This document shows, one piece after another, positions 1-64,000 of a stretch of DNA of 64,000 bases. Source of the DNA: Verrucomicrobiota bacterium. GTDB lineage: Bacteria > Verrucomicrobiota > Verrucomicrobiia > Limisphaerales > J093. The notes under the pieces are model-generated. The model made no database searches, was not told where the DNA came from, and worked only from the letters and a program-made list of their open reading frames with translations. Location: the NCBI GenBank assembly GCA_027493615.1, contig JAOSKK010000012.1, forward strand, positions 228,644 to 292,643. The letters run 5' to 3'. The translations under genes were made by a program, and so were the position numbers. The stretch's first letter is position 1; the number at the start of each line of letters is the position of its first letter.

Positions 1-808
1 ACCCGCCCATGTCATGAAATCGCACGGCCCGCTCGTACAGCAGCGGATCGTTGCTCACCACCGCCCCGCCTTCGCCGGAGGTGATCGTCTTGTTGATCTG
101 GAAGCTGTAAATGCCGAGGTCCCCCAGGCTGCCCAGCCGCCGGCCCCGGTACGACCCGCCCACGCACTGCGCGCAATCCTCGATCACCGCGATCCGGCGC
201 TCGCGGGCGATCTCGAGGATCCGGTCCATCGCACAAGGACCGCCCAGCAGATGCACCGGGATCACCGCCTTCGTGCGCGGGGTGATCCGACGCGCGAAGT
301 CCTCCGGATCCAGGTTTAGCGTGCGGTCGATTTCCGCAAAGACCGGCAACGCGCCAGCGTGCACCACACAGGTGTAGTCCGACCACCAGGTGTAGGCCGG
401 CACAATCACCTCGTCCCCCGGCCCGATCCCCAGCGCGGCCACCGCGCAGTCCAGCGCCGCTGTCCCGGAGGTCACGCCCAGCGCGAACCGCGTTCCCATC
501 TGCTTTGCGAAGGCCTCCTCAAACTCCCGCACCTTCACGGGCTGTCCGGGCCCCCAGTAGCGGAAAGGCGACCGGGATTCCCACACCTCGAGCAGGGCTT
601 CACGCTCGCGGGCGTCAAAGAAGGCCGGTCCCACGTAGCCGGGATCGATGGGTGGCAGAGGATCGGCGGTCGCCGCGGACGTCCCTTCGGCAGCGCGGGA
701 CGTGACGGTGGTTGCCGCCCCGAGCAGGGCCGTCGAGGCGGCGAGGAATTGGCGGCGGCTGACCGGGTCAGCGGTTGGGCGGGACATCGCTTCCTTGAGG
801 GGCTTCAT
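1..808 (-). CDS. DegT/DnrJ/EryC1/StrS PLP-dependent sugar aminotransferase with Tat signal (partial, runs off the window)
   Basis: Manual translation of the minus strand: SRRQFL twin-arginine motif, TSGTAALDCAVAALGIGPGDEVIVP, IEDCAQ, SFQINK with the catalytic Lys, GEGG. Start at 808 or 787. Absent from the ORF track because there is no stop inside the window. Confidence 0.9.
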   Translation of the reverse strand, partial: MKPLKEAMSRPTADPVSRRQFLAASTALLGAATTVTSRAAEGTSAATADPLPPIDPGYVGPAFFDAREREALLEVWESRSPFRYWGPGQPVKVREFEEAFAKQMGTRFALGVTSGTAALDCAVAALGIGPGDEVIVPAYTWWSDYTCVVHAGALPVFAEIDRTLNLDPEDFARRITPRTKAVIPVHLLGGPCAMDRILEIARERRIAVIEDCAQCVGGSYRGRRLGSLGDLGIYSFQINKTITSGEGGAVVSNDPLLYERAVRFHDMGG

Positions 809-820
809 GGGCAAGGCCGG

Positions 821-2066
821 TTAGAGTTTGAGACCTTCGGTGCGGAACTCCCAGCGCTCCGCCCGTCGCATCATCTCATCCCACGTGACCATACGCTGCT
901 CGTACGCCGCCAAGCGTCCGAGGATGGTGGTGAGGTTGCTGCGCACGCTCGGCGCGACGGTGGCGTTGCTGTAGTCCGCCTTCACGATCGATCGTGAAAC
1001 GCGGCAATGTTCGCGACCGCACCCGTCTCGTAAAGGTTGGCCGAATTGCCGTTGAAACCATCGTCGATCGCGCTGAGGCTCACCTTCCCGGCATAATGCG
1101 TGTCCACGGTACCCTGGGTGCCGTACATGCGGCACAGGATGTCGTCGTAGCCGTGCCCCATCTGCTTCGAGTTGAAACTCACCAGCAGGTCGCCGGGGAA
1201 CCAGAAGATCACGGCGAAATGGTCCCAGCACGTGCCGAAGCCCCGGGCCAGTCCGCCCGTACCCGTGGCGCGCAACGGGTCCGAGTCCGTGAACCACGTC
1301 GCCACGTCCAGCGCGTGGATGTTCTGCTCGGTGATCACGTCGCCGGACAGCACGCGGTCAATCCCCCAGGCCCGCAGGCGCGCCTCGGGATCGTTCTCGC
1401 GGCCTTTGAGGGCGTCCTTGAGCTGCGGGAAGGTCGGACCGCAGTGATAGGTGGCTTCGCCCAGCACGAGCTTGCCGATCTGACCTTCGCGCACGCGCCG
1501 CACGACCTCCTGGTAAGCCGGGTTGGCGCGGGTCTGAAATCGACCAGAAACACCAACCGCTTGGTCGTCGCCTGGGCCCCGCTGGCCCCGATGCTCTGAC
1601 AACCCGGCACGTCCACAGCGATGGGCTTGGCCAGGTAAACGTGCTTCCCGGCGGCCACGGCGTCCTGCGCCTGCTCGGGATGGAAGAACGGCGGACTTTG
1701 GATGACCACGGCATCGAGCCCCGGTTGTTCGAGCAGCTTCCGGTAGCCGTACAAGCCCGTGTAGCGCGCGGCTGCCGGCACCTGGAACTGGTCGCCTGCC
1801 TGGTTGGCGCGGTCGGGGAAGTAATCGAAAACCCCGACCACCTCGTAGCCTCCGTGGCGGGCGAAGAGGTTCGTAATCCAGCGCCCGCGGCCCCCGCAGC
1901 CGATAAGGCCGATCTTGATCCGGTGGTCCGCCTCCGCCGACCGCAACGCCGCGCCGGGCATCAACGTGAGACCGGCGGTGACCGTGCCGGCGGTGGTCAG
2001 AAAGCGACGACGGTTCAGTGCCAGCAGGGCCTCATGTTCCGTGGGCAAGCGCGGGGTAGGATTCAT
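821..2066 (-). CDS. Gfo/Idh/MocA family oxidoreductase, Tat-exported (frameshifts near 1535 and 990)
   Basis: NRRRFL signal, IGLIGCGGRG NAD-binding motif, GKHVYLAKP, EQNIHALD. Merged from ORFs 1335-2066, 982-1602 and the tail of 821-1297. Confidence 0.85.
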
Positions 2067-2119
2067 GGCGGCATCAAATCCCGGTCGCGCCAGCGAGGCA
2101 AACAGAAACTACCCAGCCC

Positions 2120-2181
2120 AGGGGTCAGTCAATAGTAATGTAAACTCTGCCTCCGGTTCTCAGGATTCAGGCACTGACCCC
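2120..2181. repeat. Miniature element made of the transposase-associated end motif
   Basis: AGGGGTCAGTCAATAGTAATG (2120-2140) matches the inverted repeat at 6984-7004 at 20 of 21 positions. An inverted ACTGACCCC lies at 2173-2181. Confidence 0.75.
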
Positions 2182-3141
2182 ACTGAACGCCTTCCGCAGC
2201 GCTGCAAGGGTCGCCGCGCAGGCGGCGTCGTTGTCAAGGGCGTTCAGCGCCTGGTTGAACGGCTCCAGCCCGCACCGGTCCCGCGTACCCCATGCGCACC
2301 AGCGCCCGCAGAAATGTGACCACGTCGATGACACCGGTCGCCGCCGGCAGCTCCCGTTTGCCGTCCTGTTGCTGGTCCTTAGCCACCCCCGCCGGCGCAT
2401 CGTTCAGATCCACCGACACGATGTCGTCCGCCGTCAGCGCAAGCAGGTCCGCCTCGGTGTCGCCCGCCTGCCACCAGTGCCAGCTATCGAGTACCACCCC
2501 GTCTTCTCCCCGCCGATCGCCGCGATAAGCTCCCGGGCCTCCGCCAGATTGTGAACGAACGGGAACCGCTGGCGCGCGCGTGACGTGAACGTCCCCACAT
2601 ACTCGAGACCAAGCTGCAACCCGTGGTCCGCCAGCACCCGGCTCACCTCGCGCAGGCGGCGGGCGTGCTGATCGAAGTTCTGCCGGTAGGTCAACGAGCC
2701 GTGCCCCGGCGAAAGCCAGGTGCCCACGCGCGACGCCCCGGCCCGCTGTAACGCCGCGGCGAGAGAGGGGAGTCGGCTCAGGCCCTCGCTGAACGTCCCG
2801 TCGTCGCGCCGGAACTCAACCGGCAGGCCGGCGGCTCCCCAGACCAGCCGCTTTCCGTCCAGCTCCGCCCGCAGCTCCGCCACTTGTTCGGAGGACAGGC
2901 CGGCGAGGAAATCGGGAAAGGGCTCCACCGCGGTGAATCCATGCTGGTGCGCCAGCGCGATTGTCTCGGTCTGGTTCGCTCGCACGCCGATGCTGCCCGG
3001 CGAGAGGCAAAGCCTCATGGCGTGACCGCCCGGCTGGGCCGTGCGGCCGGCCGGAGAGAAGGACGCACCCGCAACCCCGATGCCGGCCAGGGCCAATCGC
3101 GCAAGGAAGCCACGGCGATCCGTCGTGGGGAGTGGGTTCAT
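2167..3141 (-). CDS. Sugar phosphate isomerase/epimerase (xylose isomerase-like TIM barrel), Tat-exported (2 frameshifts)
   Basis: DRRGFL signal, LGLEYVG, LDSWHW, DLNDAP, RELP, LEPFN motifs across ORFs 2434-3141, 2234-2497 and 2167-2400. Confidence 0.85.
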
Positions 3142-3280
3142 AGCAGCGCCAGTAGTGGCTCAGATCAGCCTGTCGCGCAAGCCTCAACCCCGAGGACCAG
3201 CACCCGCATGCCACGTTCCCGGTCTTGGTTTCGCCAGGCACACCGAGTCACTCCCGCGCCGGCCACGGTTCTTGAGCCCG

Positions 3281-3862
3281 TCAGTTTGGCGAAGGCGCAC
3301 GACGAGCCCGCCGCTTCAACACCCAAACCAGCAGGCCCAGGAGCGCCGCGACGAAGAGGGTCAACATCGCCACGGGCAGCAGGAGGGCCAGCAGCGTGGT
3401 CACCAGCGACCCGCCCAGTTCAAACGTGGCGAAGAGCGGATTCGCCAGACCTCCCGTTGTGGTGGTGGAAACACCCCGCACGGCGGTGGTCAAGCCCTGG
3501 AACAAACCCGCCGTGCCGCCGCCCGCCACGAACGCCAGTGCCCACTTCAGCAAGGGGTCCAGTTCGGTGAGTTGTGCCACCGTCAGGAACGTGCCCGCGG
3601 CTACCGCGGTCGGCGCCGCCAACCCATCGAGGGCGTTGTCCAGCCAAGGAACATAATAGGCCCCCACCTCGAGCAAGGTCGCGCTCGCGAGCGCGGTCAA
3701 CGCCGGGCCGCTCCCCAGCCAGGCGAAACCCTCGCCCAACGGCAGCCAGCCGATCCGGTTTGCCAGCGCGGTCAGCAAGAGCGGCACGAACACACGGAAG
3801 CCGCAGGCCGCGCTCAAGCCCACGCCCAGTCCAAGGCCGAGAAGCAGTTCGCTCGAAGTCAT
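3281..3862 (-). CDS. DUF4126 family membrane protein
   Basis: GLSAACGFRVFVP, YYVPWLDNALD, TTGGLANP motifs; several hydrophobic helices. Confidence 0.85.
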   Translation of the reverse strand: MTSSELLLGLGLGVGLSAACGFRVFVPLLLTALANRIGWLPLGEGFAWLGSGPALTALASATLLEVGAYYVPWLDNALDGLAAPTAVAAGTFLTVAQLTELDPLLKWALAFVAGGGTAGLFQGLTTAVRGVSTTTTGGLANPLFATFELGGSLVTTLLALLLPVAMLTLFVAALLGLLVWVLKRRARRAPSPN

Positions 3863-3923
3863 GCGGAAGTCCCGGACCCGCGAAGGTCGCGACCGGTTTC
3901 AAGCTCCGTTGCGCGTGTGGAGG

Positions 3924-5165
3924 TCATGGCCCCGAAGAACTCGAGCCCGGGCCCTTCACCAGCCGGTACCAGTTGTCGCGCTGATGCGGTTCGTAGCCGA
4001 GATCCCGGATCAGGCGGTGCATGTCCGCCACTGTCATGCGGAACGTCGCCCCCGCCTGCGAAACCACGTTCTCTTCGATCATGATACTCCCGAGATCGTT
4101 CGCCCCGAACTTGAGGGCAATCTGCCCAATGTCCGGTCCTTGCGTGACCCATGAGCTCTGGACGTTGTCAAAGTTGTCCAAGTAAACCCGGGCCAACGCC
4201 TGCGTCCGCAGGTATTCGTGAGCCCCGGCGGTCGGCGCCTTCAGTCGCGTGTTCTCCGACTGGAAGGTCCAGGCGATGAAGGCCGTGAAATGGCCGGGAC
4301 CCGCTCCTCCCGGCTCACCGACGCACGGCTGCGGGTCGTCCCGCCGCCATAGAGCGGACCGTTCGGCAGTCTCTGCCGCCTGACCCTCGCCAGCCCGCAG
4401 CCGCGCAGAGTACGCGAGCGACCGGTCCTGTTGGACCCGCAACCGGTCCAAGTGCTCGATGCGATCTTCCAGCGTTTCAACATGGCCGAACATCATCGTG
4501 GCACTCGAGTGCAACCCCAACCGGTGCGCCGCGTCCATGACTTCCAGCCACTCGTCACTGGTAGCCTTCAGCGGCGAAATGCGCTGCCGCACGCGATCCA
4601 CCAGGATCTCACCTCCTCCGCCCGGGATCGAACCCAGGCCCGCTGCCCGGAACTCGCGCAGCAGCGAATCCAGCGGCTCCTGGAACAGGTCACGGAAGTG
4701 AATGAACTCGCTCGGGCTGAACCCGTGCAGGTTCACTTGGGGAAACCGCGCCTTCACGTGGCTGAGCAGATCAAGATACCACTGCTTGCTCAGCTTCGGG
4801 TGATGACCGCCCTGGAGCAACACCTGGGTGCCGCCCAGCGCCAGGGTCTCCTCGATCTTCCGATCCAGCTCTTCCAGGCTGATGACGTACGCGTCCGCGT
4901 CGCGCTCGGTGCGATAGAAGGCGCAGAACTTGCAGTAAACGTTGCAGACGTTCGTGTAGTTGACGTTGCGATCTACATTGTAAGTCACGATCTCGTTACC
5001 CCGACCTCCGTACGCGTCGGCCTTGGCCAGTTGGCGCCGCCGATCCGCCAGAGCACCCAGTTCCTCGAGCGGCAAGCCGTACAGACGCCAGGCCTCTGCA
5101 GGGCCAATCCGTTCGCCGTCCCAGGTCTTTTGCAGCAAGGCATCGAGTGACGGGTCGTAAACCAT
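3924..5165 (-). CDS. mqnC: Cyclic dehypoxanthine futalosine synthase (radical SAM, menaquinone futalosine pathway)
   Basis: DRNVNYTNVCNVYCKFCAF (CxxxCxxC), LQGGHHP, IPGGGGEIL, ATMMFGHVE, QSSWVTQG, GANDLGSIMIEENVV. Confidence 0.9.
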   Translation of the reverse strand: MVYDPSLDALLQKTWDGERIGPAEAWRLYGLPLEELGALADRRRQLAKADAYGGRGNEIVTYNVDRNVNYTNVCNVYCKFCAFYRTERDADAYVISLEELDRKIEETLALGGTQVLLQGGHHPKLSKQWYLDLLSHVKARFPQVNLHGFSPSEFIHFRDLFQEPLDSLLREFRAAGLGSIPGGGGEILVDRVRQRISPLKATSDEWLEVMDAAHRLGLHSSATMMFGHVETLEDRIEHLDRLRVQQDRSLAYSARLRAGEGQAAETAERSALWRRDDPQPCVGEPGGAGPGHFTAFIAWTFQSENTRLKAPTAGAHEYLRTQALARVYLDNFDNVQSSWVTQGPDIGQIALKFGANDLGSIMIEENVVSQAGATFRMTVADMHRLIRDLGYEPHQRDNWYRLVKGPGSSSSGP

Positions 5166-5267
5166 GCCGCCACCATAGCGGGCGCCGGCCACCAAGGCAA
5201 AGCCGCGGCCCTCTTACGCCTGCCCCGCCAACCACCCGCCGTCCCGGGCGTTGCGACAACCAGTGGG

Positions 5268-6983
5268 CTACGGCGCAGACACCCAACGCCACTGGTGCGC
5301 CGGCAGTTCCAGTTCCGCACCGTCCAACCGCACCCGCGCCGTGGCTTCGCCGAAGTTGTAGAGGCAACGTCCCCCGCCGAAGAGATACAGCCCAACACCC
5401 GCCGGCGCCTCCCAGGCCACGCCAAGCGGGGAGAGGAGAGCCGCGCGCAACTCGTTCGCAAAGGGTTCCGGCAACTCCGCCAGGCCCCGCGGCTTCGGAG
5501 CCAACAGCCACTCACCGCTCTCCCGAAAGTCCGCCTCCGAAAAGGTGCGGACGTTCAGCACCCAAACCCGGCCAGCTTCAAAGGTGCGTTCCGTGAGCAA
5601 TGGAACCGGACGCCCACCCCGGATCACCTCGAGCCGGGCGCGACTCTCCGTGACTCGCACACCGCCGTCCACATCCAGCGGCGACGCGAATGTCCCCAAC
5701 GTCGCCCCAAACCGATAGGTCTCGGCCACCAGCGGCTGAGCCGCAGGCCCGACCTCGACTCCGGCCCACTGCGCCGCTTCGGAGCCCACCATCCGCACAA
5801 AGGCGGGTGTCACAACGACCGCACCCCCGCGTTGAACCTGCCCCTGCGCCCGGCGCAGGGCCTCCGCATCGGCAGCGGCTTGCACTCCCAAGAACACGGC
5901 GCGCGCCTCCGTGGGATAGGAGGACACGGGCACCACCGGCAGCCCGATCATCCCGAGATAGTCCGCCAAATACAGGTTCTCCTCGCTTTCGCTTCCGGGG
6001 GGCTTGTAGAACGCGAAGCCGCTGGGTGTCTGCCCCCGCACCCGCGCGGCCAGGGCCTGGAGGTCGGGCAATCGTGCCGCCAACAACGCATCCCCAGGAT
6101 GGCCGTCCATCAGATCGCCCAAACGGAACAAGGTGAGGTCCCGGGCGCCCGCCAGCACGCTCTGATATGCCTGGTCGATAAAATGCTGGGCGGAACACTC
6201 GATGTGGTCGAACCACGCGCCCATCACCTTCGGCCCGGCGACCGACTGCAACCAACGAAAGTTCATGTATCCTTCGGTGGGCTGCACGAATCCCATCCGC
6301 CGGGTCTGCGGGTTGCGCACTTCCGTCCCCACCCAGATCGCATCAAAGGGTGGCGACATCCGCGCCGGATCGTAGCCGAACAGATGGAACCGGTCGTACC
6401 ACTGCGGGTACTTCAGAATCAAACGCACCCCAGGATGCGCGTCCTTCGCCGGACGCACGATCATCGGCTCGATCAGCGACACGAGCAGGTCCCGACGGTA
6501 CTCGCCCCAGGAACGGCTCCCGCGCGCGACTTCGGACTCGGCGGAGGTGTCGGCCGTGCAGTAGAAGTCATCGACGATCAATTCGTCGAACAGGGGGGCG
6601 TTTTCGCGGAAGAACTGTGCGACGTCGCTCTGTGTCTTCGCGCTCTGCCAATTCAGCCAGCTCAGCGCCGAGTCCTGTCGGGTCCCAAACCGGCTGCCAG
6701 GCACGGTGGCGATCCCGCCCGCACACCGCACGCCCCGGGCGTGGAAATCGTCGCGGACTTCCCGTAGCAGGTCCGGCGGTACGTACTCATCCCCCCGCCG
6801 TCCTTCCAGAAAGAGCCGGTCCACTCGCAACGGCGCAAGCACCGCAGCAGCCCGGACGCGCTGCTCGGCCGTCGCCAGATGCTGGAGGACATCGCCGGCC
6901 GTCGCGTAAACGCTCACCGTAAAGGACTCGCCGGCACGCAGAGACGCGGCCAGCACCAGGGTAACAAGGAGGCGAATCATCAC
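5268..6983 (-). CDS. Secreted uncharacterised glycoside-hydrolase-like (TIM barrel) protein
   Basis: 571-aa ORF with Sec signal peptide; ELIVDDFYC and ILKYPQWY motifs. Fold assignment is inference. Confidence 0.5.
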   Translation of the reverse strand: MMIRLLVTLVLAASLRAGESFTVSVYATAGDVLQHLATAEQRVRAAAVLAPLRVDRLFLEGRRGDEYVPPDLLREVRDDFHARGVRCAGGIATVPGSRFGTRQDSALSWLNWQSAKTQSDVAQFFRENAPLFDELIVDDFYCTADTSAESEVARGSRSWGEYRRDLLVSLIEPMIVRPAKDAHPGVRLILKYPQWYDRFHLFGYDPARMSPPFDAIWVGTEVRNPQTRRMGFVQPTEGYMNFRWLQSVAGPKVMGAWFDHIECSAQHFIDQAYQSVLAGARDLTLFRLGDLMDGHPGDALLAARLPDLQALAARVRGQTPSGFAFYKPPGSESEENLYLADYLGMIGLPVVPVSSYPTEARAVFLGVQAAADAEALRRAQGQVQRGGAVVVTPAFVRMVGSEAAQWAGVEVGPAAQPLVAETYRFGATLGTFASPLDVDGGVRVTESRARLEVIRGGRPVPLLTERTFEAGRVWVLNVRTFSEADFRESGEWLLAPKPRGLAELPEPFANELRAALLSPLGVAWEAPAGVGLYLFGGGRCLYNFGEATARVRLDGAELELPAHQWRWVSAP

Positions 6984-7998
6984 AGGGGTCAGTCAATAGT
7001 ATTGTGCTCTTTTTTCGCTGCCACCCCGCCGATCCCAGTACAACAGGTGCGCCAGGTGGGTGCGGGTGCCCATGCGCAGTCGCTCGGCAATCCAGGCCAG
7101 CGTCATGGTGGTCTCCCGCCGCACCCGATTCGCGATCGCCACCTTGACCGGATCGCCTTTGCGCCTGACCAACAACTCGTTCAGTTCCCATCCCCGGTTG
7201 GCCAACTCCTCGGTCACAATCCGTTCCGCTTTCGCCTGGGCGGCTTCCGCCAACTCCGGTCCGTAGTGTTGTGCACCAGCGCGCGCCGATACTCGCTCGA
7301 GCAGTTCCTGGCGGAACTGCTCGTCGCCCAAGCACCAACCCCGCCGAATCCGAGGGTAATCTTCGTCAGCCTCAGCACTCCGCCGCGCTTCCAGCAGACG
7401 CTCGAATTCGCGCCGCCCGGCCGTGCTATCCTTGGGGATGCCATATTCCCCCAAGAGCCGGTCCACCCGCAACCATGCTGGCCGCTGAGGCGGACTCTTG
7501 AGGTATTCCGGCAAACTGCTCCAAGGGTAGCTCCGCAGCGGTTGCTCCGGGCCGAGCAATCCTGCCCGGGCGGGATTCAGGTGGACATACTCGCCCACGG
7601 TCCGGAGATATCCCCCGCCCGCTGACCAGCAAGGACTTGTAACGCCCGCTGAACAGGTGGCCACACACCTTGTGCCGGTGATTGAAGCGGGACGTATACG
7701 TGCCCATCAGCCAGGCCATGCCCGCCACCAAATTGGGCTGGGGCGTCTCGATCACCAGATGAAAATGATTGGGCATCAGGCAGTAAGCATGGACCTCCCA
7801 GGCTGTCTTCGCGCACGCCTCGGCAAGTGATTCCAGGAAGCGTCCGCGGTCTTCGTCATCGCGAAAGATCGCTTCCCGCCGATCACCGCGGTTCAGTACG
7901 TGGTAGATCGCTCCGGGGAACTCAACCCGCAACTTGCGAGGCATGACGCGGACCGTGGTGCCGGGCAGAAAAGTTGTCAATACTATTGACTGACCCCT
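6984..7998 (-). mobile_element. Y1/HUH transposase element bounded by perfect 21-bp inverted repeats
   Basis: AGGGGTCAGTCAATAGTATTG (6984-7004) and its exact reverse complement CAATACTATTGACTGACCCCT (7978-7998) enclose only the transposase gene. Confidence 0.85.
6993..7944 (-). CDS. Y1 tyrosine transposase (IS200/RAYT-like) with C-terminal HTH-like domain (frameshift near 7620)
   Basis: MPRKLRVEFPGAIYHVLNRG, AYCLMPNHFHL (HUH), GHLFSGRYKS, YVHLNPARAG, YPWSS. Confidence 0.9.
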
Positions 7999-8132
7999 TT
8001 GGGTAAGCAGGGTCACTTAGGATTTTCCCTTGCCAACCTCCGAAATCGTAGTAAGTGTTTCTGCGTATTCGGAGCCGTTGCGGCGCCGAACCAAGGAGAC
8101 GGAACCCGTAGCAGACAAAAGGAGAGATTCGT

Positions 8133-8810
8133 ATGGAGGGGAACAACAAAGGCAGCGAAGTTCGATCACGCCACGGTTACGCCCGGACGTGGCGGGGGTG
8201 TTTGGCACTGATGCTGGGCGGCCTCATGACCACCGAAGCGCAGGTGGCCATCACACTCACCGAAACCCAGGGCATCGTCACCTCGTCGGGATTCAAGTCA
8301 TTCTCGATCACGTCCTCGTTCGAAGACTTGGGGGTGAGCGAGAGTTACCGCTGGAAATTCACGTATGAAATAGAGGTGACCCAGTCACGCAACGGAGGCC
8401 CCTGGGACATCAGCCACCTGATCCTCCAGGTCTCCGACAACCTCACGTCGTCCGACTTGAAGGAGTCCGCATTGTGGGAGGGCCCGAAGACGTACGGAGC
8501 GGCTCCCTCGAACCCCGGGATCCCTGGCAACGTCTTCGGGATCAAGCTCGATACGAAAGAGAGCGACGCTGGAAAATATGTGATCACCCTTCACTCGACC
8601 CGGATTCCGATGCTGGGCGACTTCTATGCCAAGCAGGCCAACCGCGACTACGCGTACAACGCGGGATTCGGCCTGGACCCGGCGCTGCATCCGGAGTCCA
8701 AGATCTGGGTGCCGGACACCCGCGTCGATGTGCCCGAACCCCAGGAGTATGCGATCATCGTCGGCTTGGGGTTGGTCGGGTTTGCGATCCACCGGCGCCG
8801 ACGCGCTTAG
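8133..8810 (+). CDS. PEP-CTERM sorting domain-containing surface protein
   Basis: N-terminal signal peptide; C-terminal VPEP, transmembrane segment and RRRR. Confidence 0.9.
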   Translation: MEGNNKGSEVRSRHGYARTWRGCLALMLGGLMTTEAQVAITLTETQGIVTSSGFKSFSITSSFEDLGVSESYRWKFTYEIEVTQSRNGGPWDISHLILQVSDNLTSSDLKESALWEGPKTYGAAPSNPGIPGNVFGIKLDTKESDAGKYVITLHSTRIPMLGDFYAKQANRDYAYNAGFGLDPALHPESKIWVPDTRVDVPEPQEYAIIVGLGLVGFAIHRRRRA

Positions 8811-8939
8811 TCCGGGAGGAGCGAGCCGTTCACAGCACCCACCCAAGGCCGGCTTGCGAGCCGGCCCTGGCAGACACCTCGGATTTGGTCCGACCGGTCT
8901 CCGACCACGGTGCGGCAGGGTGCCGCGGCTCCGGACCCG

Positions 8940-9641
8940 TCAACGCGCTCCCTGCAGTTGCTCGATGCCGAGGACGTACTTCGAGCAACGCGCCACGCGG
9001 AACGGCAGGTGGTTGGTGACAGCCGCAGCCGCCTCGGCATGCGCCGGGGCGTACTTCAACTCGATGATGACGCCGTGGGGTCGGCCGATCACAGGTTGCC
9101 ACGTCGTACCGCCTGAACGGTTGGGAGCGAGAAACTCCAGGTCCGAGTCCACGGTGAGTCGAAATCGGCGGTCGGCACTCTCGTAGTAACGCCGCTGGTA
9201 ACGGTTGACCAGCGCGGGTTCGAGTTGCCGCAAACCGGCGCGCCACCGGCCGGGCAACCCGGCACCGTCCAGCGCGGCATCGAGTGTTTTGCGCGGCAGA
9301 CCGCCGTTGATGTGGAGAGGCGGCAGTGACTGGCTTAGCTTGCCGCTGACTTGGCCGCGCTTGAGCTTCTGCTCGAGCGTGGGCCGGAGAATGTGTCCGT
9401 GCAGCAGACCGTACCAACGGATGCGGGTCTTCAACCGGTTGGCAGTCCCGCTAACGTGGTCGTGGTAGTCCTTCAAACCCGGTGAATCGAGGTAGAGATT
9501 GTTGATGGCCCGCGGCGGATAGACTTCACGGAAGAGGGCGGGATGTCGCCGCACCAGGGCCAGCACCTCGGCCAGCGAGATCCCGCGGGCGATGAATTTG
9601 CGCTCGTAGCGGTAGTTTGCGGGCGAGGGAGCCGGTGTCAT
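8940..9641 (-). CDS. VTC / polyphosphate polymerase (CYTH-like) domain protein
   Basis: RYERKF, NLYLDS, RLKTRIRWY, LEQKLK, RLTVD, IELKY, SKY motifs. Confidence 0.85.
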   Translation of the reverse strand: MTPAPSPANYRYERKFIARGISLAEVLALVRRHPALFREVYPPRAINNLYLDSPGLKDYHDHVSGTANRLKTRIRWYGLLHGHILRPTLEQKLKRGQVSGKLSQSLPPLHINGGLPRKTLDAALDGAGLPGRWRAGLRQLEPALVNRYQRRYYESADRRFRLTVDSDLEFLAPNRSGGTTWQPVIGRPHGVIIELKYAPAHAEAAAAVTNHLPFRVARCSKYVLGIEQLQGAR

Positions 9642-9681
9642 GGTGGGGGGCTCAGGGCGCAGAGCGAGCAACCAGGGCCGT

Positions 9682-10368
9682 TCAAGCCGCCAGGCCTTGG
9701 TCGTCCAGACAACTCACGCGGGCGCCGGCGCTGAGCGTCCGCAGGCGCTGGCTGAACTTCTCGAGCTTGCCCACATCCTGGAAGTCCACATGGAACGCCG
9801 CCTCGAGGCACTCGGGCGTTTCGTCCAGACGGCGGAGTCGGGCCCGGGCGCCGGCTGCGGAGAGGGCTTCGAGGATCTGGCCGGCACTGAGCTTGCCGGG
9901 CGCGGGACAGGTCACGGTCAGATGGTAGTTCGGCTGATCGGGCACACGGTGAAAACGGCTGCGCAGTGCCACCAGCATCAGGATCACGACCAGGGCCACT
10001 GCGGTCACGAGGGGTTGTCCGGCACCGAGCCCAAGTCCGATGCCGATGGCCAGGAAGAGGAAGGCGAGTTCCTCCGGTTCCTTGATGGCGGCCCGGAACC
10101 GAACGATTGAGAGGGCGCCCACCAGGCCGAGGGAGAGCGCGAGCGACGATTTCACAATGCTGATGATGAGCGTGGTGGTGACGGTGAGCAGGAGGAAATT
10201 CCGGGCGAAGGCTCGGCGGTTCGAGAGCGATTGGCCGAAGTGGATGTAAGCCTGGCCGAGGAGGAGAGCCAGCAAGGCGGCCAGGATCAGGCTGAGGGCG
10301 AAACCGGGCAGCGAACTGAGCACGGCGGGGTTGTAGAAGAGTTCGCGCAGCGTGGGGTCGATTTGCAT
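9682..10368 (-). CDS. DUF4956 membrane protein
   Basis: SSLALSLGLVGALSIVRFRAAIKEP signature. Confidence 0.9.
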   Translation of the reverse strand: MQIDPTLRELFYNPAVLSSLPGFALSLILAALLALLLGQAYIHFGQSLSNRRAFARNFLLLTVTTTLIISIVKSSLALSLGLVGALSIVRFRAAIKEPEELAFLFLAIGIGLGLGAGQPLVTAVALVVILMLVALRSRFHRVPDQPNYHLTVTCPAPGKLSAGQILEALSAAGARARLRRLDETPECLEAAFHVDFQDVGKLEKFSQRLRTLSAGARVSCLDDQGLAA

Positions 10369-10433
10369 GGGGAGCAGAGCTCTGAGTAAACGGTTCGTGG
10401 TTGGCGATGACTGGTTCAGGGGCAGGGAAATGC

Positions 10434-12735
10434 TCAGCGCGCCGCGGTCACGGAGGGAATGCCGGCGAGCCTTCCGGTCGAAAGGGCGGCTCCATGCTCG
10501 GCGTCGCGCCCCCGACAGGTCCCGGCGGGGGCCAAAGCCCCCGGAAGAAAGCCGAAGCCGCCGGAGGGGCGACCACGGAACGGCGCAAGTTCCTGGTCGA
10601 TGCCGACGCGAAGTTGCGGCTCGGAGAGGCTCCCGCTGCGGTCCTTGTTCCATGCCTCGAACCATCGCTGGAAAGTCTGCACGAACTCCTCGCGCGTAAC
10701 CGAACGGTTCTTGTCAGCATCCGCGGCGGTCAAAAAGGTGGGCCCCACGAACGAGCCCGGGCCGAAACCGCCGGGGTCTCTAGGTCCTCCCCGGTCCGCC
10801 GCCCCCCACGCCCCCCAAAGCCGGGTCCCGAGAGCACCGCGCCTTCCGCACGGCCAGCGAGTTGGTCGATTACCGACCTGGCACGGGCCGTCACAAAGCC
10901 CTTGATAGGCTTCGGTGGCGAGCCGAACCCGCCCGGAAATCCGAACGGCAGGGACGGACCGGTGCCAGCCTCGCTTCCGCGCGGTCCGGCGAACGCCCCA
11001 GCCCCAAGTCCGAACGGGTTCCGGACCACGGGTTCGCCGGCGACGACGCGGTCAAACCGCGCGAGTTTCTCCTCGGACTCGGCCCGCACCGCCGGACGCA
11101 GCACGGCAGCCAACTCGTCCACCTGGCGGTGCAGTCGGTCCGGGTGAAAAATCGTCTCGCTGAACTCGCGGAGGCGGGCCAGGTAGAGTCGCTGGAAGGT
11201 GGGCACGCGAAACACCCGTTCGAGGAACCGGTTCTCGCCCTGCCAGGGTTGGCGGATGCTCAGGGTCTCCCGTTGTTCTTGGGTGCCGACCATCGGGAAC
11301 TGCCCGAACGAGTGGTCCAGATCCCAGGGAATGAAATGGAACTGCCGCGTCATCGGGTGCAAATAGACGAGGTAGTTCTGCCCCACCCCCAGGATGCTGT
11401 CGAGCGTGCTCAGCCACACGGTGACCGCCATGAAGCGGGCAAAAGCGTCGAGATCAAGATAATCGGCCAACCGGGCGGCGAACTCGCCGTCCGCGGCGTG
11501 CGACACCAGGCGGGCGAAGTCGATCACGCGCTGCGTCTCCGCTTTCGAGACCGGGGTCTTGGCGTCGTAGCTCTGCCGGTAAGCGGCCCAGTCGGGCCCG
11601 AGATCCTCAAACAACTGGCGGGTCACCGGCTTGAAGAGCGCGCCCTTCTTGGTCCCGTACCGGTCCGACGCAAAGCTGTTGTCCACATTCTCGACGAGCG
11701 AATACAGGCCGAGATACCGGCGCTCATGCTGGCCGGGCACGGTCAGGAAAACCTCCGCGTAGGCCGTACGCGGGGCGGGCACGCCAGCATCCCGGAACAA
11801 CCGGTGTGAAAGCACCTCGTTCATCCGGCTCGCGTCGGTCACGCAGTTGTGGAGATTGAGCTTGGTGACACCGTCCAGTTTGCGCCCCGGGAACCCGTCA
11901 TTCAGGTCGATCTTCAGCGAGCGTTTGAGCGAACCGCGGGATTCCATGAAAGTCCCGTTGCCCTTGTAGCGCACGGCCACATCCGGGAAATGTGCCCCGG
12001 CGAAATCAAGGTCGGCGCGCACGGTCGGGAAATCCAAACCCAACATGGCGGCAAGGCCATTGCGTTTGCCGTCCGGCCCTGGAGGTTCATGCCCGGCGGA
12101 CGACCACCGGGAGCTTCGAGACGTCCCGGCCCAGGAAGGAAGCCTGCCCCACCCATGCCCGGCGGAGTGAGGATTGCGTTCAGTCCTGCCCGCAGCTTGT
12201 CGCCGTCGAGTGCGCCGGTCCGGTTGGTATCCCACGCCGCGAACCACTTCTCCCCCAACGCAGTAAACTCCGCAGCCGACAACCGCCCGTCGCCGTCGGT
12301 GTCCCCGTGGCTCAAGAACACGGGTGTCAAGAGCAAGGCCGGGCCAAACATGCCCGGACCGGGAGCGCCCGGACCCAAGCCCGGTGGTCCTCCGCCCGGT
12401 CGGCGGAAGGGTCCGAAACCTCCGGCCGGCTCGATGGCTGCCCACTGCTCAGCGGTAAACTCCAGGTGCACCTGCCAGACATTGGTCACTTCGAACAGCC
12501 GGACGGCGCTCTCTGCCCGCGCGGCTGCCGCGCGGACATGGACGTCGCTCGCCGCAACCTCTGCGCCATGAGGTCCGGCGGCCGCCGCGAAGCCGAGGGC
12601 CCAAAGCACAGCAAACCTTCGCGCGCCTTCTCTTGAGGAGAGGTTCCTTCGACACGCGCCCAGGCCCACGAACATCTCCCGTAGTGACGCCTGCGGCGCC
12701 GCGTCCGTTACAGAGTCGTAACCTCCGATGGCCAC
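10434..12735 (-). CDS. CotH kinase family protein with two EF-hand pairs (frameshifts near 12060 and 10760)
   Basis: VRYKGNGT, SLKID, KLNLHN, GLYSLVE, QNYLVY, IPWDLDHSFG; EF-hand-like DTDGDGRLSAAEF and DADKNRSVTREEF. Confidence 0.85.
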
Positions 12736-12798
12736 GACGGCACTGCGATGGGCCTTTCGGCCTCCGGGTCGACCGGTTAAGCTGAAGGCGGTTCAGCC

Positions 12799-14943
12799 AT
12801 GACAACGCAGACACCCAGGCCTCTCACCCGACGCGACTTCCTGGGGGCGCTCGGGATCGGCAGCAGCGTGGCGCTGGTCTCCGGCGCAAGCGTCAGCGAA
12901 GCCCCCGCGCCAGCAGCCTTGGAAACCGCTGCCGCGGCCACCGATCCGGCCCGGACACGGTTCTCCTTGCGCATCGGCATCGGGTTGTGGAGCCATGCGC
13001 AGCGCCTGGAGGAGTTGCTCGAATGGTGCCGCGACTACCGGCCGGCGCTGGATGAGGTGGCGCTGTTCACCTCCGCGACGCACGCGCCGCTCCCGCTCCC
13101 GGAACTGGAACGTCGGGCTCAAGCCTTGGGGAGGTGCTGCCCCGCTTTCGCGCCCTCGGCCTCCAGGCCGGGATCAACCACCTCGCGACCCTGGGGCACG
13201 CCGACGAAGACGTCGAACGGGCCCTGCGCGAACCCTGGCAGCGGCTCACCGGGCACGATGGTCTGACCGCGCAAGCCTGCTACTGCGCGTCGGATCCGCG
13301 CGTGATGGCGTACGTGGGACGGTGCTACGAACGACTGGCCGCCGTCGGCCCGGACTTCCTCTGGGTGGATGACGATCTGCGACTCGAAAGCCGCGGACCG
13401 GTGCGGTTCGGCTGCTTCTGCGAGCGGTGCCTGAAGGGCTTCAGCCAGCGCACCGGCCGGCCGTGGACGCGCGCGGAGCTCCTGGCTGCCCTGAACGCCG
13501 ACCTTGCCGAAGAACGCCTCCGCTGGCGGCGACATTGGCTGGCCCACAACCGCGGGTACGTCGCCGACGTACTCCGCACCGTCCGCGCCGCCGTTGACCG
13601 CGTCAACCGTCGCCTCCCGCTGGGCTACATGTCGGCGGAGCTCACCTACTCGGGCTACGGCTGGACCGAATGGCCCGTCGCCCTCGCCGGGCCCGGCGCG
13701 CTCCCGGTCAGGTGGCGCCCGGGGGGCGGATTCTACACCGACGAAACCCCAACCGCGCTGCTGGGCAAGGCGCACAGCGTGGGTCGTCAACTGGGCGGCT
13801 TGCCGGACATGGTCATTGATCGGCCGTATGAGCACGAGAACTACCCCTACCAACCACCGAAGAAGAGCGTCACGCTGGCAATGGCCGAAGTGGCCGCCGC
13901 ACTCGGCGCCGGCTGCACGGGCGTCACCTGGAATGGCCTCGGACTCGGATCGGATCCGTTCCAGGAGTTCCGGCCCTACTTCGAAGCGATGCGGGCGCAA
14001 CGACCCTTCTTTGATCAACTTGTTGCCGCTTTCGGGCATTCGCGTTGCGAAGGCATCTGGCCGGCCCTGAGCGAGGACCATTTCGCCACGGTGAACGCCG
14101 CGGATTCGTGGTTTACCGCGCCCGTCTTCGGCCGGGAGCTGCACGTCTTCAACGAACTGGCGGAACTGGGCCTGCCGCTGGCCTACCACCCCGGTGGCGC
14201 ACGGCTGACCGTGTTCGCCGGGGACGCGCTGCGCCAGTTCTCCGAGGCCACCCTCGAGAGCTGGTTCAAGAAGGGCGTGCTGCTCGATGGACCGGCCTTG
14301 CGGATCTTGCAGGGTCTGGGGCTGCGCGAGTGGGTTGGCTTCCGTCTGCGGGGCCTCCGGCCGGCGGAGAGCCGGGAGCTTTTCACCGACCACCCCTCAA
14401 CCGCGGCCACGCCGGTTGGCAGCGGGACTGCCGCTCGTTCATCACCCCGGAGCCGACCTGGCTGATCGAACCGGCCGAACCGGGGGCGCAGGTCCTGACC
14501 GAGATCGTGGATCTCGGCGGGCAACATTTCGGGCCGGCATCCGGTGTGTTTGAAAACCCCTCCGGCGGACGGGTGGCTGTGGCGGGCTATTACCCGTGGC
14601 GTCAGCTCCAGTCACTGGCCAAGACCCAGCAGATGCGGGCCCTCTGCCGCTGGCTCAGCCGCGACACGCTCCCCGCCTGCCTCGACAGCCACGCCCGGGT
14701 GGCGCTGTGGTGCCGGCGGACCCCAGCAGGCGAACCAGCGATCCTGCTGCTCAACGCGTCTGTGGATCCCGCGATCGGCCTGGCCATACTGGTCCGCGAC
14801 GCCCCCGGTTGCAGGTGATCCGCTCCAACGGACAGACCCTCCGACTGAACCCGGTGAGCGTCGATCCCCCGTACCGGCGGTTCACGCTCCCCGCCCTGGG
14901 TCCCTGGGAACCGGCCCTGCTGTCTGCCACCGCCGCCGCCTGA
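12799..14943 (+). CDS. Tat-exported uncharacterised glycoside-hydrolase-like protein (about 3 frameshifts)
   Basis: TRRDFL signal, TLGH, LWVDDDLRL, CFC, RPGGGFY, HENYP motifs across ORFs 12799-13266, 13134-14465, 14045-14818 and 14596-14943. Confidence 0.5.
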
Positions 14944-14985
14944 GATCCCCGCCGGCCATCCTGACCGACCACCGCACGCGTTAAG

Positions 14986-15008
14986 TATTAAATTAAGGGC
15001 TGACCCCC
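14986..15008. repeat. Solo end motif related to the Y1-element inverted repeat
   Basis: AT-rich TATTAAATTAAGGG followed by CTGACCCC, sharing the terminal GGGGTCAG motif; intergenic. Confidence 0.45.
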
Positions 15009-15051
15009 AAGGACGTTGACTTCCCGCCCAAAACGTGGCCTCCCTGCTCTT

Positions 15052-15823
15052 ATGCAAGTCGTGATCCTCTGCGGCGGACAAGGCACCCGCCTCCGCGAAG
15101 AAACCGAGTTCCGCCCCAAACCCATGGTGCCCATCGGCGACCGGCCGATCCTCTGGCACATCATGAAGTACTACGCCACCTTCGGCCACAAGGACTTCAT
15201 CCTCTGCCTCGGCTACAAGGGCGAGATGATCAAGGATTACTTTCGCAATTATCAGTGGAACACCAGCGACGTCACCCTCCAGTTGGGACCCACGCCACGC
15301 ATCACGTACCACACCGCCCACGACGAGACCGACTGGACCGTCACCCTCCTCGACACCGGCCAGAACACCCAGACCGGCGGACGGCTCAAACGTTCCCTCG
15401 CCTATGTCCAGGACGACACCTTCCTCTTCACCTACGGCGATGGCTTGATCAACAGCGACCTCAACGCTTCGATCACCTTCCACCGCCAGCATGGCAAGAT
15501 CGCCACCGTCACCGCGGTCCGCCCCCCCGGCCGTTTCGGCGACCTTACCCTCGACGGGACGACCGTCGTCGGATTCAAAGAGAAACCCCTGCGACAACTC
15601 AGCTACATCAACGGCGGTTTCTTCGTGCTCAACCGCCGGATCGGCGACTACATCGCGGACGACGCCACCCCCCTCGAGCGCGAACCGCTCATCCGCCTCG
15701 CCGCCGAAGCGCAGGTGGCCGCCTTCCGGCACGACGACTTCTGGCAGTGCATGGACACCTACCGCGAGTGGCAGGACCTGAACAACGTCTGGGCCGGCGG
15801 ACAGGCCCTGGAAACGATGGTAG
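15052..15823 (+). CDS. rfbF: Glucose-1-phosphate cytidylyltransferase
   Basis: MQVVILCGGQGTRLREETEFRPKPMV, LGYKG, TGGRLK, TYGDG, INGGFF, FWQCMDT. The expected ending APWKRW* (TAG 15821-15823) needs an indel near 15806; as written the ORF runs to 15888. Confidence 0.95.
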
Positions 15824-15904
15824 GCCGGCCGGCGCACACCGATCTCGGCAGGAACACCGCGGACGAGGTTGTCCTGAGGCTCGCCTAATCCCTGGGCGCT
15901 GGAG

Positions 15905-16725
15905 TCACTTGCCGAAGAACGCCTCCCAGGCGCCCTTCCCCAGCGCCTGCCATATCTTGATGACTCCGTAGACGATCACCGTGGTGAAGCTCACCGCCAG
16001 CCACACACAGACCGCCTCGAGCGGCAGGCCGTCCCACGCCGAGATCGCCAGCCCCATCATGGCGGCCGGTCGGTATCCCCACCAGCCGTACGGAATCGCC
16101 AGCGAGGCCGAGAACCCCTGCTTGTAGATCACCGTGCCGGCCACCAACCCCACCCCAAAGACCAGGGACCATCCGTGGAATTGCGCGAGGCGCCGCAACT
16201 CCCGGGCTTCGCTGCGGTAGTCGGGAATGTTGTAAGCCCGCAGCCAGTACTCGTCGGCCCAGACGTAGCTCAGCAGCACCAGCATGAAACCCGACGCATA
16301 GAAGACGAACTCCTCGAAGGGAAGCGGCCCCCCACCGCGGGGAGGTTGAGCCCGAGCGTCGCCGCGTGGTTGGGAAACACGAAGAAGGCATTGCCGAAGA
16401 GGAGGTCGAGCCCGAAGCCCAGCGGCACCAGCACGGCCAGCGTGCGCCCGCAGGCTCGCCGCGCCAACCCAAGGTCAAGACGGCGTGCGAACCAGACCCC
16501 CAGTACCGCCAGCGGCAGCAGGAACAACAGCAGACTCCACGTGTAACCGTGCGGCGTGGGGTTCGGTGACTCCACCTGTCGCACCCCCGCGTCCACCACC
16601 GTCCGCAACGTCAGGGCAGCCGAGGCCACCAGCAGGCCCACGGCGACGAGCATGACCCGGAAAGCCTGTCGGGGCTCGCGCAGCGGACCGGGCTCGCCGG
16701 CGGACGGGGAGCGTTCGTGTGTCAT
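15905..16725 (-). CDS. Multi-pass membrane protein, lycopene-cyclase-domain-like (frameshift near 16330)
   Basis: Two repeated hydrophobic units, each ending in a P-x-E motif (LPFEEFVFY, LPLEAVCVW). Family call is tentative. Confidence 0.45.
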
Positions 16726-16805
16726 GAGAGCACCTTGACAGGTCCATGATCTGGCCGAAAGCCCTATTCCGCCACCGCCCGGCCGGGCTTCCCGCGGCTT
16801 GAGGC

Positions 16806-16834
16806 TTGTCGCTCGCGGGGACCTTGAACATTCT
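16806..16834 (+). promoter_or_regulatory. Possible sigma70-type promoter for the rfbG operon
   Basis: TTGTCG-N17-CATTCT, about 20 nt before the rfbG ATG. Confidence 0.3.
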
Positions 16835-16855
16835 CGCGCCGTGTCCGGGCCAACC

Positions 16856-18012
16856 ATGACGAGCGACCTCCTGCCTCCCGCTTTTGGCGACCTGTACCGG
16901 AACCGGCGCGTGCTGGTTACCGGCCACACCGGCTTCAAAGGGGCGTGGTTGTGCGAGTGGCTGCTCGGGTTGGGCGCCCAGGTCACCGGTTACAGCCTGG
17001 CCGCATCCACCTCCCCGCGCTTTCGGAACTGCTGGGGCTGCGTTCGCGGCTCGACCACGTCGAGGCCGATGTGCGCGACCGGGAACGTCTTGCCGCCGTC
17101 GTGCGCGCCGCGGCGCCGGACTTCGTGTTCCACCTGGCCGCTCAACCCCTGGTGCGTGAATCCTACCGGACGCCGGTCGCGACGTTCGAAGTCAACGTGC
17201 TCGGGACGGTGCACCTGCTTGAGGCTTTACGGGGCTGGGACCGCCCTTGTGCGGCCGTGCTGGTGACGAGCGACAAGTGCTACGAGAACCGGGACTGGCT
17301 GTTCGGCTATCGCGAAGACGACGCCCTCGGTGGGGCGGATCCGTACAGCGCCAGCAAAGGGGCGGCCGAGATTGCGATTGCCTCCTGGCGCCGCTCCTTC
17401 TTTGCGTCCCACCCCGTGCGCGTGGCGAGCGGGCGGGCAGGCAACGTCATCGGCGGCGGCGACTGGGCGCAGGACCGGATCCTGCCGGACTGCATTCGAG
17501 CCCTGAGCGCGGGCCAGCCCATCACGGTGCGGAACCCGGCGGCCCGCCGCCCGTGGCAGCATGTGCTGGAACCCTTGTCCGGTTACCTGTGGCTGGCGGC
17601 GGTGTTGGCCCGGCCCGAGTTGCGTCCCTTCGCCCCGGCGCAGTACACCGGTGCCTTCAACTTCGGGCCCGGACACGAGGCCAACCGGACGGTGGCCGAA
17701 CTGGTGACCGAGGTGGTGAAACATTGGCCGGGCCGCTGGGAGGACGGGAGCGATCCCCGGGCACCGCATGAGGCCCGCTGGCTGGGGTTGGCCACCGACA
17801 AGGCCAGCGCGCTTTTGGGCTGGACGCCGGTCTGGGACTTCGCGACCGGGGTGGCGGAGACGCTGCGCTGGTACCGGGCGGTCCATGAGGGTCCGGCCGG
17901 GACGACCGAAGTGCGCACGTTGACCGCGGCCCAGATCGCCCGCTACACCGCGGCCGCGCACAGTCTGGGATTGCCTTGGGCCAGCGGCGTGTGCCAGCGT
18001 GCCATGCTTTGA
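16856..18012 (+). CDS. rfbG: CDP-glucose 4,6-dehydratase (frameshift near 17010)
   Basis: VLVTGHTGFKGAWL, FHLAAQPLVRESY, TSDKCY, DPYSASK, RAGNVIGGGDW, RPWQHVLEPL. Confidence 0.95.
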
Positions 18013-19480
18013 CTATGGAAGACCGGAAATCCTTGCGGGGGAGATCCTCGAGCGGGTGCGGCGGTATCACGCCGCCCAAGCGACCCCGCGTTTCCGGCCG
18101 GGCGAGGACCCGGTCCGGTATGCCGGCCGCTACTTTGACGCCGAGGAAATGGTGAACCTCGTGGATGCCGCGCTGGACTTCTGGCTCACGGCGGGGCGGT
18201 ACGCGGACGCGTTCGAGGCGGGGTTGGCCGAGTACCTGGGCCGGGAGAACTGCCTCCTGGTCAACTCGGGTTCCTCCGCCAACCTGGTGGCGTTCGCGAC
18301 GCTCACGTCCCCCAAGCTGCGGGACCGGCAGGTGCGGCCCGGGGATGAAGTGATCACGGTGGCGGCCGGGTTCCCGACGACTGTGAATCCGATCATCCAG
18401 CACCGCGCGGTGCCCGTGTTTGTCGATGTCGAACTCGGCAGCTACGTGCCGCGGATCGAGGCCATCGAGGCCGCCCTGAGCCCGAAGACCAAGGCAGTGA
18501 TGATCGCGCATACGTTGGGCGTCCCCTTCGCCGTCCGGGAGGTCCGCGAGTTCTGCGACCATCACGGGCTCTGGCTGATCGAGGACAACTGCGACGCTCT
18601 GGGCAGCCGCTACGAGGGCCGGTTGACGGCCACGTTCGGCGACCTGGCCAGCTTCAGCTTCTACCCCGCCCACCACATCACGATGGGCGAAGGCGGGGCC
18701 GTGGTGACGGCGTCCGAAGACCTCGCCCGCATCGCCCGGAGCTTCCGGGACTGGGGCCGGGACTGCTACTGCGCGGGCGGCGAGAGCAACACCTGCGGCA
18801 AGCGGTTCGGTCAGCAATTTGGCCGTCTGCCGTTCGGCTACGACCACAAGTACGTCTACAGCCACATCGGCTACAACCTGAAGGCCACCGACCTCCAGGC
18901 CGCGATTGGCGTGGCCCAGTTGCGCAAGCTCGACGCCATCGTCGCCGCCCGGAAACGCCATCACGCGGCGCTGAGCGCCGGCCTCGCACGGCATGCCGCT
19001 CATCTCGTCCTGCCCGCCGCGCCGCCCCAGGCCGACCCGTCGTGGTTCGGGTTCGTGCTGACCGTGCGCCCTGAGGCGCCGTTCACCCGTCTCGATCTCG
19101 TCCAGGCGCTCGAGGCGGCGCGGATCGAGACCCGGAATCTTTTCTGCGGCAACCTTCTGCGCCACCCGGCGTACGCCGACATCGAGCATCGGGTCGTGGG
19201 CTCTCTGGCCAACAGCGATCTCATCACCACGAACACCTTCTTCCTCGGGGTCTATCCCGGCCTGACCGAACCCATGCTGCGGCACGTCGTGGCCACCGTC
19301 GACGAGTTCGTGGAGCAACGCGGTCGGCGGGAACCAGGGACCAAGGACCAAGGACCAAGGATGGCGGACGACGGAACACGAGGTGAAGACATGGGAGCAG
19401 GCCAGGCCGAGGCTGGAAGGAGGGCGGGAGGCTCGGGGTCGGTCGACGGGGTTAGAAGGACGGGGACGGCGATCGCATGA
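17999..19480 (+). CDS. rfbH: CDP-4-keto-6-deoxyglucose 3-dehydrase (E1, RfbH/DdhC)
   Basis: VNSGSSANL, IEDNCDALG, SFYPAHHITMGEGG (His in place of the Lys), RDWGRDCYC-x7-C Fe-S motif, GYDHKY. Confidence 0.95.
   Translation: MPCFDYGRPEILAGEILERVRRYHAAQATPRFRPGEDPVRYAGRYFDAEEMVNLVDAALDFWLTAGRYADAFEAGLAEYLGRENCLLVNSGSSANLVAFATLTSPKLRDRQVRPGDEVITVAAGFPTTVNPIIQHRAVPVFVDVELGSYVPRIEAIEAALSPKTKAVMIAHTLGVPFAVREVREFCDHHGLWLIEDNCDALGSRYEGRLTATFGDLASFSFYPAHHITMGEGGAVVTASEDLARIARSFRDWGRDCYCAGGESNTCGKRFGQQFGRLPFGYDHKYVYSHIGYNLKATDLQAAIGVAQLRKLDAIVAARKRHHAALSAGLARHAAHLVLPAAPPQADPSWFGFVLTVRPEAPFTRLDLVQALEAARIETRNLFCGNLLRHPAYADIEHRVVGSLANSDLITTNTFFLGVYPGLTEPMLRHVVATVDEFVEQRGRREPGTKDQGPRMADDGTRGEDMGAGQAEAGRRAGGSGSVDGVRRTGTAIA
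19331..19361. repeat. Heptamer tandem repeat (GGACCAA)n
   Basis: GAACCAG GGACCAA GGACCAA GGACCAA GGA in the 3' tail of rfbH. Confidence 0.7.
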
Positions 19481-20220
19481 GCATGCCGCGCAAGGTTCGC
19501 TGTTCGGTCGAGGAACTCGTGGACCACGGCGGGCACGTGTACACCGTCACGCTGCGTCCGGCGGATCCCGTGCCCAATTTTCGCCCGGGCCAGTTCCTCC
19601 ACCTTACGGTCGAGCCGTACGACCCGGCGGATTTCTGGCCGGAATCGCGTGTCTTCTCGATCGCCAGCTCCCCGCGGGACCGAAGCCGCTTGCGGATTTG
19701 TTACGCGGTGAAGGGGCGGTACACGGCCCGGATGGAGCAACAACTCCAGGTGGGGAGGGCGGTGTGGGTCAAGCTGCCGTATGGGGATTTTGTGGTCGAG
19801 GGCGGGACCGACGTGGTGCTCCTGGCTGGCGGCACGGGGATCAGCGCTTTCACGGCATTTCTCGAAGCGCTGGAGCCGGCCCACCCGACGCGGGTCTTCC
19901 TGGCCTACGGCGCGCGGAGCCCGGGGTTGCTGCTCTTCACCGATATGATCTTCCGGCAACTCGAACGCGTGCCCGGGTTCGAGGCCCTGTTCTTTGCCGA
20001 GGCCGGTGATGCGCGGGCGGACGCCTCGTTTCCCGCGGCCGGGGCACCCGGCTGCCTCCCGGGGCGGCTGGCGTTGGATCCGATCTGGCCCCGGGTTGAG
20101 AACGCGGGCGACCGGACGTTCTACCTGTCCGGCCCGCCCCTGATGCTACGCGCACTCGGCGAGGAGCTGGGATGCCGCGGTGTGCCTCCCGAGCGCATCC
20201 GCGTGGATGCCTGGGAGTGA
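19477..20220 (+). CDS. FAD/NAD(P)-binding FNR-type reductase (candidate E3 partner of RfbH, no 2Fe-2S domain)
   Basis: FRPGQF, RVFSIAS, LLAGGTGIS, YGAR, YLSGPP motifs. Confidence 0.85.
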   Translation: MSMPRKVRCSVEELVDHGGHVYTVTLRPADPVPNFRPGQFLHLTVEPYDPADFWPESRVFSIASSPRDRSRLRICYAVKGRYTARMEQQLQVGRAVWVKLPYGDFVVEGGTDVVLLAGGTGISAFTAFLEALEPAHPTRVFLAYGARSPGLLLFTDMIFRQLERVPGFEALFFAEAGDARADASFPAAGAPGCLPGRLALDPIWPRVENAGDRTFYLSGPPLMLRALGEELGCRGVPPERIRVDAWE

Positions 20221-20230
20221 TGCCTGTCCT

Positions 20231-22040
20231 ATGAAGGTTCAAACCGACGATCCGCTGCCTCCCCCGTGCCCGCGACGCGTACCGGCGTGCGGTGCGGGAG
20301 GGCTTCGCCTTCCTGAAGCGCACGACGCGCCTCCCGGACCTGTACGTCAAGTCGATCCCCTTCACCGCCCCGGACGGTTGTCTGCTCCCGGTGGCCGATG
20401 TGCACACCGAGGACGCGGCACTCATCGAGAAACTGGCGCGGTGGCGGGCCGAGAATGCGTTCGCGTTCCCGACCCAGTTCCCGGTCACGATTGAAGGAAC
20501 GTCGTCGTGGCTGCGCAGCCGGTTGCTCGAGGTCGAGGATCGTCTCCTGTTTCTGGTCCTCGACCGGCACGGGCATCCGGTGGGGCACCTCGGTTTTGCC
20601 AACTGCTTGAACGACGCCGGCGCGATGGAGGTGGACAACGTGGTGCGCGGCGTCAAGGCGGTCTCTCCCGGCATCATGCAGGCCGCGATGAAGGCGCTCC
20701 TGCGATGGGCGCAGGACGTCATCGGCCCGCGCGGGATCTTCCTGCGGGTGCTCGACGACAATCCACACGCGGTGGGCTTCTACCGTGAGCTGGGGTTCGT
20801 CGAGGAGAGCCGCCAACCGCTGCGCCGGCACGTGGCGGGCGAGGCAATCAGCTTCTCGCCCCTCGAACCAGGCGACAACGCACCGCCGGACAAGCAGTTC
20901 ATCCGGATGACGTATGGGCCCGAGGAGGAGGCGGTGGGACAGCAGATGATTCTGACGGCCGGCCCTTCGATCTCGGCGCGCGAGGCCTTTTATGCCTGGG
21001 ACGCGGCGCGCGAGGGCTGGAACCAGCGCTGGAGTTTCTACCTGGGCCGCTTCGAGCGCGCCTTTGCCGATTACCTCGGGGTGAAGCACGCGCTGGCCAC
21101 GTCGAGCTGCACGGGTGCGTTGCACCTGGCGCTGGCGGCCCTCGGCATCGGTCCCGGGGACGAGGTCATCGTGCCCGACATCACGTGGGTGGCAACGGCC
21201 AACGCCGTCCTCTACGTCGGCGCGACCCCGGTGTTCGCGGACGTCGAACCGGATTCGTGGTGTCTGGACCCGCAGTCGTTCGCGGCGAAGATCACGCCCC
21301 GGACGAAAGCGGTGATCCCGGTGCACCTGTACGGTCATCCGGCGCGGATGGATGCGATCGTGGCCATCGCCCGGCAGCACGGCCTTTCCGTGGTCGAGGA
21401 CGCTGCGCCTGCCATCGGCGCCGAATGGCAGGGGCGCAAGACCGGCACGTTTGGCGACTTCGCGTGTTTCAGCTTCCAGGGTGCCAAGCTGGTGGTGACG
21501 GGCGAGGGCGGCATGCTGCTGACCAACGACACCGAGCGGTTCCAGCGGGCCCAGTCCCTCTGGGACCAGGGGCGCAGCCCCACGCGCACGTTCTGGATCG
21601 ATGACCGGGGCTTGAAGTACAAGATGGCCAACGTCCAGGCCGCCATCGGACTGGGCCAACTCGAGCGCGTCGAGGAGCTGGTCGAGATGAAGCGGCGCCT
21701 CTTCTCCTGGTACGAGGCCGGCCTCGCGGGGGTCCCGCACGTGCGGCTGAACTACGAAGTCGCCGGCGCGCGCAGCATCTACTGGATGTCCAGCCTCCTG
21801 CTCGACGAGACCGCGCCGCTGACGCGGGACGAACTGCGGGCGCGGTTGAAGGAGCGAAACATCGACAGCCGGCCCGTGTTCCCGGCGATCAGCCAGTACC
21901 CGATCTGGCCGCGGCCGCAGGCGCCGCAGCCCGTGGCCCGGCGCATCGGCGAGCGGGCGATCAACCTGCCCAGCGGTGTCTGCCTGCGCCGGTCGCAAGT
22001 GGACTACGTGTGTCGTTGCCTGCGCGAGATCCTCTCATGA
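20231..22040 (+). CDS. GNAT acetyltransferase fused to a DegT/perosamine-synthase-like aminotransferase
   Basis: Continuous ORF 20292-22040 with an N-terminal GNAT (EVDNVVRG, LRVLDDNPHAVGFYRELGF) and C-terminal SSCTGALH, EDAAPAIG, SFQGAK, TGEGG. Probable ATG at 20231 needs an indel. Confidence 0.85.
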
Positions 22041-22807
22041 GCCAACCGCCTGCCGGTATCTGTCACGGTGCCAAACACACCGCCGTCGAAAAGTCGCTGA
22101 TGGGCCGGCTGGCCGCGGCCTTTGAGGCGTCGCCGCTCCCCCTCGAACTCCGGCTGCAGAACTTCCCGCGCCATGCGCGGCGACAGGATGTGGCCCGCTT
22201 CCTGGCCAAGCACGAGCTCTTCCAGCGCGTGCTCGGCGTGCATGGGAGCATCGTCGAGTGCGGGGTCTGGGCGGGCGGCGGCCTCCTGACCTGGGTCCAT
22301 TTCTCCGCCATCCACGAACCGTACAACCACACGCGGCGGGTGATTGGCTTCGACACCTTTGCCGGCTTCCTGGAGGTGCACCAGAAGGACCGTGAGCATG
22401 GGACGTCCGAACATCTCCAAGCCGGTGCGTTGCGGACCGCGGCGGGGATCCAGCAGGAAATCGAGGGGCTCGCGGCGCTGCACGACCAGAACCGGCCGCT
22501 GGGCCACATCCCGAAGGTCGAGCTGGTGCCCGGAGACGCCTGCGAGACGATGCCGCGTTACGTGGCCGAGCATCCTCACTTGCTCATCAGCCTGCTGTAC
22601 CTGGACTTCGACCTGTACGCCCCGACGAAGGCCGCCCTCGAACATCTGTATCCGCGGGTGGTGCAAGGGGGCCTGGTGGTTTTCGACGAACTGCACTGCC
22701 CGGAGTTTCCCGGGGAAACCACCGCGCTGCTCGAGCAGTTCGATCTGCGGCACACCGCCGTCCGCCGGCTGCCCTTCGATCCCTATATCTCCTACTTCGT
22801 GAAGTGA
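22037..22807 (+). CDS. TylF/MycF-family (sugar O-methyltransferase-like) protein
   Basis: GSIVECGVWAGGG, GFDTFAGF, LYLDFDLYAPT, FDE, FPGET. Confidence 0.85.
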   Translation: MSQPPAGICHGAKHTAVEKSLMGRLAAAFEASPLPLELRLQNFPRHARRQDVARFLAKHELFQRVLGVHGSIVECGVWAGGGLLTWVHFSAIHEPYNHTRRVIGFDTFAGFLEVHQKDREHGTSEHLQAGALRTAAGIQQEIEGLAALHDQNRPLGHIPKVELVPGDACETMPRYVAEHPHLLISLLYLDFDLYAPTKAALEHLYPRVVQGGLVVFDELHCPEFPGETTALLEQFDLRHTAVRRLPFDPYISYFVK

Positions 22808-23616
22808 GTGGCGCCTCACAACAACTGGCGGCCGCCGCGCGCGCCGAGGCCTTGCGCATGGTCGCCCGCGCCCGGGCCTCGCATCTCGGCGGCGCGCTGT
22901 CGATGGCCGACCTGCTGGCCGTGCTCTACACCGGCGTGCTGCGGGTGCGCCCGGCGGAACCGGAGTGGCCGGAGCGGGATCGCTTCCTGCTGAGCAAGGG
23001 CCATGCTTGCGCGAGCCTCTACGCGACGCTGGCGCTGCAAGGTTTCTTTCCGACGACCGAACTGCTCACCTACGGACAGGATGGCTCGCGGCTGATGGCG
23101 CACGTGTGCCACCGGGTGCCCGGCGTCGAATTCTCGACCGGCTCGCTCGGACACGCGCTGCCCTTCGGGGTGGGGCTGGCGCTGGGCGCCCAAAGGCAAG
23201 GTCAGGCCCACCGGGTGTTCGTGCTGCTCAGCGACGGGGAACTCGACGAGGGCTCGAACTGGGAGGCGATCCTGTTCGCGCCCCAACACGCGCTCGCCAA
23301 CCTCGTCGTGCTGGTGGATTACAACCGCATCCAGAGCCTCGGAGCCGTGAGCGAGGTGCTCGAGCTGGCGCCCCTGGCCGACAAATTCCGCGCCTTTCGC
23401 TGGGCCGTGCGCGAGGTGGACGGTCACGATCACGACGCCGTTCGCACCGCCCTGGAGGCCGTGCCGTGGGAGCCGGGACGACCGTCCTGTCTGATCGCCC
23501 ACACCGTGAAGGGCCGCGGGGTGGACTTCATGCAGAACCGTCTGGCCTGGCATTACCGGTCGCCGAACGAAACCGAACTGGCGGCCGCGTTGCGGCAGGT
23601 CGGTGGCACGCCATGA
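22804..23616 (+). CDS. Transketolase N-terminal (ThDP-binding) subunit
   Basis: SHLGGALS, DRFLLSKGH, STGSLGH, SDGELDEGSNWEA, HTVKGRG, WHY. Confidence 0.92.
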   Translation: MSGASQQLAAAARAEALRMVARARASHLGGALSMADLLAVLYTGVLRVRPAEPEWPERDRFLLSKGHACASLYATLALQGFFPTTELLTYGQDGSRLMAHVCHRVPGVEFSTGSLGHALPFGVGLALGAQRQGQAHRVFVLLSDGELDEGSNWEAILFAPQHALANLVVLVDYNRIQSLGAVSEVLELAPLADKFRAFRWAVREVDGHDHDAVRTALEAVPWEPGRPSCLIAHTVKGRGVDFMQNRLAWHYRSPNETELAAALRQVGGTP

Positions 23617-24518
23617 GGACGGCCTTCATCCAGGAGTTGATTGCCCAGGCGCGGCAGTGCCCGGAGATCTTCCTGGCCGTGGGGGATCTGGGTTACTCCG
23701 TGGTCGAGCCGTTCGCGCAGGAGTTTCCCGACCGCTTCCTCAACGCCGGCGTGGCGGAGCAGAACCTGACCGGCTTGGCGGCCGGGTTGGCCGCCGCGGG
23801 CTACCACGTCTTCACCTACTCGATTGCGAACTTCCCCACGCTGCGTTGTCTCGAGCAACTGCGCAACGACGTGTGCCACCACGACCTGCCGGTAACGGTG
23901 GTGTCCGTCGGAGCCGGGCTGTCCTACGGCAACCTGGGCTATTCGCACCATGCCGTGCAGGACCTCGGCATCCTGCGCACGCTGGGGGAACTGACCATCC
24001 TCTCGCCGGCCGATCCGGGCGAAGCACGCGCCGCGGTGCGCTGGCTGGCCACTCACCCGCGCCCCTCCTACCTGCGGCTGGGCAAGGCGGGCGAACCGGA
24101 GCTGCACGAGCCCGTCGGGCTGCGGGAGGCGCCGCTGGTGTTGCGACCCGGGCGGGGTAATTTGGCGATCGCCGCAACGGGTTCGGTGCTGAAGTGCGCG
24201 CTCGAAGCGGCGGATTTGCTGGCCGCGGGAGGCCTTGACCTGGCGGTGTTGTCCTGTCCCTGGCTCCAGCCGGTCGGCGACGAATTCCGCGCGGCCTTCG
24301 CCCCGTATCGCCGGGTGCTGGCGCTGGAAGAGCATGTGGCGACGGGAGGCTTGGCTTCGTTGCTGCGGGACACGCTGCCGTCGGGCGTCATCATCACCAG
24401 CCGGGCCATCCCCACGGCCGTGACGCGGCTGGTGGGGTCGCAAGCGTGGCTGCGGCAACAGGCGGGGCTGGATGCCCTCGCGGTGGCGGCGGCCGCGCGC
24501 GAGTTGGCCGGGCCATGA
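23613..24518 (+). CDS. Transketolase C-terminal subunit
   Basis: MRTAF, GDLGYS, NAGVAEQN, RCLEQLRND, GYSHHA, YLRLGK, LEEH. Confidence 0.92.
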   Translation: MRTAFIQELIAQARQCPEIFLAVGDLGYSVVEPFAQEFPDRFLNAGVAEQNLTGLAAGLAAAGYHVFTYSIANFPTLRCLEQLRNDVCHHDLPVTVVSVGAGLSYGNLGYSHHAVQDLGILRTLGELTILSPADPGEARAAVRWLATHPRPSYLRLGKAGEPELHEPVGLREAPLVLRPGRGNLAIAATGSVLKCALEAADLLAAGGLDLAVLSCPWLQPVGDEFRAAFAPYRRVLALEEHVATGGLASLLRDTLPSGVIITSRAIPTAVTRLVGSQAWLRQQAGLDALAVAAAARELAGP

Positions 24519-25924
24519 GGGGTGGCGCGCGCCAGACGAAGTGGTGGACCTGGCTGGGAGTGGACCGGGGGTTGGCGTTGGTGTTGGTCGGGCGCGCCTG
24601 GTCGTTCCTGGCCGGGCCGGTGACCATCCTGCTCATCGGCACGCAGTTCAGCGAACCGCAACAAGGTTTCTTCTACACCTTCAATCGGGTGCTCGGCCTC
24701 CAGGTGTTCCTTGAACTGGGGCTGAGCCAGGGCCTGATTCAATTCGCGAGCCATGAGTTTGCGCGGCTGCGATTCGCCGAACGCGGACGGCTGGTGGGGG
24801 AGGAGGGCGCCCGGCAACGGCTGCGGGCGTTGGGGCGTCTGGCGTTGGGGTGGTACGCGGCGGCGGCGCTGCTGGTCCTGCTGGGGATTGGCCTGGGCGG
24901 GCACGCGTTCTTCCAGGCCACGCCGGAGGCCGGCGGCGTGGCGTGGCGGGCGGGTTGGTGGCTGCTGGTGGGGGCGACCGCGTTGAACCTGCTCACCCAG
25001 CCCGTGTGGTTTCTGCTCGAGGGCTGCAACCAGATCGCCGGGGTCGCTGCCTATCGGGCCGGCGCCCTCGCCGTGAGCGGCCTCGTCTTGTGGGCCGGCA
25101 TCCTCGCCGGTGGGGGCTTGATGGCTGCGGGCTGGGCCGCCCTCGCTGGCTTCCTCGTCAGCGTGGCCTGGCTGGCCGGGCGTTGGCGCGGCTTCGTCCG
25201 TGAACTCCTCAGTCACCGCGGGCCGGTCGGTGGGATGCTCCGCGAGCTCTGGTCCTTCCAGTGGCGCATGGCCCTGAGCGCGATGAGCGGTTACCTGATC
25301 TTCAGCCTCTTTGAACCCACGGTCTTCCGTTTCCGCGGTGCGGCGGAAGCCGGGCGGATGGGCATGAGCTGGCAACTGGTCAACGCATTGTCGGTGCTCG
25401 CCGTTTCCTGGATCAGCACGCGCGCCCCGCGCTTCGGCATCCTCGTTCGCGAGGGGCGGTACGACGAACTCGATCGGCTGGCGCGGCGGGTGGCGATTCA
25501 AGCTGTGGCCATTTGTCTGGTGGGCGCCGTAAGCGCGCTCGTTTTGCTCGCGTGGGTGAAAGCCCACTTCGCTTTGGGCGCGCGATTCCTCGGGATCGAG
25601 GCGGTGGCGTTGTTGGCCGCGACCGCCGTGTTGAACCAGGTGGTCTTCGCCCAGGCCTACTACCTGCGGGCCCACAAGCAGGAGCCGTTCATGCTTATCT
25701 CGCTGCTCAACGGTCTGCTGACGGCCGCCGGCGTCATCGCCGGCACCTGGCGCTTTGGGGCCATTGGCGCCTGCGTCGCTTACGCCGCGACCCAGTTACT
25801 CATCTTGCCCCTGGCCACCGGCGTGTTCCTGATCAAACGCCGGGAATGGCACCGCCCGCCGACTGCCGAGGTCCACCCGCGGGATGGTGCACCCGCAGCA
25901 ACCGTCGCGAACAAGCCCGTCTGA
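24515..25924 (+). CDS. Polysaccharide flippase (Wzx/MOP-like)
   Basis: Many transmembrane segments, QGFFYTF, ELGL, YLRAHKQEPF; position in the polysaccharide cluster. Confidence 0.75.
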   Translation: MRGGARQTKWWTWLGVDRGLALVLVGRAWSFLAGPVTILLIGTQFSEPQQGFFYTFNRVLGLQVFLELGLSQGLIQFASHEFARLRFAERGRLVGEEGARQRLRALGRLALGWYAAAALLVLLGIGLGGHAFFQATPEAGGVAWRAGWWLLVGATALNLLTQPVWFLLEGCNQIAGVAAYRAGALAVSGLVLWAGILAGGGLMAAGWAALAGFLVSVAWLAGRWRGFVRELLSHRGPVGGMLRELWSFQWRMALSAMSGYLIFSLFEPTVFRFRGAAEAGRMGMSWQLVNALSVLAVSWISTRAPRFGILVREGRYDELDRLARRVAIQAVAICLVGAVSALVLLAWVKAHFALGARFLGIEAVALLAATAVLNQVVFAQAYYLRAHKQEPFMLISLLNGLLTAAGVIAGTWRFGAIGACVAYAATQLLILPLATGVFLIKRREWHRPPTAEVHPRDGAPAATVANKPV

Positions 25925-25944
25925 ATCACCCACCGGTCTTCGCC

Positions 25945-26990
25945 ATGTCTACCGTTACCGTCGTGATTCCCACCGCCCGCCGACCCGGGATGCTCGCCAC
26001 TGCCCTCGCTTCCGTCCGGGCCCAGGTCCTGGGCACGCCGCTGGACCGGGTGGTGGTTTCGGAGAATGGTGGCGACCCGCGCTCCCGGGAGGTCTGTGCC
26101 CGCTTCGCCGATCTGCCGATTGATTACCGCCTCCAAGATCCGCCGCTCCCCCCGTGAACCACGCCCACCACCTGCTCACCCTCCCCGAACTGGGAGAGCG
26201 CGTCGCGTTCCTGTGCGACGACGACTGGTGGGCTCCCGGCCATCTGGCCACGCTCGGGCAAGCCTTGGACCGGCATCCCGCAGCCGTCGGGGCCTTCGCC
26301 GCCGGCGGGTACATCGAGTCCGAAACCGCTGTGGCGTGCCAGCGCTACTGGCCCGCGGTCATGTGGTTACGGGGTGAGCCGGGCGCAACGGTGGAGACCC
26401 AGTTGTTGCCCGGCGACGAGGTGCTGGCTGCGTGCTGGGTCCACACCCCGTTCCATTTCTCGAGCATGCTGCTGCGCACGTCGGTCCTGCGCGAGGCCGC
26501 GGCGATCGTGCGCGATTCCCACCCCGCCCACGCCGACCGGTTGCTGTTCGCGCGGCTGGCGTTGCTGGGCCCGCTCGCGTTCGCCCCGGCCGTGAGCGCC
26601 CTCATCCGCCGGCACGAGGGCAACTACTGCCGCTCCACCGTCCAGCGGGAAATCCAGCGCGCGCACGCTGTCGTGCGAGGTCTGGTGACCGATCTCGCCG
26701 GGCAAGGCGGCGTCAACATCACCGCCGTCTGGCGACGACTCCTCGAACCCCGCCGGGGCACGCTGCCCACGGACCTGGTGAATCTCCTGTGGGACTACGT
26801 CGGCCGGGAACCGCTCGAGGCGGCTGGTCTGATGCCCTTCCTCAGTCGGGGCCGCGCCCATTACTGGCTCAAGCGTTGGGAACGCTGGTCCTGGCAGGTG
26901 CTGGTCCCCTGGGCGCCGCCGATCCTGCATCGGACCTACCTCCGCCTGCGCGATCGGTTGGCCCGTCCCCCGGAAAGGCGCGCCGGTTGA
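25945..26990 (+). CDS. Glycosyltransferase family 2 (frameshift near 26150)
   Basis: VTVVIPTARRPGML, VVVSENG, AFLCDDDWW (DxD). Confidence 0.85.
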
Positions 26991-27000
26991 TCTCGCACGA

Positions 27001-27097
27001 TGAGCCTCCTGACGTCGGCTCCTACAGGGCAGGTTTGGTGGGAGCCGACGTCAGGAGGCTCACGCCGAAGCTGGAGTCTCGTGACCTCGACTCCTAC
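27001..27097. repeat. REP-like palindrome cluster with GTAG/GTGG feet
   Basis: TGAGCCTCCTGACGTCGGCTCCTAC (27001-27025) is inverted to GTGGGAGCCGACGTCAGGAGGCTCA (27038-27062). A third variant GAGTCTCGTGACCTCGACTCCTAC lies at 27074-27097. Between convergent genes. Confidence 0.8.
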
Positions 27098-27788
27098 GGA
27101 CGAGCGGGATCGGCCATGGCGCCGGGGCCCGGCGTGCGTCGGACGACGCGGAACTCGGTGATGCGGGCCCAGTGTTCCTTGTCCTTCGGGCCGTTGTAGG
27201 CGTGCAGCGAAATCTTGGCCGCCCCGCCGGCCGGCGTTGGCAACGTACACCTGCCCGCCTCGGTCCAGTTGGTCGCGCCTTCCGCCCAGTAAGCACCGCG
27301 GATCGTCCCCTCGGAGACCGTCAGGCGCAGCTTGTACCACCCCCGGCCACGGGAGGCCGGGCAATGGTCCGGCACTGGTCACGCTCTTCGCGGCCCATGA
27401 CCACGCAGACCGGGCCATCCACAATCTCGCGCCCGATCTTGACCATGTGACTGTCGTCGTAATACCAGGCGAGATTGACCTGCTCATACTGCCCGGTGGG
27501 GGCGCTGGTGAACTTCACCGTGACTTCAAGCTCGCCACCGTCCAGCGGTGGGGCCGGGCGAACGAGCACATTGCGGGCGTCGTTCGCACCCCCCCAGAGG
27601 TTGCCGGGAAGGACCCGCAGTTCCAGCGCGCCATCCCTGACCCGCCACGCATCGGGCTCCTCGCGGACCCAGGACCAACCGTCCGCCAACCGCCCGTCGA
27701 AAGGATCCTCGAACAACACGGTCTCCGCGGCGGCCGCACTCAGCGACAGCGCCCAAGCCCAGGTGGAGAGCACCCCGCAAGTTCGCAT
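27094..27788 (-). CDS. Secreted DUF1349 / concanavalin-A-like beta-sandwich protein (frameshifted near 27350)
   Basis: Signal peptide, GWSWVRE, PTGQYEQVNL, YYDDSHMVKIGRE. Confidence 0.65.
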
Positions 27789-27828
27789 GACGGAGCGGCG
27801 GCGGTCCGCGGTACGGGTCGGCCCGACA

Positions 27829-28665
27829 CTACTCCTTCTTCTCGCCCTTGGCCTTCTCGGCTTCCTGCTGCTTGTACTTCTCGAGGTCGGCGGCCTTGAT
27901 CACCTCGATCTTGGCCCCCTTATCGAGCTCTTCCTTCGAGGGCACCTTGATGATGTCACTGGTCACGGGCTGTGCGGGAGCGGCCGGTGGGGGCGCGGAC
28001 TGGATCGAGAGCAGCTCGACGTCGAAGATCAACAGGGAATTGGGCGGAATGTTCGGACGACCCGACTCGCCGTAGGCAAGCTCGGGCTTGATGAAGAGCT
28101 GCCACTTCGCCCCGGGCCGCATGAGCTGGAGCGCCTCGGTCCAGCCCTTGATGACCTGGCCGACTCCGAAGGTCGCCGGCTGGTTCCGGGCGTAAGAGCT
28201 GTCAAACTCGGTGCCGTCCAGCAGCGTGCCGCGGTAGTGCACGGAGACGTTGTCCGTCGCCTTGGGCGAATCGCCTGCCCCTTCCGTCAGGACTTTGTAC
28301 TGCAGCCCGCTCGCGGTGGTCACGATGCCGGGTTTGCTCTGGTTGGCGGTGAGGAACTCCTCCGCGGCCGTCTTGTTCTTGGCGGCGAGCTGGTTGCGTG
28401 CTTCGGTCTGGAAGGCCATGATCGCGTTCCGGGCCTCGGTGTCGTTGAGCTGCGTATGGCCCGCGGCCGCATCCTTGAGTCCACGGGAGAGGAGCTCCAC
28501 GTCCACCTGGGCCGGGTCTACGCCGGATCGCTTCAGGTTGTTGCCGAGGCTCATCCCCAGGCTGTAACTGAATTTCTTGGCGGGATCGGTCAACGCCTCG
28601 TTGTCCGCCGCCCGGGTCCCGGCCACGAGCAGGCCGGCCAATACCACACGACAGATTGTTTTCAT
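27829..28665 (-). CDS. FKBP-type peptidyl-prolyl cis-trans isomerase (FkpA/Mip-like)
   Basis: Signal peptide, SYSLG, TASGLQY, VHYRGTLLDGTEFDSS, VIKGWTEAL, LAYG, IPPNSLLIFDVELL. Confidence 0.95.
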   Translation of the reverse strand: MKTICRVVLAGLLVAGTRAADNEALTDPAKKFSYSLGMSLGNNLKRSGVDPAQVDVELLSRGLKDAAAGHTQLNDTEARNAIMAFQTEARNQLAAKNKTAAEEFLTANQSKPGIVTTASGLQYKVLTEGAGDSPKATDNVSVHYRGTLLDGTEFDSSYARNQPATFGVGQVIKGWTEALQLMRPGAKWQLFIKPELAYGESGRPNIPPNSLLIFDVELLSIQSAPPPAAPAQPVTSDIIKVPSKEELDKGAKIEVIKAADLEKYKQQEAEKAKGEKKE

Positions 28666-28836
28666 TTTCAAGGTGCGCATCAGGTGGCGGGAGCATTTCG
28701 GAACAGCGCCCGGCTTTCAACAGCAAAAGCAGCGGGCTACCCCGCGCCGGCGCTCTCGGTCTCACGGCCTGGCGCACCGCGTCAGCCCACCACCGCCAGG
28801 CTCACCGGCCGGGCCGGGAATCGCGGCCAAAACTGC

Positions 28837-28864
28837 TTGTCACTGCGGTCGCCCCGCGCATAAT
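28837..28864 (+). promoter_or_regulatory. sigma70-type promoter of the tRNA gene
   Basis: TTGTCA-N16-CATAAT followed by a GC-rich discriminator. Confidence 0.6.
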
Positions 28865-28905
28865 CGCCCGGTCCGCGCCCGAGGGGCGCCGGTGCCCGAC
28901 GTCGT

Positions 28906-28980
28906 GCCAGGGTAGCTCAGCGGTAGAGCAGGGGACTCATAAGCCCTTGGTCGTGGGTTCGATTCCCTCCCCTGGCACCA
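28906..28980 (+). tRNA. tRNA with CAT anticodon (elongator Met or Ile2), CCA encoded
   Basis: Acceptor stem GCCAGGG/CCCTGGC, D-arm GCTC/GAGC, anticodon loop CTCATAA, T-loop TTCGATT, 3' ACCA. The G1-C72 pair argues against initiator tRNA. Confidence 0.95.
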
Positions 28981-29019
28981 CTCCAACACCAAGGAAGTGC
29001 CAACCAAATCAAAGCAGGT

Positions 29020-29325
29020 TCAGGTGGTTGCCCAGTCCGCACAGAGCAACTCCGCCTCCATCAGTACCGTCTTCACCGCCTCCTCCTGGGCAAGGATGTG
29101 TTCCTGGCCGGCGGGGATGAGCGCCAGCCGCTGAGCCGCGGTGCCCGTGATCCACCTGGCCGAACCGAAGCCGCGGAGCAGGTCGCGGGTGATGCCGTGC
29201 TTCTCGAGCATCACGGCGATGGCATGGCGCGTGTCGAAGGTCGGGTTCCCCTTGCCGCCACTTTCGGTGTACGCGGCGAGGGCGTGCCGCAACTGATCGG
29301 CGAGACCGAGGCAATCCACAACCCT
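29020..29325 (-). pseudogene. hsdR: Internally deleted remnant of type I restriction subunit R
   Basis: VVDCLGLADQLRHALAAYTESGGKG...AGQEHILAQE joined directly to the extreme C-terminal motif EAVKTVLMEAELLCADWA. Confidence 0.7.
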
Positions 29326-29452
29326 GAGGCGAATACGCGGTGCGCGGTAGAATCTCCCGCGGTTCATACTCGGCCAGGGCTCGTCGTGCCTTTGCGGCCG
29401 CGTCGCACAACCCAAAAAGGCCAGCCCGGCCTCTCGCAGGCAACCGCCATCG

Positions 29453-30952
29453 CTATTCTGCCCGCAGCCTCCAGAACCGGGCCGGCACCGCCCCATCAAC
29501 CGGAATCTCAAACACCCGCTCGTCGCCCTCGATGCGCACCTCCGGCTCGCTGGGCGTCCAACCCTCCGCCGGGCTGGCGGACTGTTCGATGACCACTGCG
29601 GAAAGCCCCGCCGGCCAGGCGCACTTGATCTTCGGCGCCAGCCCCGGCCCGGCGCCCGGCGCAAACCAGACCCGCAGGGGGAGCCTCGGCGGCCCCGCAG
29701 AGCCTTCGAGAAGCGTCAGGGCGAGGTTGTCCGCCGCGCCGTCGTTGTACGTCCCGGTGAAGCGACGGAGGCGGATCGTCACCTCGATGGTCCGGGTCCC
29801 CGGCGGCACAGCGCTCTGGTCCTGCTGGAAGATCAACGCCGTCTGGCGGTGGCGTGCGTGGGACGGGAGCGGCCCAAGTTCCATCTGGCCCAAGGGCGTG
29901 CCGTCGGACCGGAAATACCGCGCCGTGACCTGGGCACGGTCCTCATCCTCCGCCGCCACGGCTAGCCAGGCCTCAAGCACCGCCTTCAGACGCCGCTCGT
30001 CAATCATCGGTGCCGCCGCTGCCACATCCACCCATTGCCTCGCCAGGCTGCTCGCACTGTCGGGTCCGCCGACGAAGAGATTGCTCCCCCGGTTCTCCGG
30101 CCCGGGAATATCGCCGGCGAACGGGCTGCCGACGGCGTCGTATCGCAGGGCGGTCAACGCGCCGGTGGTTTCCCAGCCGGCGGGCGCCGCCACGGCCAGC
30201 AAGTCCGCCGCGCCGACGCTGGCTTCGGCACCCGGATTGACCAGCAGATTCCGGTTCAGCACCGTCGAGGGATCGGTTCCGCCCCCTCCGGAGTAAGGGC
30301 GGCTCGAAAAACCACCCTGCCCCTCCCGCACGTTCCAGCGCGCCTCATGCTGCAGGGTCGGCACGCCGCTCACGCTCAGTTCCACCACCGTGAAGGTGAC
30401 GTTACCGAACTGCAGGACAAGGCTCTCCGACGGCGGTTGCCCGGCGTCGCGCGCCTCGACTCCCAACTGGCTGACCAGAACCTCCTGGAGATCGATGCGG
30501 GCGAAAAGGACTGAAGACGGGCTCGGGCGCGTCAACTCGAGACGTGCCTCCCGGAACCGGCGGCCCTGGGCGCAGGCCAGGGCCAGCGTCGGCGACGTTC
30601 GGTCGAGGTGCTTGGTGAGCTGCAGGCCGCCGAACTCGGGACCGCCGGTGCCAAGGCTCGCCAGCCGCACGTGGTCGCGCCAGTCGACCACAAGATCCGC
30701 CAGCGGTCCCGCCGCTCGCATCCCGGCAGTGCCTGGATTCGACAACGCCTGCTCCCAACTCGTGAGTTCGATCCAGTCTTTGTGTTCCTTTTCCGTGGCT
30801 TCGCCCTTGAGGTCGTCAAGCCGGAGGTAAGCCGCGCCCCAAGCCACGCCAAGACCGAGCAGGCCCGTGGCCGCCCACGTCAACGCCGCGAGGCGAACCA
30901 CCCCGGAAGTTCGCGCGGCCTGGCCCTGCCGGAAACGGGAGGCGGATTGCAC
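29453..30952 (-). CDS. Signal-peptide-bearing Hcp domain fused to a jelly-roll/lectin-like domain and a C-terminal beta domain
   Basis: Hydrophobic leader, AYLRLDDLKGEATEKEHKDWIEL, TKHLDRTSPTLALACAQG, IDLQEVLVS, ESLVLQFG; then NLLVNPGAE...VPPGTRTI...DNLALTL; ends RFWRLRAE. Confidence 0.8.
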   Translation of the reverse strand: MQSASRFRQGQAARTSGVVRLAALTWAATGLLGLGVAWGAAYLRLDDLKGEATEKEHKDWIELTSWEQALSNPGTAGMRAAGPLADLVVDWRDHVRLASLGTGGPEFGGLQLTKHLDRTSPTLALACAQGRRFREARLELTRPSPSSVLFARIDLQEVLVSQLGVEARDAGQPPSESLVLQFGNVTFTVVELSVSGVPTLQHEARWNVREGQGGFSSRPYSGGGGTDPSTVLNRNLLVNPGAEASVGAADLLAVAAPAGWETTGALTALRYDAVGSPFAGDIPGPENRGSNLFVGGPDSASSLARQWVDVAAAAPMIDERRLKAVLEAWLAVAAEDEDRAQVTARYFRSDGTPLGQMELGPLPSHARHRQTALIFQQDQSAVPPGTRTIEVTIRLRRFTGTYNDGAADNLALTLLEGSAGPPRLPLRVWFAPGAGPGLAPKIKCAWPAGLSAVVIEQSASPAEGWTPSEPEVRIEGDERVFEIPVDGAVPARFWRLRAE

Positions 30953-30953
30953 T

Positions 30954-31511
30954 TCAACCGCCTTTGTTCTGCTTCAGGTCCCAATACACGGCCACCGGCG
31001 TGTCCAGGGTGCCATCCGCCTTCTGGGCCCTGTAGGTCCAGGTGATCTTCGAGAATTTGAACGTGACAGCGTCGCCGGGCGCGGCACCGTCAGCGGCCGA
31101 ATTCTCCACCCGCGAAACCAGCACGTCCTCCATCTTGATCGTGTAGTACTCCTGCTGTTCTCTCCCCGCCCGCCGCACGGTGAGCAACGCGCTCTTGATG
31201 TGTTCCCCACTCGCGCAGGCCAGGAAGAGCCGCGGGGAGGCCTTGCTCATCCGCGCCGTGATGGCGAAATCCTGGAAGGAAGCCTTCCCTGCGCCGGCGC
31301 CGCCACCCCCCGCGGTGCTCCCCGAGTTCGAAGCCGCCCAGGAGAAGGATCCGAGTTCGATCTCCCCCGGGTGCCTGGCGTCCTGCGATTCGCCCGGGAT
31401 CCCGTCGATCTTGAGAAAATAGTCATCCGCTGCCGACACGGAAGAGGCCCCGGCCAAAGTCAACAGGGCGACGGCGGTGAGCTGGAGCAGTGCGCTCAGC
31501 CTGGTTTTCAT
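30954..31511 (-). CDS. hcp: Hcp (type VI secretion tube family) protein with N-terminal signal peptide
   Basis: MKTRLSALLQLTAVALLTLAGASSVSA leader, then DYFLKIDGIPGESQDARHPGEIEL, GGAGAGKASFQDF, SKASPRLFLACASGEHIK, WDLKQNKG. Confidence 0.9.
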   Translation of the reverse strand: MKTRLSALLQLTAVALLTLAGASSVSAADDYFLKIDGIPGESQDARHPGEIELGSFSWAASNSGSTAGGGGAGAGKASFQDFAITARMSKASPRLFLACASGEHIKSALLTVRRAGREQQEYYTIKMEDVLVSRVENSAADGAAPGDAVTFKFSKITWTYRAQKADGTLDTPVAVYWDLKQNKGG

Positions 31512-31737
31512 GCACGCATCATAGGCTGGGTCGCTTCTTCGTCAAGGGAGGCTCGCGACGCGCATCGTCCTTCGTCCCCGACTCGTCCGCCGGGTGACAG
31601 CACGAGACCGGGTTCCTCGCGCGAGCCACCCGAACGGGCGGACGGCTGGCCTGCCACCGCCGACAGCCCGGAAGCGGCGCTGGCGAGGCTGTTGGCTTGG
31701 ATGGCTTGCATCCTGACCTGCCCCACAAGCCGCGGCG

Positions 31738-31766
31738 TTGACGCCTGCCACCGCGCGCGCTAGCTT
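31738..31766 (+). promoter_or_regulatory. sigma70-type promoter upstream of the fluoride riboswitch
   Basis: TTGACG-N17-TAGCTT, ending 13 nt before the aptamer. Confidence 0.65.
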
Positions 31767-31779
31767 CATCCCCGTTGCA

Positions 31780-31838
31780 GGCAATGGAGTTTGCCTGACC
31801 GCGTCGCGGCGAACCGCCCTCGGGCTGATGACTCCTAC
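31780..31838 (+). ncRNA. Fluoride riboswitch (crcB motif)
   Basis: GGCAATGGAGTTTGCC...AACCGCCCTCGGGCTGATGACTCCTAC. P1 GGCAA/TTGCC, hairpin GCCC/GGGC and pseudoknot GGAGT/ACTCC fit the known consensus. Confidence 0.92.
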
Positions 31839-31865
31839 CGACTAAATCGAGTCTGGTAGCGAGTC

Positions 31866-32582
31866 ATGGTAACCACAAGTCCAGCCGCCCCGCTGGTGTT
31901 GCCGTTCGTGGGGCGGACCCGAGAGACCGCGGAGCTGCGTCGGCTCCACGCCCTGCAACAACACGCCCTGATCCTGGGTCCGGCGGGGGTGGGCAAGACC
32001 GCCCTCGTCGCGCACCTGCAACCCCAGCTCCGCTTCCTCCAGTGCCCGCACTCGGAACACCTGGGCGAGATCTGCGCCAGCCTTGAGCGGGAGCTGGGCC
32101 TGACGACGGAAGGCTTGCGCCTCGTCGAACGGAAGCCGCGGCTAAGGCAGGCCCTCGCCCAGGCTGGGCGGACCGTGGTGTTGGACGGTGTCGGCTGGAC
32201 GACGCCCAAGCTCTGTTCGTGGCTCGAGACGGTCATGGCACGCACGCCGGTCTGGCTGTGCACGCGCTCCGCCCATCCTTGGGACATCGGACATGCCTGG
32301 AGATTGCTGGTCCGGTTTCAACGGGTGGAACTTCAGGCCTTGCGGGCGGCCGAGACGCAGGCGCTGGTCGAGGCCGTCGTGCAGGGAGGTCTCGTGCCGC
32401 CACAGACGCGGTCGCTCGCCGCCTGGCTCCAGCGGCGGTCCGGCGGCAACCCGCGGAAGCTGTACCAGTTCCTCGCGGAACTGAACTCGGGCCACTACGA
32501 TCTGGACAATCCCCTGGCCTTACGTCGCCTGGAGATGGACCGGCGCATTCACGAAGCCTTTCCCCCGCCGCCGCCGGCATGA
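31866..32582 (+). CDS. Small P-loop (AAA-like) ATPase
   Basis: PFVGR, Walker A GPAGVGKT, Walker B-like VVLDG, SGGNP. Confidence 0.8.
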   Translation: MVTTSPAAPLVLPFVGRTRETAELRRLHALQQHALILGPAGVGKTALVAHLQPQLRFLQCPHSEHLGEICASLERELGLTTEGLRLVERKPRLRQALAQAGRTVVLDGVGWTTPKLCSWLETVMARTPVWLCTRSAHPWDIGHAWRLLVRFQRVELQALRAAETQALVEAVVQGGLVPPQTRSLAAWLQRRSGGNPRKLYQFLAELNSGHYDLDNPLALRRLEMDRRIHEAFPPPPPA

Positions 32583-34580
32583 ACGAGAATCACCAACGAC
32601 ATCTGCTGGTGACGCTGCGCCACCTCGACCACCTGCTGTCGGGTGCCGAGCAGGCCCTGGCCGGATCCCTTTCGCCCTTTGCCGAGTACACGCAGGACTC
32701 AACCCCCGTGCAGCGCCAGGTGGTCCACGATCATATCGAGCGGGTGCGCGCCACCCTGCTTCGGGTCCTGGCGGACCTGGAGCTCCCCGGCCCGCGCCGG
32801 TCTGCGGGGCGCTCTGGGCGGCGCGCGGACAGATCACCTTCGCGTCCATCGCCATCGCGGAGATGGAACCGAAGCGCCTGCGCGGCTACGGTGCCCTCTC
32901 CGAAAGTGACACCCGCAAGGTCGAACGAGCCGTGGCGGAATTGAACGCGGCGCTCGAACCTTTGAGCGCCTTCCTCGACCAGGGACCCGGCGCGGATCTC
33001 CAGGCCCGCCTCGATCGGTTGGAGCAAACCCGCGACGAGGTTCGGCTGGTACGCGAACTGGAGCGGGTCATCACCCACCACGGCCTGGTGGAGTCGCGCG
33101 GCGCCCTCGCCCGCCTGTTGGACCGCATGGAAAACGGCGTCTTCGAGATCGGTCTCTTCGGCCGCGTGAGCTCGGGCAAGTCCTCCCTGCTGAATCACCT
33201 CCTGGGCGGAGAGGTGCTGCCCGTGGGCGTCACGCCCGTCACGGCCGTTCCGACGCGGGTCCGGTACGGTTCCACGCCGCGGGCAGTCATCGAGTTCGCG
33301 ACGCGCAAGCCGGTGCAGGTCGAGCTCGAGCGGTTGGCCGAGTTTGCCACCGAGCAACAGAATCCCGGCAACGCGAAGCACGTCGCGCGCATCGTGGTGG
33401 AAGTGCCTGCCCAACGCCTGCGTGAAGGCGTCCTGTTCGTGGACACGCCCGGCCTCGGCTCGCTGGCCACCGGGGGCGCCGCCGAAACGGTCGCTTACCT
33501 CCCGCGTTGCGACTTGGGCCTGGTGCTGGTGGACGCGGCTTCGACCCTGAGCCACGAAGACCTGGCCCTGCTGCAGGCGCTCGCGCAGGCCGGAGCCCAG
33601 GCCATGCTCCTGGTGAGCAAGGCGGACCTCCTGTCACCGGCCGACCGCGCGCAGGTGGTGACGTATGCCGAGCGCCAGATCGCCGACCAGTTGGGAATCC
33701 GCCTGGGCGTCCATGCCCTGAGCGTCGTCGGTGCCGAGGCCGTGCTCTGCGATCGCTGGTTCACCACTGAACTCGAACCGCTCCTCACCACCCACCGCGA
33801 GCAGGCGGCGCGTTCGCTGAAACGCAAGGTGGGCGCCCTGCGCGAAGCCGTGATCCAAGCCCTCGAAGCGCGCCGTCGGGGCCCGGGCCGGCCCCCCGGA
33901 GCCACGGAAGCTGTGACCGCCTTGCGGAGCGCTGATGCCTGGATCGAAGCGGCAGAGACCGCCTGTGGCAAGCTGGTGAACGAGGTGCCCGACCTTGGCC
34001 CGGCGCTGATTGCCCGCGCGGCAAACGCCTTGGCCGAAGCGTGGCAAACACGCGTGTCGGCGCCTGACGCGTTGGCGGGCCAATGTACCGCCGCCCTTCT
34101 GCATCCCGTCGCCGCCACCACCAGCAGAATGATCGAACGGCTGGAGGACCTCCGCCGGCAGCTCGAGGAGGCCCTGGCAGCCGCACGGCGTGTGCCGGGG
34201 GGCCTTCGAGCCTGGGCGAACCGCTGCCCCGCCCCGCCGGCCTCCCCCTCTTCGACCCCGGACGTCTGCTGTCAGGCGACGACCTGCGCCGGCCACGGCT
34301 GGCGATGCTGGGGTTCGGGAGGGTCCTCCGCCACGGGGCCAGCGTCCGCCTGCAGCGCACCCTCGGCGACCCGTTGAGCTCCCTGCTCCGGCAGCACGGC
34401 CAGCAACTGCGGAAGTGGCTGCGGGAGGAACTCACCGGCTTGAGGGCCGCCTTCCATGCCCAGGCTGACCCGCTCCGTGCAGCGTGGGAGCCCCCGATGG
34501 CGGCGTCTGCCGGCGACACTGCCCCCGCCAGGAGTCTGGAAAGCGACCTTGCCCTCCTGCAACATTGGCCGGGCAGTTGA
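32579..34580 (+). CDS. Bacterial dynamin-like GTPase 1 (frameshifts near 32795 and 34205)
   Basis: G1 GRVSSGKS, G2 LPVGVTPVT, G3 DTPG, G4 SKAD; long helical N- and C-terminal regions. Confidence 0.88.
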
Positions 34581-34594
34581 GGCCGCCTGTCATT

Positions 34595-35722
34595 ATGCGA
34601 ATCCTCATTGTCAGCGACATCCATGGCAACTGGCCCGCCTTGCAGGCGGTTCTGGCCGCGGCGCCGCCCACCGATGAGGTGCTCTGCCTGGGCGACCTGG
34701 TGAACTACGGCCCGCAGCCGGCCGAGTGCGTCGGATGGGCCATGAACCAGGTGGATCGCGACTGGGTGGTCCAGGGCAACCACGACCGCGCGCTGGGCCG
34801 CGGCGAAGACCCCCACTGCTCGGTGGCGTACGCGGCCCTGGCCGCCGCCACCCAAAGTGCCACCGAGGGAATGCTGAACGAGGACATGAAGCGGTTCCTC
34901 GCCAGCCTCGAGCCCCTGCAACGGTTCCAACTGGGCGAGGCCGTCTTCGTGGCCTGCCACGCCGTGCCTTCCGACCCGCTCTACCACTACCTCCCGGACA
35001 TCGGCCCGGTCACGCTGTGGGAGTCGGAGCTCAACGGCGTGGGCTGGCCCGACTTTCTCCTGCTCGGCCACACCCACTTGCCCATGAAAACGCGGTTTCG
35101 CAAGACCCTCGTGGTCAATCCCGGCAGCGTGGGCCAACCCAAGGACGGCGATGCCCGGGCTGCCTACGCCCTATGGGAGGATGGGGACATCACCCTGCAC
35201 CGGACGGCCTACGATATCGAGGCGACCCTCCGGGCCTACGGACGGCTGAACCTGGATCCCCAGATGGTCGCGGTGTTGGCCGAGGTCCTGCGCACCGGCG
35301 GTCATCTGCCTCTGGACCAGACACCCGGCGAACTGCTGCAGACATTCTACCGGCAGCACCCGGACAAGCTCGAAGCCATCTTCTACCTCCAGAAACTCCT
35401 GAACCGACGGGTCGGCCTGGACACCGATCGTCTGGACGATCGCGCCCGCCAGCACTGGACGCTCAACTACTGCCGGGCACTGGTGCAGCAAACCGCCCGG
35501 CTGACCGAGTGCGTGCCGTGGAAGTGGTGGGCCACCTATGAGAAATTCGACAAACCCCATGCCCGCATCGAGATCGCCGAACTGCTGCACCTGGTCATCT
35601 CGCTGGCCCAGGTCCTCGAGCTCACGCCGCAGGAGCTCTTCGAGCTGCACACCAAACAGCATCGGCTCGGCCTGCTCAGCCAGGAACCCACCGGTGGCAC
35701 CCCACCGCCAGCCAAGACTTGA
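34595..35722 (+). CDS. Metallophosphoesterase fused to a degenerate all-alpha (dimeric) dUTPase-like domain
   Basis: SDIHGN, GDLVNYG, GNHD, GHTH, NPGSVGQP; C-terminal WTLNYCRAL...VPWKWW...ARIEIAELLH. Confidence 0.85.
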   Translation: MRILIVSDIHGNWPALQAVLAAAPPTDEVLCLGDLVNYGPQPAECVGWAMNQVDRDWVVQGNHDRALGRGEDPHCSVAYAALAAATQSATEGMLNEDMKRFLASLEPLQRFQLGEAVFVACHAVPSDPLYHYLPDIGPVTLWESELNGVGWPDFLLLGHTHLPMKTRFRKTLVVNPGSVGQPKDGDARAAYALWEDGDITLHRTAYDIEATLRAYGRLNLDPQMVAVLAEVLRTGGHLPLDQTPGELLQTFYRQHPDKLEAIFYLQKLLNRRVGLDTDRLDDRARQHWTLNYCRALVQQTARLTECVPWKWWATYEKFDKPHARIEIAELLHLVISLAQVLELTPQELFELHTKQHRLGLLSQEPTGGTPPPAKT

Positions 35723-35734
35723 GTGAGGTGAGGT

Positions 35735-37455
35735 ATGATGGGACCCCAAGGGATCTTGGATCGCGTGGCGAAGGTCGCCGGAGACTGGCACCTCGCGAAT
35801 CTCCAGCCCCAGATCGCCGCCTGCCGCCGGCAATGGAACGGCCACACGACCATCGACGTCGCCGTCTTCGGACGCTTCAAGGCGGGCAAGAGCTCCTTCC
35901 TCAATCATCTGGCCGGACGCGCCGTGCTCCCCATCGGGGTGGTGCCACTTACCGCAGTCATCACGCGCCTGCGCTACGGGCCGGTGGAGCGCGCCGAGGT
36001 TCGTTTCCTCGACGGAACCCGCCGCGCCATCGCGCTCGAGGAGATTGGCCTCTACGTCGCCGAGAACGAGAACCCCCGCAACCGGAAGCAGGTCGCCGCG
36101 GTCGAGGTCGAGTTGCCCGCCCTCGAGCCGCTCGCGCCGCTCGAGTTTGTGGACACCCCCGGCCTGGGCAGCGCCTTCGCACACAATACCGAGACCGCGA
36201 TGCAATGGCTGCCCAACGTGGGCGCCGCGCTGGTGGCGGTCAGCTCGGATGCACCGCTCTCGGAACGCGATCTGGCCCTCCTGGCGGAACTGCGCCAGCA
36301 CACCCCTAAGATCGCGCTCCTGCTGACCAAGGCCGACCTCCTCACGGAACCGCAACGCGCCGAGGTGCTCACCTTCGTGCGCCAGCAGCTTCGCAGCCCC
36401 CGGCCAACGGCGACCGATCGCGACGCCCCTCCCCCAGCGCCGACGCCAGGTCCGGACCGCCCGACCCCGCCGGGGCGGCCGAAGACGAATGGCCCGTCTT
36501 CTTCTATTCCGTGCGGCCTGGCGAGGACGGCCTGCGGACGGTGCTCGAACGTCAACTGCTGGCCCCCTCATCCAGCACCGCGAGACCGCCGCCGCCCACA
36601 TCGCGCGCCACAAGCTGGATGCGTTGCTTCGCCTGACCCTTGACTACCTCCGGGTGGCGTTGGCCGCCGCCACGCAGGCCGAATCCGCCCGCCAGACGCT
36701 GCAGGAGAAGCTCGCCGAGGAACGCGCCCAATTCGATCTCCTCCGCGCGGAGCTCGGCACGCTGGCGCGTCAGACGTCCACCAGCGCGCTGGACGGGTAT
36801 CTGGCTCGCTTGCTCCCGGTGCAGCAGACGCTCCAGGGGCGGGTCACGCAACGGCTCAGCGAACAACTGCCGCGGTGGGCGCCTGCGTCTGCCGCCCTTG
36901 CTGGCCGCCTGGCGCCAGTGGCTGGGGGAGTTCCTCCAGGCCGAGCTGAGCGAGGTGTCGCGGACCCAACAGGCGATGTTCGTCGCCCCGTTGCACCAGG
37001 TCCGCACCCACCTCACGCGCAGCCTCCGCGCGTTCCACGACCGCCTGGCCGACCACGTGAAGTCGGCCCTCGGGGTGACACTCGCACCGCACGAGTTCCT
37101 CCTCGAGGTCCCGGAGCCAACGGCGCCGCCGGTGGACGTGGCCTTCGCGTTCGACGCGGCCTTCACCACCGCGGTTGCGTTGATCCCCACCACCCTGTTC
37201 CGACGCCCCCTCCAGCGGGTGCTGCTGCGGAAGGCCCGCTACGAGGTCGAAAAGAACCTCTCCCGGCTGGCGGCCGGCTGGCGGGACCGGGTCGCCGGAC
37301 TCATTGACCGGCTGACTCGTGACGCCGAACAACAGGCCCGCGACGAGCTGGGCACGCTGGAGCATACCCTGGCTCAAACCGCCTCCAGCGCCCCGGGCCT
37401 GCGGCAGGTGATCCATGAACTCGAGCAGTTCCAGACCCGACTGCGCACGGAATGA
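35735..37455 (+). CDS. Bacterial dynamin-like GTPase 2 (frameshifts at about 36500-36570 and 36880)
   Basis: G1 GRFKAGKS, G2 LPIGVVPLT, G3 DTPG, G4 TKAD; helical C-terminus EVEKNLSRLA. Confidence 0.88.
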
Positions 37456-38331
37456 CCAGCGCCCCGGGGAACGTTGGTGGCCGCCCCGCCTCCTGTCCGC
37501 GCCGGACGGTTCCGTGCTCGTCCTCATTCCGGCCGGCGAATTCTTCATGGGCTCCACCGCCGAACAGATCGCGGCCGCCGCGGCCATGGACATCGGCGGT
37601 CACCCCGATCTGTTGGTGCGCGAAACGCCGCCGTTCGTCGCCTTCCTGCCAGACTATTACCTGGGCCTGCACGCCGTCACGAATGCCCAGTTCGCGGCGT
37701 TCCTGAACGCGACTCGTCCACCACCCGCCCGGCTCGCCCGCTGGGCGCCCGCGCTGGAACGGATCCTTCCCCGCCCTCCCCGGACCGCCGGTTTGAGGTC
37801 GCGGCTGGATTCGAACGCCACCCTGCCACCCACATCTCCTGGTTCGGCGCGCAGGCCTACTGCCGGTGGGCGGGCCTGCGGCTCCCTACCGAACTCGAAT
37901 GGGAAAAGGCCGCCCGCGGCACGGAGGGACGGGTGTTTCCCTGGGGCAACGAGTGGCGGGCGCACGCCCTACGCTGGCACGGAGGCGACCGCCGTGAAGG
38001 CGAGACCACCGCCCCGGTGGATGCTTATCCCGAGGGCTGTTCTCCCTACGGCCTCCTCCAGATGGCGGGCAATGTCGATGAGTGGTGTGCGGACTGGTTC
38101 CAATGGGACGTGTACCGACATTACGCGGCCGGCGACCTGCGCCCGCCCGTCCCGGGTGAGGAGCGCGTCATCCGCGGCGGGACCTGCCTGCGGTGGCAAC
38201 GACACCACTTCCGCTGCGCAATGCGTCGGGGCAACGATCCGGCCATGGTCAATGTCCACTACACCGGCATCCGGTGCGCGGCTGACGTGTCCGCACGCAG
38301 CCCCGCCTTCCGCGAAGCCCCGGAGGCTTAA
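37452..38331 (+). CDS. SUMF1/FGE-sulfatase (formylglycine-generating enzyme-like) domain protein (frameshifted)
   Basis: [63 protein letters not shown]. Confidence 0.9.
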
Positions 38332-38334
38332 GGC

Positions 38335-39249
38335 ATGGCCGGCGGCTGGTGGGAACGATTCTCGAGCCGGTTGCCGTCGGCGGCTGACGCCCGCGAACCG
38401 TTTGGCGAGGAGCTGCGGAGGCACTGGGGGGACGGCAGCCAGGCACGGCTGCTCATCTACACGCCACCGCACGAGACGGTGAAGGCCCGGTCGCCCGCGT
38501 CGGTCCTGGCTCTGTCCAACCAGGAATGGATGCTCGTGGAAGAGATGGCCGATGGCTCCGTGCGCGTGACGCGCAGCGATTACGACCGCACGTTGTGGGT
38601 CGAGCTGACCAGCATTCTGCTCTACGGAGCGCTTCGCATCGCGTTTTTCACCGAGACGGGCTCCGGCAGTGTCAGCGTGGAGTTCAACACGGTGGCCAGG
38701 CGCTACTATGATGAGGCGATCCAGCGGGTGCTTGATGGCATGGATGGGATCGAGGCCTGTCCGCCGGTGGACCCGGGCGAGTGGGAGCCGTTGCTGGAAC
38801 CGCTGCCGCTCAAGTTCCGCAACGCCTTCCCGCGGTTCACCCCCCCCGGCCAATGCCTGTTGGCCCTGGTTGCCTGGCCAGCCGTGTTGGGCGCACGCCG
38901 CCGCTGGTTCCAGCACGAACTCTGCCCTGAAGCCGTGCTGGCATTCACCAACCGGGAGTTGCTCCTCATCTCCGAGGAAGCGACCTGGACCTGGCTTCGC
39001 CTCGGGCGGAACGACAAGTACGGCTTCATCATCACGCACTGTCCGTTCTCCCGGCTGGCAGGGTGGCGCGTGCAACCGGGCGATCCACTCGCCACGCTCG
39101 AGCTGTCCTTGCGGGCAGGCCGCGGTACCGATGTCCTTCGGATCAACTTCCCCGGGGACCGGCATGGGGAGGTCACACGGTTGCTGGAACGGGCGATGGC
39201 CCAAAGCCCGTCGGGGAATCCGGGACGGAGACCGGCGGAACCCGCATGA
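38335..39249 (+). CDS. Hypothetical protein (possibly two beta-rich repeats)
   Basis: Intact 304-aa ORF tightly coupled to its neighbours; repeated pattern VLALSNQEWMLVEE / VLAFTNRELLLISEE. Confidence 0.6.
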   Translation: MAGGWWERFSSRLPSAADAREPFGEELRRHWGDGSQARLLIYTPPHETVKARSPASVLALSNQEWMLVEEMADGSVRVTRSDYDRTLWVELTSILLYGALRIAFFTETGSGSVSVEFNTVARRYYDEAIQRVLDGMDGIEACPPVDPGEWEPLLEPLPLKFRNAFPRFTPPGQCLLALVAWPAVLGARRRWFQHELCPEAVLAFTNRELLLISEEATWTWLRLGRNDKYGFIITHCPFSRLAGWRVQPGDPLATLELSLRAGRGTDVLRINFPGDRHGEVTRLLERAMAQSPSGNPGRRPAEPA

Positions 39250-39740
39250 CCTTCTTCTGTACTCGATGTTGGGGCGAGGTGGCCGAGGCGGCGGTGCGCT
39301 GCCCGCACTGCGGTGATGACATCGCGGCACGCCAGAGCCGCAGTGACTTCGTCGACAAGCTGCTCGCCGCCCTGCGCCATCCGGAGCCCACGACTCCGAT
39401 CCGAGCGGCGTGGATCCTGGGTCGCCGTCGTGAGCCGCGAGCCGTCCCCGCCCTGGTGCGATTGGCGGCCGCGTCATCCGATCCGTTCCTCGCGGAAGCC
39501 GCGGTGGCCGCCCTGGGCCAGATCGGCGGCCACGAGGCGGAGGCTGCCGTGCAATCCGCCTGCCACCATGCCAGCCCACGGGTCCGCCGCGTCGCGAGGG
39601 AGGCCCTCCAACATCTTGACAGGGACCCCGCCCTTCAAGAAGGTCCGTCCGATGTCTCTGCCTTTCCCCGCGTTCCAAGAAGGCACGCGGGGAGTTCTGC
39701 ATGTGATTCGACCAACCCACACCCCGAAACCACCGCCTAA
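39246..39740 (+). CDS. Zinc-ribbon plus HEAT-repeat protein
   Basis: CTRC...CPHC, then AAWILG, AVPAL, AVAALGQIGG, VRRVAREAL. Confidence 0.8.
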   Translation: MTFFCTRCWGEVAEAAVRCPHCGDDIAARQSRSDFVDKLLAALRHPEPTTPIRAAWILGRRREPRAVPALVRLAAASSDPFLAEAAVAALGQIGGHEAEAAVQSACHHASPRVRRVAREALQHLDRDPALQEGPSDVSAFPRVPRRHAGSSACDSTNPHPETTA

Positions 39741-39741
39741 C

Positions 39742-41154
39742 ATGAGCAGCCCGCGCGACGTCCTCGAACTGGCCAAGAAGCACCAGGCCAGGATGGCCGA
39801 CATCAAGTTCACCGACACCTTCGGCACCTGGCAGCACTTCAGTGTGCCGATCGGCGAGATGACCGAGGAGGTCTTCACCGAAGGCATGGGCTTCGATGGC
39901 TCCTCGATCCGCGGCTGGAAATCCATCGAGGCCTCCGACATGCTCGCCATGCCGGACCCCACGACCGCCTTCCTGGATCCCTTCTGCGCCGTCCCGACAC
40001 TGAGCCTGACCTGCACCATCGCCGAGACCGGCACAAAAAGAGCCCTACGGCCGTGATCCCCGCGGCATCGCGCAGCGTGCCGAGAGGTACCTGTCCAGCA
40101 CCGGCCTGGCGGACACCGCCGTCTTCGGGCCGGAAGCCGAGTTCTTCATCTTCGACAACGTCCAGTTCGACGCCCGGAGCAACGGGACATCCTACGCGGT
40201 GGACAGCGGCGAAGCGGTCTGGAACACGGGCCGTGAGGAGGCCCCCAACCTCGGCTACAAGATCCGCCACAAGGAAGGCTATTTCCCGGTCCCGCCCGCC
40301 GATACCCAGCAGGACCTGCGCACCGAGATGTTGCTCACCCTCCAATCCCTCGGCGTGCAGGCCGAAAAGCACCACCATGAGGTGGCGACGGCAGGCCAGG
40401 CGGAGTTGGGCATTCGGTTCGATGAGCTGGTGAGGTCGGCCGACACCCTGATGCTCTACAAGTACGTCATCAAGAACGTGGCCCGGAAGCATGGCAAGAC
40501 CGTCACGTTCATGCCCAAGCCGCTGTACGGCGACAACGGCTCCGGGATGCACACCCACCAGTCGCTCTGGAAGAAGGGCAAACCGCTCTTTGCCGGCAGC
40601 GAATACGGCGGGCTGAGCCGCATGGCCCTCCACTACATCGGGGGCGTCCTCAAGCATGCCAGGGCGCTCTGCGCCATCTGCAGCCCCACCACGAACAGCT
40701 ACAAGCGTCTGGTCCCCGGCTACGAGGCGCCAGTCAACCTCGCCTACAGCGCCCGCAACCGCTCGGCCGCCATCCGCATTCCGACCTTCAGCGAGAGCCC
40801 GAAGGCCAAGCGCCTCGAATATCGCCCGCCCGACCCCTCGGCCAATCCCTACCTGGCCTTTGCCGCCCTGCTCCTCGCCGGCCTGGACGGGATCCTGAAC
40901 AAGATCGAGCCCGGCGAACCGATGGACAAGAACCTCTACGAGCTCCCCCGGACGAGCTGACGAAGGTCCCGCAGATCTGCGGCAGCCTGAGCGAGGCGCT
41001 CGACTGCCTCGAACGCGATCACGAGTTCCTGCTCAAGGGCGATGTGTTCAGCCGGGACTTCCTGGAAACCTGGATCGCCGCCAAACGCAAGGAACACGAC
41101 GCCCTCCGTCTGCGACCGCATCCCTACGAGTTCTTCCTCTATTACGATGTGTAG
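39742..41154 (+). CDS. glnA: Glutamine synthetase type I (frameshifts near 40040 and 40950)
   Basis: [72 protein letters not shown]. Confidence 0.95.
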
Positions 41155-42649
41155 GCCACGGCCGCATCGTGGCCGTTTCGGCCGGAGCCATCCCGCCGGC
41201 CCTTGGGCCCGGACGAACCGGGAGCGGCGGTGCGTGTCGGTCACGTCGGTCGCCCTCGGGGCGGCGGTCCTGGCCAGCGTGGCCGGCACGGGCTGTGTGC
41301 GCTACCGGGCCCAGCCGCTGCTCGCGGAGCAGGTCATGGCGGACTACGCCGCGCGCTCCCTCGACGATCCCGGGCTGGGGGCTTTTTTCGACATGCATCA
41401 TGTCACGGGCGGATGGCCCCGCCGCGCCTGGGACCTCGATTCGCTGACGCTGGCCGCGTTCTACTTCTCCCCGGCGCTCGTTCAGGCGAGGGCCGAATGG
41501 GGCACGGCACAGGCCGGCTTGCGCACGGCGGGGCAACGCCCCAATCCAACCCTCACGGCTTCCCCCCAATACAACACGACCACTCCGGTGCCGTCCCCCT
41601 GGATCATGGCCCTGAATCTGGACGTCCCCTTCGAGACCGCCGGCAAGCGCGGACACCGCCTGGCGCAAGCGGCGCATCTTGCCAACGCCGCCCGGTGGAA
41701 CCTCGCCGCCACCGCCTGGCAGGTGCGAAGCCGGCTGCGGCGGGCCCTGGTGGACCTGGCCGCGGCCAGCGAACAGGAACGCCTCCTGGCCGCGCAGCAA
41801 TCCGCCCAGGAGCAGCACGTGAGACTGCTCGAGGCCCAACTCGCCGCCGGGGCAATTCCCCCGGCCGAGGTCACCCGGGAACGGATCGCCCTCGACACCA
41901 CCCGGCTGACCACACTGGACGCCAAACGTCAGCGGGCCGAAAGCCGCGTCGCTCTGGCCGAGGCCATCGGGGTGCCGGTCGGCGCTCTGGAGGGTGTCGA
42001 GCTTTCGTTCGCCGGGCTGGACCGCGTGCCGCCTGACGTGGATGCACCGGCGGCCCGACGCCAGGCCCTGCTTCATCGGGCGGATGTCCTGGCGGCCTTG
42101 TCCGAGTACGCCGCCAGCGAGGCAGCACTCCGCCTGGAGGTCGCCAGGCAGTATCCCGACCTTCGCCTGCACCCCGGGTATGAATTCGACCAGGGCGACA
42201 ATCACTGGGGCGTGGGACTGTCACTCGAACTCCCGGTGTTGAACCAAAACCAGGGCCCGATTGCGGCAGCCGAAGCCCGCCGCGCGGCCTGTGCGGCGAA
42301 TTTCAACGCCCTCCAGGCACGCGTGGTGGCGGCAATCGAACGCAGCGTTGCGGCCTACCAGGTCACGTTGGAGAAATCCGCCACGGCCGACTCCCTCCTG
42401 GCCCATCTGGAGCGGCAGGAGCGGGTTCTGCGCGGGCGATTCGCAGCGGGTGACGTGTCCCGGAGCGAGGTCGTGGCCGGCCAGGTCGAGCTGGCCGCCG
42501 CCCGACTGGCGCGAGCCGACGCCGTGGCCAAGGCCCACCAAACCCTCGCCCTTCTCGAAGAAGCACTGCAGGGCCCGCTCCCGAGTTCAGCCGATGCACT
42601 TCCGCTCCTGGCGGAGCCTGGAACTCCCCCGGCGCCGCCAACGCCATGA
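41147..42649 (+). CDS. TolC-family outer membrane efflux lipoprotein
   Basis: Lipobox-like AGTGC, RPNP, QYPDL, LPVLNQNQG; two helical repeats. Confidence 0.9.
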   Translation: MCRPRPHRGRFGRSHPAGPWARTNRERRCVSVTSVALGAAVLASVAGTGCVRYRAQPLLAEQVMADYAARSLDDPGLGAFFDMHHVTGGWPRRAWDLDSLTLAAFYFSPALVQARAEWGTAQAGLRTAGQRPNPTLTASPQYNTTTPVPSPWIMALNLDVPFETAGKRGHRLAQAAHLANAARWNLAATAWQVRSRLRRALVDLAAASEQERLLAAQQSAQEQHVRLLEAQLAAGAIPPAEVTRERIALDTTRLTTLDAKRQRAESRVALAEAIGVPVGALEGVELSFAGLDRVPPDVDAPAARRQALLHRADVLAALSEYAASEAALRLEVARQYPDLRLHPGYEFDQGDNHWGVGLSLELPVLNQNQGPIAAAEARRAACAANFNALQARVVAAIERSVAAYQVTLEKSATADSLLAHLERQERVLRGRFAAGDVSRSEVVAGQVELAAARLARADAVAKAHQTLALLEEALQGPLPSSADALPLLAEPGTPPAPPTP

Positions 42650-43749
42650 ATACTCGCTCCGTTCTGTCCGGCCTCCTGCTCCTTCCCACCTCGCTGCTCC
42701 TGGTCGGATGCGGCGCGCACCCCCAGGAAGGAGAGACGGCGTCCACGGAAGTCGCGGTTCAAGTGGGCAAGGTCACGCGCGTCACGTTGCATGCCCGCGT
42801 GGACGCCTACGGCACGGTGGAGGCTGAACCCGCGGGCGGCGGCAAGCCCGCCGGGTTGGCTCGGTTGTCGGCGCCTGCCGCCGGGCTGGTGATGGCTGTG
42901 CCGGTGCGAGAAGGCGAGCCGGTGGAAGCCGGCACCGTGGTGGCGCGACTCGATGACCGTGTGGCCCTGGCCCAGATCGAGAGGGCCCGCCAAACCGTCC
43001 AGTATGCGGAGCAGCAGTTGGCGCGACAGAACCAGCTCCGGCTGGTCGAGGGTACGTCGGAGCAGCGAGGGCAGGAAGCCGCCCAGCAACTCGCCGCCGC
43101 CCAGTCGGAACTGGCCGTCGCCCAGGCCGCACTCGCGCAGGTCCACTTGACGGCGCCCCTCGCAGGGATCGTGGCCCGCATTCACGTTTCACCGGGCCAG
43201 ACGGTGGAGCCGAACACCGTCGTCGCGGAGGTGATCGACCCGGCGCGCGTCGTGGCCACGGTCACGGTCCCCGCGACCGAAGCGGCTTCGTTGCGAGCGG
43301 GACAACCAGCGGAACTGCGGACCGGCCATGACGCGGGGGCGGCGGCGCAAGGCACGGTGCGGTACGTAAGTCCCCAGGTGGATTCGAAGACGGCCACCGT
43401 CCTGGTGCGGATCTCCCTGCCCTCAGACGCCGGGTTGCGCGCCGGTCAGTTTGTCCATGCGCGCATCATCACCGAGGAGCGGACCGACAGGCTGGCCGTG
43501 CCACGGGCAGCGGTCTATACCCACCACGATGGAGAGAGTACGCTCTCCACCGTCGAGGGCGACAACGCCACACAGCGCACCGTCAAGGTCGGCCTGCGCG
43601 ATGGCGATTTGGTGGAAATCGAGGGGGACGGGGTGACGGAGGGGGCGACGGTGGTGACGCTCGGTTCCTACGCGCTGCCGAGGGAAACGAAGGTGCGGAT
43701 CCTGGCGGCAGGGGACGCTGGAAGGGCGACCGAGGAGTCCAGCAGGTGA
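42646..43749 (+). CDS. RND efflux periplasmic adaptor (MFP) subunit
   Basis: Lipobox LLVGC, APAAGLV, LTAPLAGIV, LRAGQF, AVP, VKVGL. Confidence 0.9.
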   Translation: MNTRSVLSGLLLLPTSLLLVGCGAHPQEGETASTEVAVQVGKVTRVTLHARVDAYGTVEAEPAGGGKPAGLARLSAPAAGLVMAVPVREGEPVEAGTVVARLDDRVALAQIERARQTVQYAEQQLARQNQLRLVEGTSEQRGQEAAQQLAAAQSELAVAQAALAQVHLTAPLAGIVARIHVSPGQTVEPNTVVAEVIDPARVVATVTVPATEAASLRAGQPAELRTGHDAGAAAQGTVRYVSPQVDSKTATVLVRISLPSDAGLRAGQFVHARIITEERTDRLAVPRAAVYTHHDGESTLSTVEGDNATQRTVKVGLRDGDLVEIEGDGVTEGATVVTLGSYALPRETKVRILAAGDAGRATEESSR

Positions 43750-46700
43750 ACCCCGGCGACTCGAAGTCAGCGGGCTTCGGGGCCAAGGAATCGGCCCATT
43801 CCTCGGTCCCCGGTCCTGGGTCGGGCGTTGGCTCGTTCGCCCTCCGGCACCGGCTCGCCATCCTCTTCATCACGATCGCCGTGTGCCTCGGCGGGGGGTA
43901 TTGCGCGCTGCGGATGCCGTCGTCGGTGTTTCCTGAAACGGAGTTCCCCCGCTGCGTCATCCTGGTTGACAGCGGCGTGATGCCCGCCGACGAGATGATG
44001 GCCACCATTACGCGCCCCATCGAGGAGGCGATGAAGGACATCCCCGGCGTGGTGCAGGTGCGCTCGGCCACCGGACGGGGGCAGCGCGGAAGTCAACGTG
44101 TTCTTCAACTGGCGGGTGGACATGGTGGTCAGTGAGCTCTACGTGCTGAACCGCGTCGCGCAGCTCAAGGGCAGCCTGCCTGCCCAGGCGAAGACGACCG
44201 TGTGGCGGCTGACGTTCAATGCCTTCCCCATCCTGGGCGTCAGCCTGACCAGCCCGCAACGCGACCTCACCGAGCTTTCGGAACTGGCGTACTACGACCT
44301 GAAGCCGCGTTTCCTCCGCATCCCCGGGGTGGCGCGCGTCGATCTGGTAGGTGGCCGTACCCCGGAATACCACGTCGTGGTGGACCCGGTAAAACTCGCC
44401 GCCGCGAACCTCGCGCTGAGCGACGTCACCGCCTCCCCTCGAGAGGAACAACCTGGTCGCGCCGGCCGGTTTCCACATGGAGAACTACACGATCTACCTC
44501 GCGCTGGTCGACAGCCGCGTCCAAGGCGTGCAGGACCTCGAGGATTTCGTCGTGCAGATGCGGGACCATCATCCGGTGCGCATCCGGGACTTCGCGCGCG
44601 TCGCGCGCGGACCGGAGCCGGTGTTCAACGTGGTCAACGCGCAAGGCCGCCGGGCCGTGCTGATGAACATCCGCGCCCAGCCGACCGGCAGCAGCATCCT
44701 GAACATTGCGCAGGCTTTGAAGGACCAACTGGCCGACCTGCGCCGCACCCTGCCGCCCGACCTGCAACTGGCGTTCTACTATGACCAGTCGCTGCTGGTG
44801 CGAGACTCCGTCGGCAGCGTCTGGGAAGCCATCCTCGTCGGCCTCCTCTTTGCCGTGGTGATCCTCTATCTCTTCCTCAAGAACTGGGGCAGTGTCCTCA
44901 CGGCCATCGTGGTCATCCCCGTCTCCGTGCTCGCCACCGTGGTGGTGATGCTGGCGGCAAGACTGACGTTCAACCTGATGACGCTCGGCGGCATCGCGGC
45001 GGCCATCGGCCTCATCATTGACGACGCCATCGTGGTCGTGGAAGCCATCTACGCGAAGGTGGCGCACGGTGAATCGCGGCTGCAGGCCATCCGGTCGGGT
45101 CTCGCGGACGTCCTCCATCCGCTGATCGGTTCGACCCTGACCCCGGTCGTGGTCTTCATCCCGCTTGCCTTCCTGGACGGCCTTCCGGGCGTGTTCTTTC
45201 GGTCGCTGGCCCTGACGATGGCCGTGGCGCTGCTGACCTCCCTGGTACTGGCTGTAACGTTGACACCCTCGCTGGCTTCGCTGTTCCTGCGCGACCGGGG
45301 ACATCTGGAGCACGGACACGTGCCGAAGTCGGAGGCGGGCGGTTCCGTCATGCGCCTGCTGCTGGGGCTGTTCGAACACGTGCTGAGGCGCGCGCTGCGC
45401 TGGCGGGGGGCGACGCTCCTCGCGTGCCTTGCCCTCGGTCTCGCCGGTTGGGCCCTCTACCGCCAACTCCCTACCGGATTCATGCCCGACATGGACGAAG
45501 GGGGCTTCGTCATTGACGGGCTGACACCCTGGGGCACGAGCCTGGAGGAAACCGACCGCATGATGCAGCAGGGCGAAGCCATCCTCCGCGCGACGCCCGA
45601 GGTCGAAGGCTATTCGCGGCGCACGGGCGCGCGGCTGGCCCTCGCGGTGGCCGAACCCAACAAGAGTGACTTCCTCGTCAAACTCCGGCCCGACCGACGC
45701 CGTAGCACGGAGGAGGTCAAGCAAGCGTTGCGCCGCCAGTTCAATGCCGCGTTGCCCGGGGTGGAATGGGAGTTCCCCGGGATCCTGGGCGACCTGATCG
45801 GCGACCTTACCTGGTCACCCAAGCCAGTCGAGATCAAGCTGTTCTCCACCGATACCGCCTGGCTGATAAGGAAGGCCCCGGAAATCAAGGCCCGCATCGA
45901 GCAGGTTCCCGGCGTCGTGGACACATTCGACGGACTGCGCATGACCGGCCCCACCCTCAGCTTCCGCATCCGGGCGATCGACGCCCAGCGGCATGGCCTC
46001 ACGAGCGATGACCTCGCCACGGCCCTCAACACCGCCTTGCTCGGGCGGACCGCCTCGTCCGTCCTCGAACGTGACCGGGTGGTCGCCATCCGCGTGCAGG
46101 CCGAGCCCGCGGTTCTGGCCCGGCTCGACGCCTTGCGCGAGCTGCCGCTGCGCACCCCTTCCGGCAGCGTGGTCAAAATCTCCGAGATCGCCGACCTTAC
46201 CGAAGCGCCAGGTCAGCTCGAACTGGTCCGGGAAGACCTCCGGCAGCTCGTCGCCGTGACGGCCGGACTCGAGAACCGCGACTTGGGCAGCGCGATCGCC
46301 GAACTCCAGCAACTCCTGAGTCAGGACCGGACCCTACCGCCTGGCGTCGTGGAGCTCGGTGGGCTGTTCCAGCAGCAGCAGGAGAGCTTCCGCAACCTGC
46401 TCACCGTCCTCCTGCTCGCCATCGGCCTCGTCTTCACCGTGCTGCTGATCGAGTTCCGGAGCTTCCGCGAGCCCGTGGCCATCGTCTGCGGCAGCCTCCT
46501 GGCGTTGACCGGCACCGTCGGGGCATTGTGGCTCACCGGCACCACTCTCAACATCGTGAGTTTCCTGGGGGCGATCATCGGCGTGGGCATTGTGGCGAAG
46601 AACGGCATCCTGATGCTCGATTTGGTGGACCACCATCTGAACCAGGGAGCCGACCTGGAAGAGGCCCTCGTCCAGTCCGGCCGCCGGAGGTTGCGACCGA

Positions 46701-46915
46701 TCCTGATGACCACCCTGGCAACGGCGCTGGCCATGCTGCCTCTGGCCTGGGGTGTCGGCCACGGCGCCGACATGCTCCGCCCGCTGGCGATCGGCCTCAT
46801 CGGGGCGCTTTGCCTTTCGATGCTCTTCTCGCTCATCGCCACGCCGACCCTCTATTGCGTCATCATGCGTTTCCGAGAGAAGACACTCGTGCGAGCGCTG
46901 ATGTCGCCCGGATAG
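43746..46915 (+). CDS. RND efflux permease (AcrB/CusA superfamily; frameshifts near 44080 and 44440)
   Basis: ITRPIEEA, NLMTLGG, IGLIIDDAIVVVE, FMPDMDEG, GIVAKNGIL, RLRPILMT. Confidence 0.92.
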
Positions 46916-46947
46916 GCAACGACGGAGCAGCGGTGAAGTCGCCCGAA

Positions 46948-47262
46948 ATGGCCCCGTCCGTCCTCCCGAGCCTGCGAGTCCGCTGGCCCGAGCGTCCCGG
47001 GAGTCTCCTTCCGCGGCTGGCACTCCCGCGGGATGGGTCGCAGCCCCGGCTGCGGCGAATCAAAGGCCAGATCGAAGCCATCGAACGGATGATCGATGCG
47101 GACGCTGACACACCCGACGCACGGATGCTGGTGGTCTCGGCGCGCCAGGCCTTGAAGTCGTTCGGCGACGAAGTGATCGAGGCCCACCTGCACGAGTGTA
47201 TTGAGGGCGCCGCTGCCCAGCCGGCCGGCCGGCGGGAATCCGCGCCTTGTTGGAGGTGTTGA
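46948..47262 (+). CDS. CsoR/RcnR-family metal-sensing repressor, degenerate
   Basis: RLRRIKGQIEAIERMI...HLHECI. The first conserved Cys appears replaced (DADTPD). Start is uncertain. Confidence 0.6.
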   Translation: MAPSVLPSLRVRWPERPGSLLPRLALPRDGSQPRLRRIKGQIEAIERMIDADADTPDARMLVVSARQALKSFGDEVIEAHLHECIEGAAAQPAGRRESAPCWRC

Positions 47263-47283
47263 AGCGATACGCATCCTGACGCT

Positions 47284-50017
47284 ATGGGCCTGGTGAGAGA
47301 TCCCAACGGAGACCGCACGGCCGAACTGGTGCGTGACGCCGCGACGAAGGAGCTTGCGGAGCTGTTCCCGCGCCTCCGCACGTCACCGACCGGCCTGAGC
47401 GAGGACGACGCCGCCGAGCGACTGGAAGTGTTCGGCCCCAACGAGGTCGCACAGGAGGCACGGCATACCTGGCGACAGCGGTTGTACCACGCGGCCATCA
47501 ATCCGCTCGTCATCCTGCTCACGGTCCTCGCCATTCTGTCATTCGCGACCGGCGACGCCACGGCGGGAACCATCATGATGCTCATGGTCGTTCTCGGTCT
47601 GTCCCTGCGGTTCATTCAAGAAACCAAGGCCGACCACGCCGCCGCCCAGCTCAAGGCGATGATCCGCGTCACCGCCACCGTCCTGCGCGACGGTCAGCCG
47701 CGCGAAACCCCGCTGCGCGAGCTCGTCCCCGGCGACGTGGTGAAGCTCTCCGCCGGCGACATGATCCCCGGCGACGTGCGCCTCATGTCCGCGAAGGACC
47801 TCTTCGTCGTCCAGGCGACGCTGACCGGCGAGTCGCTCCCGGTCGAAAAGAATGAGCCCCTGGACACGCGCCCCAACGTCTCGGCCATCGAGCGGAACAA
47901 TCTCTGTTTTCTTGGCACCAGCGTCGAGAGCGGCGTCGCCACGGCGGTCATCATCGCCACCGGCGCGCAGACCTATTTCGGCAAGGTGGCGCGCAGTCTG
48001 GCCGGCCGGCAACCGGACACCGCGTTCGACAAGGGCATCAAGAAGTTCACCTGGCTCATGATCCGCTTCATGCTCGTGATGGTGCCGCTGGTCTTCGTCA
48101 TCAACGGCATCACCAAGCACGATTGGAAGGAGGCGTTCTTCTTCGCGCTGGCCGTCGCCGTCGGCCTCACGCCGGAAATGCTGCCGATGATCGTCTCGGT
48201 CTGTTTGTCGAAGGGCGCGCTGGCCATGTCCCGGAAGCAGGTCATCGTCAAGAAGCTGAATTCAATTCAGAACTTTGGCGCGATGGACGTGCTTTGCACC
48301 GACAAGACCGGCACGCTCACCAGGGACCACGTCATCCTTGAACTGCACGTGGATGTGTTTAGGAACGAAAGCGAGGAGGTACTGCGCGACGCTTACATCA
48401 TCAGCCATTTTCAGACCGGCCTGAAAAACGTGCTCGACCGCGCCGTCCTGCAGCACAAGGAACTCCACCAGGAACTGAACGTGGCGCAGTACGTGAAGGT
48501 GGACGAACTCCCGTTCGACTTCTCCCGCCGGATGATGTCCGTCGCCGTCACCCTGCCCGGGGGCGAGCGACAACTGATCACGAAGGGCGCGCCCGAATCG
48601 GTCTTCGCCAAGTGCACCCATTTCGAGAGCAAGGGCGAGCGTTTCCCGATGGATCCAATCTTCGTCGGCGACCTGCTGCAGCAGGTGAACGAACTGAGCG
48701 AGGACGGCTTCCGCGTGCTCGCCGTCGCGACCAAGCCCTTGCGGAGCGCACGCGCCTCGCCTGCGGGCGAAAGCGCCTCGCTCTCGACCGCGGTTGTCGA
48801 GGCAACCACCGGGGCGGCCGGGGCGGCGGCCCCCCTCATCACCAAAGCCGACGAATGCGATATGGTTCTGACCGGCTACCTGGCCTTCCTCGACCCGCCC
48901 AAGGACACGGCGGTGAAAGCCATCGAAGCCTTGCGGCAACACGGTGTCACCGTGAAGGTGCTCACCGGCGACAACGACCTCGTCACCCGCAAGGTGTGCC
49001 GCGAGGTCGGCATTCCCACCGACACCATCATCCTCGGCCGCGACGTGGAAGCCATGTCCGAGGCGCGTTTGTCGGATGCCGTGGAATCCGCCGACGTGTT
49101 TGCCCGCCTATCGCCCGCGCACAAGCAGCGCATTGTGAAGGCGCTGCAAGCCAGGGGCCACGTCGTCGGCTTCCTGGGCGATGGCATCAACGACGCCCCC
49201 CGCCCTTCGGGCCGCCGACGTGGGCCTCTCCGTCGACAATGCCGTCGACATCGCCAAGGAATCCGCCGACATGATTCTGCTGGAGAAGAGCCTCCTGGTG
49301 CTGGAGGCAGGTGTGCTCGAAGGCCGGAAGGTGTTCGTGAACATCTTGAAATACATCCGCATGGGGGCGAGCTCCAACTTCGGCAACATGTTCAGTGTGC
49401 TCGGCGCGAGCGCATGGCTGCCGTTCATGCCCATGCTGCCGATCCAGGTGCTCACCAACAACCTCCTTTACGATTTCTCGCAAGTGCCGATCCCGACGGA
49501 CAACGTCGGCCCGCTGCAAACCGCCAAGCCGCGTCCGTGGAACATGGGTGCCATCGGCAAGTTCATCCTGTTCATCGGGCCGGTTAGTTCCATCTTCGAT
49601 TACACCACCTACGCGATGATGTGGTTCGTTTTCAAGTGCCACGATCTCGCGCTGGTACCGCCGCCGGAGCTGGCCGCACGCTTTGCCAACGCCGCCGCGC
49701 CGAACGAAACCTACGCCGCCGCCCTCTTTCACACCGGCTGGTTCGTCGAGTCGCTGATGACGCAAACCCTCATCGTCCACGTCATCCGCACCAACCTGAT
49801 CCCGTTCGTCCAATCACGGGCGAGTTGGCAACTGACGATGACGACCCTCCTCATCCTGGCCATCGGCGCGTCTCTGCCGTCGTCTCCACTCGGGCCCTTC
49901 CTGGGGTTCGTCCCGCTGCCCCCACGGTACTGGCTGCTGCTGGCGCTGACACTGGTGTGCTACGTGGGCCTGACGCAGTTGGTGAAGACGTGGCTGCTGA
50001 AGAAATCCTGGATCTGA
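47284..50017 (+). CDS. mgtA: Magnesium-translocating P-type ATPase (frameshift near 49200)
   Basis: LTGES, AVGLTPEMLP, CTDKTGTLT, PFDFSRR, KGA, LDPPK, TGDN, GDGINDA, ASSNFGN, NLLYDFSQ, GWFVES. Confidence 0.93.
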
Positions 50018-50121
50018 CCGCCCACCATGGCCCGAAAACCTCGAGTTGGCCCGGCAGCCCCGCCTGAAGCGGCGACGCAACCCCCTGCGCCCGAAGCGCT
50101 CCGGCGGTTTCGCCCCGGGTC

Positions 50122-51505
50122 ATGGCAGAACAAGGTAGAGACGAAACGGCGGAACCCGGGCTGTCTCCCATGGCGACCGCCGGGCGCGGCGCGGTGGGTG
50201 TGCGCCCGTCGTTGCCGGAGTCGCACGCCACCGTCCGGGTGCCGGAAGGCGCCCCGGCGTGGCGGAAGTTCCTGGCGTATTTCGGCCCGGGCCTGCTCAT
50301 CGCCGTGGGCTACATGGATCCGGGCAACTGGGCGACCGACCTTGCCGGTGGCGCCCGGTTTGGTTACCTGCTGCTTTCCGTCGTCCTGCTCTCGAATTTC
50401 ATCGCGATGCTCCTGCAGCATCTGGCGTTGAAGCTGGGGATCGTCACGGGCCGCGACCTCGCGCAACTGTGCCGCGAGCATTCGTCGAAGCGATGGGCGA
50501 TCACGCAATGGCTGCTCGCCGAGGTCGCCATTGCCGCCTGCGATCTGGCCGAGGTTATTGGCTCCGCGGTGGCGTTGAACCTGCTGTTTGGTCTGCCGGT
50601 GGTGATCGGGGGTGATCGTCACGGCGCTTGACGTGCTCGTGGTGCTGGCGCTCCAGCACCGGGGTTTCCGCTATGTCGAGGCGCTCGTCGGCGCGTTGAT
50701 TGCCGTCATCGCCGTTTGCTTCGCCTACGAACTCGTCGCCTCGCACCCGCGATGGATCGGCGCCCTGGACGGACTCCTGCCGCACCCGGAAATCATCACA
50801 AATCCCGGCGCCCTTTACCTGGCCATCGCGATCCTTGGAGCGACGGTCATGCCCCACAACTTGTATCTGCACTCGAGCATCGTGCAGACGCGCAACTTCC
50901 GCCGGGACGACGACGGCAAGGCGAGCGCCATTCAGTTCGCCACCCTGGATTCCTCGGCCGCGCTGTTCGCAGCCTTCTTCGTCAATGCGGCGATCCTCAT
51001 CCTCAGCGCGGCGACCTTCCACGGGACCGGCCATGAGGATGTCGCGGATATTTCCGAGGCTTACAGGCTGCTCAGCCCGGTCCTGGGTGCCAGCCTGGCC
51101 AGCGCGCTCTTTGCCATTGCCTTGCTGGCCTCGGGCCAGAACTCAACGCTGACCGGGACGCTCGCCGGACAGATCGTGATGGAAGGCTATCTGGACCTTC
51201 GCCTTCCCCAGTGGGTCCGCCGCCTCGTCACCCGACTGATCGCCGTGGTGCCGGCGGCCATCGTGGCCGCCGTTGCCGGTCCGCGCGGGATCAACGAACT
51301 GCTCATCCTCAGCCAGGTCATCCTCTCGTTCCAGCTCAGCTTCGCCGTCTTTCCGCTGGTCGCCTACACCGGACGGCGGCGCCTCATGGGACGGTTCACG
51401 AATCCGCGCTGGCTTCAGCGCGTGGCGTGGGCGGTTGCGGGACTGATCGCGGTATTGAATGTTTATCTGCTGGTTGCCACCGTGCGCGAGGCGATGGCTC
51501 CCTAG
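50122..51505 (+). CDS. mntH: Nramp-family divalent metal transporter (frameshift near 50610)
   Basis: [43 protein letters not shown]. Confidence 0.93.
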
Positions 51506-51512
51506 AACGGCC

Positions 51513-51962
51513 ATGTACCGGCACATTCTCATCCCGCTGGAAAACTCGGCCACCGACGAGCTTGTGCTCAGTCACGTGCGCGACTTCTGGCCCCCGTCCG
51601 GTGCCCGGCTCACGCTCATTCATGTTGCCGACGGTCACGCCGCGCGAAATTACGAGCGACTGCATCTTGCGCCCTCGCCGGAGATGCTGGCCGATCAGTC
51701 CTACCTGGAGCGTCGCCAGCGCGAAATGGCTGACGCCGGGTTCACCGTGGATGCCCACTTGGAACTTGGCGCGCCCGCGGTGAAGATCGTGGCGTTCGCC
51801 GAGCAGCAAGGCTGTGACCTCATCATGATGGCCACGCACGGCCACGGGTTCTGGGCGGACGTGTTCCTGGGCAGCGTGTCCCGGTCGGTGCGCCACCGGA
51901 CCACGATTCCCGTGCTGTTTGTGCGCGCCAAACCCAAGCCCGTGAAGTCAACGGAAGCGTGA
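51513..51962 (+). CDS. Universal stress protein
   Basis: MYRHILIPL, DLIMMATHGH, LGSVSRSVRH, PVL. Confidence 0.9.
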   Translation: MYRHILIPLENSATDELVLSHVRDFWPPSGARLTLIHVADGHAARNYERLHLAPSPEMLADQSYLERRQREMADAGFTVDAHLELGAPAVKIVAFAEQQGCDLIMMATHGHGFWADVFLGSVSRSVRHRTTIPVLFVRAKPKPVKSTEA

Positions 51963-52418
51963 TATGTTCGCTGGCACCGTGATCGCGCCGGGCATCGCTC
52001 TGGATCCGGCGGTGCTGCCGCTGCCGAGTTGCGATCGGCCCAGGAAGGTTCGAACTGCACAGCAGCTTGGGCAGCTCTTTGGGCAAAGGCCGAATGGCAG
52101 AGCACCGCTCCCCCTTCCGCTGGCTCCCCTCCGGGGTCGCTCCTCAGGACCGCTCGCGCCGGAAACCTTTCTGTCGAACGCTTGCGGTGGCGACCCGGTG
52201 GGCGGAGGGGCATCTGATCGTGAAACCGGAACGCCGGCACCGCTACCACGATGGCCGCGAGGCGATCAGGGACATCCTCGAATGGAGAAAGCCGGACTGA
52301 AGGCGCGTTCGATGCAAAAGGACACTCAGATGGCGGCGCGGGCCTCCCGACCAAGCCGTTCGCTTCCCGCATCCGGTCGCGACCTCGAAGAGGGTGGCCG
52401 ATCTCCTCACGGCGCCCC

Positions 52419-53437
52419 GTGTTAACGCGTCTCCAACTGGAACGCGGCCAGATTCTCCTCTATGGGGCCGCGGTGGTGCTGGGTGCGGCGTCCGGCTGGA
52501 GCGCGCCTGCCGCCGCGCCCTGGCTGGAGGCGTTGCTGTGGCCGGTGCTCGCGGCCCTGTTGTACGTGACCTTCGTCCAGGTGCCGCTGGTGGGGTTGGC
52601 GGAGGTGCTTCGCGACAACCGGTTCCTGCGCGCCCTGTTCGCATTGAACTTTGGGCTCTTGCCCGCCCTCGTGTGGTTATTGGCGCGCGGACTGCCCTGT
52701 GAACCGGCCCTCCTGCTGGGAGTCTATCTGGTCCTGCTGGTGCCCTGCACGGACTGGTTCGTGAGCTTCACGCTGCTGGGAGGCGGGGACGCGCGGCGGG
52801 CCATTGCCGCGACGCCGGTGTTGCTCCTGGCGCAGATGGTTCTGCTGCCGTGCTACCTCTGGCTGTTCCTGGGCCGGGAGTTCACCGGTCTGGTCCGGAC
52901 CGCGGCTTTCCTCGAAGCGTTCCTGGGCCTGATCGGACTGCCGTTGGTGCTGGCCGCCGCGACCGAATGGGGGCTCGCCGTTCGACACCGCTGGCGCGCT
53001 GGCTGCAGATCACCGCCTGGCTGCCGGTGCCTTTGCTGGGGCTGACCGTATATTTGATCGCGGCGGCCCAGGCACGGATCGTCCTCGCGTCCTGGGATCT
53101 CCTCGGGCGGGCAGCGCTGGTCTTCGGCGTGTACGCCGCCACGGTCCCCTTTCTCGCCCGGGGCGTCGGACGCTGGTGGGCGCTCGAGCCGCGTTCGCAG
53201 CGGACCCTGGTGTTCAGTGCCGGTACGCGCAACTCGTTCGTCGTGCTGCCGTTCGCGCTGGCGTTGCCGGCCGAGTGGCGGCTGGCCGTGGCGGTCATCG
53301 TGTTGCAATCGTTGATCGAATTGGGGGCGATGATCGCCTATCTGTGGTGGGTGCCGCGGCACTTGATCCCCGCCGAACGAACGTCCGGAGGCCGTGACCA
53401 CCCGCCGCCGAACGACCGGGGCGAGATCGCCAAATGA
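52419..53437 (+). CDS. ACR3/SBF-like (arsenic resistance-type) transporter (frameshift near 52980)
   Basis: LLYVTF, NFGLLP, LLVPCTDW, TRNSFVVLPFALALP. Confidence 0.8.
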
Positions 53438-53500
53438 GTCTCGCCATGGGGTCCGCCCTTGTCTGACACTGGGCTGGCCGACGGCGCCGCGATAGTAGCG

Positions 53501-54701
53501 ATGACGAATGCAACGGAAGTCAGCCTGCCCCAGGGTCTCGCCGGGCCCACATCCACCGCTTGGCGCGGGCGTGTCCGCTTCGACCGCAACGAGCTGGCCG
53601 GCAGCTTCGGCGACATCGGCACCGATTTGCCGTTGATCATCGGCATCCTGCTGGCCACGGGCGCGGACAGTGCCAGCGTCTTCATCCTGTTCGGGCTGAT
53701 GCAGATCATGACCGGCCTGGTCTATGGCCTGCCGATGCCGATGCAGCCACTCAAGGCCATGGCGGTGCTGGTCATCACGCAGCAGTTGAGTGCGGGAGTG
53801 CTGTACGGGGCGGGGTTGGCCATCGGCGTCATCATGCTCAGTCTCAGTTGGAGCGGAGCGCTGGGCTGGATGGCGGCTCGCATCCCGCGGTGCGTTGTGC
53901 GGGGGATTCAGTTCGGCCTCGGCCTGTCGCTCTGTTCGCTCGCGCTCAAGACTTATCTGCCCGCGGCTGGACGGGGGCGGCTATGCACTGGCGGCGGTCG
54001 GCTTTGTCATCGTGCTGGCGCTGCGCGAGAGCCGGCGTTTCCCCGCCGCCTTGTTCGTCATAGCGCTGGGCGTGCTTTACGCCCTTGTCTTCAACGTGGA
54101 CGCAGCGCACGTGGCGGCGGGTGTTGGGTTGGCATTGCCCAAGGTCCAGGTGCCGGAGTGGAACCAGATTCTCACCGGGTTGGTGGTGCTGGCGCTGCCG
54201 CAGTTGCCGCTCTCGCTCTCCAATTCCGTCATCGCCACGCAACAAACGGTGCGCGATCTCTTCCCCGGTCGACCGTTGAGCGTCCGGCGCATCGGGGTGA
54301 CCTACGGGCTGGTGAACGTGCTGAACCCGTTCTTTGGGGGCATCCCCACCTGTCACGGGTGCGGCGGGCTGGCGGGGCATTACGCGTTTGGCGCGCGCAC
54401 GGGCGGGTCGGTCGTGATTTATGGCATGCTCTATGTCGTTGTGGGGTTGTTCTTCAGCGGCGTATCGGCGGAGGTCGTGAAGGTGTTCCCGCAGCCGTTG
54501 CTGGCGGTGATCCTGTGTTTCGAGGGGCTGACGCTGCTGCTGTTCATCCGGGACGTGGCGGCGTTGCCCGGGGATTTGTTCATCACCCTGCTGGTGGCCT
54601 TGTGCGCGGCGTTCCTGCCACAGGGCTACCTCATTGGGCTGCTGCTCGGACTCGTGCTGGTGTACGGTCGCTCGCCGCCAACACCCAAAGTATCGACCTG
54701 A
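53501..54701 (+). CDS. Putative sulfate/molybdate transporter (MOT1-like; frameshift near 53970)
   Basis: ELAGSFGDIGT, PMPMQPLKAMA, PQLPLSLSNS, PTCHGCGGLAGHYAFGARTG. Confidence 0.85.
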
Positions 54702-55907
54702 TGGAAACCCCGCCTCCGAATGCACGTCCCCGCTGGCTCAACCGCACGGTGCTGGGGATCGGCCTGGCCTCGCTGTTGAGCGATTGGTCCCATGAGATCG
54801 CCACGGCCGTTCTCCCCCGCGTTCCTGGCCGTGATGGGAGCGGCGCCCGTGTGGCTGGGAGTGATCGAAGGGGTCTCGGATGGCCTCTCCAGCTTTGCCA
54901 AGATGGCCAGCGGCTATTACACGGATCGGCTCCGCCGCCGCAAACCGATCGCCGTGGCGGGCTACCTGATGACCGCCCTGGGCACCGCCTCCTTCGGGCT
55001 GGCTTCGGCCGCCTGGCACGTCCTGCTGGCCCGCTCGCTGGCCTGGCTCGGACGCGGCGTCCGCACCCCCGTCCGCAAGGCGCTGCTGGCGGGTGCCGTG
55101 ACGCGGGAGACCTACGGACGGGCCTTTGGGTTCGAGCGGATGCTGGACACCTGCGGGGCAATCGTCGGCCCGGCCACGGCCATTCTGCTGTTGAGCGCTC
55201 TCGGTCACCACTACCCCGCCCTCTTTGCCTGGACGCTGGTGCCCGGCTTGCTGGCCGTCGGGTTGATCGCGTTCGTGGTCATCGAGAAGGAGCGGCGACC
55301 GGTGAAGCACCTTGCCTTCGGGGCGAGCCTGAAGGCGTTGCCGAAGCCATTTCGGGGTTTGCTGCTGGCGGTGGGAGTCTTCGGTGCCGGAGACTTTGCC
55401 CACAGCCTGTTGATCCTGCTGGCGACGCAGCGGCTGACCCCGACGCTGGGAGCGGCCCGGGCCGCGAGCCTCGCGGTGGGCCTGTACCTGTTTCACAATG
55501 TGCTCTACGCGGTCTTTGCGTTCGTGGCCGGATGGCTCGCCGACCGGCTCGAAAAGCGACGCTTGCTGGCCGGCGGCTACGCGCTGGCGGCCGTGATGGC
55601 GGGCGCCATCATCGCGCTGCCGGCGAACGTCTGGACGCTCGCCCTGGTGTTCGGGTTGGGCGGGGTGTACGTGGCGGTGGAGGAAACCCTGGAAGACTCG
55701 CTTTGCGCGGAACTCGTGGACGAGGCGCACCACGGCATGGCCTTCGGAGCACTGGCGACGGTGAACGGCATCGGCGACTTCCTCTCGAGCGTGGTGGTGG
55801 GTGCGCTCTGGACGTGGGCTGGCACAACGGCCGCCTTCAGCTACTGCGCGCTCCTGTTCCTGGCGGGTGCGGTGCTGGTGCTGCGCGTTCGCACCGCGGA
55901 GAGGTGA
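54701..55907 (+). CDS. MFS transporter (frameshift near 54815)
   Basis: SLLSDWSHE, DRLRRRKP, GRGVRTP, GRAFGFERMLDTCGA, GWLADRL. Confidence 0.9.
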
Positions 55908-56095
55908 ACCGGGCCGGTCCCTACACCCTTGCCGAAACGGTCCGGTTCCTCGAGTTGACCACCTGCCACCACGGTCCGCGCGCTGACCGTGCCGCGGATC
56001 AGGGCGTCTCAGAAGGCGCCGCCCAACCACCTCCAGGGTTTCATCGGCATAGGAGGAACTACCGGTCCGTTTGAGGGTGAGTCCCCGCGAGAACG

Positions 56096-56620
56096 CTAAT
56101 CGCGTTCAAGGGTGAACAGACGCTTGGGCGCATCGCGTCGGAGTTCGACGTGGGTGTCGATGAAAACCGCGTTGGCCCGGCCCTTGCCCGTCTTGGGGCC
56201 TTTGACGCCGCGATCGGTTTCCGCGCTGCGCTCGCTGCCGATGTTCTCCTCCCGCTGCGCCTTCTGGATGCTCGACGGGCAGATGAAGACGCCCTTGCCC
56301 GAGACGTTCGTGCGACTTCCCAGGTAGGGCTGCAACTGACGGTACCAGATCGGAAAGAGGGTGGTGCCGAAGCCGTCGGCGGGTGGCCAGCCAATCGGGT
56401 ACACCTGATGGTCCTGGTCATACAGGGTCGACGCGATGATGAGCTGCCGCAGGTTGCTCTGGCAGGTGGCGGACTTGCCCTTGTCCCGGGCGCGGGCCAA
56501 GGCTGGCAGCAACAGGCTGCCGAGGATGGCGATGATGGCAATCACGACCAGCAACTCGATCAGCGTGAACGCCAACGGTTGCTGCCGCGCTGGCCTGCCA
56601 CTTTCAGGCCCTCGAATCAT
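56096..56620 (-). CDS. Prepilin-type N-terminal cleavage/methylation (DUF1559-like) protein, apparently internally shortened
   Basis: AFTLIELLVVIAIIAIL...LLPAL...CQSNLRQL, FICPS, and a degenerate C-terminal GRANAVFIDTHVE. Confidence 0.8.
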   Translation of the reverse strand: MIRGPESGRPARQQPLAFTLIELLVVIAIIAILGSLLLPALARARDKGKSATCQSNLRQLIIASTLYDQDHQVYPIGWPPADGFGTTLFPIWYRQLQPYLGSRTNVSGKGVFICPSSIQKAQREENIGSERSAETDRGVKGPKTGKGRANAVFIDTHVELRRDAPKRLFTLERD

Positions 56621-56824
56621 ATCGCTGTGGCTGAAGGCTTCTTCAGTGCCGGACTCCGGACGCCCGCAGGGTTCCCGCTCAAGGCTGCCGCCAGCACGTT
56701 GATGCGGTTCCCTACCGGCGGGGGTCCTGCTTGTCAACCGCCGATCAGCGCGGGCAGTGAGAACGTGAGAACCCTCCCGGACACCGTCCGTAGCCGGCTC
56801 TCGACGCATCCCCGCGTGGCGGGA

Positions 56825-57063
56825 TGGACAAGGCCGGTTTCGGTCGTTCCTGCCGGCGGCGTTGCGCCATTGCCTGGCGGATGAATGGGACAACGAACGC
56901 GCCCGGAAACGAGGCGGTGGTGTCGAGGTGATCTCACTTAACGAGACCGGCGCCGAGGAGTGCTATCCGCGCGAAACCGGTCAGGACGGTGGCCGTGTCT
57001 CCCGACGGCAAACGCGTTGCCACCGGCGGTCTGGACCGGGCGATCCGCCTCCGGGACATCGCC
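56825..57063 (+). pseudogene. Fused fragments of an ECF sigma factor and a WD40 repeat
   Basis: GRFRSFL...LADEWD...KRGGGVEVISL (ECF-like) directly followed by VRTVAVSPDGKRVATGGLDRAIRL (WD40); no intact start or end. Confidence 0.6.
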
Positions 57064-57092
57064 GTCCAATGCGTTCGGCCGGGCGCACAGCG

Positions 57093-57125
57093 AAAAGGGG
57101 AGCAGGCGCAGGCCCGCTCCCCTTT
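57093..57125 (-). terminator. Intrinsic terminator of the surface-protein gene
   Basis: Stem AAAGGGGAGC / GCTCCCCTTT with a T-run on the minus strand, about 22 nt after the stop at 57148. Confidence 0.7.
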
Positions 57126-57147
57126 GTGCGGATCGACGTTCAGACGC

Positions 57148-59556
57148 TCACTGCCGAATCCGGCCGAAGAGCATGGCCGCGTTCGGCGTGAAGGTGTACG
57201 GGCTCGTGGCGCCCGTCACGGTTTGCCACGGACCAAGCACCGTCGGCGCGGCCTCCAGCGTGCCTCCGCCGGCCCACTCGATGGTAACGGTGCCGTCCGT
57301 GTTCCGCCGGACACCGGTGATTTCCGGAGCAGCAGTCGCCGCTGGCGTGAACAGGAGGAAGTCCCAGTCCCCGTTGCGGTCGTTGTACCGGAAGGTCGTG
57401 GGGCCGCCCAGATTGAGCGCCAACACGGTGCTGGTGGTGGCGGCGTCCTTCAGCGGCACGAGGGCATTATTGCCCCAGCCGCCGGGTGCCGATCCGTTGA
57501 AGGCGCCGAGAATGGTCTCGGTCCCGCCGGACACGGTCGCGAGGGTGCCGCCGATGCTGGCATTGGCGTCGCCGTGGGAGAGCCCGGCGTAGACGTTGTA
57601 CGTGCCGGCCGGGATGTTACGCGTGTAGTTGAACCACTGGCTGCTGCCCATCCACCCGATGCGGAAGTTCACGTTCACTTCGCCACCGCCGCGGTCGCGG
57701 TCATTGGCGAAGCTGAAGGGAACCCGCAGCGTGTTGGGATAGCGATAGTAGGGGTTGCTGCTCTCGAAGGGGGCTTTGTAGTCCGTCCCTGCGGTGGCGC
57801 TGAGTCCGGCGTACGCGCCGCCCATGTAGGGCATGATGCTGGCCTCGGCCCTGGTTTGGCCGCCATTGTAGTCGAAGTCCGACGCTTCAATCCAGAAGGT
57901 CGGGGTGGCGGGCAAGCCGACGGCGAAGGTCCAGCTCACCGTGCGGTCGCCGAAGGTCACGTCCACGTTGTAGCTGCTGCCCATGGCGAATCCCGCCGCG
58001 GGCTTGTAACTGATGGTGGTCTCGGTGCCGGACTTGGTCGCCGTGGGGGTCACGGCGGTGCCGTTGATTCTCATCGAAACTGTGTTGACGTCCACCGGGG
58101 TCGAGCCGTCCACCAACACCAGCTTCACCGTGGCGTCGGGGCCGGCACGGCCCGTGCTCCCGGCGGAGTCGAGGCTGCTGCGCCCCGGGGCGAAGCTCTT
58201 GACGTAAGTGGGGCCCGTCGAGTTGATCGGGTACTGGTAGGCCTTGATCGCAGTTGCTCCGGCAATCAAGGGGTCATCCACGTTGATGAGGATCTTGCCC
58301 ATCTGATCGGGCAGGCCGTCCTTGGTGATCTGGAACCATTCAACGTTGTGGCCGCCGCCGCCCTGTTCGAACACCATGCGGAAGGGGTACAGACCGGCCT
58401 GGGTGATCTTGACGCTGAACTTGGTGAAACCCCAGTTGTCAGCGCCGCGTCCACCGTTGTACTCCCCGCAGACGACCGGCAGGGTGTAGGCTTCTTTGCC
58501 GTCACCGACGATGACCCGAAAGCCGTCATCGCTGTTGACGCCCATGTGGTAGGTGCCGGGTTGCAGATCCAGCACCGTGCGGATTTCGAGGGCATAATTG
58601 GCGTTGCCGGTTTCCAGGGTGGCGCTGCCAGGGATGCCGGGCATGTTCGGGGCGGCCGCGCCGCCATACCAGCCGTCGTCAACGAAGTTGCCGATGTTGC
58701 CAGTGGCGCCGTTGTAGTTGATGCCAGCGGTTTCCACATAGGAGCCGCCGGGGCCGGTGAAGGCGGTGAGGTCGGCCGTGTTGGGCCAGCCAAACAAGTT
58801 GTGCACCATGGCTTCGGCGATGGCCGTCGAGTTGCCGGGGCTGTTCTCTGCGGTGGCCCCGTTGTTGAGGATGGCGGTCTGCCAGGTCTTGATGAGGAAG
58901 CCCCGGTTGCCAGTGTTCACATCCGCCGCCTTGAGCGCCATGCTCGGAGGAACCGCCGCTCCACCCGTGACGGTGAAGGTGTTGGAACCGCTATACGAAC
59001 TGGCTCCGTCGGTGAAGGTGACAGTGAGGGTATTGTTGCCCGCCGGGAGCACGCCAGCCGGGGTGTACACCGCCTTGCTCACCTTGCCGCTCTTGGTGAT
59101 CACGGGGGTGACCTCCGAGCCATTGAGCAGCAGCTTGATGTTGCTCACCGCGACGGCGCCGTCGGTGATCTCGACCACGAGAGGTGCGCCCGCCAGGAAC
59201 GGGCGGCCGGAACCGCGCGGGGGATCCACGAAGGACACGGCCGCCGGCATGGGGCCATTGTTGACGGCATAGGCCTTCAGCGCGCCGGGGGTGCCGGTGT
59301 CGTTCACCAGGGCCCTGACGCCATCTTCGTTGATCGCGAAGAACTCGAGGTTCGCCCCGCCCCCGCCTTCCATCCAGATCATCCGGAACCCGAAGGTGCC
59401 CGGCGTCGGGACATAAACCCAGCCCAGGGTATCGGAGGCGCCGCGGCCGTTGTCGAACTGTGCGACGATCGGCGAATTGAGCTGCTCCAACGGATTGGCG
59501 AAGGCGGTCATGCGGAAACCGTCGTCGCTGTTGAAACCCATCTGGTACGACCCTGC
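57148..59556 (-). CDS. Large extracellular protein with PA14-like and CBM-like domains, 5'-truncated
   Basis: Two NSDDGF PA14-type motifs, WIEASDFDY...WFNYTR, and a C-terminal TIEW...LE...GPW...FGRIRQ domain. The frame begins mid-domain (AGSYQMGFNSDDGF) with no signal peptide. Confidence 0.75.
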   Translation of the reverse strand, partial: AGSYQMGFNSDDGFRMTAFANPLEQLNSPIVAQFDNGRGASDTLGWVYVPTPGTFGFRMIWMEGGGGANLEFFAINEDGVRALVNDTGTPGALKAYAVNNGPMPAAVSFVDPPRGSGRPFLAGAPLVVEITDGAVAVSNIKLLLNGSEVTPVITKSGKVSKAVYTPAGVLPAGNNTLTVTFTDGASSYSGSNTFTVTGGAAVPPSMALKAADVNTGNRGFLIKTWQTAILNNGATAENSPGNSTAIAEAMVHNLFGWPNTADLTAFTGPGGSYVETAGINYNGATGNIGNFVDDGWYGGAAAPNMPGIPGSATLETGNANYALEIRTVLDLQPGTYHMGVNSDDGFRVIVGDGKEAYTLPVVCGEYNGGRGADNWGFTKFSVKITQAGLYPFRMVFEQGGGGHNVEWFQITKDGLPDQMGKILINVDDPLIAGATAIKAYQYPINSTGPTYVKSFAPGRSSLDSAGSTGRAGPDATVKLVLVDGSTPVDVNTVSMRINGTAVTPTATKSGTETTISYKPAAGFAMGSSYNVDVTFGDRTVSWTFAVGLPATPTFWIEASDFDYNGGQTRAEASIMPYMGGAYAGLSATAGTDYKAPFESSNPYYRYPNTLRVPFSFANDRDRGGGEVNVNFRIGWMGSSQWFNYTRNIPAGTYNVYAGLSHGDANASIGGTLATVSGGTETILGAFNGSAPGGWGNNALVPLKDAATTSTVLALNLGGPTTFRYNDRNGDWDFLLFTPAATAAPEITGVRRNTDGTVTIEWAGGGTLEAAPTVLGPWQTVTGATSPYTFTPNAAMLFGRIRQ

Positions 59557-61864
59557 TTATCCGCCTCCGGCTCCCGGGGCGGGGCGGACGGTTGGGCGGC
59601 CGATTCGAGGGAGCGGAGGTACTCGGCGGCTTTCGCATTCGCCGGGTCCAACGTAAGCGTGATGCGGAACTGAATGGCCGCCTCATTCAGGCGACCCAGT
59701 TTGGCCAGGGAAATGCCGAGATTCAGGTGGCCCAGGGCGAAATCCGGCCGGAGCCGGACGGTTTCAGCAAACCGTTCGCGCGCTTCCTCGATGCTTTCCT
59801 GCACGGCCAGTTCGACGCCCAGGAGGTAATGGGCTTCCCAAAGGGAGGGATGGAGGGCGATGGCTTGCCGAAGCGTCTGGATGGCCGCCGGGCGCCGGCC
59901 TTGGGCGGCGAGGACGTCGGCCAACCGCAGCAAGGCGACCGGGTTCGCCGGTTGCCGGCGGAGCACCGAACGATACTCGGCCACGGCGAGGTCGGTCTGC
60001 CCGCGGCGAGCGTGGGTTTGGGCCAGTTCGAGGCGCGCCTCGGTGAAGTCGGGCCGCAAGGAGAGGGCTGTGCGCAGGTGGCGTTCGGCAGCGGGGAACT
60101 GACCGAGGCGGCTGTACATGCGGGCCAGGTGGTAATAGGGCAGGCAATGGTGGGGGGATGAGTTCGCGGATGCGTTCCCACTGCTGCGCGGCCTCGGCAT
60201 ACTCGGCGGTCGCTTCGAGGAACTCGGCGTAGTTCTCGCGCACGCGAAAATCGTTGGGAGCCAGAACCAGGGCCTCGTCGTAGAGGGCGCGTGCGTCGAA
60301 GAAGCTGCGGGGCTGCATTTCGGCCTTGAGCCGGACGAGGTCGGCTTGGAGGGCGCGGACGCGCGAGAAGTTACCGAGCTGGTTGGTAAAAGGCGCGTCT
60401 TGCAGGCGCTGCAACACGCCTTCGAGAACAGCGAACCGGTTCCAGTCCGTGAGTCCGAGGCGGCGGGCACAGGTGTCCTGGTCGAGCCAGTCATTACGGG
60501 GACTCGCCAGAACCTGGGGCGGAAGCAAGGGCTCGATCTGGTTGGCCAGGGCGCGGGCCAGCCGGTAATTGCCGTCGAAGTTCAGATGGACGTGCTCGAA
60601 GAACACCTCGCCGCCGGGGCTGCGGCCCGGGGCGTCGGCGGACAGGACGGCGTCGGCATCGAAGAGCGTGACGCCGCGCGAGGCATGGCGTTGGGCGAGG
60701 GAACGGAGGATCTGATTCAGGCGGGAATCGGCGCGGAAGGGCAGGGCATCGTAATCGCGCGCGGCCTCGAAGGCACTTCGGGCGGCATCGGTGTTGGTCA
60801 CGGCCAGCCAACCGTGTCCCAATCGGAAATGGAACTCCGCGTGGCCGGGATCCAAGGCCAGGGCGGTTTGGTAGGCGGTCAGGGCCTGGGGAAGTCCTGC
60901 TGGGTGAGGGCTGCTTGGGCTTGGGCGCCGAGTTCGGTCACCCGGGCCCGCTTCGATGCTTCCAAGTCCGGGTTGGGGAAGGACGCGAAGGGGGCACACT
61001 CGCGGAGGTTGCAGGCGGGCACGCTCAGCAAGATGGGAACTTGGGCTCGGTGGCCGACGTTGAGGAGGTCCTCAAGGTTCCGTTCGAAATTGCGGTACAC
61101 GGTTTCCTTGGCGGGCGCGGCCGGGGGACGAGGTGCTGCGCCATGGTCTTCATGCCCGCCCAAGCACGGGCGGCACGGTCGGTGCCCGAGGCGCGGTCGA
61201 GTCCGGCGGCGAGGAGTTGGCCGATCCGAGTGGTCTTGAGGGCGAGGAGGGTGCGGACGACGCGCCAGGAGGGGGCGCGAAGACCAAACGGGTTGGCGAC
61301 GCCGAACGGGCCCTCCATTTCGTTATGGCCCAGGTAGAGGATCCAGAGGTCGCCGTCGAGGGCGGCGCATTCGCGGGCGATGGGGAGCAGGGCGTGGGAG
61401 TTAACGGCGGTGGCCGCCGCGCAGACCACCTCGAACCGGACACCAGGGAAGCGCTCGTTCAAGAGCAGTTCGAGATGGCGACCGACCCCATACGCCGGTC
61501 GGGGATCCCCCAGGGCCGCGGACTCTCCGAAGAGGAACACGCGATAGGTACCGGGGGTTTGGCGGCGGCGAGGACGGTGGGCGCCGGGCTGCGGGCGATC
61601 TCCGGCGGGAAGAAGCGCCAGGCGAACTTCGCGTTTTCGACCAGCACCGCCCGACCCTGGATCGTCGCCGGGAGGAAGAAGCGGGTAGGGTAGCCGTAAC
61701 CGGTCAGGCGAAGCGTGCACTCGAGGCCGCCGACCAGCAGGAAGGGCAGCAGGAAAGCGGCGAGTCGAAACGCACGACGCCGCTGAGCGGAAACCGGGGC
61801 TGCGACCGCAGCGGAGAGCGGGGTTGGCCCCGGGGTGAGCGGGGGGTGACTGCGGGTCGCTCAT
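59557..61864 (-). CDS. Membrane-anchored SGNH-like plus tetratricopeptide-repeat protein (several frameshifts)
   Basis: N-terminal TM segment, GYGYP, FLFGESAALG, YLGHNE, FFEHVHLNFDGNY, multiple TPR repeats. Confidence 0.8.
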
Positions 61865-62023
61865 GCGTGGCGACGCCCGGCGTTTAGGTCTCCGCGACAA
61901 CGTCGCGAGGCTAGCAAGGTGGGACGGGACGGGGGAGAGAAATCAGCCGCAGGCAATCCGCAGGGAGGCATGTCACGCACCTGCATTGCCGTTGCTGCAC
62001 GAAGGGCGTCCGCCATCGTCGCA

Positions 62024-62058
62024 GTAGGAGGAGCCTGCGGAGGCAGGTTTCCCCCTAC
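62024..62058. repeat. GTAG-footed hairpin (REP-like)
   Basis: GTAGGAGGAGCCTGC-GGAG-GCAGGTTTCCCCCTAC imperfect palindrome in an intergenic region. Confidence 0.5.
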
Positions 62059-62115
62059 ACGTTCTCCGGGGAAGCGTCCTGTTCCTGCCGGACCTGCTCG
62101 GCGGCCGTGAACCTG

Positions 62116-62215
62116 AAAGCGCCGGTAAACCGGACGCACTCCAGACGCTTCGCGCGGAACGGACGAGCTCCGCCCATCGCGCAGCGTCTGGAGTGCGGGG
62201 GTTCACCCCCGCTTT
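62116..62215. repeat. REP-like inverted doublet (GGAGTGC type)
   Basis: GCACTCCAGACGCT (62136-62149) is the exact inverse of AGCGTCTGGAGTGC (62183-62196). Each arm has its own small hairpin, with AAAGCG/CGCTTT outer ends. Confidence 0.75.
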
Positions 62216-62269
62216 TCGTGCTCGGTTCACGGAGAGGGCACGGCGACTCGCCGCTTCCCGGTCCCGGCC

Positions 62270-64000
62270 GTGAGCCGTCCCAGGCCGGGCGCTGCGGCCC
62301 CGACGGCAGGCCTCCCTGAGAATGAGACCGGGGTCCGCGCCGGGAGCTTGGGGCCTGTCGGGGCTTGCCGGTTCGGCGGTGGTGTTCCACAGTGCGTCCC
62401 TCGAACCGGACGCTGGCCATGCGAACTCGCAGGTGCGGTGGGGTGTCAAAGACGCCCCGGTGACCCGGGTGCGTGGCTGGCCACGCCATCCTGGGTCCGC
62501 GCCGGGCTTGCGCTCGGGGTTCTGGTCGGTCTGGTGGAGGTTGCGGCCCTTGAATGGGAAGCGGAGGCCGGCTACCGCAGCGCCCCGCTGAACCCCGAGA
62601 CTTCGGGGCGCCCGGGCTTCCGCCTGCTGCCGCCGGCGGCGACCGGGATCTCCTTCGCCAACGCCATTCCCGAGCAGCGGCATTTGACGAACCAGATCCT
62701 TCTGAACGGGTCTGGGGTGGCGGCTGGGGACGTGGACGGCGATGGCTTGTGTGACGTTTTCTTCGCCGGCCTGGACCGGGGTTGTCGCCTGTATCGGAAC
62801 CTCGGGGGCTGGAAGTTCACAGACATCACGGGGGAGGCGGGTGTGGGGTGTCCGAATGTGACGGCCTCGGGAACGGCCCTCGCGGATCTCGACGGTGACG
62901 GCGATCTGGACTTGGTCGTCAATTCGGTCGGGAACGGGACGCGCGTGTTCTACAACGATGGGCGCGGCCGCTTCCAGCCAGCCCCGTGGCTGCTGAACGA
63001 AGGCAAGGGCGGCACATCGCTGGCGCTCGCCGACGTCGATGGGGATGGCTTCCTGGACCTCTACGTGGCGAATTACCGGACGTCGGCCCTCATGGACATC
63101 GCCCACGCGCGGGCGACGTTTGCCAAGGTCGACGGACGGCTCGAACTCGAGACCCTAAACGGGCGTCCGGTCACGGCGCCCGACTTGACGAACCGCTTTG
63201 TGATGGGTCCCGGGGGCAGCCTTGACGAGCTGGGCGAACCGGACGCGCTCTATCGCAACGCCGGGGGAACGAATTTCGTGGCCCTCCCGTTCACGGGAGG
63301 CCAGTTCCGCGACGAAGACGGACAGGCGTTCTCCCAACCGCTCTTCGAGTGGGCGCTGACGGCGACGTTCCGCGATCTCAACGGCGACACCCTGCCCGAC
63401 CTCTTTGTCTGCAATGATTTTCACACACCAGACCGCCTCTGGCTGAACCAGGGGAGGGCCGCTTCCGACTCGCGCCCCGGCTGGCCTGCGCCGGACCAGT
63501 CTCTTCTCGATGGCGGCGGACTTCGCGGACATCAACCGCGATGGACTTGATGACCTGTTCGTCCTGGACATGCTCAGCCGCGAGCACCCGCAGCGGATGC
63601 GCTACATGTCCGACACGCTGCGCGCGCCGCGCGCGATCGGCACGTTCGACGACCGGCCGCAGGTTGGCCAGAACATGCTGTTTCTGAACCGCGGCGATGG
63701 GACGTTTGCCGAACTGGCCCAACTCAGCGGAGTCGAGGCCGCCGAATGGGCTTGGTCGTGCGTCTTCCTGGACGTGGATCTGGATGGCTGGGAGGATCTG
63801 CTCATCGCCAACGGCATGGAACGGGCCGCCCGGGACATGGACGTCGCCGAGCGGCTCAAGATGCTCCGCGCGACCCGCCGGCTCACCGAGGCGGACGTCT
63901 TCAATGCGCGGCGGATGTACCCACGTCTGGCCACCCCCAACCTTGCCTTCCACAACCGGGGCGACCTCACCTTCGAGGAGGTGGGGGCGGCCTGGGGTTT
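62270..64000 (+). CDS. FG-GAP/VCBS-repeat (CRTAC1/ASPIC-like) secreted protein, partial (frameshifts near 63450-63500)
   Basis: Repeated GDVDGDGLCD, ADLDGDGDLD, ADVDGDGFLDLYV, DLNGDTLPD, DINRDGLDD, DVDLDGWED. True start is probably downstream of 62270. Confidence 0.85.

Follow-up and report, generated by a model that had tools for sequence, protein, structure and literature searches.

Two adjacent genes on the reverse strand of the window (the whole stretch of 64,000 nucleotides of Verrucomicrobiota DNA that was analysed), here termed hcpA and hcpB, encode Hcp proteins with predicted Sec signal peptides. In the preferred reading, to which a probability of about 0.5 was assigned, the pair constitutes a self-contained cassette whose Hcp-fold products would be exported by Sec and act outside the cytoplasm, independently of a type VI secretion system (T6SS), as a surface or extracellular ring scaffold. 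Together, the export signals and the occurrence of the proteins in carriers without a type VI machine suggest that the phage-tail-like Hcp fold has taken on a role outside the cytoplasm, probably on the cell surface. The features of the locus, in the order of transcription, are as follows.

29451..31622, minus strand: conserved cassette, the sole part of window positions 19000-42000 that aligns with the nearest congener locus, L003
31518..31545, minus strand: sigma-70-like promoter, TTGACG and TATGAT with a 16-nt spacer, its end lying 7 nt upstream of the hcpA ATG
30954..31511, minus strand: hcpA, 185 aa, ATG start; predicted signal peptide and bare Hcp domain
31431..31511, minus strand: leader of hcpA, codons 1-27; basic at its start, hydrophobic in the middle and with small residues at its end, with cleavage predicted to follow residue 27
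31032..31418, minus strand: Hcp domain of HcpA, residues 32-160 (PF05638)
29453..30952, minus strand: hcpB, 499 aa, GTG start; predicted signal peptide, then a divergent Hcp domain, a jelly-roll and a tag domain at the C-terminus
30836..30952, minus strand: hcpB leader, residues 1-39; hydrophobic stretch at residues 21-39, before the Hcp core
30308..30829, minus strand: Hcp domain of HcpB, approximately residues 42-215, including a loop of some 25 residues inserted specifically in this lineage
29693..30280, minus strand: jelly-roll domain, residues 225-420 of HcpB, which also ends other secreted proteins of the family
29456..29680, minus strand: extreme C-terminal beta domain (CTD) of about 70 aa, common to about 150 other ORFs of the genome
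29424..29441, minus strand: terminator-like hairpin and T run, 12 nt past the hcpB stop codon

The hcpA-hcpB cassette and its products

The genes are coupled in tandem exactly as the initial annotation had described, with one base between the hcpA stop codon TGA (30954-30956) and the hcpB start codon GTG (30952). Two promoter sites were found, compared with 0.2 expected in shuffled sequences; the hcpA promoter is also conserved in locus L003, and its distance from the ATG implies that the transcript has hardly any 5' leader or none at all. Downstream of hcpB lie the terminator-like site and a tRNA-Met gene. The terminator hairpin is visible in the centroid fold, with an overall folding energy no better than that of shuffled sequences (z 0.01). 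The alignment with locus L003 spans 2174 bp at 90% identity and comprises the promoter, hcpA and hcpB, flanked by unrelated sequence; no tRNA gene was found in L003 and no terminal repeats were found bounding the cassette. The gene pair had no conserved neighbours in 20 other loci. A metatranscriptome contig of 2352 nt covers positions 29112-31463 with zero differences and bridges both genes, although such a contig can neither prove a single transcript, exclude DNA carry-over, rank expression nor map the transcript start. In run X5, parts of the flanks without cover do not mean silence. The hcpA-hcpB sequence is contained in runs from activated sludge and wastewater, that is, from dense communities.

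Both proteins are Hcp homologues by profile comparison. The T6SS_HCP profile PF05638 (curated cut-off 23.5 bits) matched residues 32-160 of HcpA along its full length (positions 1-129 of 129) with an E-value of 1.8e-39 and 135.4 bits, and HcpB in two stretches (best 102-188) with an E-value of 4.5e-20 and 72.7 bits, so that both proteins lie above the cut-off. TIGR03344 gave 69.8 bits for HcpA (over its cut-off) and 31.2 bits for HcpB (under it). At E-values up to 1, PF05638 was the only profile matched; neither PF06841 nor PF19266 was among the hits. The identity of HcpA to canonical Hcps of 160-162 aa is 54-62%, and that to HcpB only 29%. The source annotations call these proteins 'type VI secretion system tube protein Hcp'. 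Solved proteins of Hcp hexamers headed the matches of an HcpB profile; the best was 7fcf (E 1.5e-19), and the Pseudomonas aeruginosa protein Hcp1 (PA0085, 1y12) was also recovered. Entry 7fcf is deposited as 'Fimbrial protein', a name that serves as a label only.

Leaders and type VI genes

Canonical T6SS Hcp is a cytoplasmic, leaderless protein. By inspection and hydropathy, the leaders of HcpA and HcpB were judged to have the basic N-region, hydrophobic core of some 10-20 residues and small residues at positions -3/-1 of Sec (signal peptidase I) signal peptides, with best 10-residue Kyte-Doolittle means of 2.26 for HcpA and 1.73 for HcpB, the latter being only moderately hydrophobic. Canonical leaderless Hcps start exactly where the HcpA leader stops. 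In homologues, this leader has the same length and about 59% identity, next to 60% for the mature part, and its codons have a GC3 of 22/27 (counted by hand). In hcpB, codon 18 is a further GTG at which translation could begin, and a protein started there would still include the hydrophobic core at residues 21-39. This hydrophobic stretch of HcpB is kept in four of five homologues, one of them (P0125) called from codon 18 and another (P0126, 47% identity) with a leader of its own and of different sequence; the fifth, P0127, starts no earlier than the Hcp core. More generally, the leaders persist as open, indel-free, signal-like coding sequence in relatives of 24-61% identity, the majority of which lack any other start codon. 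Within the window's family, 17 of the 19 Hcp ORFs have an ATG upstream and a hydrophobic leader, with leader sequences that are unrelated; here too, most offer no other start ahead of the core. On this comparative evidence, the leaders are genuine coding sequence. A lipoprotein anchor was considered for both proteins and dropped, as no lipobox cysteine (signal peptidase II) is present in or just after either leader, and a Tat signal in HcpB was dropped because there is no twin arginine.

The source assembly (7.6 Mb, 80.8% complete) gave no match to TssB, TssC, TssF or VgrG (PF05943, PF05954, PF05591, PF05947) at any place, so that the lack of sheath, spike and baseplate genes first noticed in the 64 kb of the window extends to the whole assembly at that completeness. 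Absence of a T6SS from the organism is not proven by this result, given the completeness and the fact that the nearest congener, G003, has a T6SS, in which a leaderless Hcp adjoins TssC. The only contractile system of the genome is an eCIS-like cluster on another contig, C38, which has its own tube genes (PF06841 twice and PF19266) and is unlinked to hcpA-hcpB.

To place the pair in its phylum, 401 Verrucomicrobiota genomes were sampled and all 50 Hcp matches inspected. Hcp occurred in 30 genomes and TssC in 19, with 13 genomes containing Hcp and no TssC. In-frame leaders were lacking in 25/26 Hcp ORFs from TssC-positive genomes, whereas 23/24 from TssC-negative genomes had a clear leader and one was ambiguous. 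The suggestion that both Hcps carry hydrophobic leaders ending just before the core has thus been borne out and generalised: leader-bearing Hcps recur in the phylum, and the leader tracks the absence of TssC (present in 23/24 ORFs of TssC-negative genomes, lacking in 25/26 of TssC-positive ones), a contrast that exceeds chance. None of the outcomes that the initial annotation had named as fatal was encountered: the true starts do not appear to lie downstream of leaders that are conserved as coding sequence, and no T6SS was found elsewhere in the 80.8%-complete assembly. Twelve further leader-Hcp genomes of the sample, 91-100% complete, had no TssC match, and PF06841 was absent from 11 of the 13 leader-Hcp genomes (present in 2). 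Within the window's family, TssC was found in 1 and Hcp in 10 of 33 genomes, and the T6SS-linked Hcp of that one genome is leaderless. A small Hcp gene followed by a larger Hcp fusion was found in 18 genomes, among them that of the cultured Haloferula luteola, with the order kept in 18/18 pairs and the genes often overlapping or nearly touching. In H. luteola YC6886, which gave no TssC match, the pair lies at locus L005, the first gene reaching up to 10474 and the second spanning 10479-11321. Leader state changed 25 times in a FastTree phylogeny of 134 rows, in which the labels are noisy heuristics, and four times in a quick IQ-TREE phylogeny of 63 Verrucomicrobiota rows, in which the starred branches force only one change. 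Exactly six tandem Hcp domains in a single chain were present in 45 of the best 150 representatives, and 15 of 50 multi-domain forms had an N-terminal LExRxLL-type motif. A literature search at the level of abstracts retrieved no description of a signal-peptide Hcp, a six-domain Hcp or entry 7fcf.

The C-terminal half of HcpB

The jelly-roll and the C-terminal beta domain assigned to the second Hcp were both corroborated by an Atlas structure model and by profile searches. The modelled jelly-roll resembles unnamed jelly-rolls with TM scores of 0.55-0.69, and its neighbours in Atlas feature space are HpiC1-like clusters of Verrucomicrobiota (score 0.92). Its profile matched the FBA domain of FBXO44 weakly (E 0.014) over about 150 residues, the alignment beginning at a shared N-terminal motif, and Pfam FBA hit one of six members, likewise weakly (E 0.17). 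By this single weak match to a glycan-binding fold (E 0.014), the jelly-roll may bind glycan or have an adhesin role.

The CTD is a recurrent domain. An HMM built from it detected 165 ORFs in the source genome, and in 151 of them the match ends within 25 aa of the stop codon. Among 16 carriers scanned, 14 contained LTD, CotH, laminin-G, cohesin, CBM, Calx-beta, PKD or Ig modules and two gave no match; cadherin modules also occur among the domains of CTD carriers. Other HcpB-type proteins contain cadherin, Big_9 and TSP3 domains, which, together with the modules of the CTD carriers, point to an extracellular destination of HcpB. Searches of the CTD against Pfam (14 segments) and NCBIfam (11 segments) at E-values up to 1 returned TSP3 repeats only, and a PDB profile search hinted only faintly at Fn3-like and CBM domains, at E-values of 0.0026 and above. 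In one Atlas row, the domain is given the name PF28696. From its position and the proteins that it accompanies, we infer that the CTD behaves as a surface-sorting or anchoring tag.

Proposed function and comparison with known systems

In the proposed mechanism, HcpA and HcpB would be exported by Sec and their leaders cleaved, after which HcpA and the Hcp domain of HcpB would co-assemble in the periplasm into an Hcp-type ring, probably a hetero-hexamer dominated by HcpA. The CTD of HcpB would direct or tether the ring to the cell surface, possibly via one of the several secretin channels of the genome, and the jelly-roll may bind glycan there; the product would be a surface or extracellular ring scaffold and not a projectile. 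The ring is suggested as the functional unit by the single chains with exactly six Hcp domains, and co-production of the two proteins by the constant small-then-large order of the often touching or overlapping genes. At the sequence level, the 29% identity between HcpA and HcpB need not allow a mixed ring. The repurposing of the tube fold put forward in the initial annotation is upheld as far as it concerns Hcp homologues with Sec-type leaders that are T6SS-independent here and across the phylum. Its division into a major subunit and an anchor is consistent with the jelly-roll and tag-like CTD of HcpB, and a possible adhesin role follows from the weak jelly-roll likeness (E 0.014).

Among the alternatives, the one retaining most credit, at a low probability, is that the pair acts as an exported binding module, either as an envelope chaperone or carrier or as a sponge for the Hcp-dependent effectors of attackers, with HcpB as the tether. 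The lumen of the T6SS Hcp ring binds small proteins. Effector binding by Hcp rings is described in excerpts of PMC8262886 and PMC13035841, and the distribution of leader-bearing Hcps, chiefly in genomes that encode no T6SS themselves (13 of the 30 Hcp-positive genomes), as well as the life of the host in dense communities such as activated sludge and wastewater would suit such a role. No cargo or partner gene was found in the cassette, however, and the reading is purely inferential.

The version of the initial annotation, in which head-to-tail stacking of the exported rings would give a tube or pilus-like fibre, outside the cell or in the periplasm, with HcpA as the major subunit and HcpB at the tip or base, was given a lower probability still. 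Hcp rings do build the T6SS tube, the layout of a major and a minor gene (18/18 pairs) is like that of pilus operons, and the top structure hit with the HcpB profile, 7fcf, bears the name 'Fimbrial protein', if only as a label. Tube polymerisation in the T6SS, however, requires a baseplate, spike and sheath, for which no genes were found in the genome. Usher/chaperone or pilus assembly genes were likewise found neither in the flanks of the window nor in the 20 other pair loci, the surroundings of the pairs contain no conserved gene for an usher, a sortase or assembly, and the six-Hcp single chains point to closed rings, not open polymers.

It is very improbable that HcpB is an 'evolved Hcp', that is, a secreted effector in which Hcp carries an active domain at its C-terminus, with HcpA as its helper. 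Toxins fused to N-terminal HCP1 domains are known (excerpts of PMC3482391), and the C-terminal regions of HcpB-type proteins are very variable, ranging from 276 to over 1300 aa. None of these extensions contains a toxin or enzyme family, however, as only cadherin, Ig, TSP3 and jelly-roll domains were detected, and the 3' side of hcpB holds no immunity-like gene but the terminator-like site and tRNA instead. Known evolved Hcps are, moreover, leaderless and T6SS-dependent.

The notion that the genes encode ordinary T6SS or eCIS tube subunits with mis-called starts, serving a machine elsewhere in the incomplete genome, could draw on the 80.8% completeness, the TssC of congener G003, the eCIS-like cluster on C38 and a GTG at hcpA codon 25 that could give a canonical-looking N-terminus, but is largely refuted by the conserved signal-like leaders, the promoter ending 7 nt before the hcpA ATG, the leaderless Hcp that the G003 T6SS has beside its TssC, the presence of the pair without TssC in genomes 91-100% complete, the eCIS cluster's own tube genes and the lack of PF06841 in 11/13 leader-Hcp genomes.

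Extending the surface-ring reading beyond this locus, we tentatively suggest that Sec-exported Hcps (in some lineages seemingly Tat-exported) could be a large, so far overlooked sister group of the T6SS tube proteins that forms closed rings outside the cytoplasm. The two-gene module would then be one form, with a free and a surface-tagged subunit, the six-domain chains found among the nearest representatives would be another, and the CTD would mark an undescribed Verrucomicrobiota sorting route. The presence of Hcp is commonly taken to indicate type VI secretion; with 13 of 30 Hcp-positive genomes devoid of TssC and their Hcp genes encoding predicted exported proteins, T6SS annotations of this kind mislead. 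Under the proposal, a phage-tail-tube fold would now be at work beyond the inner membrane, and the leaderless proteins beside T6SS genes and leader-bearing proteins elsewhere offer a natural contrast for the role of the fold without a sheath. Two further leads are the abundant CTD, which may define a Verrucomicrobiota sorting pathway, and the single-chain six-domain Hcp proteins. The cultured carrier Haloferula luteola YC6886, which is not a pathogen, makes the proposal testable.

Compared with known systems, HcpA and HcpB belong by sequence to the same fold family as T6SS Hcp/TssD (P. aeruginosa Hcp1), from which they differ in their Sec-type leaders, their stand-alone two-gene cassette, the extracellular-type domains of the partner and a genome with no match to TssB, TssC, TssF or VgrG. 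With the eCIS and phage tail tubes (PF06841, PF19266) they share the broad tail-tube fold class, but they match PF05638 only and lie outside the sheath-baseplate cluster on C38. The T9SS CTD of Bacteroidota and PEP-CTERM are C-terminal sorting domains of secreted proteins. The HcpB CTD is likewise a short, extreme C-terminal domain on many varied, predicted extracellular proteins of one genome; unlike these, it has no transmembrane tail and no Pfam, NCBIfam or PDB sequence match in the libraries searched. The jelly-roll of HcpB bears a weak likeness to those of the FBA, HpiC1-like and DUF642 type (FBXO44, E 0.014; Pfam FBA, E 0.17). Evolved Hcps, as presented in excerpts of PMC3482391, share with HcpB an Hcp domain and a variable C-terminal extension, whereas HcpB has a leader, a jelly-roll and a sorting-type CTD, and no toxin family, immunity gene or T6SS was found with it. 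Finally, several co-encoded Hcp paralogues, with minor Hcp subunits among them, occur in the Bacteroidales T6SS, for which mixed rings are proposed according to excerpts of PMC13035841, PMC13213661 and bioRxiv 10.1101/2025.01.09.632221. The co-encoding of different Hcps is common to these hetero-hexamers and to hcpA-hcpB, but the Bacteroidales rings act in a T6SS and in the cytoplasm, whereas the putative mixed HcpA-HcpB ring would form after Sec export.

The hcpA-hcpB gene pair and its leaders

The pair comprises two genes for proteins with the fold of Hcp, the tube protein of type VI secretion systems (T6SS), and is followed by a tRNA gene:

30954..31511, minus strand: hcpA (185 aa, ATG start)
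29453..30952, minus strand: hcpB (499 aa, GTG start)
28906..28980, plus strand: tRNA-Met, 470 nt downstream of the hcp cassette

Both genes have the same orientation and, in agreement with the 1-nt gap reported in the initial annotation, a single base separates the TGA of hcpA from the GTG of hcpB. HcpA matched the whole Pfam profile T6SS_HCP (PF05638) with residues 32-160 (E 1.8e-39), and HcpB matched it in two stretches with a loop insertion between them (E 4.5e-20); the two Hcp domains are 29% identical. GC3 is high across the region, as is typical for coding sequence in this genome (68% G+C). A predicted sigma-70-like promoter (TTGACG-16 nt-TATGAT) ends 7 nt ahead of the hcpA ATG, two promoter-like sites being found in 3.4 kb versus 0.2 expected, and a hairpin with a T run lies 3' of the hcpB stop codon. 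Eighteen runs, which come from nine activated-sludge, wastewater and bioreactor studies, contained 50% or more of the sampled words. One metatranscriptome contained a 2352-nt contig identical to positions 29112-31463 (zero differences) that spans both hcp genes, with DNA carry-over possible; such contigs give neither transcript ends, expression level nor proof of a single transcript. Cover of the flanks was patchy in the same data set, and pieces of hcpA occurred in two small RNA-labelled libraries. The DNA contigs of the best-holding run stop at the tRNA-Met gene, where word depth is very high, and this tRNA is therefore repeated in the community or the genome.

HcpA residues 1-37 read MKTRLSALLQLTAVALLTLAGASSVSAADDYFLKIDG. 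The layout of a Sec signal (basic, hydrophobic, then small residues) is seen in residues 1-27, and canonical Hcp starts coincide exactly with the end of this leader. HcpA has 1389 homologues, nearly all of those listed being 159-172 aa long and spanning 83-89% of the query; a leader of equal length, ~59% identical, is present in five close homologues (59-99% identity). In HcpB, a hydrophobic stretch (residues 21-39) precedes the Hcp core. Its family is small (five matches) and includes P0126, a protein 47% identical to HcpB whose leader differs in sequence and has a classical end, and the homologue P0127, which was called from the Hcp core only. Since a GTG at hcpA codon 25 could in principle yield a canonical N-terminus, distant relatives were checked. 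In the taxonomic family of the window (33 genomes), 17 of 19 Hcp ORFs possess an upstream ATG and a hydrophobic leader of unrelated sequence. True starts downstream of the leaders had been named beforehand as evidence against export; most of the 17 ORFs have no other start codon ahead of the core. The two leaderless ORFs are an orphan (genome G008) and a gene adjoining the only TssC, a T6SS marker, of the family. These comparisons uphold the earlier claim that both genes carry leaders, which we regard as real coding sequence of predicted Sec type.

A separate observation concerns the following element:

31771..31844, plus strand: fluoride riboswitch RF01734 (52 bits, gathering 34, E 8.8e-13)

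It lies directly upstream of an ORF (31866..32582) with only weak, AAA_16/AAA_22/NACHT-like matches, after which two dynamin-like GTPases and a metallophosphatase are encoded (32863..36643). This gene set is unusual for a fluoride riboswitch.

Leaders, T6SS genes and the two-gene module across the phylum

The assembly (7.6 Mb, 39 contigs, 80.8% complete) contains only the two PF05638 matches of the window. The initial annotation had noted the absence of T6SS genes from the 64 kb; this extends to the whole assembly at the completeness given, in which TssC, VgrG/gpD, TssB and TssF had no match. The accompanying check for extracellular contractile injection systems (eCIS), made through gp25 and sheath matches, led to one eCIS- or phage-tail-like cluster on another contig (C38, ~250-263 kb, loci L009 and L010), which encodes a sheath, two PF06841 (gp19-type tube) proteins, PF19266 (CIS_tube), gp25, baseplate J and P2_I, several of its ORFs appearing split in crude ORF calls. 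It has its own tube genes and is not linked to the Hcp pair.

The survey of leader-bearing homologues proposed earlier was extended to 401 evenly drawn Verrucomicrobiota genomes (at least 85% complete, apart from the genome of the window, which was included). Among the 401, Hcp was found in 30, TssC in 19 and both in 17; 13 had Hcp without TssC and two had TssC without a PF05638 match. In the family of the window, 10/33 genomes encode Hcp and 1/33 TssC. PF06841 occurred in 9/401 genomes and in only 2/13 of those positive for Hcp and negative for TssC.

Leaders of all 50 Hcp matches in the phylum sample
TssC-positive genomes: 26 Hcp ORFs; 25 leaderless, 1 leader-bearing
TssC-negative genomes: 24 Hcp ORFs; 0 leaderless, 23 clearly leader-bearing, 1 ambiguous

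Most of the 25 leaderless ORFs open with a five-residue MAFxx-type stub, and the sole leader-bearing ORF in a TssC-positive genome lies 98 kb away from the T6SS. The ambiguous ORF (G289a) has an in-frame hydrophobic stretch, within which its only canonical start codon falls. Leader presence was strongly clustered on the tree built from 63 Hcp domains of Verrucomicrobiota (four changes; 0/500 shuffles as low), well-supported branches requiring only one change.

A two-gene module recurs in eight family genomes, in nine from the phylum sample and in the cultured isolate Haloferula luteola YC6886: the first gene encodes a small leader-Hcp (167-216 aa) and the second a larger leader-Hcp fusion (271 to >1300 aa). 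This order is kept in 18/18 module genomes, with frequent overlaps or very short gaps between the genes. Because the two Hcps of a module are mutual closest relatives in several genomes (G032, G349, G001, G395) and distant in the window, where HcpA is placed among canonical-like Hcps, the trees suggest that duplication or replacement within the module happened repeatedly. Two genomes encode the tag on a secreted protein of its own with TSP3 calcium-binding repeats, so that tag and Hcp domain reside on separate polypeptides; the gene for this protein immediately precedes that for a leader-bearing Hcp, which belongs to another subtype.

Layouts of the module outside the window
L005 ~9900-11321 (H. 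luteola YC6886): leader-Hcp, then leader-Hcp-TSP3-CTD
L089 6127-7698 (genome G113): secreted TSP3-plus-CTD protein without Hcp domain, then leader-Hcp of another subtype
L088 6123-7583 (genome G359): secreted TSP3-plus-CTD protein without Hcp domain, then leader-Hcp of another subtype

H. luteola is a ready experimental system, as it is cultured and has exactly two Hcp matches, both module members, and no TssC was found in it. In 20 loci, the genes flanking the pair were unrelated and housekeeping in nature, with no T6SS, usher or secretin gene conserved beside it. Window positions 19-42 kb and the 22-kb locus from the nearest congener share a single alignable stretch of DNA (29451-31622; 2174 bp, 90%), which comprises exactly the promoter, hcpA and hcpB; the pair thus behaves as a cassette. 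A search for bounding terminal repeats found none, nor does the cassette locus of the congener carry such a tRNA beside it.

Proposed assembly of the exported Hcp domains

The data show a predicted exported, T6SS-independent Hcp pair whose second member has a surface-type tail. After export, the Hcp domains of HcpA and HcpB would co-assemble into a ring, which the tag of HcpB would bring to, or hold at, the cell surface. At an E-value limit of 0.001, a full HMMER scan with HcpA returned 11527 proteins. Of the 150 best representatives, 45 contain exactly six Hcp domains in tandem and another five contain five (P0128-P0208). The six-domain proteins (~900-3600 aa) look like single-chain pseudo-hexamers, an argument for a closed hexamer as the functional unit of this fold, exported forms included. 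Fifteen of these 50 five- or six-domain representatives open with an LExRxLL[SA]-type motif, and in ~20 an Hcp domain forms the very N-terminus and a long extension the C-terminus. By inspection, 45 of 71 single-domain representatives have an N-terminal extension, mostly a hydrophobic segment and then a linker, and two (P0231, P0275) have twin arginines with a hydrophobic stretch and look Tat-like. In other representatives, collagen-like or Pro/Thr-rich linkers join a membrane segment to the Hcp domain.

The initial annotation had inferred a surface filament or ring with a major and an adhesin or anchor subunit; its filament version, with stacked rings, is a first rival. PDB 7fcf, the solved structure that the HcpB profile matches best, is of Hcp type, bears the deposited name 'Fimbrial protein' and contains five chains of one sequence and one of another. 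A second rival is a binding or sponge module. The fusion of HcpB to a jelly-roll and a C-terminal beta domain, described previously, was recovered by an Atlas model and by alignment and HMM (~70-residue end domain), respectively. The jelly-roll (residues 225-420) aligns with unnamed jelly-roll domains (TM 0.55-0.69), its Atlas feature neighbours are HpiC1-like clusters of Verrucomicrobiota, and in related genomes this module also forms the end of giant IPT/TIG-repeat proteins and of a phosphodiesterase. The only match of a profile built from six homologues was a weak one to the FBA domain of FBXO44 (E 0.014); glycan binding is a possible lead, not a finding. Thirdly, HcpB could be a secreted effector of the evolved-Hcp type. 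A fourth rival, that both are ordinary tube subunits with wrongly assigned starts, as the GTG at codon 25 might have allowed, is largely excluded by the comparative data.

The Hcp fold and family are already known; the cellular place, T6SS independence, conserved two-gene layout and tag are undescribed in the literature searched. Full-text searches, assessed mostly at abstract level, yielded no description of an Hcp with a signal peptide, of six-domain Hcps or of PDB 7fcf.

The C-terminal domain of HcpB

The last ~70 residues of HcpB (CTD) can be aligned with the C-termini of 11 further HcpB-type proteins, where the domain often follows TSP3 repeats. A CTD HMM, iterated three times on six-frame ORFs of the genome, identified 165 ORFs, in 151 of which the match ends at most 25 residues from the stop codon; HcpB itself matched the model built from the others at E 1.8e-6. 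One of the ORFs closed by the CTD lies elsewhere in the window:

57148..59541, minus strand: 797-aa ORF with CTD (CTD HMM)

Among 16 carriers scanned, 14 contain LTD, CotH, laminin-G, cohesin, CBM, Calx-beta, PKD, cadherin or Ig modules and two lack any Pfam match; none of the 16 had a Pfam match over the CTD itself. Local NCBIfam and PDB libraries returned nothing for the CTD. Its structural neighbours in the Atlas are C-termini of many Verrucomicrobiota enzymes (TM 0.77-0.84), one row naming PF28696. The CTD, whose consensus ends ...RFYRV..P, closes about 150 ORFs of the genome; it behaves as a C-terminal tag for sorting or anchoring would, and may be such a tag of Verrucomicrobiota. Several secretin loci indicate that outer-membrane channels for folded proteins exist in this genome. 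We take the CTD to be comparable to the C-terminal sorting tags of the T9SS CTD or PEP-CTERM type.

Follow-up and report, generated by a model that had tools for sequence, protein, structure and literature searches.

Does a fluoride riboswitch govern an operon of dynamin-like proteins (DLPs), and what would such GTPases do in a cell exposed to fluoride? The question arises from a 64,000-nucleotide stretch of Verrucomicrobiota DNA (the window), in which an earlier note, made from the sequence alone, had described a fluoride aptamer directly ahead of seven tightly coupled genes. This observation of a riboswitch-led dynamin operon is confirmed here. The genes (A to G, 31866-39740) lie on the same strand behind the aptamer, neighbours overlapping or standing no more than 14 nt apart throughout, and encode, in order, a AAA+-like NTPase, DLP1, a metallophosphoesterase-MazG fusion (PE-MazG), DLP2, an FGE-sulfatase-domain protein, a tandem bPH-like protein and a Zn-ribbon/HEAT protein (Table 1).

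Table 1. Coordinates of the riboswitch and of the genes behind it, counted from the first nucleotide of the window
Feature	Position	Strand	Basis
Possible promoter (putative; TTGACG, 17 nt, TAGCTT)	31739..31767	+	Read from sequence
Fluoride riboswitch aptamer (RF01734)	31771..31844	+	Rfam match, 52.0 bits, E 1.6e-11
Predicted expression platform, hairpin	31828..31867	+	MFE fold
Gene A, small AAA+-like P-loop NTPase, 238 aa	31866..32582	+	Pfam AAA_22
DLP1, dynamin-like GTPase, 667 aa after correction	32579..34580	+	Dynamin_N E 9.6e-25
PE-MazG, metallophosphoesterase (YfcE-like) + MazG/dimeric-dUTPase-like domain, 375 aa, intact	34595..35722	+	Pfam
DLP2, second dynamin-like GTPase, 573 aa after correction	35735..37455	+	Dynamin_N E 3.6e-22
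FGE-sulfatase-domain protein, 305 aa after correction	37415..38331	+	Pfam + orthologue
Gene F, tandem bacterial-PH-like fold (predicted), 304 aa	38335..39249	+	Atlas model
Gene G, Zn-ribbon (CxxC...CxxC) + HEAT-repeat protein, 165 aa	39243..39740	+	HEAT_2 E 1.6e-15

The riboswitch and its reach

The aptamer had been called well formed, and a search with the Rfam fluoride model (Infernal cmscan) bears this out, with a score of 52.0 bits against a gathering score of 34. The alignment spans the full model (positions 1-64 of 64), and the two helices and the pseudoknot strands (GGAGU and ACUCC) are all present. Among 127 related aptamers the P1 helix is paired in every case, with compensatory changes in three of its four pairs, while the pseudoknot columns are nearly invariant and therefore uninformative either way on pairing. 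The promoter described together with the aptamer fared less well: TTGACG (31739-31744) is a good -35 element, but the site is unconfirmed because a scan for sigma-70 consensus sites lists none there on the + strand.

The aptamer lies in the 5′ leader and ends 22 nt before the AUG of gene A. In the computed minimum free energy fold of the leader (-55.7 kcal/mol, z -3.8, with none of 200 shuffled sequences equally stable), the 3′ strand of the aptamer (UGACUCCUACCGACU) is predicted to pair with AGUCUGGUAGCGAGUCA, and this second strand covers an SD-like stretch together with the AU of the gene A start codon. The same helix, with differing loops, is predicted in all five orthologous leaders. A U-tract terminator is absent from the platform, which as modelled is a translational ON design, with the start codon buried in the 3′ strand of the aptamer. 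It thus differs from platforms of the terminator type, while its ON logic is that described, in the part of the literature available, for the fluoride riboswitch class. By its RF01734 score, its helices and pseudoknot, and its competing leader platform, the feature is a genuine member of the fluoride riboswitch class.

Directly, a translational switch controls just the first gene, A, and control of the second to seventh genes rests on coupling. This leaves room for a reading in which the switch governs gene A alone, or is a decaying remnant, with the downstream genes expressed independently. Several relatives carry separate aptamers before sub-operons (three in G021; four in L027, three of them before sub-operons of the module), suggesting that the reach of one aptamer may be limited, and in the window the aptamer ahead of PE-MazG has been lost, DLP1 and PE-MazG being 14 nt apart. 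Against this stand the close spacing of all seven genes, a window aptamer that scores above most of those in relatives, and a relative (G011) in which a single aptamer lies ~10 kb upstream of the same genes. Terminator-like sites number nine, against 4.5 +/- 1.8 in shuffled sequences, but none falls between genes and no internal terminator is convincing. We consider independent expression of the downstream genes very unlikely, and strongly infer fluoride control of the operon.

In the window as given, six single-nucleotide frameshifts interrupt the genes for DLP1, DLP2 and the FGE-domain protein; five of the six lie in or beside short single-base runs. These are assembly errors, since contigs from further sequencing runs carry the corrected sequence. 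In DLP1 a C is added after 32784 (run X4 contig only) and a G after 34196 (runs X4, X6 and X7); in DLP2 a C is added after both 36464 and 36562, and a base is removed at 36877 (runs X4, X6 and X7); in the FGE gene a C is added after 37768 (runs X4 and X7). The X6 and X7 contigs over 32784, whose depths of 104 and 428 are not those of the organism, do not have the added C. With the corrections applied all frames close, at the lengths given in Table 1 (DLP1 from the ATG at 32579). The downstream glnA, whose ATG (39742) lies 1 nt past the stop of gene G, is likewise frameshifted, twice, marking the assembly as error-prone. An RNA run (X20) yielded two clean contigs (31844-32116 and 32913-33176), covering parts of genes A and DLP1 only; its other pieces are 22-31 nt stretches from foreign contigs, and 12 of 30 bins are without depth. 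The two contigs do not prove transcription, and they carry no inference on expression or its absence.

Two dynamin-like proteins and their partners

Judged by profile matches and motifs, DLP1 and DLP2 both have a dynamin-type G domain. DLP1, whose start overlaps the stop of gene A (ATGA), shows 63-69% identity to the G011 orthologue, an intact protein of 673 aa, and its G1-G4 motifs (GRVSSGKSS, T, DTPG, SKAD) are invariant in 40 of 40 members of the family. Its N-terminal domain of ~185 aa is family-specific and is found in 1515 cluster representatives; this domain has no Pfam relative, a profile search of the PDB returned nothing beyond coiled-coil matches at chance level (best E 0.045), and an Atlas search gave no usable match. 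DLP2 shows 53-74% identity, depending on the segment, to the G021 orthologue, an intact protein of 555 aa, and carries the motifs GRFKAGKSS, DTPG and TKAD. Signs of a BDLP-type helical stalk and membrane-inserting paddle are indirect: the DLP2 orthologue has a hydrophobic stretch near residue 446, but this is modest (maximum hydropathy 1.15-1.59), and no transmembrane segment was found. The closest solved relatives in a PDB sequence search are membrane-active bacterial dynamin-like proteins (BDLPs) and their kin, namely Campylobacter jejuni DLP1/DLP2 (5OWV), IniA (6J72), Nostoc BDLP (2J68) and mitofusin; the matches cover mainly the G domains, that to 5OWV_C reaching residue 303, a second indirect sign of the stalk. 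Only DLP1 and DLP2 exceed the Dynamin_N cut-off on their own in the window genome, where two further 23-bit matches span 34 residues. As the genome's only true DLPs, they would be made specifically under the fluoride switch.

Gene A matches AAA_22 above the cut-off (29.8 bits against 27) and AAA_16 just below it (32.3 against 32.6). In an alignment of 19 homologues (20 rows were chosen, and L113, with a stop codon in its AAA gene, was left out), the Walker A motif GPAGVGKT/S is invariant, while Walker B reads hhhhD followed by G or H rather than E. Its PDB matches are to generic AAA+ proteins in the P-loop region only, and no DNA-binding family was matched in Pfam or NCBIfam. PE-MazG is, by profile (Metallophos_2 E 1.2e-18, 68.1 bits against 27) and motifs (DIHGN, GDLVNYG, GNHD, GHTH), a member of the metallophosphoesterase superfamily, with a second domain matching dUTPase_2 (E 5.9e-7); it falls below the cut-offs of the YfcE models of NCBIfam (TIGR00040, 50.8 bits against 56.25; PRK09453, 62 against 117). 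The N-terminal part of the FGE-domain protein matches FGE-sulfatase (E 2e-4), and its C-terminal part is 67% identical to the L027 orthologue, which itself matches this family at E 4.8e-50. Gene F has no Pfam or NCBIfam family; its Atlas model (pTM 0.83) has bPH_2 proteins as structural neighbours (TM 0.54), and the L027 island holds a homologue of 45% identity. Homologues of gene G are present in the L027 and L031 islands.

Linkage of riboswitch and dynamin genes in other genomes

Linkage was examined in 80 species-level DLP1-family loci, the best of 437 relatives, with a query drawn from riboswitch-linked loci, so that the counts say nothing on DLPs in general. A same-strand fluoride aptamer lies within 5 kb upstream in 73 of the 80, and within 1.1 kb in 56. 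With a custom model (R1), the nearest such aptamer is at most 300 nt away in 41 loci, 301-1100 nt in 15, where the AAA gene stands between aptamer and DLP1, and 1.1-5 kb in 16; one additional locus (L121) has its aptamer 4.6 kb upstream by the Rfam model only. The eight loci without an upstream aptamer by the custom model are L121, three without upstream DNA, L106, whose aptamer lies ~10.6 kb upstream, and L114, L176 and L181; in the last three, as on the DLP contig of G017, no upstream aptamer was found. These loci hold 127 aptamers, of which 48 have a DLP as the first recognised downstream gene and 28 the AAA partner. The Rfam model finds 16 aptamers in one set of seven loci, and confirms 10 of 11 custom-model aptamers in three (L122, L137 and L148) of another seven. 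The custom model missed the L121 aptamer, and its match at 16324 of L122 (27 bits) falls below the Rfam cut-off, so that scores under ~35 bits call for caution.

Linked loci occur in Verrucomicrobiota and Acidobacteriota, and related DLP loci with aptamers in Bacteroidota MAGs and on Burkholderia plasmids. The background is low: the window genome has two aptamers in 7.6 Mb, the other preceding a classical crcB-DUF190-Na_H_Exchanger set, and in five relatives 8 of 11 aptamers are at DLP loci. The window DNA itself is present in activated sludge, wastewater and bioreactor metagenome runs from seven studies. The riboswitch-DLP pairing is not a matter of chance, and recurs in dozens of soil and sludge bacteria; the synteny proposed in the earlier note, a riboswitch with a dynamin pair in other genomes, is thus strongly upheld, and in several phyla an aptamer directly precedes a DLP or AAA gene.

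The computed gene content of the 80 loci is as follows: at least two DLP genes are found in 66, a AAA gene in 62, enolase in 31, a phosphoesterase (PE) in 27, a MazG domain in six and HAD in two, and linked loci also hold crcB and Na+/H+ antiporters. Fluoride, or its complexes with metals, inhibits P-loop NTPases as well as metallophosphatases of the dinuclear type, which suggests an alternative: the DLPs, their AAA+ partner and the metallophosphoesterase would be phosphoryl-transfer enzymes sensitive to fluoride, and the cell, as with riboswitch-controlled enolase and pyrophosphatase, would raise their amount, or make tolerant isoforms, to stand in for housekeeping enzymes that are inhibited. 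The islands are rich in such chemistry (enolase, PE and HAD genes as counted above; PPase and HAD in the Burkholderia island), and a 2024 review, in the part available, has cells 'simply make more' enolase. The window genome, however, has no other true DLP to replace, and the N-terminal domain, the AAA partner and the DLP pairing are conserved as a machine, leaving compensation an unlikely account.

The same gene content bears on whether the DLPs are instead regulatory GTPases, the pair switching PE-MazG or the AAA+ partner and so reprogramming nucleotide signalling, much as E. coli RdcA/RdcB activate the cyclase DgcE. The PE gene often stands directly before the DLP gene behind an aptamer (L028, L033, L035), the fusion to a MazG-like nucleotide pyrophosphohydrolase suggests a nucleotide substrate, and a dynamin homologue is reported, in the source excerpt available, to regulate c-di-GMP production. 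With the frequencies given above, neither PE nor MazG is a fixed partner, and the closest solved relatives are membrane-tethering BDLPs; we regard a signalling role of the pair as having a low probability.

The distribution of the module is patchy: of 61 related genomes, 8, among them that of the window, have DLP1-like genes (E<=1e-40), and the Burkholderia relative is on conjugative plasmids. (A 206-aa protein before the Burkholderia DLP was considered as a AAA-family partner and rejected, with an hhalign probability of 0.3 and no Pfam family.) Such a pattern could befit an anti-phage island, Eleos/LeoABC-like or DynA-like, that merely sits beside fluoride genes, a connection the earlier note had touched on. 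A PADLOC scan, which covered fragments of the window's frameshifted genes only, gave weak matches to LeoA (E 3.1e-7) and LeoBC (E 4.4e-5), but these take in ~75-100 G-domain positions of profiles 559 and 601 long; no full-length match to the Eleos system models was found in these fragments, and membership was rejected. The neighbours are fluoride genes, not defence genes, and in 76 of 127 cases an aptamer directly precedes a DLP or AAA gene, which argues for regulation rather than neighbourhood. An anti-phage role finds no support here, and we hold it to be extremely improbable.

A proposed membrane arm of the fluoride response

The module shares its aptamer class with the canonical fluoride regulons (crcB/Fluc, CLC-F, Na+/H+ antiporter, enolase, pyrophosphatase, HAD, formate hydrogen lyase and MutS-like genes), and in relatives the canonical genes share islands with it. 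Unlike these regulons, as far as the available part of the literature describes them, the module controls DLPs, a AAA+-like NTPase, PE-MazG, and FGE, bPH-like and HEAT proteins. The 2024 review names exporters, antiporters, pyrophosphatase, HAD, enolase, formate hydrogen lyase and chorismate mutase as riboswitch genes, and the word 'GTPase' is absent from the part of it available. The earlier note's view that such a module is uncharacterised fits the literature searched, in which no association of fluoride riboswitches with dynamins was found; the gene tables of Baker et al. 2012, which may place such genes among 'other' entries, lay outside that search.

Among known dynamin systems, C. jejuni DLP1/DLP2 is the best PDB match of both proteins (for the DLP1 family, 5OWV_C E 2.2e-22 and 5OWV_A E 8.5e-21; for DLP2, 5OWV_C E 2.3e-12) and likewise has two distinct DLP genes per operon, an arrangement described in the available excerpt as typical of bacteria. 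Compared with the C. jejuni pair and Nostoc BDLP, a likeness known from sequence and mainly for the G domains, the module has the additional N-terminal domain of DLP1, a conserved AAA+-like partner and an implied inducer. The mycobacterial IniB-IniA-IniC system also has stress-induced DLP genes in one operon, and IniA is the third-best PDB match (E 2.4e-17). According to the parts of the sources available, the ini operon is induced by cell-wall drugs, and the P-loop ATPase IniR is tied to the system as the AAA+-like protein is to the module; ini induction is transcriptional, responding to cell-wall drugs and trehalose via IniR, whereas in the module RNA would sense fluoride directly. Bacillus subtilis DynA is reported, in similarly partial sources, to cluster at membranes after pore-forming antibiotics and phage, as a DLP of membrane surveillance. 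The NCBIfam DynA model matches weakly in the module (E 6.7e-11, far below cut-off); DynA is a single two-headed fusion, unlike the separate DLPs of the module, and no link to a riboswitch was found among the papers listed on it.

We judge it somewhat better than even that the operon is fluoride-inducible and that the DLP pair acts on the cytoplasmic membrane to preserve the envelope under fluoride, as part of a wider fluoride island. Rising cytoplasmic fluoride would lead the Mg-fluoride-bound aptamer to lock its own 3′ strand into the pseudoknot, freeing the start region of gene A and allowing translation, and hence stable expression, through the seven coupled genes. The core of the operon would be a heterotypic bacterial DLP pair with a AAA+-like partner; given their BDLP homology, from which a role in membrane repair or remodelling under fluoride stress is drawn, the DLPs may tether, seal or fission the cytoplasmic membrane, keeping the envelope intact while fluoride poisons phosphoryl-transfer metabolism. 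PE-MazG and the FGE, bPH-like and HEAT proteins would play accessory roles, and the module probably belongs to a patchy 'fluoride island' with crcB, DUF190, enolase, Na+/H+ antiporter, Usp, HAD and Mrp-like genes.

The metal fluorides MgF3- and AlF4- resemble the transition state of GTP hydrolysis and hold dynamin G domains together as dimers. A bolder and quite unlikely version takes DLP1-AAA-DLP2 for a dedicated, ancient membrane arm of fluoride defence, in which fluoride is both transcript-level signal and allosteric trigger: metal fluorides would drive the DLPs into a long-lived, assembled, membrane-clamping state, forming a membrane-sealing or vesicle-shedding device; tuning or resetting of the clamped state would fall to the N-terminal domain of DLP1 (185 aa) and to the Walker-B-poor AAA+ partner.

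Fluoride is reported, in the source excerpt available, to trigger lysis. With a riboswitch-run membrane GTPase module that is conserved, the preferred reading of a fluoride-induced, membrane-acting DLP pair points to the envelope as a fluoride target that merits defence, beyond enolase and pyrophosphatase, and to an unreported branch of the bacterial fluoride response. The catalogue of fluoride-response genes is thereby extended, with relevance to organofluorine biodegradation and to wastewater and acid-soil microbiology. Most bacterial DLPs are without a known inducer or phenotype; the DLP1 family, with a relative in sequenced Burkholderia isolates, offers a defined, cheap and titratable signal (NaF) and a clear prediction, which would make its physiology directly testable.

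An intact seven-gene operon behind a fluoride aptamer

Computation shows that the window carries a bona fide fluoride riboswitch aptamer, a conserved platform that sequesters the start codon behind it, and an intact operon of seven plus-strand genes whose neighbours overlap or are separated by gaps of at most 14 nt (see table). The earlier note had proposed a promoter, the aptamer and the seven genes. Its gene list proved right, as judged by Pfam matches, the identity of the FGE-sulfatase-domain protein to its orthologue, and the confident Atlas model of F, which has tandem bacterial PH-like proteins as its structural neighbours. The Infernal search likewise bore out the aptamer, which exceeds the curated RF01734 cut-off of 34 bits, the sole other Rfam match in the 64-kb window being a tRNA at 28906-28977. 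The promoter went unconfirmed: although position 31739 has a good -35 element, TTGACG, the scan gives no plus-strand site there.

The ATG of gene A (31866) opens 22 nt 3' of the aptamer. In the minimum-energy fold of the leader (-55.7 kcal/mol, z -3.8; none of 200 shuffles equally stable), the aptamer 3' strand UGACUCCUACCGACU, which is required for the fluoride-dependent pseudoknot, pairs with AGUCUGGUAGCGAGUCA, comprising a Shine-Dalgarno-like stretch and the A and U of the start codon. The start-covering helix is predicted in five of five orthologous leaders, with unrelated loop sequences, and in every one the start codon closes the motif GGUAGCGAGUYAUG, which differs at one or two bases in two of the five. 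No U-tract follows the leader hairpin. With the start region paired to the aptamer 3' strand, an arrangement kept in the orthologous leaders, the predicted platform is built like a translational ON switch. On a rival reading, the switch reaches only gene A, whose start it covers, rather than the closely spaced genes behind it.

Features of the aptamer-operon region and single-base corrections to the window sequence
Feature	Position	Strand	Basis
Fluoride riboswitch aptamer	31771-31844	+	RF01734, 52.0 bits, E 1.6e-11, whole model aligned
A, small AAA+-like P-loop NTPase	31866-32582	+	Pfam
DLP1, dynamin-like GTPase	32579-34580	+	Pfam
PE-MazG, metallophosphoesterase (PE) fused to MazG/dimeric-dUTPase-like domain	34595-35722	+	Pfam
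DLP2, dynamin-like GTPase	35735-37455	+	Pfam
FGE-sulfatase-domain protein	37415-38331	+	67% identity to an orthologue scoring E 4.8e-50
F, 304 aa, no family	38335-39249	+	Atlas model
G, Zn-ribbon and HEAT-repeat protein	39243-39740	+	Pfam
Correction, +C	after 32784		run X4 only
Correction, +G	after 34196		runs X4, X6, X7
Correction, +C	after 36464		runs X4, X6, X7
Correction, +C	after 36562		runs X4, X6, X7
Correction, one base less	36877		runs X4, X6, X7
Correction, +C	after 37768		runs X4, X7

As read from a third-position GC plot and stop-to-stop frames, the window changes frame twice in DLP1, three times in DLP2 and once in the FGE gene, and five of these six breaks lie within or beside short single-base runs. 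The 8.1-kb stretch is present in 20 listed public runs from seven metagenome studies (activated sludge, wastewater, bioreactors), and the window sequence may itself derive from three of these runs. Contigs of three other DNA sequencing runs, X4, X6 and X7, differ from the window at exactly six single bases, each of them a frame break. At 32784 the X6 and X7 contigs lack the additional C, at depths of 104 and 428 versus 3-8 for this organism. The corrected ORFs are uninterrupted (DLP1, 667 aa from the ATG at 32579; DLP2, 573 aa; FGE protein, 305 aa), and the operon is thus intact in the organism. The adjacent core gene glnA (glutamine synthetase, 39742-41150) also runs in three frames, broken near 40035, at an A5 run, and near 40945, at a C5 run. 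Together, the split glnA and the six operon indels indicate that the assembly contains many single-base errors, mostly in homopolymers; the genome completeness of 80.8% would at least partly be due to the same error type, and 'pseudogene' calls anywhere in this genome require a check at read level.

Several observations concern the surroundings of the operon. The glnA ATG stands one base after the gene G stop (39738-39744), and the last ~30 residues of G are of low complexity and missing from the 134-aa homologue at locus L027; this would mean either a misread end of G or possible read-through from the operon into glnA. Gene G contains a perfect TTGACA (39616-39621). Two type VI secretion Hcp genes, 29456-30952(-) and 30957-31511(-), are divergent from the operon, and the 499-aa Hcp gene, with two Hcp stretches, may be an artefact of the frameshift problem. 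A frameshifted MFS transporter gene 15 kb downstream, 54734-55898(+), is 72% identical to the one closing the DLP islands of the related genomes G021 and G011 and of L027. Two wastewater metatranscriptome contigs (273 and 264 nt, no mismatches), at 31844-32116 and 32913-33176, cover the start of gene A and the interior of DLP1, which indicates presence in an RNA library rather than proving transcription.

Recurrent linkage of the DLP family to fluoride aptamers

Linkage of this DLP family to fluoride aptamers recurs in Verrucomicrobiota and Acidobacteriota, and a Bacteroidota MAG and Burkholderia plasmids also have aptamers ahead of related DLP genes. In the 7.6 Mb of the window's own genome there are two aptamers, the second (G000:C34:277188-277275, L002 1501-1588; 38.2 bits) preceding a classical fluoride unit of CrcB (E 3.9e-23), DUF190 (E 2.1e-40) and a Na_H_Exchanger protein. 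Across the whole genomes of five relatives, 8 of 11 aptamers are located at DLP loci. Another five DLP loci from relatives include four with aptamers.

When species-representative genomes were searched using the PE alignment and 80 loci were retained, eight of these also held DLP genes, in Verrucomicrobiota, Acidobacteriota and one Bacteroidota MAG; one is the locus of G021 itself. The other seven contain 16 Rfam aptamers (at least one in all seven, at least two in six), directly before AAA-DLP1, DLP1, PE-MazG-DLP2 or PE. A search with the DLP1 alignment gave 437 relatives; in the 80 best loci, which were retained and total 1.40 Mb, a custom covariance model built from 22 Rfam-confirmed aptamers gave 161 matches at E<=0.01. 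The nearest same-strand aptamer upstream of DLP1 lies within 300 nt in 41 of the 80 loci, at 301-1100 nt, with the AAA gene between as in the window, in 15, and at 1.1-5 kb in 16, while the custom model finds none upstream in eight. Among these eight, the aptamer of L106 (G011) stands 10.6 kb upstream, upstream DNA is missing from L125, L141 and L154, in L121 Rfam detects an aptamer at 4.6 kb that the custom model missed, and L114, L176 and L181 have no upstream aptamer by either. The pairing of riboswitch and dynamin singled out in the earlier note is thus found well beyond the window, 72 of the 80 loci having a same-strand aptamer at most 5 kb upstream and Rfam adding L121; because the loci were picked by likeness to riboswitch-linked queries, with kin not independent, the claim covers this DLP family rather than DLPs generally.

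Rfam backs 10 of 11 custom-model matches in L122, L137 and L148, and in the 127 best aptamers P1 is 100% paired, with compensatory changes in three of four pairs. The first recognisable gene after these 127 is DLP in 48, AAA in 28, PE in 13, a Na+/H+ exchanger in 13 and another query family in 8, with none of the 20 query families in 17. Acidobacteriota and Verrucomicrobiota from peat, soil and sludge commonly have islands with 3-5 aptamers in about 20 kb (L027, L031, L112, L137 and others), and some of these aptamers are divergent, back to back, e.g. L031 6141-6205(-) and 6389-6465(+). L173 has a DLP1 gene, aptamers and bacterial-type neighbours in a contig binned as a methanogen (Methanoregula sp. 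MAG), which probably reflects misbinning and not true archaeal membership.

Three Burkholderia plasmids encode a 'dynamin family protein' ~31% identical over residues 16-435, including part of the N-terminal domain. The B. cenocepacia stretch L191 (NZ_CP073671.1 101913-119214) contains five Rfam-scored aptamers in 17 kb around the DLP, one of them preceding a 206-aa hypothetical gene and the DLP, and carries genes for two enolases, two pyrophosphatases, HAD, two DUF190, MutS-like and hydrogenase/Nuo-like proteins. This plasmid is conjugative, and a cultured host thus carries a mobile, densely packed fluoride island.

The riboswitch class is known, as are bacterial dynamin-like proteins (BDLPs); their link and the composition of the module are absent from the literature searched, in agreement with the earlier note, which did not recognise the system as characterised. 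'Fluoride riboswitch' together with 'dynamin' gave no literature match, although the supplementary gene lists of the 2012 discovery work may carry such genes uncommented, and with 'metallophosphoesterase' only unrelated co-occurrence, while 'dynamin family protein' does not occur among the matches listed. Passages of a review and of the discovery paper on fluoride riboswitches name other gene classes.

Composition of the module and its proteins

Among 60 related genomes, the PE-MazG fusion is full-length in G021, partial in G011 and not found in the others. The G021 locus has three aptamers, which precede cation/proton-antiporter-like, universal-stress-protein-like and enolase genes (named from translations and tblastn likeness, not Pfam), an AAA gene with truncated DLP1, and PE-MazG with DLP2, respectively. 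Only the first ~150 residues of DLP1 are left in the truncated gene (L023 7810-8391), a 193-aa ORF whose remainder is unrelated and whose 3' end overlaps the aptamer (L023 8382-8455) driving PE-MazG and DLP2; G036:C60:41243-41674, in another related genome, likewise keeps the DLP1 N-terminal part only. In G011, a single aptamer about 10 kb upstream is followed by same-strand ORFs, among them one for a 714-aa membrane protein, and then by enolase, AAA, an intact DLP1 (673 aa), a shortened PE and DLP2. This PE (L024 8546-9535(-)) has a different N-terminus and lacks the MazG-like domain, so the module does not always include the fusion; a MazG domain was detected in 6 of 80 loci. At least two DLP genes occur in 66 of the 80 DLP1 loci and an AAA gene in 62, along with crcB in 37, DUF190 in 41, enolase in 31, PE in 27, Usp in 20 and Na/H in 19, many loci being cut by contig ends.

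Both DLPs have complete G motifs, and all 40 DLP1-family sequences compared share an invariant P-loop, switch-I threonine, DTPG and SKAD. In protein A, Walker A is invariant and the Walker-B glutamate absent. No Pfam, PDB or Atlas relative was found for the DLP1 N-terminal domain (~185 aa), whose profile matches 1515 cluster representatives at E<=0.001, of which 368 reach E<=1e-30; among the best 150 matches, 110 are 604-722 aa with the domain at the N-terminus, and about a quarter are short. No transmembrane helix was predicted in the DLPs. DLP2-type proteins have a hydrophobic stretch, presumably where the BDLP paddle would lie. A rival view takes the pair as a regulatory GTPase system; the best solved relatives of both (5OWV chains C and A, IniA 6J72, BDLP 2J68, mitofusins) are membrane-active bacterial DLPs and mitofusins. 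The locus could also be read as a defence island, for which PADLOC gives weak G-domain matches to LeoA and LeoBC and nothing stronger.

A possible role in fluoride stress

Fluoride plausibly lowers PEP by blocking enolase, a step that draws on established biochemistry; low PEP may then impair PEP-dependent cell-wall synthesis and energy supply, which in turn may weaken the envelope. Lysis triggered by fluoride has been reported, as has the gathering of DLPs at damaged membranes in other bacteria. The alternative that the DLP module compensates for fluoride-inhibited enzymes is weakened, because the window's genome encodes no further true DLP. In the membrane-directed explanation, fluoride would induce the operon, and the two DLPs, together with the AAA+ protein, would protect or remodel the cytoplasmic membrane in fluoride stress.
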